Shown: positions 1 through 64,000 of the stretch, in pieces
Numbering within the stretch: the first letter of the stretch is position 1
How the letters are laid out: each line of letters starts with the position of its first letter
Notes under the pieces: generated by a model
Database searches by the model: none
What the model saw: only the letters and a program-made list of their open reading frames with translations
What the model was told of the DNA's origin: nothing
Program-made: the position numbers and the translations under genes
Assembly (NCBI RefSeq): GCF_003991155.1
Contig: NZ_CP031293.1
DNA from: Escherichia coli
GTDB lineage: Bacteria; Pseudomonadota; Gammaproteobacteria; Enterobacterales; Enterobacteriaceae
Direction: 5' to 3' (one strand)
Length of the DNA: 64,000 nt

Positions 1-415
1 TCATGTGACCGCTGATAATCAGACGCAGATAATCGACGATAAAATCAAGCATGACGCTATCCGCAAGGATGCGTGGGTAGCTGGCGAAGATCTCGCTCTC
101 ACGGGGATTTTCAATATCACGTTCCAGCGAAAACATCCCCATCTGCCGCGATTTCGCCATCAACCGATAAAGCAGAGCCAGCAGATCCATATACATTGCT
201 TTGGTGTATTTGGAGCGACGAAACAGCAACGGCAGCGCCTTCAGCGTGCCTTTAATCGCTTTGCCATTATTGCCGACGATAAACGACCCAATCCCTGCAC
301 CGGCAATAATCACCAGTTCAGCGGGTTGATAGAGTGCTCCAAGGCTTCCACCGGTCATCAAATAACCGCCGAAAACTGTACCGAGAACAACCAGGTAACC
401 TAATAAGATAAGCAC
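1..415 (-). CDS. motA: Flagellar motor stator protein MotA, N-terminal part; the gene continues beyond the window start
   Basis: Reverse complement of 391-415 reads GTG-CTT-ATC-TTA-TTA-GGT-TAC-CTG (VLILLGYL), the recalled MotA N-terminus; the track ORF 5-403 (+) is its antisense. Synteny with flhC/flhD. Confidence 0.85.
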   Translation of the reverse strand, partial: MLILLGYLVVLGTVFGGYLMTGGSLGALYQPAELVIIAGAGIGSFIVGNNGKAIKGTLKALPLLFRRSKYTKAMYMDLLALLYRLMAKSRQMGMFSLERDIENPRESEIFASYPRILADSVMLDFIVDYLRLIISGHM

Positions 416-482
416 GACATCATCCTTCCACTGTTGACCATGACAGGATGTTCAGTCGTCAGGCGTTAACGCGCGATTGGGG

Positions 483-516
483 CAAAAAAAAGCAGCGGTA
501 CGTCGTTACCGCTGCT
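483..516 (-). terminator. Rho-independent terminator downstream of flhC
   Basis: Perfect 10-bp inverted repeat agcagcggta/taccgctgct (491-516) with a 6-nt loop, followed on the minus strand by a T-run (A-run 484-490 on plus). Confidence 0.6.
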
Positions 517-541
517 GGAATGTTGCGCCACACCGTATAAG

Positions 542-1120
542 TTAAACAGCCTGTACTCTCTGTTCATCCAGCAGTTGTGGGATAATATCGGCAGGATTCT
601 GGGAAAGTTTACGTCTTTTTACTGCCCGGGATGGCGGCTGACATAAGCTGCAGGCAAAGCTGCCAACAGGCTGGTGAGCGTGGGTAATAAAATTGCCGCC
701 GCAGCAGTTGCAGCTGGAAAGTTGCAGTAATCCACTTTCAACAAACCGTACCAATGTCCAGGCACGGGTTAATGCCAGCAGCGGTCCGTCTTCTGCTTGC
801 GGGCACTGTTCAAGGTATAAACGGTAGGCTTTGATCACCGCATCGACGCCATTACACAAGCCGGTTTTCAGTAAAAACTGCCATGCGTTACAGAACATTG
901 AAGCATGAACGTTTTGTTCCCAGGTCATAAACCAGTCGGTTGAGAATGGCAGCATGCCTTTCGGCGGTGGGCTTCCGCGTAGTTCTTTATAGAGTTTTAT
1001 CAGGCGTCCGCGACTTAACTGTGTTTCGCTTTCCAGCATCTGCAAACGAGCGCCCAGGGTGATCAATTCCATTGCCAGCTGAATATCCCGCGCTTCCTGA
1101 ACAATGCTTTTTTCACTCAT
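542..1120 (-). CDS. flhC: Flagellar master regulator subunit FlhC
   Basis: 192-aa ORF matching recalled FlhC, directly downstream of flhD. Confidence 0.95.
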
Positions 1121-1122
1121 GA

Positions 1123-1473
1123 TCAGGCCCTTTTCTTGCGCAGCGCTTCTTCAGGCTGATTAACATCATTCAGCAAGCGTGTTGAGAGCATGATGCCGGT
1201 ATGAATTTGCTGGAGATCGTCAACGCGGGAATCTTGCGTCAATTGAGTAATCGTCTGGTGGCTGTCAAAACGGAAGTGACAAACCAGTTGATTGGTTTCT
1301 GCCAGCTTAACCATTTGCGGAAGAGTCAGTGCCGCTAATGTTGTCGCCATTTCTTCATTTATGCCGAGACGAAACATAGCGGACGCTTTGTCCTGAACAA
1401 TCAGACGCTGTGCAAGTAGTAAATATGACAAGTTGATGTCATAAATGTGTTTCAGCAACTCGGAGGTATGCAT
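1123..1473 (-). CDS. flhD: Flagellar master regulator subunit FlhD
   Basis: ORF matches recalled FlhD; start placed at MHTSELL (116 aa), the track ORF begins 3 codons earlier. Confidence 0.9.
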
Positions 1474-1482
1474 TATTCCCAC

Positions 1483-2252
1483 CCAGAATAACCAACTTTA
1501 TTTTTATGCGGTCTCACCGCACCCCGTGATGTCGCCGGGAAGCCCCGGTAAAAAATAATTAGCATTAGAATAGTTGCGATAAGCTGCAATAAGCAGAACC
1601 ACCTTTTTGGTTTAATAAGTCCTTACAAATAGAAAGGGGTCTTTACACTTATCTAAGATTTTTCCTAAATCGACGCAACTGTACTCGTCACTACACGCAC
1701 ATACAACGGAGGGGGGCTGCGATTTTCAATAATGTGTGATGCAGATCACACAAAACACTCAATTACTTAACATAAATGTATAAGTCATACTTTTGTTTTG
1801 GGTGTATTTCAATCTGTTAAAAAGTTTTTCGCAACGCTAGCAAGCAAAAATGAAACAGGAATAATCGAAATGGGATGTTGCGCACAGTTAAAATAACTCA
1901 CCGTAAATAATCATCTGCTATAAATAATCACTTTCATGCAATACCAGATAAGCTATTTTTAAACAGACACTTACCGCACAACAAACTAATTAAATACAAA
2001 GAAAGGCAACAATCAACCTAATGTTAATAAAATGTTTTGCATATATTAACCACTTGTTTAATATGGGGAATCAGTACATTATTTTCTTATAAATACAGTT
2101 GAAATCATATGATAACCAAGAGTGATTGATTAATTGTCTTTACTAATGACCAGACTAATATTTACCTGTTTGACTGAGTTGGGATTGCGTCGTTTCTCCA
2201 TTAGGAGTAAAGCTTTAATGTCACCTGAAGTTCACAGAATAAGGAACAGGTT
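1483..2252. promoter_or_regulatory. Long AT-rich flhDC upstream regulatory region, divergent from uspC
   Basis: About 770 bp with no ORF, AT-rich, between flhD (-) and uspC (+); known from the literature as a heavily regulated region and IS insertion hot spot. Individual binding sites not mapped here. Confidence 0.6.
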
Positions 2253-2681
2253 ATGAGCTATAGCAATATTCTTGTCGCCGTTGCGGTTACACCGGAAAGT
2301 CAGCAACTGCTGGCAAAAGCGGTATCTATCGCCAGGCCAGTAAAGGGACACATCAGTTTAATTACTCTCGCTTCCGACCCGGAAATGTACAATCAATTAG
2401 CCGCGCCGATGCTTGAAGATTTACGCAGCGTGATGCAGGAAGAAACGCAAAGCTTTCTTGATAAGTTAATTCAGGATGCGGGGTATCCCGTTGACGAGAC
2501 GTTTATTGCCTACGGTGAGTTAAGCGAACATATTCTGGAGGTTTGTCGCAAACATCATTTCGATTTGGTGATTTGCGGTAATCACAATCACAGTTTCTTT
2601 TCGCGAGCATCCTGCTCGGCGAAAAGAGTGATTGCCTCTAGTGAGGTCGATGTGCTGTTAGTTCCACTTACGGGAGATTAA
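2253..2681 (+). CDS. uspC: Universal stress protein C
   Basis: 142-aa ORF matching recalled UspC (YecG); synteny. Confidence 0.9.
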   Translation: MSYSNILVAVAVTPESQQLLAKAVSIARPVKGHISLITLASDPEMYNQLAAPMLEDLRSVMQEETQSFLDKLIQDAGYPVDETFIAYGELSEHILEVCRKHHFDLVICGNHNHSFFSRASCSAKRVIASSEVDVLLVPLTGD

Positions 2682-2687
2682 CCGCTC

Positions 2688-6040
<3,353 letters not shown>

Positions 6041-6054
6041 CATACTCTCCTTTC

Positions 6055-7569
6055 TCAGGCAACTGCCTGGCTGACTTTAGGCATCGCAAGGCTCAGTGCC
6101 TGACGCTCATCTGCCTGCTCGTGTAACAATTCACCGGCGATTTCGCCTTCCCGCATCACCACAATCCGGTCGGCAACGCCGAGGACTTCAGGTAAGTCGC
6201 TGGAGGCAAACAGCACCGCCACACCCTGCGCCGCCAGCGCATAAATCACGTTGTAAATTTCATGCTTAGCACCAACATCAATGCCACGCGTAGGTTCATC
6301 CAGCAAAATGACCTTCATCTCTTCCGATAACCAGCGGCCCAGAATGGCTTTTTGCTGATTTCCGCCTGAGAGATTCATGATCAGTTGCTCAGCGCCCGGC
6401 GTTTTGATGTTGAGCGAACGAATGTGGTGATCGGCATTGTTTTCTTCCCAACCGTTGTTGATTACACAACCGCCAAGCACATGTTTACGTCTGGCACTGA
6501 TGTTGATATTGTCGCGAACGGAGTGCACGGGAATAATGCCTTCCGCTTTGCGATCTTCCGGACAGAGCATCATGCCTGCGGCAATGGCGTGGCTCGGTTT
6601 ACGAATATCGATCGGCTGTTGGTCGATATAAACCTGACCGGCGGTGATTTGCGTCCCGCCAAACATGCCTTTCATTAATTCGCTACGCCCTGCCCCGACC
6701 AGACCAAACAGACCGACAATTTCACCACTGCGAACCGCCAGACTTATTGGCGTACGCACGCCTGGTGCTTTCACAGCATCAAGACGCAGCCGCTCCTCGC
6801 CATAACTACGCGGTTGCCAGCCGTAGATATCGCCGATGTCGCGCCCAACCATCGCCTGTACCAGTGCGTCGTGGTCAACCTGCTGCATATCGGTAAAGGT
6901 TTTGACATAACGCCCATCTTTAAAGACAGTGATGGCATCGCTTAGGGCAAATATTTCTTCCATACGGTGAGAAACGTATAAGATCACCCGCCCCTCTTTT
7001 CGCAGTTCACGAATGACGCGAAAAAGATTGTCGATTTCACGGGCAGAGAGGGAGCTGGTTGGCTCATCAAAGGCGATAATTTTGGCATTACGCGCCAGCG
7101 CTTTGGCAATTTCAACCATCTGCCACTGACCAATGGAGAGATATTTCAGCGGCGTGTCCGGGTCAATATCCATACCAAGATGTTTAAGTTGTAAACCCGC
7201 CTCATAATTCAGCAATGAGCGATTCACAATGCCGCCTTTATGCGGCAGCTGGCCGAGATAGATGTTTTCCGCGACGGTCATTTCCGGCACGAGATGCAGT
7301 TCCTGGTAAATAATCGCCACCCCCGCGTTAAGTGCTGCGGTCGTGTCGGAAAAGGACATTTCCTGCCCATTAATCACTACAGAACCCGTGGTTGGCGCAT
7401 AGTTGCCGCTGAGGATTTTTAAGAGAGTTGATTTTCCTGCGCCATTTTCACCCATCAACGCATGAACCTGACCGGCATAGCAATCAAAACTAATATCCGT
7501 CAGCGCCTTAACGCCGGGAAATGTTTTACCGATGCCGCGAAATGAGAGATACGGGGTAGACTGTTGCAT
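6055..7569 (-). CDS. araG: L-arabinose ABC transporter ATP-binding protein (duplicated ABC domains)
   Basis: Two Walker A motifs ([18 protein letters not shown]); start set at [10 protein letters not shown] (504 aa). Confidence 0.9.
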
Positions 7570-7638
7570 AACGTCTCCGTGAATCACTGGTCGTTCACAC
7601 CCCCTCTGCATCATGCAGAGGGGAATTTTTCCGGCAAA

Positions 7639-8628
7639 TTACTTACCGCCTAAACCTTTTTTCTCCAGTTCTTCTTTAAAGTTGTCACGCGTGATCAGTA
7701 CCACGTCGGTAACTTCGGTAAATTTTGGCGGTTCAACGTCTTTTGCTACCCAGTTGTAAAGCATTTCGCTGGATTTATAGCCATGTACGTCCGGGCTTGG
7801 CAGCAGGGAACCGTAGAAGCCGGTTGCCTGTGCCTTAGACAGTTCGCTCACCGCATCCACACCGTTAATACCGATACCGATGATATCGGCCGCTTTAAAG
7901 CCCTGACCTTCCGTCGCGCGTACGCCGCCCAGCACGGTGCTGTCGTTCATACCGACGATCAGCCAATGTTTAACTTCCGGATGTTGAACCAGCATTGAGT
8001 TGGCAGCGTCAAATGCCCCCGGGATGTCGTTAGATTTGGTAGGTACCTGATAAATTTGTTTTTCCGGGAATCCGGCCGCTTTCAGTGCGTCCATAGAACC
8101 CGTTGTACGGCGGCGGGCGGTATCCAGTTCGTTGGCGGTAATCGCCATCACCGCGCTTTCTTTGACATCCCAGCCACGTTTCTGCATCTCTTTATACAGT
8201 TCCTGGCCCTGACGTTCGCCAATTTTAGTCGCCGCCATCATCACCAGAGGAACGGTATCCATTGGCTTACCTTTGGCGTTAACAAACTGGTCATCCACGG
8301 CAATGACTTTCATATCGTAGCCACGCGCTTTCGCGACGATGGCAGAGCCGAGTTTGGGGTCCGGAGTACAAATAACGAAACCTTTTGCGCCACTGGCTGC
8401 CAGGCTGTCGATCGCGTTCAATGTTTTTTCGCCATCCGGCACGGCAATCTTAATAACCTCAAACCCTAAATCCTTCCCGGCTTTATCGGCAAACTTCCAT
8501 TCGGTCTGGAACCACGGCTCTTCCGGTTGCTTCACCAGGAAACCGAGCTTCAGGTTCTCCGCCATAGCGGATTGTGACATAACGGCTGCCAGACCAATGG
8601 CTGCCAGGGCTTTAGTAAATTTGTGCAT
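7639..8628 (-). CDS. araF: L-arabinose periplasmic binding protein
   Basis: ORF matches recalled AraF; start set at MHKFTKALAAIG with signal peptide (329 aa). Confidence 0.9.
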   Translation of the reverse strand: MHKFTKALAAIGLAAVMSQSAMAENLKLGFLVKQPEEPWFQTEWKFADKAGKDLGFEVIKIAVPDGEKTLNAIDSLAASGAKGFVICTPDPKLGSAIVAKARGYDMKVIAVDDQFVNAKGKPMDTVPLVMMAATKIGERQGQELYKEMQKRGWDVKESAVMAITANELDTARRRTTGSMDALKAAGFPEKQIYQVPTKSNDIPGAFDAANSMLVQHPEVKHWLIVGMNDSTVLGGVRATEGQGFKAADIIGIGINGVDAVSELSKAQATGFYGSLLPSPDVHGYKSSEMLYNWVAKDVEPPKFTEVTDVVLITRDNFKEELEKKGLGGK

Positions 8629-9423
8629 GGTTCTCTCCAGCTTTAGTGTCGTTTTGTGTAGGGCAAAAACGAATGACATTCGTTAAATTAATCGGAAAAC
8701 AAAGCATTACCTTTTAACTAAAAGATAAGTGACTGTGTTGACATAGTTTTAGCGAGAAATTAATTCTCCATAGGAGAGCAATATCACATCGCAGAATTAC
8801 AGTGAGAACGTGCATAAATTTAGCGGGAAAAGACATAAGGAAAAGCCAATTTGTCTGACAAATTGTCTAGTGCACAGCAGATTAATCCATAAGATTAGCC
8901 TGGAAATCCTTGTTGTCTTTGGTACCCAGCGGGATGTCTTTTTTTTAACCAGTCAATAGGCCACATTACCTGGCGTTGAGTTTTTGCAATGGTGTAATAA
9001 CCGCAACTCAAAGATGTGGAAAAAGCGCGTCATTCATTTCGCCATTAATTATCACCGTGTTCATTAATTAACAGAACACGTATACTGAGAGCCATATCGC
9101 AAAAATGAAAAAACGTTTTAAAAAATCATTGCTTCATCATGAATTCAAATTCACCGATTAATATCAACAAGATACAAAAAGCACTATCATTAAAATTCAT
9201 TGCAGTTACATTGATTTCATCAATGAAATGTAAAAATATATAAACTTGATGATTTAAGCATTTTCTTATACCCGTTCAGACGTTATTCTTATTTCAGATC
9301 ATCGTCAGAATTGACTCCACGATCACATTTCGGACCGGCAGAAAGGAATTATTCTGCAAACAGTAATTATGGTGTTTTGATTTATCTTGCACCTCTCCAC
9401 TTCTGGATATAAGGATATTAGGT

Positions 9424-9927
9424 ATGGCAACCGCTGGAATGCTTCTCAAACTCAACTCTCAAATGAACCGCGAGTTTTACGCATCCAATCTCTACCTTCA
9501 CCTGAGTAACTGGTGTTCTGAACAGAGTCTGAACGGCACCGCCACTTTCCTTCGCGCCCAGGCACAGAGTAATGTGACCCAAATGATGCGCATGTTTAAC
9601 TTTATGAAGAGTGTCGGCGCTACTCCCATCGTTAAAGCCATTGATGTTCCCGGTGAAAAACTGAACTCACTGGAAGAACTTTTCCAAAAAACGATGGAAG
9701 AATACGAGCAACGTTCAAGCACGCTGGCACAGTTAGCCGATGAAGCTAAAGAACTGAATGATGATTCAACCGTCAATTTCCTGCGCGATCTGGAAAAAGA
9801 ACAGCAGCATGATGGCCTGTTGCTGCAAACCATTCTTGATGAAGTGCGCAGTGCGAAACTTGCTGGTATGTGCCCTGTGCAGACCGACCAACATGTTCTG
9901 AATGTCGTGTCGCATCAGCTGCATTGA
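9424..9927 (+). CDS. ftnB: Ferritin-like protein FtnB
   Basis: 167-aa ferritin-like ORF; synteny between araF and yecJ. Confidence 0.85.
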
Positions 9928-9970
9928 TCGTCATCGGCGCTAATGCAATTGCGCCGAAGAAGTTTTTGAG

Positions 9971-10008
9971 AAACCGCTGCCTCATCTTTTTGAAGCAGCG
10001 GTTTTTTA
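9971..10008. terminator. Probable bidirectional terminator between ftnB and yecJ
   Basis: Inverted repeat aaaccgctgc/gcagcggttt flanked by an A-run and a T-run. Confidence 0.5.
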
Positions 10009-10257
10009 ATGGGATTCGCCCTGTGGGGTAAACTTGAGTTCAATCAGCGCGATGGCTTTTTGGATTGCCCGCATGGTGACCGGGTCTGCGGCGGCGGGAT
10101 GGTGAGTAAAGTCGATATTCTTCAGCTGGCTGGACATTTTTTCGCGAACTTCAACGGGCGCGATTACATCCAGAACGTCGAGAATTTGTTTGATAACCAA
10201 CTGGCAAGCAACCACATCAGAAACCAGTTCCTGATCGGCATTCAGCGGCTGGGACAT
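10006..10257 (-). CDS. yecJ: Small conserved protein YecJ (DUF2766 family)
   Basis: 83-aa ORF; synteny. Confidence 0.8.
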
Positions 10258-10341
10258 CGTAAACTCCTGATAGCATTTTGAAAGCCGTTATAGTAGCGGC
10301 TTCACATCTTCAGCGATAGTCACATCCACCGTCATCAGGAC

Positions 10342-10366
10342 ACAAAAAAACCTGCCGGAGCAGGTT
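10342..10366 (-). terminator. Rho-independent terminator downstream of azuC
   Basis: Hairpin aacctgc-cgga-gcaggtt followed on the minus strand by a T-run. Confidence 0.6.
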
Positions 10367-10371
10367 TTTTG

Positions 10372-10458
10372 TTATCGGAACATATTGCCTGGCGGTACGT
10401 CTTTGAACGTCTTGCAATAGTTATTGAACATACTTTTCAGGATTTTGCGCAGTTTCAT
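10372..10458 (-). CDS. azuC: 28-aa small membrane-associated protein AzuC (IsrB locus)
   Basis: Reverse complement encodes MKLRKILKSMFNNYCKTFKDVPPGNMFR plus stop, matching the recalled AzuC peptide; lies between yecJ and yecR as in K-12. Confidence 0.75.
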   Translation of the reverse strand: MKLRKILKSMFNNYCKTFKDVPPGNMFR

Positions 10459-10720
10459 CGCGGCACTCCGACCATTTGTTATACAGGTGTTATTGTCTTT
10501 GCACTTATAATATGACAGCCATCACAAAAATCAATCTTTATGTGATGCAAATCACATAAATACCCCTTTAATGTTATAAAAATGATAATCAAAAAGCAGC
10601 CCCCCCATTTCTGACACCTACAGATGGCAAGAAATAGCGCCTGCCAGGCGTCTTTTTCGGCCATTGTCGCAGCGCTGTAACACGTAAAATAGTGCTTTCT
10701 CTTACTCTTCTGGCTGGACC

Positions 10721-11044
10721 ATGAGACTTCTGATTCTGACTCTTTCATTAATAACGCTGGCGGGGTGTACGGTTACTCGCCAGGCTCATGTGGGCGAAGT
10801 TGACACGGCAACAGGTATTGTTCGGTTGGTTTATGATCAGGCTTTTTTGCAGCATGCCCGTACCGATCGTTATGTCAGTCGCGGGATCGCCGATCGCGCA
10901 TGCCAGCAGGAAGGCTATACCCACGCTATCCCCTTTGGTCAGCCAGTAGGCAACTGTAGCCTTTTTGCGGGTTCCTTATGTTTGAATACGGAATTCACTT
11001 TGTCATATCAGTGCCATCATTCCGCCTTCCCTGTCTTTCTCTAA
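10721..11044 (+). CDS. yecR: Lipoprotein YecR
   Basis: 107-aa ORF with lipoprotein signal (LAGC); synteny. Confidence 0.85.
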   Translation: MRLLILTLSLITLAGCTVTRQAHVGEVDTATGIVRLVYDQAFLQHARTDRYVSRGIADRACQQEGYTHAIPFGQPVGNCSLFAGSLCLNTEFTLSYQCHHSAFPVFL

Positions 11045-11215
11045 ATGTTTTAATCAGCGAGGGGGATCTTCGCTGATTAAATAAATAGCGGTAATGCGTT
11101 TTATTCCCATTCGTATTTTTAATAATTGAAGTTTATATTTTACCTTTTGCAAATAATAAAATAACAAATTATAGTGACGCCACAGCAACAAATATAACCT
11201 TTGTGGAGCACTATC

Positions 11216-11713
11216 ATGCTGAAACCAGAAATGATTGAAAAACTTAATGAGCAGATGAACCTGGAACTGTACTCTTCACTGCTTTATCAGCAAATGAGCG
11301 CCTGGTGCAGCTATCATACCTTCGAAGGTGCTGCCGCGTTCCTGCGCCGCCACGCCCAGGAAGAGATGACGCATATGCAGCGTCTGTTTGATTATCTGAC
11401 TGATACCGGCAACTTACCGCGTATTAATACCGTTGAATCTCCGTTTGCTGAATATTCCTCACTTGATGAATTATTCCAGGAAACCTATAAACACGAACAA
11501 TTAATCACGCAGAAAATTAACGAACTGGCTCATGCTGCGATGACCAATCAGGACTACCCAACATTTAATTTCCTGCAATGGTATGTTTCTGAGCAGCATG
11601 AAGAAGAGAAACTGTTCAAATCGATTATTGATAAATTAAGCCTGGCAGGCAAAAGCGGCGAAGGTCTGTATTTTATCGACAAAGAACTCTCTACCCTCGA
11701 CACACAAAACTAA
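11216..11713 (+). CDS. ftnA: Ferritin FtnA
   Basis: ORF matches recalled FtnA from [13 protein letters not shown] (165 aa). Confidence 0.95.
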
Positions 11714-11750
11714 TGTTCTCCGGCGGCAGGTTTACTGCCGCCGTTTCAAA

Positions 11751-11990
11751 TCAGTGACGGCAAATCTTACTCTGATCGGTCGAAAAACCTTCTTCCGAAG
11801 GTATAAATTTGCCTTTTGCTGCCAGAAACGCTACCAGCTCTCCCGCTGTCATCCCTTCTGCCGAGCAGGTGTGAAAACGTGCCTGTTCACCAAAACGCGC
11901 TTTAATCGCAGCTTCCAGACTGGCATGCGTATATTGCTCGCCTGATTCAATCATCATATTTAACACTTCGTGACCGTGAATAGAGTCCAT
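11751..11990 (-). CDS. yecH: DUF2492 protein YecH
   Basis: 79-aa ORF; synteny downstream of ftnA. Confidence 0.8.
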   Translation of the reverse strand: MDSIHGHEVLNMMIESGEQYTHASLEAAIKARFGEQARFHTCSAEGMTAGELVAFLAAKGKFIPSEEGFSTDQSKICRH

Positions 11991-12179
11991 CGTTCCTCCT
12001 TAAAAAGGCCTAGCGTCGCGATTGCCGCTTACCAAGACTTTGCGCCAGCGCAGGACTGAACGCATTTTATTGTACATTTATATTTACACCACATGTAACG
12101 CCGGTTTGACGAACCAGCCGTTATGCCTTAACCTGCGCCGCAGATATCACTCATAAAGATCGTCAGGACAGAAGAAAGC

Positions 12180-13391
12180 GTGAAAAACAGAACTCTGGGA
12201 AGTGTTTTTATCGTGGCGGGAACCACAATTGGCGCAGGCATGCTGGCAATGCCGCTGGCTGCGGCAGGTGTTGGTTTTAGCGTCACGTTAATCTTGTTGA
12301 TTGGGCTTTGGGCGTTGATGTGCTACACGGCGCTATTACTGCTGGAGGTGTACCAGCATGTCCCGGCAGATACCGGCCTGGGCACGCTGGCAAAACGCTA
12401 TCTGGGACGCTACGGTCAGTGGCTGACGGGCTTCAGTATGATGTTCTTAATGTATGCTCTAACTGCGGCATACATCAGCGGTGCCGGTGAATTGTTGGCC
12501 TCCAGCATCAGCGACTGGACAGGTATTTCAATGTCGGCAACCGCTGGCGTGCTGTTGTTCACTTTTGTTGCCGGTGGCGTGGTTTGTGTCGGGACATCGC
12601 TGGTCGATTTGTTTAACCGTTTTCTGTTCAGCGCCAAGATTATTTTTCTGGTGGTAATGCTGGTACTACTGCTGCCGCATATTCACAAAGTGAATCTTTT
12701 AACCCTGCCGTTGCAACAGGGGCTGGCTCTGTCAGCAATCCCGGTGATTTTTACCTCATTTGGTTTTCACGGTAGCGTGCCGAGTATTGTCAGCTATATG
12801 GATGGCAACGTTCGTAAGCTACGCTGGGTGTTTATAACCGGTAGTGCGATCCCCCTGGTGGCATATATTTTCTGGCAGGTGGCAACGCTTGGCAGCATTG
12901 ATTCAACAACCTTTATGGGATTGCTGGCTAATCATGCTGGATTAAACGGGCTGTTACAGGCGTTACGCGAAATGGTGGCCTCTCCGCATGTTGAGCTGGC
13001 AGTGCATTTATTTGCTGATTTAGCCCTCGCCACGTCATTTCTCGGCGTTGCGTTAGGCTTATTTGATTATCTGGCTGATTTATTTCAGCGTTCAAATACC
13101 GTTGGTGGACGGTTGCAAACTGGTGCAATTACCTTTCTGCCGCCGTTGGCGTTTGCACTGTTTTATCCACGAGGATTTGTGATGGCGCTGGGTTACGCCG
13201 GTGTGGCGCTGGCGGTACTGGCATTGATTATCCCTTCGCTGTTGACCTGGCAAAGCAGGAAGCACAATCCTCAGGCGGGTTACCGGGTGAAAGGTGGTCG
13301 TCCGGCGCTGGTGGTGGTGTTTCTCTGTGGTATTGCTGTGATTGGCGTGCAATTTTTGATTGCGGCAGGCTTGTTACCAGAAGTGGGGTGA
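12180..13391 (+). CDS. tyrP: Tyrosine-specific transporter
   Basis: 403-aa polytopic permease matching recalled TyrP; GTG start. Confidence 0.95.
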
Positions 13392-13441
13392 TTAGATTCT
13401 TATTGGGTGCCAGAATTAACGCTGACACCCAATGTGACCTC

Positions 13442-14107
13442 TTAATGCAGGCAGCACTGCTTAAATTTCTTACCACTGCCACACGGACAAGGATCGTTAC
13501 GCCCCGGTTTCTCTTCTGCTTTGATCGGTTGCTGAACAGCTTTTTCCTGCGGATGCGCCATCCAGTATGCATGTAAATCAAGCGCCGCCAGCCGAATAGC
13601 ATCTACGCTCTCTTCAAACGCTTCTGGCGACATCTTCTCTACCCGCTCGAAGTTTTCCTCAGTACCGTGCAGCGCAATCGCATCCAGCGCTGGTTTTAAC
13701 GAATCGGGCAACGTTGACCAGTCAGAAAGTGCCACGCCCCGCATATAGCCAAAGCACCACTCCTCAACAATCGTCAGCTCGCTGCCATCGACTTCTCGCA
13801 AGCCGAATAACGGCTCAAACTGCTCCGGGAATTCGTTCAGACGCTCTGCGGTATCGGCCATATGCTGAAAAGCCAGGTTCATAAAGCGCGTCATCTCTTT
13901 CTCTGACGCCCAGCGCGGCACATAGTCAGCCCCACCCCACACGGCAACCAGCCACTGTGCCGGTTCAATCTCTTGCGGAGAACTCAACACCGCCGTCAAT
14001 AAACCGTCCAGCTCCGCCACATCAAGAATGGCGTGGTCAGTGTTGTATTTGGTCAGAATATCGTCCAGCCATTCCAACTCACTTTCGTTTAACGGTCCCG
14101 TTTTCAT
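13442..14107 (-). CDS. yecA: UPF0149 / SEC-C metal-binding motif protein YecA
   Basis: 221-aa ORF ending in [13 protein letters not shown] (SEC-C motif); synteny. Confidence 0.9.
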
Positions 14108-14231
14108 ACGCTTTTCCTTGTGGATCTCAACTCGCCAGCACCTATCTTACATGCCGGTCCGTATCAGAGATACTTTTTGAGTGGCTTTGCCGGTGATTAA
14201 AAATTAAGGAGGGTGTAACGACAAGTTGCAG

Positions 14232-14259
14232 GCACAAAAAAACCACCCGAAGGTGGTTT
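14232..14259 (-). terminator. Rho-independent terminator of the glyW-cysT-leuZ tRNA operon
   Basis: Hairpin aaaccacc-cgaa-ggtggttt followed on the minus strand by a T-run, immediately downstream of leuZ. Confidence 0.65.
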
Positions 14260-14302
14260 CACGACACTGCTTATTGCTTTGATTTTATTCTTATCTTTCC
14301 CA

Positions 14303-14389
14303 TGGTACCCGGAGCGGGACTTGAACCCGCACAGCGCGAACGCCGAGGGATTTTAAATCCCTTGTGTCTACCGATTCCACCATCCGGGC
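14303..14389 (-). tRNA. leuZ: tRNA-Leu (anticodon UAA)
   Basis: Reverse complement matches the recalled 87-nt tRNA-Leu with CCA end; anticodon loop region reads TTTAAAATCCC on plus. Confidence 0.9.
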
Positions 14390-14401
14390 TCGGGAAAAAA
14401 G

Positions 14402-14475
14402 TGGAGGCGCGTTCCGGAGTCGAACCGGACTAGACGGATTTGCAATCCGCTACATAACCGCTTTGTTAACGCGCC
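14402..14475 (-). tRNA. cysT: tRNA-Cys (anticodon GCA)
   Basis: Reverse complement matches the recalled 74-nt tRNA-Cys with CCA end. Confidence 0.9.
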
Positions 14476-14529
14476 AAATTCTTCAGGCCTTTCAGCCAGA
14501 CATCCGCTTGACGCCGATGTCTTTTAAAC

Positions 14530-14605
<76 letters not shown>

Positions 14606-14756
14606 ATTCATCAAGCAATCAGTTAATCACTTGATTTTATTATCGTCTGGCAATCAGTGCCGCCGTTCGATGCGTTGCATTCTACTTACCTGGCGCGATG
14701 AGTCAACGATATTTTTCACCACTTTTGATCGTTTGCTGAAAATTGCGCCGAAACGA

Positions 14757-15305
14757 TCACTGATCAAGCAAATCTGCACGCGCAGCGCTCAAATATTGCA
14801 ACATTGACCACAGAGTCAGTACCGCAGCCACAAAGAAAAGTGCAATACCGGCGTACTCAACCCAAATGTTCGGACGCCACAGCAGCCAGGCCAGCGCCAC
14901 CATCTGGGCAGTTGTTTTCACTTTCCCAATCCAGGAGACAGCCACGCTACTGCGTTTACCCAACTCCGCCATCCATTCGCGTAGCGCAGAAATAATAATT
15001 TCACGGGCGATCATCGTTGCCGCCGGTAAGGTCACCCACCAGCTGTGATAATGCTCGGTTACCAGCACCATGGCGATAGCCACGAGAACTTTATCTGCGA
15101 CAGGGTCAAGGAAAGCACCAAACCGGGTACTCTGGTTCCAGCGGCGTGCCAGAAAACCATCGAACCAGTCAGTCACCGCCGCGACGCAGAAAATGAGCGC
15201 GGCGGCAAACGGCGACCAGGTGACAGGCAGATAAAAGACCAATACAAAGAATGGGATAAGGATGACACGGAACAGTGTAAGCAACGTAGGGATATTAAAT
15301 TGCAT
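14757..15305 (-). CDS. pgsA: CDP-diacylglycerol--glycerol-3-phosphate 3-phosphatidyltransferase
   Basis: 182-aa ORF with CDP-alcohol phosphotransferase features; synteny uvrC-pgsA-tRNAs. Confidence 0.95.
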
Positions 15306-15361
15306 AATGACGGGTAACTATCTGTTGTCAGTAAGATTACCCCTATGTTGCTACAGAGACA

Positions 15362-17194
15362 TCAATGTTTCAACGACCAGAAGATCTTTTCTGCCAGACC
15401 TTGCGAAATACCCGGCACTTTTGCAATTTCCTCAACGCTGGCGTTACGTAAACCTTGCAAACCGCCCATATATTTCAACAACATTTGCCGACGTTTTGGC
15501 CCGACGCCTTCAATGGTTTCCAGGGAACTGGTATTTTTGACCTTCGCCCGTTTCTTACGGTGCCCACCAATCGCGTGATCGTGAGATTCATCGCGTATAT
15601 GCTGGATAACATGCAGCGCGGGAGAATCTGGCGGCAAACTGAATCCCTCACCTTCCGGCTCAAAGAACAGCGTTTCCAGCCCAGCCTTACGATCTGCACC
15701 TTTGGCAACGCCAAGTAGCAGCGGATGATTTTTATCCCATGAGACATCCAGTTCGGCGAAGACATTTTTCGCCTGCGCAAGCTGGCCTTTGCCGCCGTCG
15801 ATAAGGATCACATCCGGGATCTTACTGTCGTCAATGGCTTTACCATAACGCCGACGCAGCACCTGATTCATCGCCGCATAATCATCGCCCGGCGTGATGC
15901 CAGTAATGTTATAGCGCCGATACTCCGCACGCAGCGGGCCGTTAGCATCAAACACCACACAGGAAGCGACGGTTTGTTCACCCATGGTATGGCTGATGTC
16001 AAAGCACTCCATCCGCTTCACTTCCGGTAATTTCAACACGCTGGCAAGCGCGGTCAGTCGCTGGTGAACGGTAGATTGCTGCGAAAGTTTGCTGGTTAAG
16101 GCCGTCGCCGCATTGGTGCGCGCGAGTTTCAGATAACGCGCCCTATCGCCGCGAGGTTTGGTTTGAACATTAATCTTGCGTCCTGCCAGTTCTGAAAGGG
16201 AATCGGCGAGCAGCGTTTTATCGCTAAGATTAAAATCGAGCAGGATCTCACCCGGTAAGGTGCGCATCTGGCTGCCTTGTAAATAGAACTGACCTACGAA
16301 GGTTTCCACCACCTCGCTCAGTTCCGTACCGCCAGGCACTTTCGGGAAATAGCTACGGCTGCCGAGCACTTTGCCCTGACGAATGAACAATACGTGGACA
16401 CAAGCCATGCCCGCATCGAACGCCACACCAATAACGTCAAGGTCGTCGCCGGTATTGGACACAAACTGTTTTTCGGTGACGCGTCGCACCGCCTGAATTT
16501 GGTCGCGAATACGTGCCGCTTCTTCAAACTCCAGATTCTGGCTGGCAGTTTCCATACGGCTAATGAGTTGCGTAAGCACCTGATCATCTTTGCCAGACAA
16601 AAACAGGCGCACATACTCGACCTGCTGAGCGTATTCTTCTTCACTCACCAGTCCTTCAACGCACGGTCCCAGACAGCGCCCTATCTGATATTGCAGACAC
16701 GGACGCGAGCGATTGCGATAAACACTATTTTCGCACTGGCGAATGGGAAAAATCTTTTGCAGTAGCGCCAGTGTTTCACGTACGGCATAGCCATTCGGGA
16801 ACGGGCCGAAATATTCACCTTTGGCATGCTTCGCTCCACGATGCATAGCCAGACGCGGGTGAGTATCGCCACTCAGGAAGATAAAGGGATAAGATTTATC
16901 ATCGCGTAGCAAAACGTTGTAACGCGGCTGATAGAGTTTGATGTAGTTGTGTTCCAGCAACAGCGCTTCGGTTTCTGTATGAGTAACCGTTACATCAATT
17001 TGCTGGATCTGGGCGACCAGCGCTTCGGTTTTGCGCGAAGCGAGGTTGCTACGGAAATAGCTGGAAAGCCGTTTTTTCAGGTCTTTCGCTTTGCCGACAT
17101 AGATAACCGTACCACCAGCATCGTACATGCGATAAACGCCTGGCTGGCTGGTTACGGTTTTTAAAAACGCTTTTGCGTCAAACTGATCACTCAC
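15362..17194 (-). CDS. uvrC: Excinuclease ABC subunit C
   Basis: 610-aa ORF with GIY-YIG N-terminus ([25 protein letters not shown]). Confidence 0.95.
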
Positions 17195-17847
17195 TGACTT
17201 GATAATGTCTCCGCATTACACAGACCATGGCGAATTGCCAGGTGAGTCAGCTCAACATCGCCATGAATGTTTAGTTTACTGAACATACGATAGCGGTAGC
17301 TGTTCACCGTTTTCGGACTGAGATTGAGCTGTTCTGAGATCTCATTGACCTTCTGGCCCTTAGTGATCATCAGCATAATCTGCAATTCACGTTCAGACAA
17401 ACTGGCAAATGGACTTTCTGTTTTTTCTGGTTCGATCTGGCTTAATGCCATTTGTTGAGCGATGTCAGAAGCAATGTAACGCTGCCCAGAATAGACAGAA
17501 CGAATCGCACTCACGACTTCCTGCGGAGCCGCGCCTTTGCTGAGGTAGCCAGCAGCACCGGCCTGCATGACTTTCGCTGGTAAAGGGTTTTCTGTATGGA
17601 CAGTAAGCATGATGATTTTGACATCAGCTGTGGAACGCGCGATTTTACGCGTTGCCTCAAGGCCGCCAATGCCCGGCATACTCATGTCCATTAGCACCAC
17701 GTCAACGGCATTTGCCCGGCACCACTTAACGGCGTCTTCACCGCACGATGCCTCACCGACGACTTTTATACCCTTTATATCTTCCAGAATGCGTCGTATC
17801 CCTGCGCGCACCAGTTCGTGGTCATCAACAAGTAGAACGTTGATCAA
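17191..17847 (-). CDS. uvrY: Response regulator UvrY (BarA/UvrY system)
   Basis: 218-aa receiver plus LuxR-type HTH ORF matching recalled UvrY; 4-nt overlap with uvrC. Confidence 0.95.
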
Positions 17848-18304
17848 AGGAATATCTCCAGAAATAGGGATAACGCTACTGATAGTTAGTCATTCGTATA
17901 TTAGCGGTTTTTATTGCAACTTTGAAACGTTAAAAATGGTGGGTATTCGATTTTTCTCTCGTTTTTGTAAATTCGATTGTCCACAGTTATGGTCACGCCC
18001 GTCACCAACGGCTCCGGGATCGTTTCACAGTAAGCCCTGCGATGAAATGTGACAAAAATTGACTTTATTCAGCAAAAATGAAAATCAGCCCGCTGAATAT
18101 GTAACATTAATTAACCCGAACAATACGGGCAAAAAACATTCATGATAAAAATATTTATTGGTCATTATATTAACACATTTAATAGCACCGTTGACGGCAC
18201 GCTCAAAAAACAACCACTGCTATTTTTAGCAAAGCTTATGGTATACTCCGCCGCCTTAACATTTTTCACCGCAAATTTTCATTGCAACATGACGAGGAAA
18301 ATAA

Positions 18305-18529
18305 ATGAGTACGCCTGATTTTTCTACTGCCGAGAATAATCAAGAACTGGCAAATGAAGTCTCCTGCCTGAAAGCGATGCTGACGCTGATGCTGCAGGCG
18401 ATGGGACAAGCTGACGCGGGCCGCGTGATGTTAAAGATGGAAAAACAGCTTGCGCTGATCGAAGACGAAACCCAGGCTGCAGTATTTTCCAAAACGGTTA
18501 AGCAAATTAAACAAGCCTACCGTCAGTAA
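18305..18529 (+). CDS. yecF: DUF2594 protein YecF
   Basis: 74-aa ORF; synteny; terminator hairpin aaccggctga/tcagccggtt follows at about 18536-18570. Confidence 0.8.
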
Positions 18530-18595
18530 TATAAAACCGGCTGAGAGCGTGTCTTTCAGCCGGTTTTTGCATCTGGCACGCAGAAAGAAAAGCGA

Positions 18596-19318
18596 TCAAA
18601 TTAAGCCAGTAGCGGCCGCGTAACAGGCCACTTGGGTCTTATTCGGTGCATTGATTTTTTTCTGCATGTTTTTCTGATGGAAATTGACCGTATTCTCAGA
18701 GATTGACAAAATCATCGCTATCTCTGCTGATGTCTTCCCTTCCGCCGTCCATTTCAGAATTTCTTTTTCGCGCTTGCTGAAATTCATCTCTGGCGTCATC
18801 ACTATTTCATCATTTAAACGCATTAGAGCCATCAGACTTTCGCGCACCAGTAACTGCATTTTTAATTGCAGTTCATCACTAAGAATGGGTATTTCGCGCG
18901 TGCTGCAACGGGAAAAGGACAAAAAGCCCAGCGCCCGATTTGGCAGCATTAAATACTGAGTGACACCGCGGCGTAAACCATGTGCGCGCGCAGCTTCCCA
19001 TAACGGCTGTGCTTCGCTGAATAAGTCATCATTCCACATTAAATGGCCCTGACTAAAGTTTTCAGGGTTCAGCACCGGATCAATTGCGAGAAAATTTTTT
19101 GCCTGATAATAACTAACCCACGACTCAGGGTAATTGGTGTAGAAAGCCACTTTAGGTCGCGTGAATGGTACCGGGTGGCGAACACATAACGAATAGTAAT
19201 CGTACTCCAGCTGCTGAGCCTGAAGCTCTATTTCATGGTAGACCTCTTCTGCGGCCTCCATCCTCTGAAAACGCAACAGCATCGTGCGAAGCCAGCTGAA
19301 AAAATCCGTATCCTGCAT
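18596..19318 (-). CDS. sdiA: LuxR-family quorum-sensing regulator SdiA
   Basis: ORF matches recalled SdiA from MQDTDFFSW (240 aa). Confidence 0.95.
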   Translation of the reverse strand: MQDTDFFSWLRTMLLRFQRMEAAEEVYHEIELQAQQLEYDYYSLCVRHPVPFTRPKVAFYTNYPESWVSYYQAKNFLAIDPVLNPENFSQGHLMWNDDLFSEAQPLWEAARAHGLRRGVTQYLMLPNRALGFLSFSRCSTREIPILSDELQLKMQLLVRESLMALMRLNDEIVMTPEMNFSKREKEILKWTAEGKTSAEIAMILSISENTVNFHQKNMQKKINAPNKTQVACYAAATGLI

Positions 19319-19547
19319 AGTAAACCGCAACGCCCCTGAGAGTGAGTATCATTTATAATGATAATTCAAACTATCACATAAATAAGATTTATATATAATT
19401 TATATTATTCAGGCAATGAATTACTTTTGCAAGCCATCGCATTCTCTTATGTTATTAATGAGTTATGCTGATTTGTTAAGCAGTTTTATCACGTTTGAAG
19501 TGGCGCACCGCCCCGACTGGTGAATCGTCGGGGCTGATTTTTTCTTA

Positions 19548-20300
19548 TTATTGCAGCAGAAACTTCTCGAGGAACTGGCGGGTGCGAGGCTGCTGAGGAT
19601 CGGCAAATAACGCTTTTGCTACCCCCTGCTCGACTATCCGCCCCTGGTCCATAAAAATCGCCCGGTCCGCAACATCCCGGGCAAAGCTCATTTCGTGCGT
19701 CACAATCACCATCGTGCGCTTTTCCTGCGCCAGCTGACGAATGGTGTTCAGGACTTCGCCCACCAGCTCTGGATCCAGCGCCGACGTTGGCTCATCAAAC
19801 AAAATCACTTCAGGACGCATTGCCAGAGCACGCGCAATCGCAACGCGCTGCTGTTGACCGCCAGACAAACGACGTGGATAACTGGTTTCTTTACCGGCCA
19901 GCCCAACTTTCGCCAGCAGCTCGCGAGCGCGCGCCGTGGCCTCTTCTTTCGGTTCGCCTTTGACGATCACCGGCCCTTCAATAATGTTTTCCAGCACCGT
20001 ACGATGTGGAAACAAATTAAAGTTCTGGAAGACAAACCCGACGTGTTGACGCAACTGGCGAATCAGCGATTTTTGCTGACTTAATGAACGTGCAGTATCA
20101 ATAGTGATATCGCCAACGGTGATGGTTCCCGCTTCCGGTTGTTCCAGCAGATTTATGCTGCGTAGCAACGTGGTTTTACCGGAACCACTCGGACCGATAA
20201 TTGCCACTACTTCGCCAGGCTTTACCTCGAGGTCGATACCGTGCAGCACCGTCTGACCGTGGAATTTTTTCACCAGGTTCTTAACTTCAATGGCACTCAT
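19548..20300 (-). CDS. tcyN: Cystine ABC transporter ATP-binding protein
   Basis: 250-aa ABC ATPase (GPSGSGKTT Walker A); synteny (yecC). Confidence 0.9.
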   Translation of the reverse strand: MSAIEVKNLVKKFHGQTVLHGIDLEVKPGEVVAIIGPSGSGKTTLLRSINLLEQPEAGTITVGDITIDTARSLSQQKSLIRQLRQHVGFVFQNFNLFPHRTVLENIIEGPVIVKGEPKEEATARARELLAKVGLAGKETSYPRRLSGGQQQRVAIARALAMRPEVILFDEPTSALDPELVGEVLNTIRQLAQEKRTMVIVTHEMSFARDVADRAIFMDQGRIVEQGVAKALFADPQQPRTRQFLEKFLLQ

Positions 20301-20965
20301 TTGGGTTCCCTCTCCTGGCGATTAAGTTGATTCTCAAAATGGTTCTGCAACGTCGATAACACAGTCGCCATAATCCAGTAGATGAGCGAAGCCGCCAGAT
20401 ACATGGTGAACACCTCCAGCGTGCGCGAGGTAATCAACTGCGCCTGACGGAACAGCTCCGGCACCTGGATTGTCGCGGCCAGCGACGTATCTTTTACCAG
20501 GCTGATAAAGCTGTTCGACAGCGGCGGCAACGCCACCCGCGCCGCCTGTGGCAAAATCGCGCGACGCATGGTCTGCCACGGCGTCATACCAATACTGGCA
20601 GCAGCTTCCCACTGACCTTTATCAATAGAAGAAATGGCGGCACGCAGCGTTTCGGCAGCATAGGCGGCAGTGTTTAGCGACAGACCAATCATTGCTGACG
20701 GAATGGGATCTAGTTCGATGCCAAACTGCGGCAAGCCGTAATAGATCATAAACAGTTGTGCGATGAGTGGCGTACCACGAAAAATAGAGATATAAAAACG
20801 CGCCAGCCAGCGCACGGGCCAGATTGGCGAAAGGCGCATCAGCGCGAGAATAAACCCTAGCAGTAAGCCAAAAAACATACCGCCGATACTGAGTTGCAGC
20901 GTATACCCAGCCCCTTTCAGCAGGAACGGCAAGGAATCAATAACCAGTTGTATACTTTCTTGCAT
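20297..20965 (-). CDS. tcyL: Cystine ABC transporter permease
   Basis: Membrane ORF; start at MQESIQLVID (222 aa); synteny (yecS). Confidence 0.9.
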   Translation of the reverse strand: MQESIQLVIDSLPFLLKGAGYTLQLSIGGMFFGLLLGFILALMRLSPIWPVRWLARFYISIFRGTPLIAQLFMIYYGLPQFGIELDPIPSAMIGLSLNTAAYAAETLRAAISSIDKGQWEAAASIGMTPWQTMRRAILPQAARVALPPLSNSFISLVKDTSLAATIQVPELFRQAQLITSRTLEVFTMYLAASLIYWIMATVLSTLQNHFENQLNRQEREPK

Positions 20966-20979
20966 GAGCATTTCCGGAG

Positions 20980-22871
<1,892 letters not shown>

Positions 22872-22958
22872 ATTCACCCCGAATGTTGTTATGTCTGTTT
22901 GCAGTGTAGAGCCATTGTTTGTAAACACAAAAACAACTCCGCTACATCTTATTCTTAT

Positions 22959-23510
22959 TTAATATATATCAGAAGCAGGCAGGCTGGAGGATTTCTGCAC
23001 AAGTCCGGTACACGTTTGACGCTGATAGTGTTGATACTTCCGTAACGCGATGCGGTAATTGTTGGTGCTGGTGGAGGGCAGCCACGGGGCGAGGATTTCA
23101 TCAAGGAAACCGTCCTGCAGCTGATCGAGGGAAATATTTTGCTCGTGTAGATGATTCCCCAAACGGCGCAGACGAACGACATATTCACGCACCGTACCAG
23201 GGCTCATTTCAGTTTGCTCAAAAAGAAATTGCTTAAAGCCGATAATATCGAAAAAATCACTCTGCGTTTTGCAATGTAAATCACCGCAAAATCGGCACAA
23301 TGCTGCCCATGATTGTTGTTCCACTTGCCAGCCATTTTCATCAAGCAGCGTGTCCAGGCGGGAAATCTCGATTTTATTCACTATTTTGCCGTCGCGAACT
23401 AAGGTAATGCGATCGAGTAATTTACGGCAATGCGCGCAATGGGTCTGGCTGTGTTTAAAGTCTTTAAGATAGCGGCTTAATGGCCGTCTTTTCAGGTGCT
23501 GCACCATCAT
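22959..23510 (-). CDS. fliZ: Flagellar/RpoS regulatory protein FliZ
   Basis: ORF matches recalled FliZ from MMVQHLKRRPLSRY (183 aa). Confidence 0.9.
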   Translation of the reverse strand: MMVQHLKRRPLSRYLKDFKHSQTHCAHCRKLLDRITLVRDGKIVNKIEISRLDTLLDENGWQVEQQSWAALCRFCGDLHCKTQSDFFDIIGFKQFLFEQTEMSPGTVREYVVRLRRLGNHLHEQNISLDQLQDGFLDEILAPWLPSTSTNNYRIALRKYQHYQRQTCTGLVQKSSSLPASDIY

Positions 23511-23555
23511 TAAGAACTCCTGGTAGTCAAAATTAAAGTGCGGCATTTACTGACG

Positions 23556-24275
23556 TTATAACTTACCCAGTTTAGTGCGTAACCGTTTAATGGCCTGGCT
23601 GTGTAACTGACTGACCCGCGATTCCCCGACCTCCAGCACCGCGCCAATCTCTTTGAGATTCAGCTCTTCCTGGTAATAGAGGGTTAATACCAGTTTTTCG
23701 CGCTCCGGCAACGTTTCGATAGCTTCCATCACCCGCTGGCGCAGATTACTGTCCAGCAGTTGTTGTAGCGGGTTTTCTCGCTGATGATCATCAGTAACTA
23801 GTTCGATGCTATCGCCGTGCTCTTCGCGCCACTCATCGTAGGAGAAGAGCTGGCTGTTATTGGTGTCGAGCAACATTTGGCGATAATCGGCAATATCGAT
23901 CCCTAAACGTTCCGCAACCTCCGTTTCCGTGGCGTTGCGGCCAAGTTCCTGCTCCAGTTGCCCTATTGCCTGTGCCACTTCACGCGCGTTGCGTCGCACG
24001 CTGCGCGGCACCCAGTCACGGCTGCGAAGTTCATCCAGCATAGCGCCACGGATACGCTGCACTGCGTAAGTTGTAAATGCCGTTCCTTGTAGGGCGTCAT
24101 AGCGTTCGACGGCATTAAGTAACCCAATGCCGCCCGCCTGTAGCAGATCGTCAAGTTCCACGCTCGCGGGCAGTCGAACCTGCAGGCGCAATGCTTCGTG
24201 ACGCACCAGCGGGACATAACGCTGCCACAGCGAGTGTTTATCCATTACACCTTCAGCGGTATAGAGTGAATTCAC
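23556..24275 (-). CDS. fliA: Flagellar sigma factor sigma-28
   Basis: 239-aa sigma-70-family ORF matching recalled FliA. Confidence 0.95.
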   Translation of the reverse strand: MNSLYTAEGVMDKHSLWQRYVPLVRHEALRLQVRLPASVELDDLLQAGGIGLLNAVERYDALQGTAFTTYAVQRIRGAMLDELRSRDWVPRSVRRNAREVAQAIGQLEQELGRNATETEVAERLGIDIADYRQMLLDTNNSQLFSYDEWREEHGDSIELVTDDHQRENPLQQLLDSNLRQRVMEAIETLPEREKLVLTLYYQEELNLKEIGAVLEVGESRVSQLHSQAIKRLRTKLGKL

Positions 24276-24396
24276 GATAAACAGCCCTGCGTTATATGAG
24301 TTATCGGCATGATTATCCGTTTCTGCAGGGTTTTTAATCGGACGATTAGTGGGTGAAATGAGGGGTTATTTGGGGGTTACCGGTAAATTGCGGGCA

Positions 24397-24420
24397 GAAA
24401 AAACCCCGCCGGTGGCGGGG
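24397..24420 (-). terminator. Rho-independent terminator of fliC
   Basis: GC-rich hairpin ccccgcc/ggcgggg followed on the minus strand by TTTTTT. Confidence 0.7.
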
Positions 24421-24438
24421 TCAGGCAGGTTAAGGCCA

Positions 24439-25770
24439 TTAGCCTTGTAACAGAGACAGAACTTGCTGCGGTACCTGGTTGGCTTTAGACAGCACGGAGT
24501 TACCCGCCTGCTGGATGATCTGTGCTTTCGACATGTTGGACACTTCGGTCGCATAGTCGGCGTCCTGAATACGGGACTGCGCTTCAGACAGGTTGGTAGT
24601 GGTGTTGTTCAGGTTGGTGATAGCGGAATCGAGACGGTTCTGCACGGCACCTAGAGAAGAGCGGAATTTGTCGACTGTTGCAATAGCTTTATCCAGAAGC
24701 GCCAGCGGATCCTCAGTTGAAGCACCTTCAAATTGCTCAGTCGCAGTTGTAGTTACCTTACCATTAGTATCAGTAACATCACTTAAATTCAGATCAGTTA
24801 ACTCAAGAGCTGTTGCTCCATTCTTAAGAATGTCTGCCGCATCACCAGCAGAATAGTTTTTGCCTTGAAGTGTGACGAAACCTTGAGCTGCGCCGTCTTT
24901 ATCTGCTGAAACTTTGATCAGCTGATCTGTTTGCTTGGCATCGTCAACACCGTTCGCATAATCATCATAAGTAACATCAATGGTGTTTAAGGTTACTTTA
25001 CCTGAAGCGGCATCAACAGAAGCAGCATAGAAGTCTTTACCTGACTGAACAACATAATCAGCTGTTGCCTTACCATCTTTATCAAGGATGTTGTGCAGCG
25101 ACAGGCTTGACGTATCGGATACACCCAATTTAGTTGCAATTGCTGCAGACTCATCAGTATTACCGAAGTTAACATCAACAGGTTTATCGCCAGCGTCTTG
25201 CGGGATAGATGTGATAGCATTGCTGACATTAAGAGAGTTTTTAGAAACTGAGAAGCCATTCAGCCCCAAAGTTGAAGAATCAATTTTCTTCAGATCGATG
25301 GAGATAGTTTGACCATCATTCGCACCAACCTGAATTTTCATTGAACCATCTTTGGAAAGAACATTAACGCCGTTGAACTGAGTCTGACCGGATACGCGGT
25401 CAATTTCATCGAGACGGGATTTGATTTCGTCCTGGATTGAAGATAGGTCAGAATCAGAGTTAGTACCGGTAGTGGCCTGAACGGTCAGTTCACGAACACG
25501 CTGCAAGTTGTTGTTGATTTCAGACAGTGCGCCTTCAGTGGTCTGCGCCAGAGAGATACCGTCGTTGGCGTTACGTGCGGCCTGAGTCAGACCTTTGATG
25601 TTAGAAGTGAAGCGGTTAGCAATCGCCTGGCCCGCAGCGTCATCTTTAGCGCTGTTAATGCGCAGACCAGAAGAGAGGCGCTCGATAGAAGTCGACAGCG
25701 CAGACTGGTTTTTGTTGATGTTGTTCTGAGTGATCAGCGAGAGGCTGTTGGTATTAATGACTTGTGCCAT
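24439..25770 (-). CDS. fliC: Flagellin, non-K-12 allele (443 aa)
   Basis: Conserved flagellin N-terminus (MAQVINTNSLSLITQNNINKNQSAL) and C-terminus (QVPQQVLSLLQG) flanking a divergent central domain; about 55 residues shorter than recalled K-12 FliC. Confidence 0.95.
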   Translation of the reverse strand: MAQVINTNSLSLITQNNINKNQSALSTSIERLSSGLRINSAKDDAAGQAIANRFTSNIKGLTQAARNANDGISLAQTTEGALSEINNNLQRVRELTVQATTGTNSDSDLSSIQDEIKSRLDEIDRVSGQTQFNGVNVLSKDGSMKIQVGANDGQTISIDLKKIDSSTLGLNGFSVSKNSLNVSNAITSIPQDAGDKPVDVNFGNTDESAAIATKLGVSDTSSLSLHNILDKDGKATADYVVQSGKDFYAASVDAASGKVTLNTIDVTYDDYANGVDDAKQTDQLIKVSADKDGAAQGFVTLQGKNYSAGDAADILKNGATALELTDLNLSDVTDTNGKVTTTATEQFEGASTEDPLALLDKAIATVDKFRSSLGAVQNRLDSAITNLNNTTTNLSEAQSRIQDADYATEVSNMSKAQIIQQAGNSVLSKANQVPQQVLSLLQG

Positions 25771-25846
25771 GATTTCTTTTCCTGTTTTCAAGTCTACGGT
25801 TTAAGTATTGGGCTTCCACCCTTCGGCTTCGTCGCCGTCAACCCTG

Positions 25847-25873
25847 TTATCGTCTGGTCACTCACAACCTTTA
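25847..25873 (-). promoter_or_regulatory. Sigma-28 (class 3) promoter of fliC
   Basis: Minus strand reads TAAA-N15-GACGATAA, close to the sigma-28 consensus TAAA-N15-GCCGATAA. Confidence 0.65.
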
Positions 25874-25946
25874 GAATTTTTTTCTAGCGGTCGAAATACT
25901 CCCCTTCCTCGTTGCTGTTCGTGTCATTAAGCCAAAAAATAAATCG

Positions 25947-25973
25947 TAAACTTTGCCCCGCTTACGCCGATAA
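25947..25973 (+). promoter_or_regulatory. Sigma-28 (class 3) promoter of fliD-fliS-fliT
   Basis: Exact consensus TAAA-N15-GCCGATAA on the plus strand, about 40 bp upstream of the fliD start. Confidence 0.75.
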
Positions 25974-26015
25974 CCCCGATATTCGTTCTATACGTCGCAT
26001 GATTAAGGAATCTAT

Positions 26016-27431
26016 ATGGCTAGTATTTCAACGCTTGGGGTTGGGTCGGGGCTGGACTTAAGCAGCATCCTTGACAGTCTGGAGGCGGCAGAAAAATCTA
26101 CCCTGACGCCGATATCAAAACAGCAAAGCTCTTATACCGCGAAACTGAGCGCCTACGGGACGCTGAAAAGCGCACTAGAGAGCTTCCAGACAGCCAACAC
26201 AGCACTGAATAAAGCCGATTTATTTACCGCCACCTCAACCACCAGCAGTTCATCGGCTTTCAGCGCCACCACCACGGGCAGCGCGATTGCCGGGAAATAC
26301 ACCATTAGCGTTAGCCAACTGGCGCAGGCACAGACGCTGACCACCCAAAATAGTCAAAAAGACAGTAAAGCTGCCATCGCCACCAGCGATAGCGTACTAA
26401 CCATCCAGCAAGGTGGCGGTAAAGATCCGGTCACGATTGATATCAGCGCGGCTAACTCGTCACTTTCCGGCATTCGCGATGCCATTAACAACGCCAAAGC
26501 TGGTGTCAGCGCCAGTATCATCCATGTGGGTAACGGCGAGTATCGTCTGTCCATCACTGCTAACGATACGGGCAGCGATAACGCTATGAAACTTAGCGTC
26601 AGCGGCGACAGCGCCCTGGAAAGTTTTATGGGTTACAACGGAACGTCGGGTGATAGCAGCAATGGCATGATTGAAAGCGTCACTGCGCAAAACGCCAAAC
26701 TGACAGTCAATAACGTTGAGATTGAAAACAGCAGTAACACTATCAGCGACGCGCTGGAAGATATCACCCTCAACCTGAATGACGTCACCACCGGTAATCA
26801 GACACTGACCATCAGTAAAGACACATCCAAAGCTGAAAATGCGGTTAAAACGTGGGTGGATGCCTATAACTCATTGCAGGATACGTTCAGCAGCTTAACC
26901 AAATACACCGCTGTCGATGCCGGAGCAGAGAGTCAGGACTCCAGCAATGGCGCATTACTCGGTGACTCCACACTGCGTACCATCCAGACTCAGCTTAAAA
27001 CCTTGCTCGCCAATACTCACAGCAGTTCAAACTATAAAACGCTGGCACAGATTGGCATTACCAGCGATGCCAGTACCGGCAAGCTGGAAATCGCGACCGA
27101 CAAACTGCAAACGGCGCTAAAAAAAGATGCCGCTGGCATCAGTGAAATGTTTATAGGTGACGGTAAAAGTACAGGGGTAACCACCGGCATTAGTAGCAAC
27201 CTAACCAGTTGGCTCTCTTCCACCGGGATAATCCAGGCCGCAAAAGATGGCGTCAGCAAAACGCTGAATAATTTGACCGACCAGTACAACGCAGCCAGTG
27301 AGCGTATCGATACCTTAATGACGCGCTATAAAGCCCAGTTCACCCAATTAGATGTGTTAATGAACTCGCTTAACTCCACCAGTAGCTATCTGACACAGCA
27401 ATTCGACACCTCAAATAGCAACTCGAAATAA
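26016..27431 (+). CDS. fliD: Flagellar filament capping protein
   Basis: 471-aa ORF with FliD-like N- and C-termini; synteny. Confidence 0.95.
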   Translation: MASISTLGVGSGLDLSSILDSLEAAEKSTLTPISKQQSSYTAKLSAYGTLKSALESFQTANTALNKADLFTATSTTSSSSAFSATTTGSAIAGKYTISVSQLAQAQTLTTQNSQKDSKAAIATSDSVLTIQQGGGKDPVTIDISAANSSLSGIRDAINNAKAGVSASIIHVGNGEYRLSITANDTGSDNAMKLSVSGDSALESFMGYNGTSGDSSNGMIESVTAQNAKLTVNNVEIENSSNTISDALEDITLNLNDVTTGNQTLTISKDTSKAENAVKTWVDAYNSLQDTFSSLTKYTAVDAGAESQDSSNGALLGDSTLRTIQTQLKTLLANTHSSSNYKTLAQIGITSDASTGKLEIATDKLQTALKKDAAGISEMFIGDGKSTGVTTGISSNLTSWLSSTGIIQAAKDGVSKTLNNLTDQYNAASERIDTLMTRYKAQFTQLDVLMNSLNSTSSYLTQQFDTSNSNSK

Positions 27432-27446
27432 TCTTCAGGAGAAACT

Positions 27447-27857
27447 ATGTACGCGGCAAAAGGCACCCAGGCCTATGCACAAATTGGCGTCGAAAGCGCC
27501 GTAATGAGCGCCAGCCAACAGCAGCTGGTCACCATGCTATTTGATGGAGTGCTGAGCGCACTGGTTAGAGCGCGCCTGTTTATGCAGGACAACAATCAGC
27601 AAGGCAAAGGCGTCTCTTTATCAAAAGCGATCAACATCATTGAGAACGGGCTGCGGGTGAGTCTTGATGAAGAGAGCAAAGACGAATTAACCCAAAACTT
27701 GATTGCTCTTTATAGCTATATGGTCAGGCGTTTGCTGCAAGCCAATTTACGCAACGATGTCTCCGCAGTCGAAGAAGTGGAAGCATTAATGCGCAATATT
27801 GCCGATGCCTGGAAAGAGTCTTTACTCTCCCCTTCTTTGATTCAGGACCCAGTCTGA
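27447..27857 (+). CDS. fliS: Flagellin-specific export chaperone
   Basis: 136-aa ORF; synteny. Confidence 0.95.
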
Positions 27858-28222
27858 TGAACCACGCACCGCATTTGTATTTCGCCTGGCAACAACTCGT
27901 CGAAAAAAGCCAGCTCATGTTACGCCTGGCAACGGAAGAACAATGGGACGAACTCATCGCCAGCGAAATGGCGTATGTGAATGCGGTGCAGGAGATTGCA
28001 CATCTGACTGAAGAGATTGACCCGTCCATCACGATGCAGGAGCAGCTCCGCCCGATGCTGCTCCTGATTCTCGATAACGAAAGCAAGGTAAAGCAGTTAT
28101 TACAGATTCGGATGGATGAACTGGCGAAACTGGTCGGTCAGTCATCGGTGCAAAAATCGGTGTTAAGTGCCTATGGCGATCAGGGCGGCTTTGTGCTGGC
28201 TCCGCAAGATAACTTCTCGTGA
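27857..28222 (+). CDS. fliT: FliD-specific export chaperone
   Basis: 121-aa ORF; start overlaps the fliS stop. Confidence 0.9.
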
Positions 28223-28299
28223 ATCTTAACGAGCTAATGGCTCGCGAATAATCCGATTACGGCTACGCTTCTAATGTTCCCCTTGAATGGAGTCGAAGA

Positions 28300-29787
28300 A
28301 TGCGTAATCCCACGCTGTTACAATGTTTTCACTGGTATTACCCGGAAGGCGGTAAGCTCTGGCCTGAACTGGCCGAGCGCGCCGACGGTTTTAATGATAT
28401 TGGTATCAATATGGTCTGGTTGCCGCCCGCCTATAAAGGCGCATCGGGCGGGTATTCGGTCGGCTACGACTCCTATGATTTATTTGATTTAGGTGAGTTT
28501 GATCAGAAAGGCAGCATCCCTACTAAATATGGCGATAAAGCACAACTGCTGGCCGCCATTGACGCCCTGAAACGTAATGACATTGCGGTGCTGTTGGACG
28601 TGGTAGTCAACCACAAAATGGGGGCGGATGAAAAAGAAGCTATTCGCGTGCAACGTGTAAATGCTGACGATCGTACGCAAATTGACGAAGAAATCATTGA
28701 GTGCGAAGGCTGGACGCGTTACACCTTCCCCGCGCGTGCCGGGCAATACTCGCAGTTTATCTGGGATTTTAAATGTTTTAGCGGTATCGACCATATCGAA
28801 AACCCTGATGAAGATGGCATTTTTAAAATTGTTAACGACTACACCGGCGAAGGCTGGAACGATCAGGTTGATGATGAACTCGGTAATTTCGATTACCTGA
28901 TGGGCGAGAATATCGATTTCCGCAATCATGCCGTGACGGAAGAGATTAAATACTGGGCGCGCTGGGTGATGGAACAAACGCAATGCGACGGCTTTCGTCT
29001 TGATGCGGTCAAACATATTCCGGCATGGTTTTATAAAGAGTGGATCGAACACGTACAGGAAGTTGCGCCAAAGCTGCTGTTTATTGTGGCTGAATACTGG
29101 TCGCATGAAGTCGATAAACTGCAAACGTATATTGATCAGGTGGAAGGCAAAACCATGCTGTTTGATGCGCCGCTGCAGATGAAATTCCATGAAGCATCGC
29201 GCATGGGGCGCGACTACGACATGACGCAGATTTTCACGGGTACATTAGTGGAAGCCGATCCTTTCCACGCCGTAACCCTCGTTGCCAACCACGACACCCA
29301 ACCGTTGCAAGCCCTCGAAGCCCCCGTCGAACCGTGGTTTAAACCGCTGGCGTATGCCTTAATTTTGTTGCGGGAAAATGGCGTTCCTTCGGTGTTCTAT
29401 CCTGACCTCTATGGTGCACATTACGAAGATATCGGCGGTGACGGGCAAACCTATCCGATAGATATGCCAATAATCGAACAGCTTGATGAGTTAATTCTCG
29501 CCCGTCAGCGTTTCGCCCACGGTGTACAGACGTTATTTTTCGACCATCCGAACTGCATTGCCTTTAGCCGCAGTGGCACTGACGAATATCCCGGCTGCGT
29601 GGTGGTCATGTCGAACGGGGATGATGGCGAAAAAACCATTCATCTGGGAGAGAATTACGGCAATAAAACCTGGCGTGATTTTCTGGGGAACCGGCAAGAG
29701 AGCGTAGTAACCGACGAAAACGGCGAAGCGACCTTCTTTTGCAACGGCGGCAGCGTCAGCGTGTGGGTTATCGAAGAGGTGATTTAA
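28300..29787 (+). CDS. amyA: Cytoplasmic alpha-amylase
   Basis: 495-aa glycoside hydrolase family 13 ORF (motifs [15 protein letters not shown]). Confidence 0.95.
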
Positions 29788-29793
29788 ATTCAT

Positions 29794-29812
29794 CCCCGGC
29801 GGCAAGCCGGGG
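29794..29812. terminator. Probable bidirectional terminator between amyA and yedD
   Basis: Hairpin ccccggc-ggcaa-gccgggg between convergent genes. Confidence 0.5.
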
Positions 29813-29820
29813 AGATTTCA

Positions 29821-30237
29821 TTACGGCAATGGCGTCGGTAACGGCGCTTTATCCAGCGCAGCGGCACACTCTGCCGTCGGGCGATCCACACGCTCCATCG
29901 TCATACCATCGTACTCAATGGTGTTACCGTCACGCTCAACCTCGTACAGCTCACGTTTTACGGTAACGTTAGTGAGATCATCAGACATCAATGTCAACTT
30001 ACCCGGCACAGCAATCACCCGCTGCCACTGACGGCAATCCAGAGTATCGCCCTCTTTAGTGACAATCAGGCTGCCTATCGCTTCCGGACTGACCAGCGCA
30101 CGTTGCGGCCCTTTGGTCTGCCAGTAGCCCGCCAGCCAGTCCGGCGCGGGGGTTTTCACGACATTGTTATAGTTTTCGACTTCGGCACAGCCCGCCAGCA
30201 ACATGAGCGCGCCTGCAATTGCGAGTTTTTTCATCAT
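29821..30237 (-). CDS. yedD: Lipoprotein YedD
   Basis: 138-aa ORF with lipoprotein signal (LLAGC); synteny. Confidence 0.85.
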   Translation of the reverse strand: MMKKLAIAGALMLLAGCAEVENYNNVVKTPAPDWLAGYWQTKGPQRALVSPEAIGSLIVTKEGDTLDCRQWQRVIAVPGKLTLMSDDLTNVTVKRELYEVERDGNTIEYDGMTMERVDRPTAECAAALDKAPLPTPLP

Positions 30238-30420
30238 TCGTCCTGCATGAGAAGAAAAGAGGATTGTGGCATTAAAGCCCTGATGTCGCCAGCCTTTCCA
30301 GGTTCAGAGAGAAATTTGATCTAACCATTATTTTTGTGAATTATTACCCCGAAAATAAATTTGCATGGTGTATGATTCGCGACTCTTGTTTCAAACCTTC
30401 TGAGTTCAGAGGCTACATTC

Positions 30421-31626
30421 ATGTCATGGCAGCAATTCAAACACGCCTGGTTGATCAAATTCTGGGCGCCCATCCCCGCGGTCATCGCGGCGGGTATTCT
30501 CTCCACTTACTACTTTGGCATCACTGGCACCTTTTGGGCTGTCACGGGTGAATTTACCCGTTGGGGCGGTCAGCTCCTGCAGCTGTTCGGCGTCCATGCT
30601 GAAGAGTGGGGTTATTTTAAAATTATCCATCTGGAAGGATCGCCATTAACCCGCATCGACGGCATGATGATCCTCGGTATGTTTGGCGGCTGCTTTGCTG
30701 CAGCGCTGTGGGCCAACAATATCAAACTACGCATGCCGCGCAGCCGTATCCGCATTATGCAGGCCATCATTGGCGGCATTATCGCTGGTTTTGGCGCGCG
30801 TCTGGCAATGGGCTGTAACCTGGCGGCGTTCTTTACCGGTATTCCTCAGTTCTCGCTGCATGCCTGGTTCTTTGCCATCGCCACTGCCATTGGTTCATGG
30901 TTTGGCGCGCGCTTTACCCTGCTGCCCATCTTCCGTATTCCCGTGAAAATGCAGAAAGTTTCTGCCGCCTCACCGCTGACGCAAAAACCGGATCAGGCGC
31001 GGCGTCGTTTTCGTCTCGGGATGCTGGTCTTTTTCGGCATGCTGGGCTGGGCGCTGCTCACGGCGATGAACCAACCAAAACTGGGGCTGGCAATGCTGTT
31101 TGGCGTCGGCTTTGGTTTACTGATTGAACGTGCGCAAATCTGCTTTACTTCGGCGTTCCGCGATATGTGGATCACCGGACGTACCCATATGGCGAAAGCA
31201 ATCATTATCGGTATGGCGGTGAGTGCCATCGGGATCTTCAGTTACGTACAGTTAGGCGTTGAACCCAAAATCATGTGGGCGGGACCAAACGCGGTAATTG
31301 GTGGTTTACTGTTTGGTTTTGGCATCGTGCTGGCAGGCGGCTGCGAAACCGGCTGGATGTACCGCGCGGTAGAAGGCCAGGTGCACTACTGGTGGGTCGG
31401 TCTGGGCAACGTGATCGGCTCAACGATTCTGGCGTATTACTGGGATGATTTCGCTCCGGCGCTGGCCACCGACTGGGACAAAATCAACCTGCTGAAAACC
31501 TTTGGCCCGATGGGTGGCCTGCTGGTGACATATTTGCTGTTGTTTACTGCGCTGATGTTGATTATCGGCTGGGAAAAACGCTTCTTCCGCCGTGCGGCAC
31601 CGCAGACTGCTAAGGAGATCGCATGA
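30421..31626 (+). CDS. yedE: Selenium-metabolism-associated membrane transporter YedE
   Basis: 401-aa polytopic membrane ORF; synteny. Confidence 0.9.
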   Translation: MSWQQFKHAWLIKFWAPIPAVIAAGILSTYYFGITGTFWAVTGEFTRWGGQLLQLFGVHAEEWGYFKIIHLEGSPLTRIDGMMILGMFGGCFAAALWANNIKLRMPRSRIRIMQAIIGGIIAGFGARLAMGCNLAAFFTGIPQFSLHAWFFAIATAIGSWFGARFTLLPIFRIPVKMQKVSAASPLTQKPDQARRRFRLGMLVFFGMLGWALLTAMNQPKLGLAMLFGVGFGLLIERAQICFTSAFRDMWITGRTHMAKAIIIGMAVSAIGIFSYVQLGVEPKIMWAGPNAVIGGLLFGFGIVLAGGCETGWMYRAVEGQVHYWWVGLGNVIGSTILAYYWDDFAPALATDWDKINLLKTFGPMGGLLVTYLLLFTALMLIIGWEKRFFRRAAPQTAKEIA

Positions 31627-31856
31627 AAAATATCGTTCCTGATTACCGCCTTGATATGGTGGGTGAACCCTGCCCTTATCCGGCAGTCGCAACTCTTGAG
31701 GCGATGCCGCAGTTAAAAAAAGGGGAAATCCTGGAAGTGGTGAGCGACTGTCCACAGTCGATCAATAATATTCCACTGGATGCGCGTAATCACGGCTATA
31801 CGGTGCTGGATATTCAGCAAGACGGGCCGACCATTCGTTATTTAATTCAGAAGTAA
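31623..31856 (+). CDS. yedF: TusA-like sulfurtransferase-fold protein YedF
   Basis: 77-aa ORF with CPYP motif; 4-nt overlap with yedE. Confidence 0.9.
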   Translation: MKNIVPDYRLDMVGEPCPYPAVATLEAMPQLKKGEILEVVSDCPQSINNIPLDARNHGYTVLDIQQDGPTIRYLIQK

Positions 31857-31962
31857 TCCCTCATTCCCGCTGTGGCCCACAGCGGGAACATCGTTGCCTC
31901 TGACACATAGATTTTACCCGCCCCCTCTCCTATTCTTTTCAGTATGATCTCAGGAGGTTTCT

Positions 31963-32631
31963 ATGTGTGGACGCTTTGCCCAATCCCAAACGCGTGAAGA
32001 TTACCTTGCGCTTCTCGCGGAAGATATTGAACGCGATATTCCCTACGATCCCGAACCCATTGGCAGATACAACGTCGCGCCGGGAACCAAAGTTCTTCTG
32101 CTCAGTGAACGTGATGAACACCTTCATCTGGATCCGGTTTTCTGGGGATATGCTCCCGGATGGTGGGATAAACCGCCGCTGATTAACGCCCGCGTAGAAA
32201 CTGCGGCCACCAGTCGTATGTTTAAACCGCTCTGGCAACATGGTCGGGCAATCTGTTTTGCCGATGGCTGGTTTGAGTGGAAAAAAGAAGGCGACAAAAA
32301 ACAGCCTTATTTTATCTATCGCGCTGATGGACAACCTGTTTTTATGGCCGCGATAGGTAGCACACCGTTTGAGCGCGGTGACGAAGCCGAAGGATTTTTA
32401 ATTGTCACTGCAGCAGCAGACCAGGGTCTGGTAGATATTCATGACCGCCGCCCGCTGGTTCTGTCGCCAGAAGCTGCACAGGAATGGATGCGGCAAGAGA
32501 TTGGCGGTAAAGAAGCATCAGAAATTGCTACCAACGGCTGTGTGCCAGCAAACCAGTTCACCTGGCACCCGGTATCGCGCGCGGTGGGTAATATCAAAAA
32601 CCAGGGAGCGGAGTTAATTCAACCGGTTTGA
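31963..32631 (+). CDS. yedK: SOS-response-associated peptidase (abasic-site DNA-protein crosslink enzyme)
   Basis: 222-aa ORF starting MCGRFAQ (catalytic Cys2), matching recalled YedK. Confidence 0.9.
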   Translation: MCGRFAQSQTREDYLALLAEDIERDIPYDPEPIGRYNVAPGTKVLLLSERDEHLHLDPVFWGYAPGWWDKPPLINARVETAATSRMFKPLWQHGRAICFADGWFEWKKEGDKKQPYFIYRADGQPVFMAAIGSTPFERGDEAEGFLIVTAAADQGLVDIHDRRPLVLSPEAAQEWMRQEIGGKEASEIATNGCVPANQFTWHPVSRAVGNIKNQGAELIQPV

Positions 32632-33035
32632 TAAGCCAGGAGACTATTGATCAATAATACTGCGTCATAAGAAATCTCTATTAGACAAAGTAGACGCTCC
32701 TTCCACATGCGCCACAAGAAACCTCTATTCCAGTGACACAATTACGCCTGATTATTTCCCTAGCCCGGAATATGAATAAAAACATCAACAAAGATTAAAT
32801 TATTCAAACGTTACTGTTGCGTCTGCGGTCGTAACAACAACCGACCTGGTGATGCGTGTTAAAGGAGACACTCTGATGTTCAGGGGGGTTATCACGTATA
32901 CGGATCGTGGATGGCAGAAAACAATCAGGATCAGGTATCCATTTTAAACCAGAAATTGAGTGAGTTTGCCCCATCCATGCCCCACGCTGTGGGATCGGAT
33001 GTAATTAAACAAGCATAGTCAACAGGTTACAAAAC

Positions 33036-33350
33036 CTACACCTGCATGGACATCACTTCCTGATACGCCGCCACCAGCTTATTACGCACCTGAATCCCCA
33101 TTTGCATTGAAACTGAGGCTTTTTGCATATCGGTCATCACATCGTTTAACGCCACGCCGGGTTCACCGAGGGTGAATTTTTCTGCCTGCGTGCGGGCGGC
33201 TGTTTGTGTATCGCTTATGCGATCGAGCGCGGCGTGCAGCTGCCCGGCAAAACTAATGGTCGGTTGTGGCAGTGATTCCTGCGCACGCGCACTCATCGCC
33301 GTAGCCTGTAACTGGCTGATAACCCCTTCAATCCCCTGTATCGCTGACAT
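33036..33350 (-). CDS. fliE: Flagellar hook-basal body protein FliE
   Basis: Start at [10 protein letters not shown] (104 aa); divergent from fliF. Confidence 0.95.
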
Positions 33351-33564
33351 TTTCGTCTCCCGAATAATTTCTGGTAGCAAAGCCTACCAGTAAGTCAATA
33401 AGACAAAGGCGCTAAATAGCAACAAAAAAACGGGTTTATTGGCGGATAGAAAAAAACGAAAGCACAAATAATGGCAGCGTCAATTTTTCGAGTTTGCTGA
33501 CCCGGGAGTGAGTCTTGTTCCACTTTGCCAATAACGCCGTCCATAATCAGCCACGAGGTGCGCG

Positions 33565-36889
<3,325 letters not shown>

Positions 36890-36890
<1 letters not shown>

Positions 36891-38263
36891 TGACCACGCG
36901 CCTGACTCGCTGGCTAACCACGCTGGATAACTTCGAAGCTAAAATGGCGCAGTTGCCTGCGGTACGTCGCTACGGGCGATTAACCCGCGCTACCGGGCTG
37001 GTGCTGGAAGCCACCGGATTACAATTGCCGCTCGGCGCAACCTGTGTGATTGAGCGCCAGAACGGCAGCGAAACTCACGAAGTAGAAAGCGAAGTCGTTG
37101 GCTTTAACGGTCAACGGCTGTTTTTAATGCCGCTGGAGGAAGTCGAAGGTGTCCTGCCCGGCGCGCGTGTTTATGCCAAAAACATTTCGGCAGAAGGGCT
37201 GCAAAGCGGCAAGCAGTTGCCGCTCGGTCCGGCGTTATTAGGTCGCGTTCTGGACGGCAGCGGTAAACCGCTTGATGGCCTCCCCTCCCCCGATACGACG
37301 GAAACCGGTGCGCTGATTACCCCGCCATTTAACCCATTGCAACGTACACCGATTGAACATGTGCTGGACACCGGCGTGCGCCCAATCAATGCCCTGCTTA
37401 CCGTCGGGCGCGGGCAGCGTATGGGGCTGTTTGCCGGGTCCGGAGTTGGTAAAAGTGTGCTGCTGGGGATGATGGCCCGTTACACCCGCGCCGATGTCAT
37501 TGTCGTGGGTTTGATTGGTGAACGAGGGCGCGAAGTAAAAGATTTTATTGAGAATATCCTCGGTGCCGAAGGACGTGCACGCTCCGTGGTGATTGCCGCT
37601 CCAGCGGATGTTTCTCCGCTCCTGCGAATGCAGGGTGCCGCCTATGCCACGCGCATTGCCGAAGATTTTCGCGATCGTGGTCAGCATGTGTTGCTGATTA
37701 TGGACTCCCTCACCCGCTACGCGATGGCCCAGCGTGAAATTGCGCTGGCGATTGGCGAACCACCTGCCACTAAAGGTTATCCACCGTCGGTGTTTGCCAA
37801 ATTACCGGCACTGGTCGAGCGTGCCGGAAATGGCATTAGCGGCGGCGGCTCGATTACCGCGTTTTATACCGTGCTCACCGAAGGCGATGACCAGCAGGAC
37901 CCCATTGCCGACTCCGCGCGGGCAATCCTCGACGGTCACATTGTGCTGTCTCGCCGACTGGCGGAAGCCGGGCACTATCCGGCTATCGATATTGAAGCGT
38001 CGATCAGCCGCGCAATGACGGCGTTGATCAGCGAGCAACATTATGCGCGAGTGCGCACCTTCAAACAGCTGTTGTCGAGTTTTCAGCGTAACCGCGATCT
38101 GGTTAGCGTCGGTGCGTATGCCAAAGGCAGCGATCCAATGCTCGATAAAGCCATCGCCCTGTGGCCGCAGCTGGAGGGCTATTTGCAACAAGGCATTTTT
38201 GAACGCGCGGACTGGGAAGCGTCTCTCCAGGGGCTGGAGCGTATTTTCCCGACAGTGTCATAA
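36890..38263 (+). CDS. fliI: Flagellum-specific ATPase
   Basis: 457-aa ORF with Walker A GSGVGKS. Confidence 0.95.
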
Positions 38264-38281
38264 CCCAGGAGATAACGGCAG

Positions 38282-38725
38282 ATGGCAGAACATGGTGCGC
38301 TGGCGACCCTGAAAGATCTGGCAGAAAAAGAGGTAGAGGATGCCGCGCGCCTGCTGGGTGAAATGCGTCGCGGATGTCAGCAGGCGGAAGAACAGCTCAA
38401 AATGCTGATCGATTATCAGAATGAATATCGCAATAACCTCAATAGCGATATGAGTGCCGGGATGACCAGCAACCGCTGGATCAACTATCAGCAGTTTATC
38501 CAGACGCTGGAAAAAGCCATTACTCAGCATCGCCAGCAACTTAATCAGTGGACGCAGAAAGTTGACATTGCCCTGAACAGCTGGCGAGAAAAGAAACAAC
38601 GTTTGCAGGCCTGGCAGACACTGCAGGAACGGCAATCCACGGCGGCACTGCTTGCAGAAAACCGCCTCGATCAGAAAAAGATGGATGAGTTCGCCCAGCG
38701 CGCCGCCATGAGGAAACCTGAATGA
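38282..38725 (+). CDS. fliJ: Flagellar export protein FliJ
   Basis: 147-aa coiled-coil ORF; synteny. Confidence 0.95.
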
Positions 38726-39849
38726 TTCGCATAGCGCCCTTGATTACCGCTGACGTTGATAACGCCACATTGCCTGGCGGCAAAGCCAGCGATGCTGCAC
38801 AAGATTTTCTCGCGTTGTTGAGCGAAGCATTAACAGGTGAGGCAACAACCGACAAAGCGACTCCCCAGTTGCTGGTGGCAACAGATAAGCCCACGGCAAA
38901 AGGCGAGCCGCTGGTCAGCGATATTCTTTCAGACGCGCAACAAGCAGATTTACTGATCCCTGTGGATGAAACACCGCCTGTCATCAACGACGAACAATCC
39001 ACATTAACACCGTTAACCACCGCTCAGACGATAACGTTGGCTGCGGCGGCTGACAACAATACGGCAAAAGACGAAAAAGCGGATGATCTGAATGAAGACG
39101 TCACCGCAAGCCTGAGTGCCCTTTTTGCGATGTTGCCGGGTTTTGACAATACGCCCAAAGTGACTGATGCACCGTCAACCGTGTTACCGACAGAGAAACC
39201 AACGCTTTTCACAAAACTGACTTCTGCGCAACTCACTACAGCACAGCCTGATGACGGCCCCGGCACGCCAGCTCAGCCATTAACACCGCTGGTAGCAGAA
39301 GCCCAGAGTAAAGCGGAAGTCATCAGCACGCCTTCGTCGGTGACCGCTGCCGCCAGCCCGCTAATCACTCCACACCAGACACAGCCACTGCCCACCGTCG
39401 CCGCGCCTGTTTTGAGTGCACCGCTGGGTTCTCACGAATGGCAACAATCATTAAGCCAGCATATTTCGCTGTTCACCCGCCAGGGGCAACAAAGTGCAGA
39501 GTTGCGTCTGCACCCACAGGATTTAGGTGAAGTGCAAATTTCCCTCAAAGTGGATGATAACCAGGCGCAAATCCAGATGGTTTCACCGCATCAGCACGTA
39601 CGCGCCGCCCTGGAAGCAGCGCTGCCGGTACTGCGTACGCAGCTGGCCGAAAGTGGCATTCAGTTAGGGCAAAGCAACATCAGTGGCGAAAGCTTTAGTG
39701 GTCAGCAGCAGGCCGCTTCCCAACAACAGCAAAGCCAACGCACAGCAAACCATGAACCTCTGGCGGGGGAAGACGACGATACGCTTCCGGTTCCCGTCTC
39801 TTTACAAGGGCGTGTAACAGGCAACAGCGGCGTTGATATTTTCGCCTAA
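38722..39849 (+). CDS. fliK: Flagellar hook-length control protein
   Basis: 375-aa Pro/Thr/Ala-rich ORF; overlaps the fliJ stop. Confidence 0.95.
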
Positions 39850-39953
39850 CGTCAGAGGTAGCACCGTAATCCGCGTCTTTTCCCCGCTTTGTTGCGCTCA
39901 AGACGCAGGATAATTAGCCGATAAGCAGTAGCGATACAGGAAGACCGCAACAC

Positions 39954-40418
39954 ATGACTGATTACGCGATAAGCAAGAAAAGCAAGCGATCGCTTTGGAT
40001 CCCGATTCTGGTATTCATTACCCTCGCGGCCTGTGCCAGCGCAGGTTACAGCTACTGGCATTCGCATCAGGTTGCCGCTGAAGACAAAGCGCAGCAACGC
40101 GTCGTGCCCTCCCCGGTCTTCTATGCGCTGGATACCTTTACAGTCAATCTGGGCGATGCGGATCGCGTGCTTTATATCGGCATAACCCTGCGACTGAAAG
40201 ATGAAGCTACCCGCTCGCGGCTGAGTGAGTATTTGCCGGAAGTCCGTAGCCGTTTGCTGTTACTGTTTTCGCGTCAGGATGCTGCCGTACTGGCGACAGA
40301 AGAAGGCAAGAAAAACCTGATTGCCGAGATTAAAACCACACTTTCCACCCCGCTTGTTGCCGGGCAACCGAAACAGGATGTCACCGACGTGCTGTATACC
40401 GCTTTTATTCTGCGATAA
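39954..40418 (+). CDS. fliL: Flagellar basal-body-associated protein FliL
   Basis: 154-aa ORF with a single N-terminal transmembrane segment. Confidence 0.95.
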
Positions 40419-40422
40419 CGAC

Positions 40423-41427
40423 ATGGGCGATAGTATTCTTTCTCAAGCTGAAATTGATGCGCTGTTGAATGGTGACAGCGAAGTCAAAGACGAACCGACG
40501 GCCAGTGTTAGCGGCGATAGTGACATTCGTCCGTACGATCCGAATACCCAACGACGGGTTGTGCGCGAACGTTTGCAGGCGCTGGAAATCATTAATGAGC
40601 GCTTTGCCCGCCATTTTCGTATGGGGCTGTTCAACCTGCTGCGCCGTAGCCCGGATATTACCGTCGGGGCCATCCGCATTCAGCCGTACCATGAATTTGC
40701 CCGCAACCTGCCGGTGCCGACCAACCTGAACCTTATCCATCTGAAACCGCTGCGCGGCACAGGGCTGGTGGTGTTCTCACCGAGTCTGGTGTTTATCGCT
40801 GTGGATAACCTGTTTGGCGGCGATGGACGCTTCCCGACCAAAGTGGAAGGCCGCGAGTTTACCCATACAGAACAGCGCGTCATCAATCGCATGTTAAAGC
40901 TGGCGCTTGAAGGCTATAGCGACGCCTGGAAGGCGATTAATCCGCTGGAAGTTGAGTACGTGCGTTCGGAAATGCAGGTGAAATTTACCAATATCACCAC
41001 CTCGCCGAACGACATTGTGGTTAACACGCCGTTCCATGTGGAGATTGGCAACCTGACCGGCGAATTTAATATCTGCCTGCCATTCAGCATGATCGAGCCG
41101 CTACGGGAATTGTTGGTTAACCCGCCGCTGGAAAACTCGCGTAATGAAGATCAGAACTGGCGCGATAACCTGGTGCGCCAGGTGCAGCATTCACAGCTGG
41201 AACTGGTGGCCAACTTTGCCGATATCTCGCTACGCCTGTCGCAGATTTTAAAACTGAAACCCGGCGACGTCCTGCCGATAGAAAAACCCGATCGCATCAT
41301 CGCCCATGTTGACGGCGTCCCGGTGCTGACCAGTCAGTACGGCACCCTCAACGGTCAGTATGCGTTACGGATAGAACATTTGATTAACCCGATTTTAAAT
41401 TCTCTGAACGAGGAACAGCCCAAATGA
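40423..41427 (+). CDS. fliM: Flagellar motor switch protein FliM
   Basis: Start at MGDSILSQAEIDALL (334 aa). Confidence 0.95.
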   Translation: MGDSILSQAEIDALLNGDSEVKDEPTASVSGDSDIRPYDPNTQRRVVRERLQALEIINERFARHFRMGLFNLLRRSPDITVGAIRIQPYHEFARNLPVPTNLNLIHLKPLRGTGLVVFSPSLVFIAVDNLFGGDGRFPTKVEGREFTHTEQRVINRMLKLALEGYSDAWKAINPLEVEYVRSEMQVKFTNITTSPNDIVVNTPFHVEIGNLTGEFNICLPFSMIEPLRELLVNPPLENSRNEDQNWRDNLVRQVQHSQLELVANFADISLRLSQILKLKPGDVLPIEKPDRIIAHVDGVPVLTSQYGTLNGQYALRIEHLINPILNSLNEEQPK

Positions 41428-41837
41428 GTGACATGAATAATCCGGCCGATGACAACAACGGCGCAATGGACGATCTGTGGGCTGAAGCGTTGAGCGAGCA
41501 AAAATCAACCAGCAGCAAAAGCGCTGCCGACGCGGTGTTCCAGCAATTTGGCGGTGGTGATGTCAGCGGAACGTTGCAGGATATCGACCTGATTATGGAT
41601 ATTCCGGTCAAGCTGACCGTCGAGCTGGGCCGCACACGAATGACCATCAAAGAGTTATTGCGTCTGACGCAAGGGTCCGTCGTGGCGCTGGACGGTCTGG
41701 CGGGCGAACCGCTGGATATTCTGATCAACGGTTATTTAATTGCTCAGGGCGAAGTTGTCGTAGTCGCTGATAAATATGGCGTGCGGATCACCGATATCAT
41801 TACTCCGTCTGAGCGGATGCGTCGCCTGAGCCGTTAG
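41424..41837 (+). CDS. fliN: Flagellar motor switch protein FliN
   Basis: 137-aa ORF; overlaps the fliM stop. Confidence 0.95.
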   Translation: MSDMNNPADDNNGAMDDLWAEALSEQKSTSSKSAADAVFQQFGGGDVSGTLQDIDLIMDIPVKLTVELGRTRMTIKELLRLTQGSVVALDGLAGEPLDILINGYLIAQGEVVVVADKYGVRITDIITPSERMRRLSR

Positions 41838-41839
41838 TG

Positions 41840-42205
41840 ATGAATAACCACGCTACTGTGCAATCTTCCGCGCCGGTATCTGCTGCGCCACTGCTGCAGG
41901 TGAGCGGCGCACTCATCGCCATTATTGCCCTGATCCTCGCTGCTGCCTGGCTGGTAAAACGGCTGGGATTTGCCCCGAAACGCACTGGCGTTAACGGTCT
42001 GAAAATTAGCGCCAGTGCTTCACTGGGCGCGCGTGAACGGGTTGTGGTTGTCGATGTGGAAGATGCACGGCTGGTGCTCGGCGTTACCGCAGGGCAAATC
42101 AATCTGCTGCATAAACTTCCCCCTTCAGCACCAACGGAAGAGATACCGCAGACCGATTTTCAGTCGGTTATGAAAAACTTGCTTAAGCGTAGCGGGAGAT
42201 CCTGA
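41840..42205 (+). CDS. fliO: Flagellar biosynthesis protein FliO
   Basis: About 121 aa; start codon ambiguous (GTG at 41837 or ATG at 41840). Confidence 0.9.
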
Positions 42206-42942
42206 TGCGTCGTTTGTTGTCTGTCGCACCTGTCCTTCTCTGGCTGGTTACGCCCCTCGCCTTCGCGCAACTGCCGGGTATCACCAGCCAGCCGCTGCCT
42301 GGCGGTGGACAAAGCTGGTCGCTCCCGGTGCAGACGCTGGTGTTCATCACCTCGTTGACGTTTATTCCGGCAATTTTACTGATGATGACCAGTTTCACCC
42401 GCATCATCATTGTTTTTGGTTTATTGCGTAACGCGTTGGGAACACCCTCCGCGCCACCTAACCAGGTATTGCTGGGACTGGCGCTGTTTTTGACCTTTTT
42501 TATTATGTCGCCGGTGATCGATAAAATTTATGTCGATGCGTACCAGCCATTCAGCGAAGAGAAAATCTCAATGCAGGAGGCGCTGGAAAAAGGGGCGCAG
42601 CCGCTGCGTGAGTTTATGCTGCGTCAGACCCGTGAGGCGGATTTAGGGTTGTTTGCCAGACTGGCGAATACTGGCCCGTTGCAGGGACCTGAAGCTGTGC
42701 CGATGCGCATTTTGCTCCCGGCCTACGTGACCAGCGAGTTGAAAACCGCATTTCAGATAGGCTTCACGATTTTCATTCCTTTTTTGATTATCGACCTGGT
42801 GATTGCCAGCGTGTTGATGGCATTGGGGATGATGATGGTTCCCCCAGCCACCATTGCTCTGCCCTTTAAACTGATGCTGTTTGTACTGGTGGATGGCTGG
42901 CAATTGCTGGTCGGTTCGCTGGCGCAGAGCTTTTACAGCTAG
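42205..42942 (+). CDS. fliP: Flagellar export apparatus protein FliP
   Basis: 245-aa ORF with signal peptide and membrane segments. Confidence 0.95.
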
Positions 42943-42951
42943 AGAGGCAAA

Positions 42952-43221
42952 ATGACACCTGAATCGGTCATGATGATGGGGACTGAAGCGATGAAAGTCG
43001 CGCTGGCACTGGCTGCCCCACTGTTGCTGGTGGCGCTGGTCACGGGTCTTATCATCAGTATTTTGCAGGCCGCCACCCAGATTAACGAAATGACGCTGTC
43101 GTTTATTCCGAAAATCATCGCCGTATTTATCGCCATTATTATTGCCGGACCGTGGATGCTCAATCTGTTGCTGGATTACGTCCGCACCTTGTTCACTAAC
43201 CTGCCGTATATCATCGGGTAG
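42952..43221 (+). CDS. fliQ: Flagellar export apparatus protein FliQ
   Basis: 89-aa membrane ORF. Confidence 0.95.
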
Positions 43222-43229
43222 GCCGTACA

Positions 43230-44015
43230 ATGATGCAGGTAACAAGCGATCAATGGCTTTCCTGGTTAAGCCTGTACTTCTGGCCGTTACTGCGCGTGCT
43301 GGCGCTCATTTCTACCGCACCAATTCTGAGCGAACGCAGCGTGCCGAAACGGGTAAAACTGGGTCTGGCAATGATGATCACGTTCGCTATTGCCCCATCA
43401 TTACCTGCCAACGATGTTCCTGTTTTTTCGTTCTTTGCTCTGTGGCTGGCCGTGCAGCAGATCCTGATCGGCATTGCGCTTGGTTTTACCATGCAATTTG
43501 CCTTTGCCGCTGTGCGAACCGCTGGTGAAATTATCGGTCTGCAAATGGGGCTGTCATTTGCGACGTTTGTCGATCCGGCCAGCCATCTCAATATGCCCGT
43601 TTTAGCGCGTATCATGGATATGCTGGCGTTACTGCTGTTCCTGACATTTAACGGTCATTTATGGTTGATTTCACTGCTGGTCGATACCTTTCACACCCTG
43701 CCAATTGGTGGCGAACCGTTGAACAGCAATGCGTTTCTGGCACTCACCAAAGCAGGGAGTTTGATTTTCCTTAACGGGCTGATGCTGGCATTACCGCTCA
43801 TTACTCTGCTGCTGACCCTGAATCTGGCATTAGGCTTACTTAATCGTATGGCCCCGCAATTATCCATTTTTGTTATTGGATTTCCATTAACTCTGACTGT
43901 CGGTATCTCTTTAATGGCGGCATTAATGCCGTTAATTGCGCCTTTTTGCGAACATTTATTCAGTGAGATGTTTAATTTGCTGGCTGATATTATTAGTGAA
44001 TTGCCATTAATATAA
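43230..44015 (+). CDS. fliR: Flagellar export apparatus protein FliR
   Basis: 261-aa membrane ORF. Confidence 0.95.
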
Positions 44016-44040
44016 TTCCGTAACGTTTATCATGTTATCC

Positions 44041-44054
44041 TAAGGATTATCCGA
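44041..44054 (+). promoter_or_regulatory. Candidate RcsAB box upstream of rcsA
   Basis: TAAGGATTATCCGA resembles the recalled RcsAB box consensus TaAGaatatTCctA; position relative to the rcsA promoter was not verified. Confidence 0.4.

Positions 44055-64000: not shown

Follow-up and report, generated by a model that had tools for sequence, protein, structure and literature searches.

An uninterrupted flhD-uspC control region in an Escherichia coli genome, colinear with the IS-excised region of K-12 reference strains

In laboratory lineages of E. coli K-12, the region upstream of flhDC is interrupted by IS elements: MG1655 carries IS1H (768 bp, insA5/insB5) and W3110 carries IS5 (1,195 bp) between flhD and uspC. 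The 198-nt flhDC leader is a known target of CsrA, several small RNAs and the antisense RNA AsflhD. IS5 recurrently targets a TTAA that occupies positions -96 to -99 relative to the start of flhD transcription, and IS elements located up to 476 bp upstream still stimulate expression (PMC5100188). IS insertions in this region raise flhDC expression and motility (PMC5100188; PMC5493358; PMC11237407). The AT-rich upstream DNA is reported to bind H-NS, LrhA, OmpR, Fur, IHF, MatA and YjjQ, RcsAB binds the region too, and a stress-destabilised duplex region found here attracts IS5 (PMC5493358).

The equivalent region was analysed here in a stretch of 64,000 nucleotides of E. coli DNA (the window), which starts inside motA and continues with flhC, flhD, the intergenic region, uspC and, on the minus strand, otsA/otsB. 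FlhD, FlhC and UspC all scored far above the curated cut-offs of their own NCBIfam equivalog models. The same gene order, motA-flhC-flhD / uspC / otsA-otsB, is found in the annotated genome of strain 2016C-3878 (NZ_CP029747.1), which matches the window over 49.8 kb at 99.994% identity, with 3 substitutions that all fall outside the flhD-uspC region; its FlhD is annotated as WP_001295647.1, the accession also carried by W3110 and MG1655. Full-length, intact open reading frames were present in the window for flhDC, fliA, fliZ, fliC, fliD, fliS, fliT, and fliE through fliR.

A sequence-only reading of this DNA had described a long, AT-rich and IS-free region of 770 bp upstream of flhD, starting at position 1483. 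The description was sound apart from the length and the left edge: position 1483 corresponds to an upstream in-frame GTG of a mechanically called open reading frame, while flhD starts at the ATG at 1471-1473, which gives the 116-aa FlhD of 2016C-3878, and the intergenic region is consequently 779 bp long (1474-2252). Its GC content is 35.0%, compared with 49.3% for the whole window, which places it among the lowest 0.7% of the 779-bp stretches of the window, and a local minimum of 27.5% is reached at 1901-2100. Of the 62 intergenic gaps annotated in the 50 kb of 2016C-3878 that match the window, with a median length of 55 bp, only one exceeds the flhD-uspC gap, namely the 795-bp araF-ftnB gap (window ~8629-9423), itself a regulatory region of unusual length. 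Among 779-bp stretches of the window, GC is lowest (32.3%) at ~53771-54549, a stretch that overlaps the intergenic DNA between yedR(drpB) and a porin gene (53852-54368) as well as the beginning of the porin open reading frame. That porin frame (54369-55472, + strand) is intact, encodes 367 aa of the OmpF/OmpC/PhoE family and scores below the cut-off of each equivalog; its ortholog yedS is a pseudogene in K-12.

Aligning the window with MG1655 and W3110, as the sequence-only reading had proposed, enabled a direct comparison with the interrupted alleles. Against MG1655, two gap-free blocks were obtained that overlap by 8 bp, the duplicated target CATAAATG (window 1771-1778), and against W3110 two gap-free blocks surround the duplicated TTAA (window 1767-1770). 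After excision of the IS elements, both references are exactly 779 bp long, 23 substitutions and 0 indels separate them from the window, and no IS fragment was seen in either alignment. MG1655 has the same flanking genes and is colinear over 779 bp once IS1H and the 8-bp duplication are removed (97.0% identity), but it carries the 768-bp element at the equivalent of 1771-1778, and its 23 substitutions include a C versus T at 1735. W3110, MC4100 and DH10B share the locus and the K-12 backbone, but carry the 1,195-bp IS5 at the TTAA equivalent to 1767-1770. Both target sequences occur once in the window. The earlier statements that K-12 laboratory lineages carry IS1 or IS5 at this place, that such insertions raise motility and that the present strain keeps the uninterrupted regulatory architecture thus agree with the two references, with the published reports cited above, and with a region that is colinear with the IS-free form and holds each target site once. 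The region belongs with the canonical uninterrupted flhDC-uspC control regions, and is neither an IS-activated allele nor an IS remnant; 2016C-3878 and at least 29 other isolates are 100% identical to it over the 779 bp. I am highly confident that it represents the ordinary, ancestral and uninterrupted divergent control region of E. coli. The features of the locus are collected in Table 1.

Table 1. Positions of genes, regulatory features and segments of differing variability at the flhDC-uspC locus of the window.
Feature	Position	Strand	Basis or remark
flhC CDS, 192 aa	542-1120	-	NCBIfam equivalog NF009365, 285 bits; annotated flhC in 2016C-3878
flhD CDS, 116 aa, ATG 1471-1473	1123-1473	-	NCBIfam equivalog NF002783, 155 bits
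AsflhD antisense RNA equivalent	1452-1671	+	transferred from MG1655 b4839 annotation
flhD-uspC divergent intergenic regulatory region, 779 bp, 35% GC, uninterrupted	1474-2252		gap-free colinearity with IS-excised MG1655 and W3110
flhDC mRNA leader, 198 nt, predicted transcription start 1671	1474-1671	-	MG1655 AsflhD end 1978395 corresponds to window 1671; variable columns 3.5% (10 strains)
Promoter and CRP segment	1672-1770		variable columns 5.1% (10 strains)
Putative -10 hexamer TACAGT	1678-1683 (-12 to -7)	-	read from sequence
Putative -35 hexamer TTGTAT, 17-bp spacer	1701-1706	-	read from sequence
cAMP-CRP site TGTGATCTGCATCACA, perfect consensus, centred at -71.5	1735-1750		sequence; position relative to predicted +1 at 1671
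Unoccupied IS5 target TTAA	1767-1770 (-96 to -99)		occupied in W3110, MC4100, DH10B and similar strains; PMC5100188
Unoccupied IS1 target CATAAATG	1771-1778 (-100 to -107)		duplicated around IS1H in MG1655
Upstream AT-rich DNA	1771-2017		variable columns 4.5% (10 strains)
Variable block, most AT-rich, 26% GC	2018-2175		variable columns 15.8%, 25 in 158 bp (10 strains)
77 bp adjoining uspC	2176-2252		variable columns 0% (10 strains)
uspC CDS, 142 aa	2253-2681	+	NCBIfam equivalog NF007512, 282 bits; annotated in 2016C-3878

The frequency of interrupted alleles was then assessed across complete E. coli genomes, 5,421 of 5,426 of which contain the flhD-uspC region. The two halves of the region were queried separately so that insertions of IS1 size show as splits, and a large insertion was counted in ~181 of the 5,426 genomes (3.3%, an approximate value, the genome counts being summary numbers of BLAST places and not a per-genome parse, and insertions shorter than ~700 bp or within ~28 bp of the query boundaries escaping the split count), with 138 genomes split in the half next to flhD and 43 in the distal one. 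The whole-region query and one of the half-region queries gave identical totals (5,539 places; 5,271 records at ≥80% coverage), which is read as coincidence; the numbers agree with one another when insertions the size of IS1 and of IS5 are simply added up, with the counts still approximate. Queries specific for the junctions found ~48 genomes with the IS1H junction of MG1655 and ~55 with the W3110-type IS5 junction, the latter including MC4100, DH10B, MC1061 and HMS174. Nearly all of these ~103 genomes are named K-12 or are K-12-sized (~4.5-4.7 Mb), and most carry a laboratory-strain label. Other large insertions account for roughly 1.4% of genomes. The IS-free state is the norm of the species (~97% of complete genomes), from which the K-12 reference strains deviate. 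Since it is the default and most of the interrupted genomes are K-12 laboratory derivatives, the absence of an IS element says little about this particular strain.

Insertions of IS1 were also observed in three non-K-12 genomes that were inspected, at other positions of the AT-rich region. In EC19, isolated from a pig, IS1 is flanked by a duplication at the equivalent of window 1877-1885, and in NCCP12480 it lies at the equivalent of 1850-1859. In TUM13881, IS1 is found at the equivalent of 2023/2024 and abuts yecH. Everything from uspC through ftnA, ~9 to 10 kb in the window, is absent from this strain, a pattern that resembles an adjacent deletion mediated by IS1.

Positioning the promoter relied on the published IS5 site: TTAA at -96 to -99 falls at 1767-1770 of the window, which would place +1 at 1671, 198 nt from the flhD ATG. 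The hexamers and the transcription start in Table 1 were transferred to this strain from K-12 knowledge and annotation. Judging from position and from the known regulation of flhDC, a weak sigma-70 promoter (-35 TTGTAT, -10 TACAGT) would start transcription at ~1671 and would require the binding of cAMP-CRP to the consensus site, whose centre is at -71.5, while proteins on the AT-rich upstream DNA would hold expression down or tune it, and the leader would be the target of post-transcriptional control by the regulators named above. In K-12 laboratory strains, IS1 or IS5 located ~100 bp upstream of the promoter raises flhDC expression, which has not happened here; that such elements may act by separating the promoter from the repressing DNA upstream is my own reading. 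A consensus promoter and terminator scan did not detect the flhD promoter and returned a single promoter-like site on the + strand (1865-1894), fewer than in shuffled sequences. This miss is to be expected for a weak, activator-dependent promoter, as its putative hexamers are weak. In Salmonella enterica, ~72% identity was found over window 1476-1753, which spans the leader, the core promoter and the CRP site, and no similarity was detectable over the distal ~500 bp, so that only the promoter-proximal third is conserved between the genera; the restriction of the match to these elements agrees with the promoter layout proposed here.

Two small RNAs annotated in MG1655 map to this part of the window. 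AsflhD starts 22 nt inside flhD, corresponding to window 1452 (PMC9600491), and the equivalent of MotR, formed by the 3' end of flhC and the downstream flhC-motA spacer, lies at 484-578 on the minus strand according to the MG1655 annotation. Neither gave an Rfam match in a search of window 1-3000.

One of the four substitutions that separate the window from K-12 in the flhD-proximal 305 bp falls within the cAMP-CRP site. The + strand of the window has T at 1735 (-64) and K-12 has C, which in K-12 results in TCACG instead of the consensus TCACA on the flhD sense strand. Among 10 aligned strains, the weakened half-site is found in K-12 only, and the window and the 8 other non-K-12 strains have the perfect consensus. 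A 60-mer spanning the site was matched exactly by 2,962 genomes in its window form and by 399 in its K-12 form; the window carries the commonest version of the promoter and K-12 a minority one. Since the site is consensus in the window and weakened in K-12, an uninterrupted region need not mean poor motility of the kind seen in IS-free K-12.

This difference leads to a reading in which the consensus half-site would confer stronger cAMP-CRP activation and, in this strain as in most E. coli, adequate flhDC expression without an IS element, the IS-free window would not be functionally equivalent to IS-free K-12, and the dependence of K-12 on IS elements would stem in part from its own weakened site. 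I hold this reading only tentatively. The confinement of TCACG to K-12 among the 10 aligned strains and the distribution of the two 60-mer types are consistent with it, and single-base changes in the cAMP-CRP region have reportedly been found by Fahrner and Berg in 2015 to stimulate flhDC in K-12. Natural isolates also vary in motility, with many swimming well only in porous media (PMC11836070). On the other hand, leader SNPs at 1513, 1618 and 1636 together with trans-acting factors could dominate over the CRP site, and poor motility or none at all has been reported for about half of natural isolates (PMC3116916), although the consensus-type promoter stretch is the commonest. The corresponding statement about K-12 itself, namely that its poor motility without an IS element is partly a lineage peculiarity caused by the degenerate half-site (TCACG, -64), and that the majority consensus site would suffice without an IS element in strains like this one, appears rather unlikely.

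Variation along the region is uneven (Table 1), and 17 of the 23 differences between the window and K-12 fall in the block at 2018-2175. This block occurs as two deep haplotypes, one in K-12, BL21 and O103 and one in ST131 and the rodent isolate, and the window allele is a mosaic of both. Over the distal half of the region, only 41 genomes reach ≥99% identity with the window.

A comparably rare allele was observed at fliC, which is intact in the window (443 aa, 24439-25770, minus strand). Its variable central region was found in 146 of 5,426 genomes, 42 of them at ≥99% identity, and no serotype-labelled strain from which an H-antigen type could be read was present among the matches. The number of genomes with this fliC allele (42) is about the same as that with the distal intergenic allele, so that the window comes from a small clonal group. 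Further along, at ~32869-33018, the near-identical genome annotates a 150-bp integrase pseudogene fragment adjoining fliE, a remnant of a former integration site.

Several searches addressed whether the flhD-uspC region contains a decayed remnant of an IS or MITE that the sequence-only reading would have missed because of its small size or its divergence. AT-rich intergenic DNA is where such remnants accumulate, and two weak signals could be taken in this direction: one inverted pair of 13 nt with 85% complementarity, which is at chance level and has one arm inside flhD, and an 11-nt match to the IS5 of W3110 (E = 0.53), likewise a chance match and the best similarity to IS1 or IS5 obtained anywhere in the region. 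No other IS-like terminal inverted repeats were found in the region, nor was a transposase open reading frame, all frames being ≤40 aa with no Pfam family above the gathering threshold; the sequence-only reading had made the same two statements, and both hold. In a scan of seven small frames, a sub-threshold Pfam match to HPIH (E = 0.058) was dismissed as chance. No Rfam match was obtained in window 1-3000 at E ≤ 1.

Length and copy number argue against a remnant as well. In all 8 of 8 diverse strains examined (O157:H7 EDL933, O25b:H4-ST131, BL21, O103:H2, the rodent isolate and others), the region measures 779-780 bp, and in an alignment with 9 other sequences the lone indel is 1 bp, in STEC316. 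The region occupies a median of 1 and a maximum of 2 places per complete E. coli genome, in contrast to the IS1 junction query with a median of 10 places per genome. A sensitive blastn search of 72,556 plasmid records returned 13 matches, one from Bacillus and the others from E. coli or Salmonella, the latter with lengths of 0.26-4.9 Mb that mostly far exceed ordinary plasmid size. An IS fragment would match many genuine plasmid records, and the region is essentially absent from them, which counts against an IS fragment. Taken with the constant length and the single copy per genome, a hidden remnant is highly improbable.

The Bacillus record, HM037272.1 (Bacillus thuringiensis CT43 plasmid pBMB0558), contains ~1.16 kb of E. 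coli K-12 W3110-type DNA at 2897-4060 with 98% identity, made up of an IS5 end, distal flhD-uspC intergenic DNA and uspC, the last annotated as UspC in the record. Such DNA almost certainly stems from contamination by the cloning host or from a chimeric assembly.

Equally improbable is a former IS element lost by precise excision, which would make the IS-free state a reversion. Such an event leaves no scar, and K-12 stocks in which cells carrying IS5 coexist with cells lacking it, as well as isolates that have lost the upstream IS5, are documented (PMC11237407; isolate JS111, PMC5100188). The 779 bp are nevertheless the same, letter for letter, in at least 30 independent isolates of human, cattle, chicken, dog and wastewater origin, and with ~97% of genomes uninterrupted an ancestral absence is far more parsimonious.

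The IS hotspot, the K-12 alleles and their effect on motility are already extensively published, and the IS-free finding, that of an ancestral and uninterrupted control region, is correct but ordinary and already known. Mildly useful by-products are the estimate that ~3% of complete genomes are interrupted, over half of them by K-12 laboratory alleles, and the observation that the CRP site of K-12 is a weakened minority variant. If the proposed contribution of this K-12 peculiarity were true, it would help to explain why IS insertions at the hotspot are rare outside laboratory K-12. The comparison provides a useful caution when K-12 motility regulation is extended to natural isolates.

Follow-up and report, generated by a model that had tools for sequence, protein, structure and literature searches.

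The fliC locus and its product

The window analysed here, that is, the whole stretch of 64,000 nucleotides of Escherichia coli DNA, carries the flagellin gene fliC in the gene order fliZ-fliA-fliC, followed by the divergently oriented fliD-fliS-fliT-amyA. The order is the same as in K-12. The locus comprises the following features:

23556–24275, minus strand: fliA, the gene for sigma-28; it borders the cassette on the left and is conserved, matching K-12 at 99.2% of nucleotides and 100% of amino acids
24381–27447, no strand assigned: fliC–fliD cassette of 3.07 kb that is divergent from K-12 (sliding-window identity and mismatch positions)
24402–24422, minus strand: strong intrinsic terminator of fliC, a 9-bp stem and a T run, 16 nt past the stop codon
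24439–25770, minus strand: fliC coding sequence, 443 aa, H25 flagellin of the non-O145 subtype (ORF, Pfam, NCBIfam, identical genomes)
24439–24708, minus strand: codons 355–443 and stop, the conserved C-terminal part (D1/D0; Flagellin_C at 357–441)
24709–25251, minus strand: codons 174–354, the hypervariable, H25-specific surface part (every alignment column from F173 to P355, these two excepted, varies)
25252–25770, minus strand: codons 1–173, the conserved N-terminal part (D0/D1 filament core; invariant columns up to F173 in a 16-allele alignment)
25847–25873, minus strand: sigma-28 (FliA) type promoter of fliC, TAAAGGTT-N11-GACGATAA (pattern scan)
25947–25973, plus strand: sigma-28 type promoter of fliDST, TAAACTTT-N11-GCCGATAA (pattern scan)
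26016–27431, plus strand: fliD, filament cap protein, 471 aa, class A allele (classes are described below; Pfam, NCBIfam)
27447–28222, plus strand: fliS and fliT, which border the cassette on the right and are conserved (nucleotide identities to K-12 of 98.3% and 97.0%)

The mechanical six-frame ORF list gives fliC as a minus-strand ORF at 24439–25791 that opens at an upstream TTG. As the MAQVINTNSL start corresponds to the ATG at 25770, we set the coding sequence to 24439–25770 (1332 nt); the reading frame is intact over 443 aa. Pfam Flagellin_N (PF00669, 158.7 bits) covers residues 5–140 and Flagellin_C (PF00700, 109.4 bits) residues 357–441, and the protein passes the cut-offs of two NCBIfam models, both named FliC/FljB family flagellin: NF005953 (634.3 versus 619) and NF005294 (510.9 versus 387). 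Together with the position at the fliC locus and the sigma-28 promoter, the latter a consensus match only, these domains place the protein among bacterial flagellins of the FliC/FljB family. Neither a flagellin locus other than fliC nor a phase-variation islet fits the data: the gene sits at the canonical site and no extra genes accompany it. The flagellar regulators flhDC, fliA and fliZ are annotated as intact in strain CREC-544, whose chromosome matches the window (see below).

In flagellins the conserved ends form the D0/D1 core of the filament, and the middle part is the exposed surface that carries the H antigen. The first-pass annotation of this DNA had described fliC as a non-K-12 allele with conserved ends and a shorter variable domain, and our analysis bears this out. 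Residues 1–178 and the last 88 residues are each 93% identical to K-12 FliC at the amino-acid level, and the K-12 length of 498 aa, which had been given for comparison, agrees with the annotated gene (1497 nt). The central region had been put at roughly codons 180–380; the start of that interval is close, but its end lies about 25 codons too far. In an alignment of 16 flagellins the last invariant residue of the N-terminal part is F173 and the first of the C-terminal part is P355, which sets the variable region to codons 174–354. It spans 181 aa here versus 236 aa in K-12, and this explains the entire 55-aa difference in length between the two proteins. An AlphaFold2 model of FliC built from 16 aligned E. 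coli flagellin sequences is of low confidence, with a mean pLDDT of 56.8 and values below 50 at residues 308–353.

Established flagellar biology suggests how the locus would operate. The fliC gene would be transcribed from the FliA (sigma-28) promoter, and the flagellin exported via the flagellar type III system with the aid of the FliS chaperone and polymerised beneath the FliD cap. Residues 1–173 and 355–443 would then make up the filament core, with the 181-residue middle exposed on the surface as the H25 antigen; expression, assembly and antigenicity of the protein are thus predicted by analogy. The sigma-28 pattern has just five matches across the 64-kb window.

The fliC terminator is kept in all five aligned loci (5/5). 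The spacer between fliC and fliA measures 163 bp in the window and 320 bp in K-12, and the 157 bp absent here are REP elements, of which the bulk of the K-12 small RNAs FliX/FliX-S consists. Lacking this REP segment, the fliC 3' UTR at 24381–24438 has only ~16 nt and the terminator. Among 5,426 complete E. coli genomes the long form of the spacer is found in 3,503 and the short form in ~35%, EcPF18 and strain 6817 being further carriers of the latter. The long form also occurs in a second H25 strain, which makes the short form independent of H type. The FliX layer of regulation, described only in K-12, may therefore not be general, with ~35% of genomes lacking the REP segment.

H type and lineage of the fliC allele

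The evidence points very strongly to a chromosomal fliC that encodes H25 flagellin in E. coli of the ST457 lineage. Of the 5,426 complete genomes, 42 contain a copy with 100% identity to this gene. One of these is TCM3e1 (NZ_CP066806), typed as O11:H25 by SerotypeFinder (PMC8801394); another is CREC-544 (NZ_CP024826), reported as ST457 (PMC9860340). The whole window equals positions 2067053–2131052 of CREC-544 (reverse strand) at 63,999 of 64,000 bases, the sole difference being one base at 23922, inside fliA. That base is synonymous and leaves the protein unchanged, as FliA is identical to K-12 FliA. Given this near-complete match, the window represents a segment of an ST457-lineage chromosome that runs from motA and flhDC via the fli genes to zinT.

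Published typing data agree with this assignment, and no observation speaks against it. The fliC-H25 gene is reported as 1332 bp encoding 443 aa (Beutin et al. 2015, PMC4441469), exactly the length found here. Forward primer, probe and reverse primer of the generic H25 real-time PCR match fliC nucleotides 676–756 with no mismatches and in the correct orientation, and the oligonucleotides of the H28 assay have no match in fliC. In the assay for the O145 subtype the forward primer and the probe match perfectly, but the site of the second primer has four mismatches. The allele is accordingly not of the H25[O145] type and belongs to the other H25 branch, in agreement with the published negative result of this assay for an O11:H25 strain (PMC4441469); the single O11:H25 strain in Table 4 of that study is non-motile. 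The H-antigen typing that the first-pass annotation had proposed as a check thus returns H25, via identity to a typed strain, gene length and PCR sites. The allele is already known: H25 is catalogued and the lineage well sampled. For this window the gain is an assignment of H antigen (H25) and lineage (ST457, typically O11:H25), and otherwise the allele matters little.

A reader who compares the window with K-12 alone could take the flagellin allele for a novel one or for an H type not yet catalogued, since the variable region is almost without similarity to K-12 and the PGAP name is the generic 'FliC/FljB family flagellin'. The 42 complete genomes with an identical gene include a strain typed as H25 in print, which refutes this view; the length, the perfect H25 PCR sites and the distribution of the variable region itself also speak against it, and we give it practically no credence. 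The stretch 24700–25240 has matches of at least 97% identity in 146 of the 5,426 genomes, and weak partial similarity (66–68%) in 22 others; 104 complete genomes carry a non-identical H25 allele that is 95–99% identical across it. The 178-aa variable segment has 95.5% amino-acid identity to an H25 strain of another subtype, SCU-308. It is 56% identical across 133 aa (E = 2e-40) to a flagellin type of 436 aa and 42% identical to one of 426 aa, versus 26% to K-12 (E = 0.046, marginal in a database of 16 sequences). Identity of the central domain to the K-12 H48 allele, which would have overturned the first-pass reading, is not what we find: there is no nucleotide match to K-12 across 24713–25252.

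These identities assign H25 to a small set of short flagellins that are related to one another, and argue against its origin as a deleted H48. The latter idea, that a longer flagellin such as that of K-12 recently lost part of its outer domain, draws on the 55-aa deficit and on the 26% alignment just mentioned, which falls on K-12 residues 281–407. The aligned part is, however, far too diverged for a recent deletion, and even the conserved ends stand at dS 0.5–0.6 versus K-12. Moreover, all H25 alleles share the 443-aa length across many serogroups, the related 426-aa and 436-aa types have the same architecture, and none of the 5,426 genomes contains a longer allele that is near-identical to H25 outside a single indel. 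We consider a deletion origin extremely improbable and retain the assignment to the established H25 type.

The two H25 subtypes allow a closer look at the central domain, which had been proposed to be under diversifying selection. Between the window and SCU-308, pN/pS of the variable region is 0.50 versus 0.00–0.03 in the conserved ends. Within H25 the ratio of the variable region is raised, but it stays below 1. In the same comparison synonymous divergence is 0.175 over 24439–24708, the 3' part of fliC, versus 0.03–0.04 in the remaining gene. This rise suggests a mosaic structure, with a putative recombination junction within fliC.

Several further features lie elsewhere in the window. At 32690–33018 the window lacks yedL and yedN of K-12, and the part adjoining fliE (~32869–33018) is an integrase remnant, which the CREC-544 annotation marks as incomplete. 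Between hchA and drpB, at 54399–55472, there is an intact porin gene; its K-12 counterpart, yedS, is a pseudogene. A tyrosine-type recombinase gene at 63103–64000, ~850 bp from zinT, runs off the end of the window and may belong to an integrated element beyond it.

The divergent fliC–fliD cassette and its classes

The window is collinear with K-12 and ~98% identical to it over 12499–24380 and from 27448 onwards. Between these segments identity falls to 66–89%, and nucleotide alignment fails altogether in the variable region of fliC. Mismatches are few as far as 24381 and then crowd the sequence up to 27447, the fliS start codon; the next one is at 27518, and from there they are rare again. The edges are sharp, and what differs is precisely the gene pair fliC and fliD with the promoter region that the two share, ~3.07 kb in all. 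The first-pass annotation had suggested looking for recombination breakpoints flanking fliC and fliD; such boundaries lie just past the end of the fliC coding sequence, at its terminator, on one side and at the first codon of fliS on the other. We infer from this pattern that homologous recombination in the flanks, which are conserved, replaced the cassette: fliC, fliD and the promoter region between them would be inherited as a unit, which would be swapped by crossing over on the fliA side and in fliS.

The cap protein has diverged from that of K-12, as the first-pass annotation had supposed. FliD of the window contains Pfam FliD_N and FliD_C (PF02465, PF07195) and scores 685.6 against the cut-off of 387 of the NCBIfam equivalog NF005955, as is appropriate for a filament cap protein. 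It is 471 aa long versus 468 aa in K-12, with 80% protein and 73% nucleotide identity. Rapid adaptive evolution of the cap in this lineage could be invoked here, as FliD is exposed at the tip of the filament and the 80% identity compares with 96–100% in neighbouring proteins, and diversifying selection had been put forward for the central domain of the flagellin. The substitution pattern of fliD does not fit. Synonymous sites of fliD are saturated (pS 0.70, dS ~2.1), with dN 0.147 and dN/dS 0.07, and the flanking genes have dS of only 0.04–0.08. Saturation combined with a low dN/dS indicates alleles that are far older than the species background and held under purifying selection, and speaks against rapid local evolution.

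The distribution of fliD across the species points the same way. A low-stringency search of the 5,426 complete E. coli genomes returned fliD matches of at least 97% identity in 1,323 genomes and of 73–74% in 3,189: identities fall strictly into two groups, and the range from 74% to 97% is empty. The fliD class of the window also accompanies several flagellin types in unrelated strains. Taken together, we regard adaptive divergence of the cap in this lineage as very unlikely, and favour the exchange of an old cassette.

A combined fliC and fliD search recovered a third form in ~860 further genomes. Its fliD has 56% DNA and 50% protein identity to that of the window and ~58% DNA identity to that of K-12, and its flagellin ends in LSLLR. 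E. coli thus harbours three cassette classes, deeply diverged from one another: class A, to which the window belongs (~24% of genomes), the K-12-like class B (~59%) and the third class, C (~16%). In 16 fetched loci the fliC–fliD spacer is 245–247 bp in the class of the window, 265 bp in that of K-12 and 254 bp in the third, and across the same loci fliA is 99–100% and fliS 96–100% identical.

We found no description of allelic classes of E. coli fliD in the open-access literature. Hu and Reeves (2020, PMC7018530) sort E. coli flagellins into two main sequence clusters and do not mention fliD. The classes have a practical consequence: screens that map K-12 genes can call fliD absent, given that its DNA identity is 73% in ~24% of genomes and ~58% in a further ~16%. 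When K-12 genes were mapped onto ST131 genomes, an 'absence of fliD' was reported (PMC5369007); this is probably an artefact of the divergence of class A fliD, which ST131 may carry.

The class of fliD may be associated with the length of the flagellin. Class A is paired only with short flagellins, of 349, 426, ~428, 436 and 443 aa, in 22 sampled genomes, namely seven loci (the window and six fetched ones) and 15 genomes for which the fliC length was inferred from the span of the match; one of the 15 spans carries an IS insertion, and its fliC length was left out. Class B is paired with flagellins of 420–670 aa. The idea that class B fliD occurs only with long flagellins was rejected, since strain 5CRE51 combines class B fliD with a 420-aa flagellin. 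Given the small sample and the overlap in length between the two classes, a link between cap and flagellin length is only a lead. Insertions at the locus were seen in ECOD1 (NZ_CM129827.1, 2887423–2891753), in which an IS4-like ISVsa5 lies inside an otherwise identical fliC–fliD stretch, and in PEC389 (NZ_CM168012.1), in which an IS1 lies in the same stretch; both look like natural disruptions of the locus.

The three classes are ancient and do not intergrade, and one could imagine that each cap allele is functionally matched to its flagellin group. We put this matching forward tentatively and consider it rather doubtful. Were cap and filament co-adapted, one would understand why fliC and fliD always lie together within the recombination boundaries. 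No description of cap–flagellin matching in E. coli was found in the searchable literature; a parallel has been published for Salmonella. The wider value of the present analysis is limited to the three-class structure of the cassette and to this possible matching.

Comparison with known flagellins and flagellar loci

The fliC-H25 of O11:H25 / ST457 strains (TCM3e1, CREC-544) is identical to the gene of the window, with no difference of substance. The fliC-H25[O145] subtype, found in EHEC O145:H25, O177:H25 and others (PMC4441469), is of the same length and H type and differs at the site of the second primer. More distant are the 436-aa and 426-aa flagellins of strains such as Eco889, 30EVA2 and N-01. 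These have a fliD of the same class and a homologous variable region, but are shorter than H25, represent other antigenic forms and have diverged across most of the variable region. With the K-12 H48 flagellin (NP_416433, PDB 8cxm) the protein shares its ends, and the locus has the same position, promoters and chaperone genes; the H48 variable region is, however, 55 aa longer and essentially unalignable, fliD is of class B, and the fliC–fliD spacer is 265 bp versus 245 bp here.

The closest parallel to the cassette as a whole is the fliB-fliC-fliD cluster of Salmonella enterica. In Salmonella, Liu et al. (2017, PMC5744181) found that the trees of fliB, fliC and fliD agree and resolve two lineages, whereas fliA and fliS have the history of the core genome. 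The flagellin gene is thus co-inherited with the cap gene in deep lineages, with the same boundaries as in the window. E. coli differs in that fliB is absent from the locus described here, the classes number three and not two, and they have no link to phase variation.

Follow-up and report, generated by a model that had tools for sequence, protein, structure and literature searches.

Integration into the 3' end of a protein-coding gene, with the displaced end replaced by a copy carried on the incoming DNA, is a well-known way for temperate elements to insert while their target gene stays whole, and is exemplified by phage 21 and e14, both of which use icd. The locus described here appears to have been visited in the same manner, at fliE, and then to have decayed almost beyond recognition. 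It lies in a 64,000-nucleotide stretch of E. coli DNA (the window, which means this whole stretch), where yedK and fliE are separated by only 404 bp (32632-33035), a distance given by an original prediction and on which the ORF listing and the RefSeq annotation of NZ_CP029747.1 agree. That prediction took the short interval for the unoccupied form of an integration site that is filled in K-12. Our main reading, to which we assign a probability of roughly 0.85, is a different one, namely that an integrated element has decayed here and that the 404-bp spacer, its most reduced allele, is a prophage scar on an attachment site at the 3' end of fliE.

The short interval could in principle be an assembly or collapse artefact, which has next to no chance of being true since 31900-33400 is 100% identical to a complete genome, that of E. 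coli 2016C-3878 (NZ_CP029747.1), and since the same double junction is found in 1,015 complete genomes. The gap was described as devoid of ORFs, and it does indeed lack any intact gene, but RefSeq annotates in it an integrase pseudogene (a C-terminal fragment) at 32869-33018, and a 35-aa ORF at 32911-33018 is the tail of this pseudogene. Rfam returned zero matches for 31000-34500 at E<=1, and a scan of 32400-33200 for consensus promoters and terminators found none. Just outside, between yedF and yedK, a near-perfect palindrome (TTCCCGCTGTGGCCCACAGCGGGAA, 31864-31888) is probably the terminator hairpin of yedF. Elsewhere in the window, matches at the Rfam gathering score correspond to the DsrA and rseX sRNAs and to three tRNA genes (45564-45650 on the minus strand, 53998-54087 on the plus strand and 14306-14605 on the minus strand), which is the usual content for this region of the chromosome.

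In K-12 (NZ_CP047127.1, locus L002), yedK does not adjoin fliE, as had been correctly stated, and the interval between the two genes is 2,210 bp long, with yedL and a frameshifted pseudogene of the DUF5503/espR3 type (yedN/yedM), the N-terminal piece of this split espR3 homologue being a 116-aa ORF (5240-5590 of L002) that is, judging by its length, presumably yedM. When 31600-33700 of the window was compared by BLAST with this locus, three collinear pieces were obtained (see the table), the 404 bp of the gap being 94-96% identical to the collinear K-12 DNA. What is absent from the window is thus not one block but two: 603 bp (3788-4390 of L002) that hold yedL with flanks of 51 and 72 bp, and 1,212 bp (4458-5669) that hold the yedN/yedM pseudogene with flanks of ~4 and 79 bp. 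Between them, 67 bp of K-12-homologous DNA have been kept. Of the K-12 genes said to be missing, yedL and yedN/yedM are therefore truly absent and the equivalent of intG is retained. The suggested alignment did locate the two breakpoints, but the junction sequences hold no target duplication at the exact ends of either block, junction A displays no microhomology, and a general repeat search at the K-12 junctions produced only short repeats of the kind expected by chance. The pieces kept in the window are AT-rich (34-45% GC), like the island itself.

Table. Features of the yedK-fliE locus, in window coordinates; L002 is the K-12 locus.
Feature	Position	Strand	Description	Evidence
Collinear piece	31600-32690		equals L002 2695-3787	BLAST
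yedK	31963-32631	+	left flank; SOS response-associated peptidase	ORF list, RefSeq annotation of identical record
Putative native spacer (B arm)	32632-32647		16 bp	only part of the gap common to emrE-type alleles on the yedK side
Remnant piece 1	32648-32690		homologous to K-12 DNA directly upstream of yedL	BLAST
R1	32666-32682	+	17-bp imperfect direct repeat, copy 1, CATAAGAAATCTCTATT	read from sequence
Junction A	32690/32691		K-12 has an extra 603 bp with yedL	BLAST, junction sequences
Collinear piece	32691-32757		equals L002 4391-4457	BLAST, 94% identity
Remnant piece 2	32691-32757		67 bp; in K-12 between yedL and the yedN 3' end	BLAST
R2	32713-32729	+	17-bp imperfect direct repeat, copy 2, CACAAGAAACCTCTATT	read from sequence
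Collinear piece	32754-33700		equals L002 5670-6603	BLAST
Junction B	~32754-32758		K-12 has an extra 1,212 bp with yedN/yedM	BLAST
Remnant piece 3	32758-32860		homologous to K-12 DNA between the yedN/yedM start and intG	without phage match
int'	32861-33018	+	3' fragment of a tyrosine-integrase gene, ~codons 383-434 of 434; K-12 intG equivalent	RefSeq pseudogene 32869-33018, tblastn, DNA match
Putative arm-type Int-binding motif	32967-32984	+	TGCCCCATCCATGCCCCA	second, weaker match in phage attP region; motif search in loci
Stretch identical to phage attP	33019-33055		37 bp that follow the int stop codon	match to the phage stops at 33055
att core	33036-33055		last 20 nt of fliE including its stop codon	phage attP, lysogen junctions
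fliE	33036-33350	-	right flank	ORF list, RefSeq annotation of identical record

The integrase remnant leads straight to the attachment site. The peptide encoded by 32869-33018 is 91.8% identical (by tblastn) to the C-terminus of the integrase encoded by Escherichia phage IdasGreatGrand (PP925829.1), which is a lambda-type tyrosine recombinase because it combines Arm-DNA-bind_2 and Phage_integrase domains. At the DNA level, the match to this phage covers 32861-33055 (186/195 positions, 95%), phage homology being absent to the left of 32861, and the remnant is a mosaic, with 8 mismatches to the phage in 32861-32898 and identity to the int gene of current prophages from 32899 onward. This right-hand portion (32899-33055) is identical at 156 of 157 positions to the 3' end of the IdasGreatGrand int gene and its attP, and at 157/157 to the junctions of new int and fliE in two E. 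coli lysogens. Since the phage match does not stop with the int stop codon (33016-33018) but extends for a further 37 bp, up to 33055 inside fliE, the phage attP includes the last 20 nt of this gene. The putative arm-type motif within int' has related copies on two P' arms, that of the phage and that of the remnant found in strain O18.

The two lysogens are informative in their own right. In UTAK-1 (L091), a complete P22-like prophage with the order fliE-int-xis...tailspike occupies ~39 kb between core copies, with an older int remnant, an intact LRR effector gene and yedK beyond it, and in 30602_1#64 (L095) a similar complete P22-like prophage of ~41 kb lies between fliE and an emrE-type remnant. 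In both, the 20-nt core CTACACCTGCATG(GA/CT)CATCA bounds the prophage on each side, the fliE-side junction being new int-core-fliE and the far junction old int'-core-P' arm (TATGACCATGTAT...), with a P' arm identical to that of the phage. Scarred sites comparable to that of the window therefore accept P22-like prophages, on an espR-only background in one lysogen and an emrE-type background in the other, and from its intact core, and from the int' scars that were already at the sites of both lysogens, we would expect the site in the window strain to be still able to do so. All the marks of a prophage scar are found together here: the 3' end of int' (33018) is next to the core, the core is identical to the phage attP, and lysogens occur at the same site. 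On the evidence of the phage attP and of the two lysogens, the integration site is the 3' end of fliE rather than the yedL or yedN junctions, and this site is free of an intact prophage in K-12 too.

The core also carries a record of past exchanges. UTAK-1 has kept GCT in its old core and has GGA in the new one, and a comparison of old and new cores at the lysogen junctions suggests that strands would be exchanged within CATCA, at the right end of the core (33051-33055). The codon for Ser101 of fliE (33046-33048) is TCC in the window, the phage and O18, and AGC in K-12, C9 and 23CRST032, and this synonymous multi-base difference marks whether the end of fliE has been supplied by a phage, the window being of the phage-supplied type. 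When this GGA/GCT polymorphism is considered together with an 11-bp indel that precedes the core, all four combinations are found among the alleles, which we take as a sign that the resident scar has repeatedly exchanged DNA with incoming phages, prophage loss by recombination between int and int' included.

The other edge of the element is visible in a second class of alleles. In about half of E. coli, the site holds emrE-ybcL-ybcM, with or without a porin gene or IS200/IS605, in the gene order of the DLP12 early region and with int towards fliE. Homology between the window and one such allele (O18, L009) ends at 32647, and in O18 and L011 a 19/20 copy of the core (CTACACCTGGATGGACATCA) comes directly after the 16 bp that follow the yedK stop codon, and is itself followed by a P' arm with ATGCCCCnnnnATGCCCCA, a motif of the same type as that in int' and on the phage P' arm. 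This yedK-side copy is the original end of fliE, displaced by integration. Since the second core lies 16 bp after yedK in emrE-type alleles, the untouched spacer between the yedK and fliE stop codons was probably ~16 bp long, and 388 of the 404 bp of the gap (32648-33035) are probably remnant DNA. A search of the window for a second core, with up to 3 mismatches allowed, returned the fliE copy only; K-12 likewise has a single copy, two being present only in O18/L011-type alleles and in the lysogens, so the yedK-side junction has been lost from both the window and K-12. A synthetic virgin site (the end of yedK, 16 bp, the core CTACACCTGSATGNNCATCA and fliE) used as a probe had no one-piece match among its best 25, all of which were in two pieces separated by a gap of ~377 bp. 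In four emrE-type alleles (L007-L009 and L011), a further stretch of integrase (residues 210-277, with ~40% identity to the phage Int) lies upstream of the equivalent of 32888 and is fused directly to the shared C-terminal 49 residues, and the int remnant of these alleles is therefore a chimera of two integrases.

These results bear directly on the idea that the window has a virgin, unoccupied site and that yedL-yedN-yedM-intG in K-12 is one inserted island. It is true that the K-12 interval is longer by 1.8 kb and that the window has neither yedL nor yedN/yedM, but (i) an integrase remnant is still in the gap, (ii) two separate blocks are missing and not one, (iii) the ends of these blocks have no flanking duplications, (iv) the att core is at the end of fliE and (v) the native boundary, as seen in emrE-type alleles, is 16 bp after yedK. 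With both int' and pieces homologous to the K-12 island (32648-32860) in the gap, it is not the unoccupied form of the site, and we give the virgin-site idea only a very slim chance. Nor does the window help to define the boundaries of the K-12 island as had been hoped, these being set instead by the phage attP, the lysogens and the emrE-type alleles.

How common the reduced allele is was determined in 5,426 complete E. coli genomes. A probe of 130 bp that spans the two junctions (at least 80% covered) found the double junction that lacks both blocks in 1,015 genomes (19%), at an identity of at least 99% in 1,014 of these. The junction between emrE and int is present in 2,618/5,426 (48%), the yedL block in 1,287, the espR/yedN block (at 80-100% identity) in 1,531 and the int'/core probe in 5,159, and a full-length int gene is next to fliE in 6 of the 5,426. 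There are three allele classes on a single int'-core anchor: emrE-type (48%), yedL/espR-type (about 30%) and minimal scar (19%). The junctions of the last class are nearly monomorphic across the 1,015 genomes, as against identities of 92-98% over the same pieces in occupied alleles. The yedL and espR blocks each occupy a median of one place per genome, any additional one being the tandem copy of O157, and neither was found with the same ends at any other locus in the 5,426 genomes; a plasmid match covers only the GNAT coding part, at 82%. When yedL and yedN (espR) DNA was compared with a phage collection, the int tail was the only match. The single core copy in both the window and K-12 and the lack of a phage match for yedL/espR speak against taking it as given that these genes and the integrase belonged to one element, which is no more than a possibility.

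Among the yedL/espR-type alleles and the minimal scar, every presence/absence combination of the two blocks is found: neither in the window, C9 and LR-48, yedL only in 23CRST032 (L003, whose junction B is that of the window), espR only in AJ6 (L004) and UTAK-1, and both in K-12 and O145, O157:H7 having a tandem yedL-espR3-yedL'-espR4 array. The repeats R1 and R2, which were spotted by eye and from overlapping BLAST segments, are identical at 15 of 17 positions and bracket junction A. The espR-only alleles (AJ6 and UTAK-1) have a single hybrid copy of this repeat, so that yedL was lost at a different place than in the window, and the hybrid suggests a loss by recombination between R1 and R2. 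The O157 array (BB24-1, L006, 12987-16885) might be thought to come from a second site-specific integration, which we rejected: it is a tandem duplication of a 1,942-bp yedL'-espR-int' unit, the copies of which are 95.1% identical and meet at a GGT microhomology within yedL, with espR3 and espR4 both intact as a result. In another yedL-only allele (2020CK-00188, L094), RefSeq has an 18-aa "cyclic lactone autoinducer peptide" directly after yedL (1447-1503), almost wholly within the 603-bp block absent from the window, which is probably a spurious call.

From these alleles, we consider it reasonably likely that the allele of the window derives from one with both yedL and espR through two deletions and by way of the yedL-only allele. 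This polarity is favoured because (i) the pieces kept are the AT-rich intergenic bits of the island, (ii) the junctions of the allele with neither block are nearly monomorphic and occupied alleles more diverse, (iii) neither block occurs elsewhere with the same ends and (iv) the yedL-only allele has junction B in common with the window. The opposite polarity, in which the 388-bp scar is older and received yedL and espR3 by two independent insertions (K-12 would then be derived and the window ancestral within its allele class), can draw on the nearly gene-sized absent blocks (the yedL and espR3 coding sequences plus the short flanks given above), on a junction A without microhomology and on the existence of all four combinations. 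We find it unlikely, since there is no target-site duplication, neither block is known with the same ends at other loci, the junction lacking both blocks is nearly monomorphic, and a gene-free stretch of 213 bp receiving two convergent genes with their own flanks is less parsimonious than decay. A last option, which we regard as a long shot, is that yedL and espR3 are precise gene-sized cassettes, gained and lost by an unrecognised site-specific mechanism that might act through R1/R2 (CAYAAGAAAYCTCTATT), in which case a small array with two slots would be seen in the window in its cassette-free form, and random deletion would not have produced it.

The search for outgroups did not root this polarity, as a YedK scan of enterobacterial contigs had no Escherichia species among its matches. 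Most enterobacterial yedK homologues are non-syntenic, and only Franconibacter pulveris has yedE-yedF-yedK...int'-fliE. In that species (L083, 10699-11257), a C-terminal fragment of an integrase belonging to the same family lies directly against the 3' end of fliE, with yedE-yedF-yedK upstream and fliF downstream, and the site has therefore been used beyond Escherichia. The enterobacterial homologues of yedK (L012-L090) are 80-87% identical to that of the window and are mostly away from yedEF or fliE; several species have two copies, some of which are a few hundred bp to a few kb from integrase fragments (L014, L025, L030, L031, L062 and L065), and yedK-like SRAP genes may thus often travel with mobile elements.

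The history that we propose for the prophage scar would run as follows. Lambda-type tyrosine integrases of P22-like and lambdoid phages would recombine the attP core with the end of fliE, the attP core supplying a replacement copy of the last 20 nt of the gene, and integration would leave int-core-fliE on one side and the old fliE end with the phage P' arm beside yedK. Nearly all of the element would later have been lost in this lineage, leaving the 16 native bp (32632-32647), ~213 bp of non-coding DNA (32648-32860) made up of the pieces that flank yedL and espR3/yedN in K-12, and the last 158 bp of int (32861-33018) before the core. The 3' part of this scar may since have been overwritten by recombination with the int gene of an incoming phage.

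What this means is modest (the allele of the window is an ordinary, common and already annotated E. coli polymorphism at a decayed prophage locus), but it corrects a natural misreading, in that a short interval at the place of a K-12 integrase pseudogene should not be taken for a clean, pre-insertion site. For work on island boundaries, the points to retain are that the last 20 nt of fliE form the attachment site, that the native spacer was probably ~16 bp and that the scarred site is still used by P22-like phages. A literature search returned no paper describing fliE as an attB and none specific to this locus or phage, and the mapping of fliE as an attB may therefore be a small new annotation, although the event itself is of a textbook kind.

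The locus can be compared with its closest known systems. The K-12 interval (yedL-yedN-yedM-intG) has the same location, flanking genes, integrase remnant and att core, and differs in possessing the 603-bp yedL and 1,212-bp yedN/yedM blocks, in having lost an 11-bp stretch and the stop codon that are both retained in the int' of the window, and in its AGC codon for Ser101 of fliE, which is TCC in the window. The emrE-ybcL-ybcM(-porin) allele, a DLP12-like defective prophage remnant, has in common with the window yedK plus 16 bp on the left (to 32647) and int' (from 32888), core and fliE on the right, but it carries ~4 kb of other cargo and retains the yedK-side core copy and P' arm that the window has lost. 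Against phages and prophages of the IdasGreatGrand type, the window keeps only ~the last 52 codons of int, without xis, a phage body or a second core copy. Finally, as for phage 21 and e14 at icd, the attP holds a copy of the 3' end of the target gene, which consequently stays intact after integration, and the end that it replaces comes to lie at the far junction, an arrangement observed in O18; the differences are that only 20 nt of fliE are replaced here, and that both the target gene and the integrase lineage are other ones.
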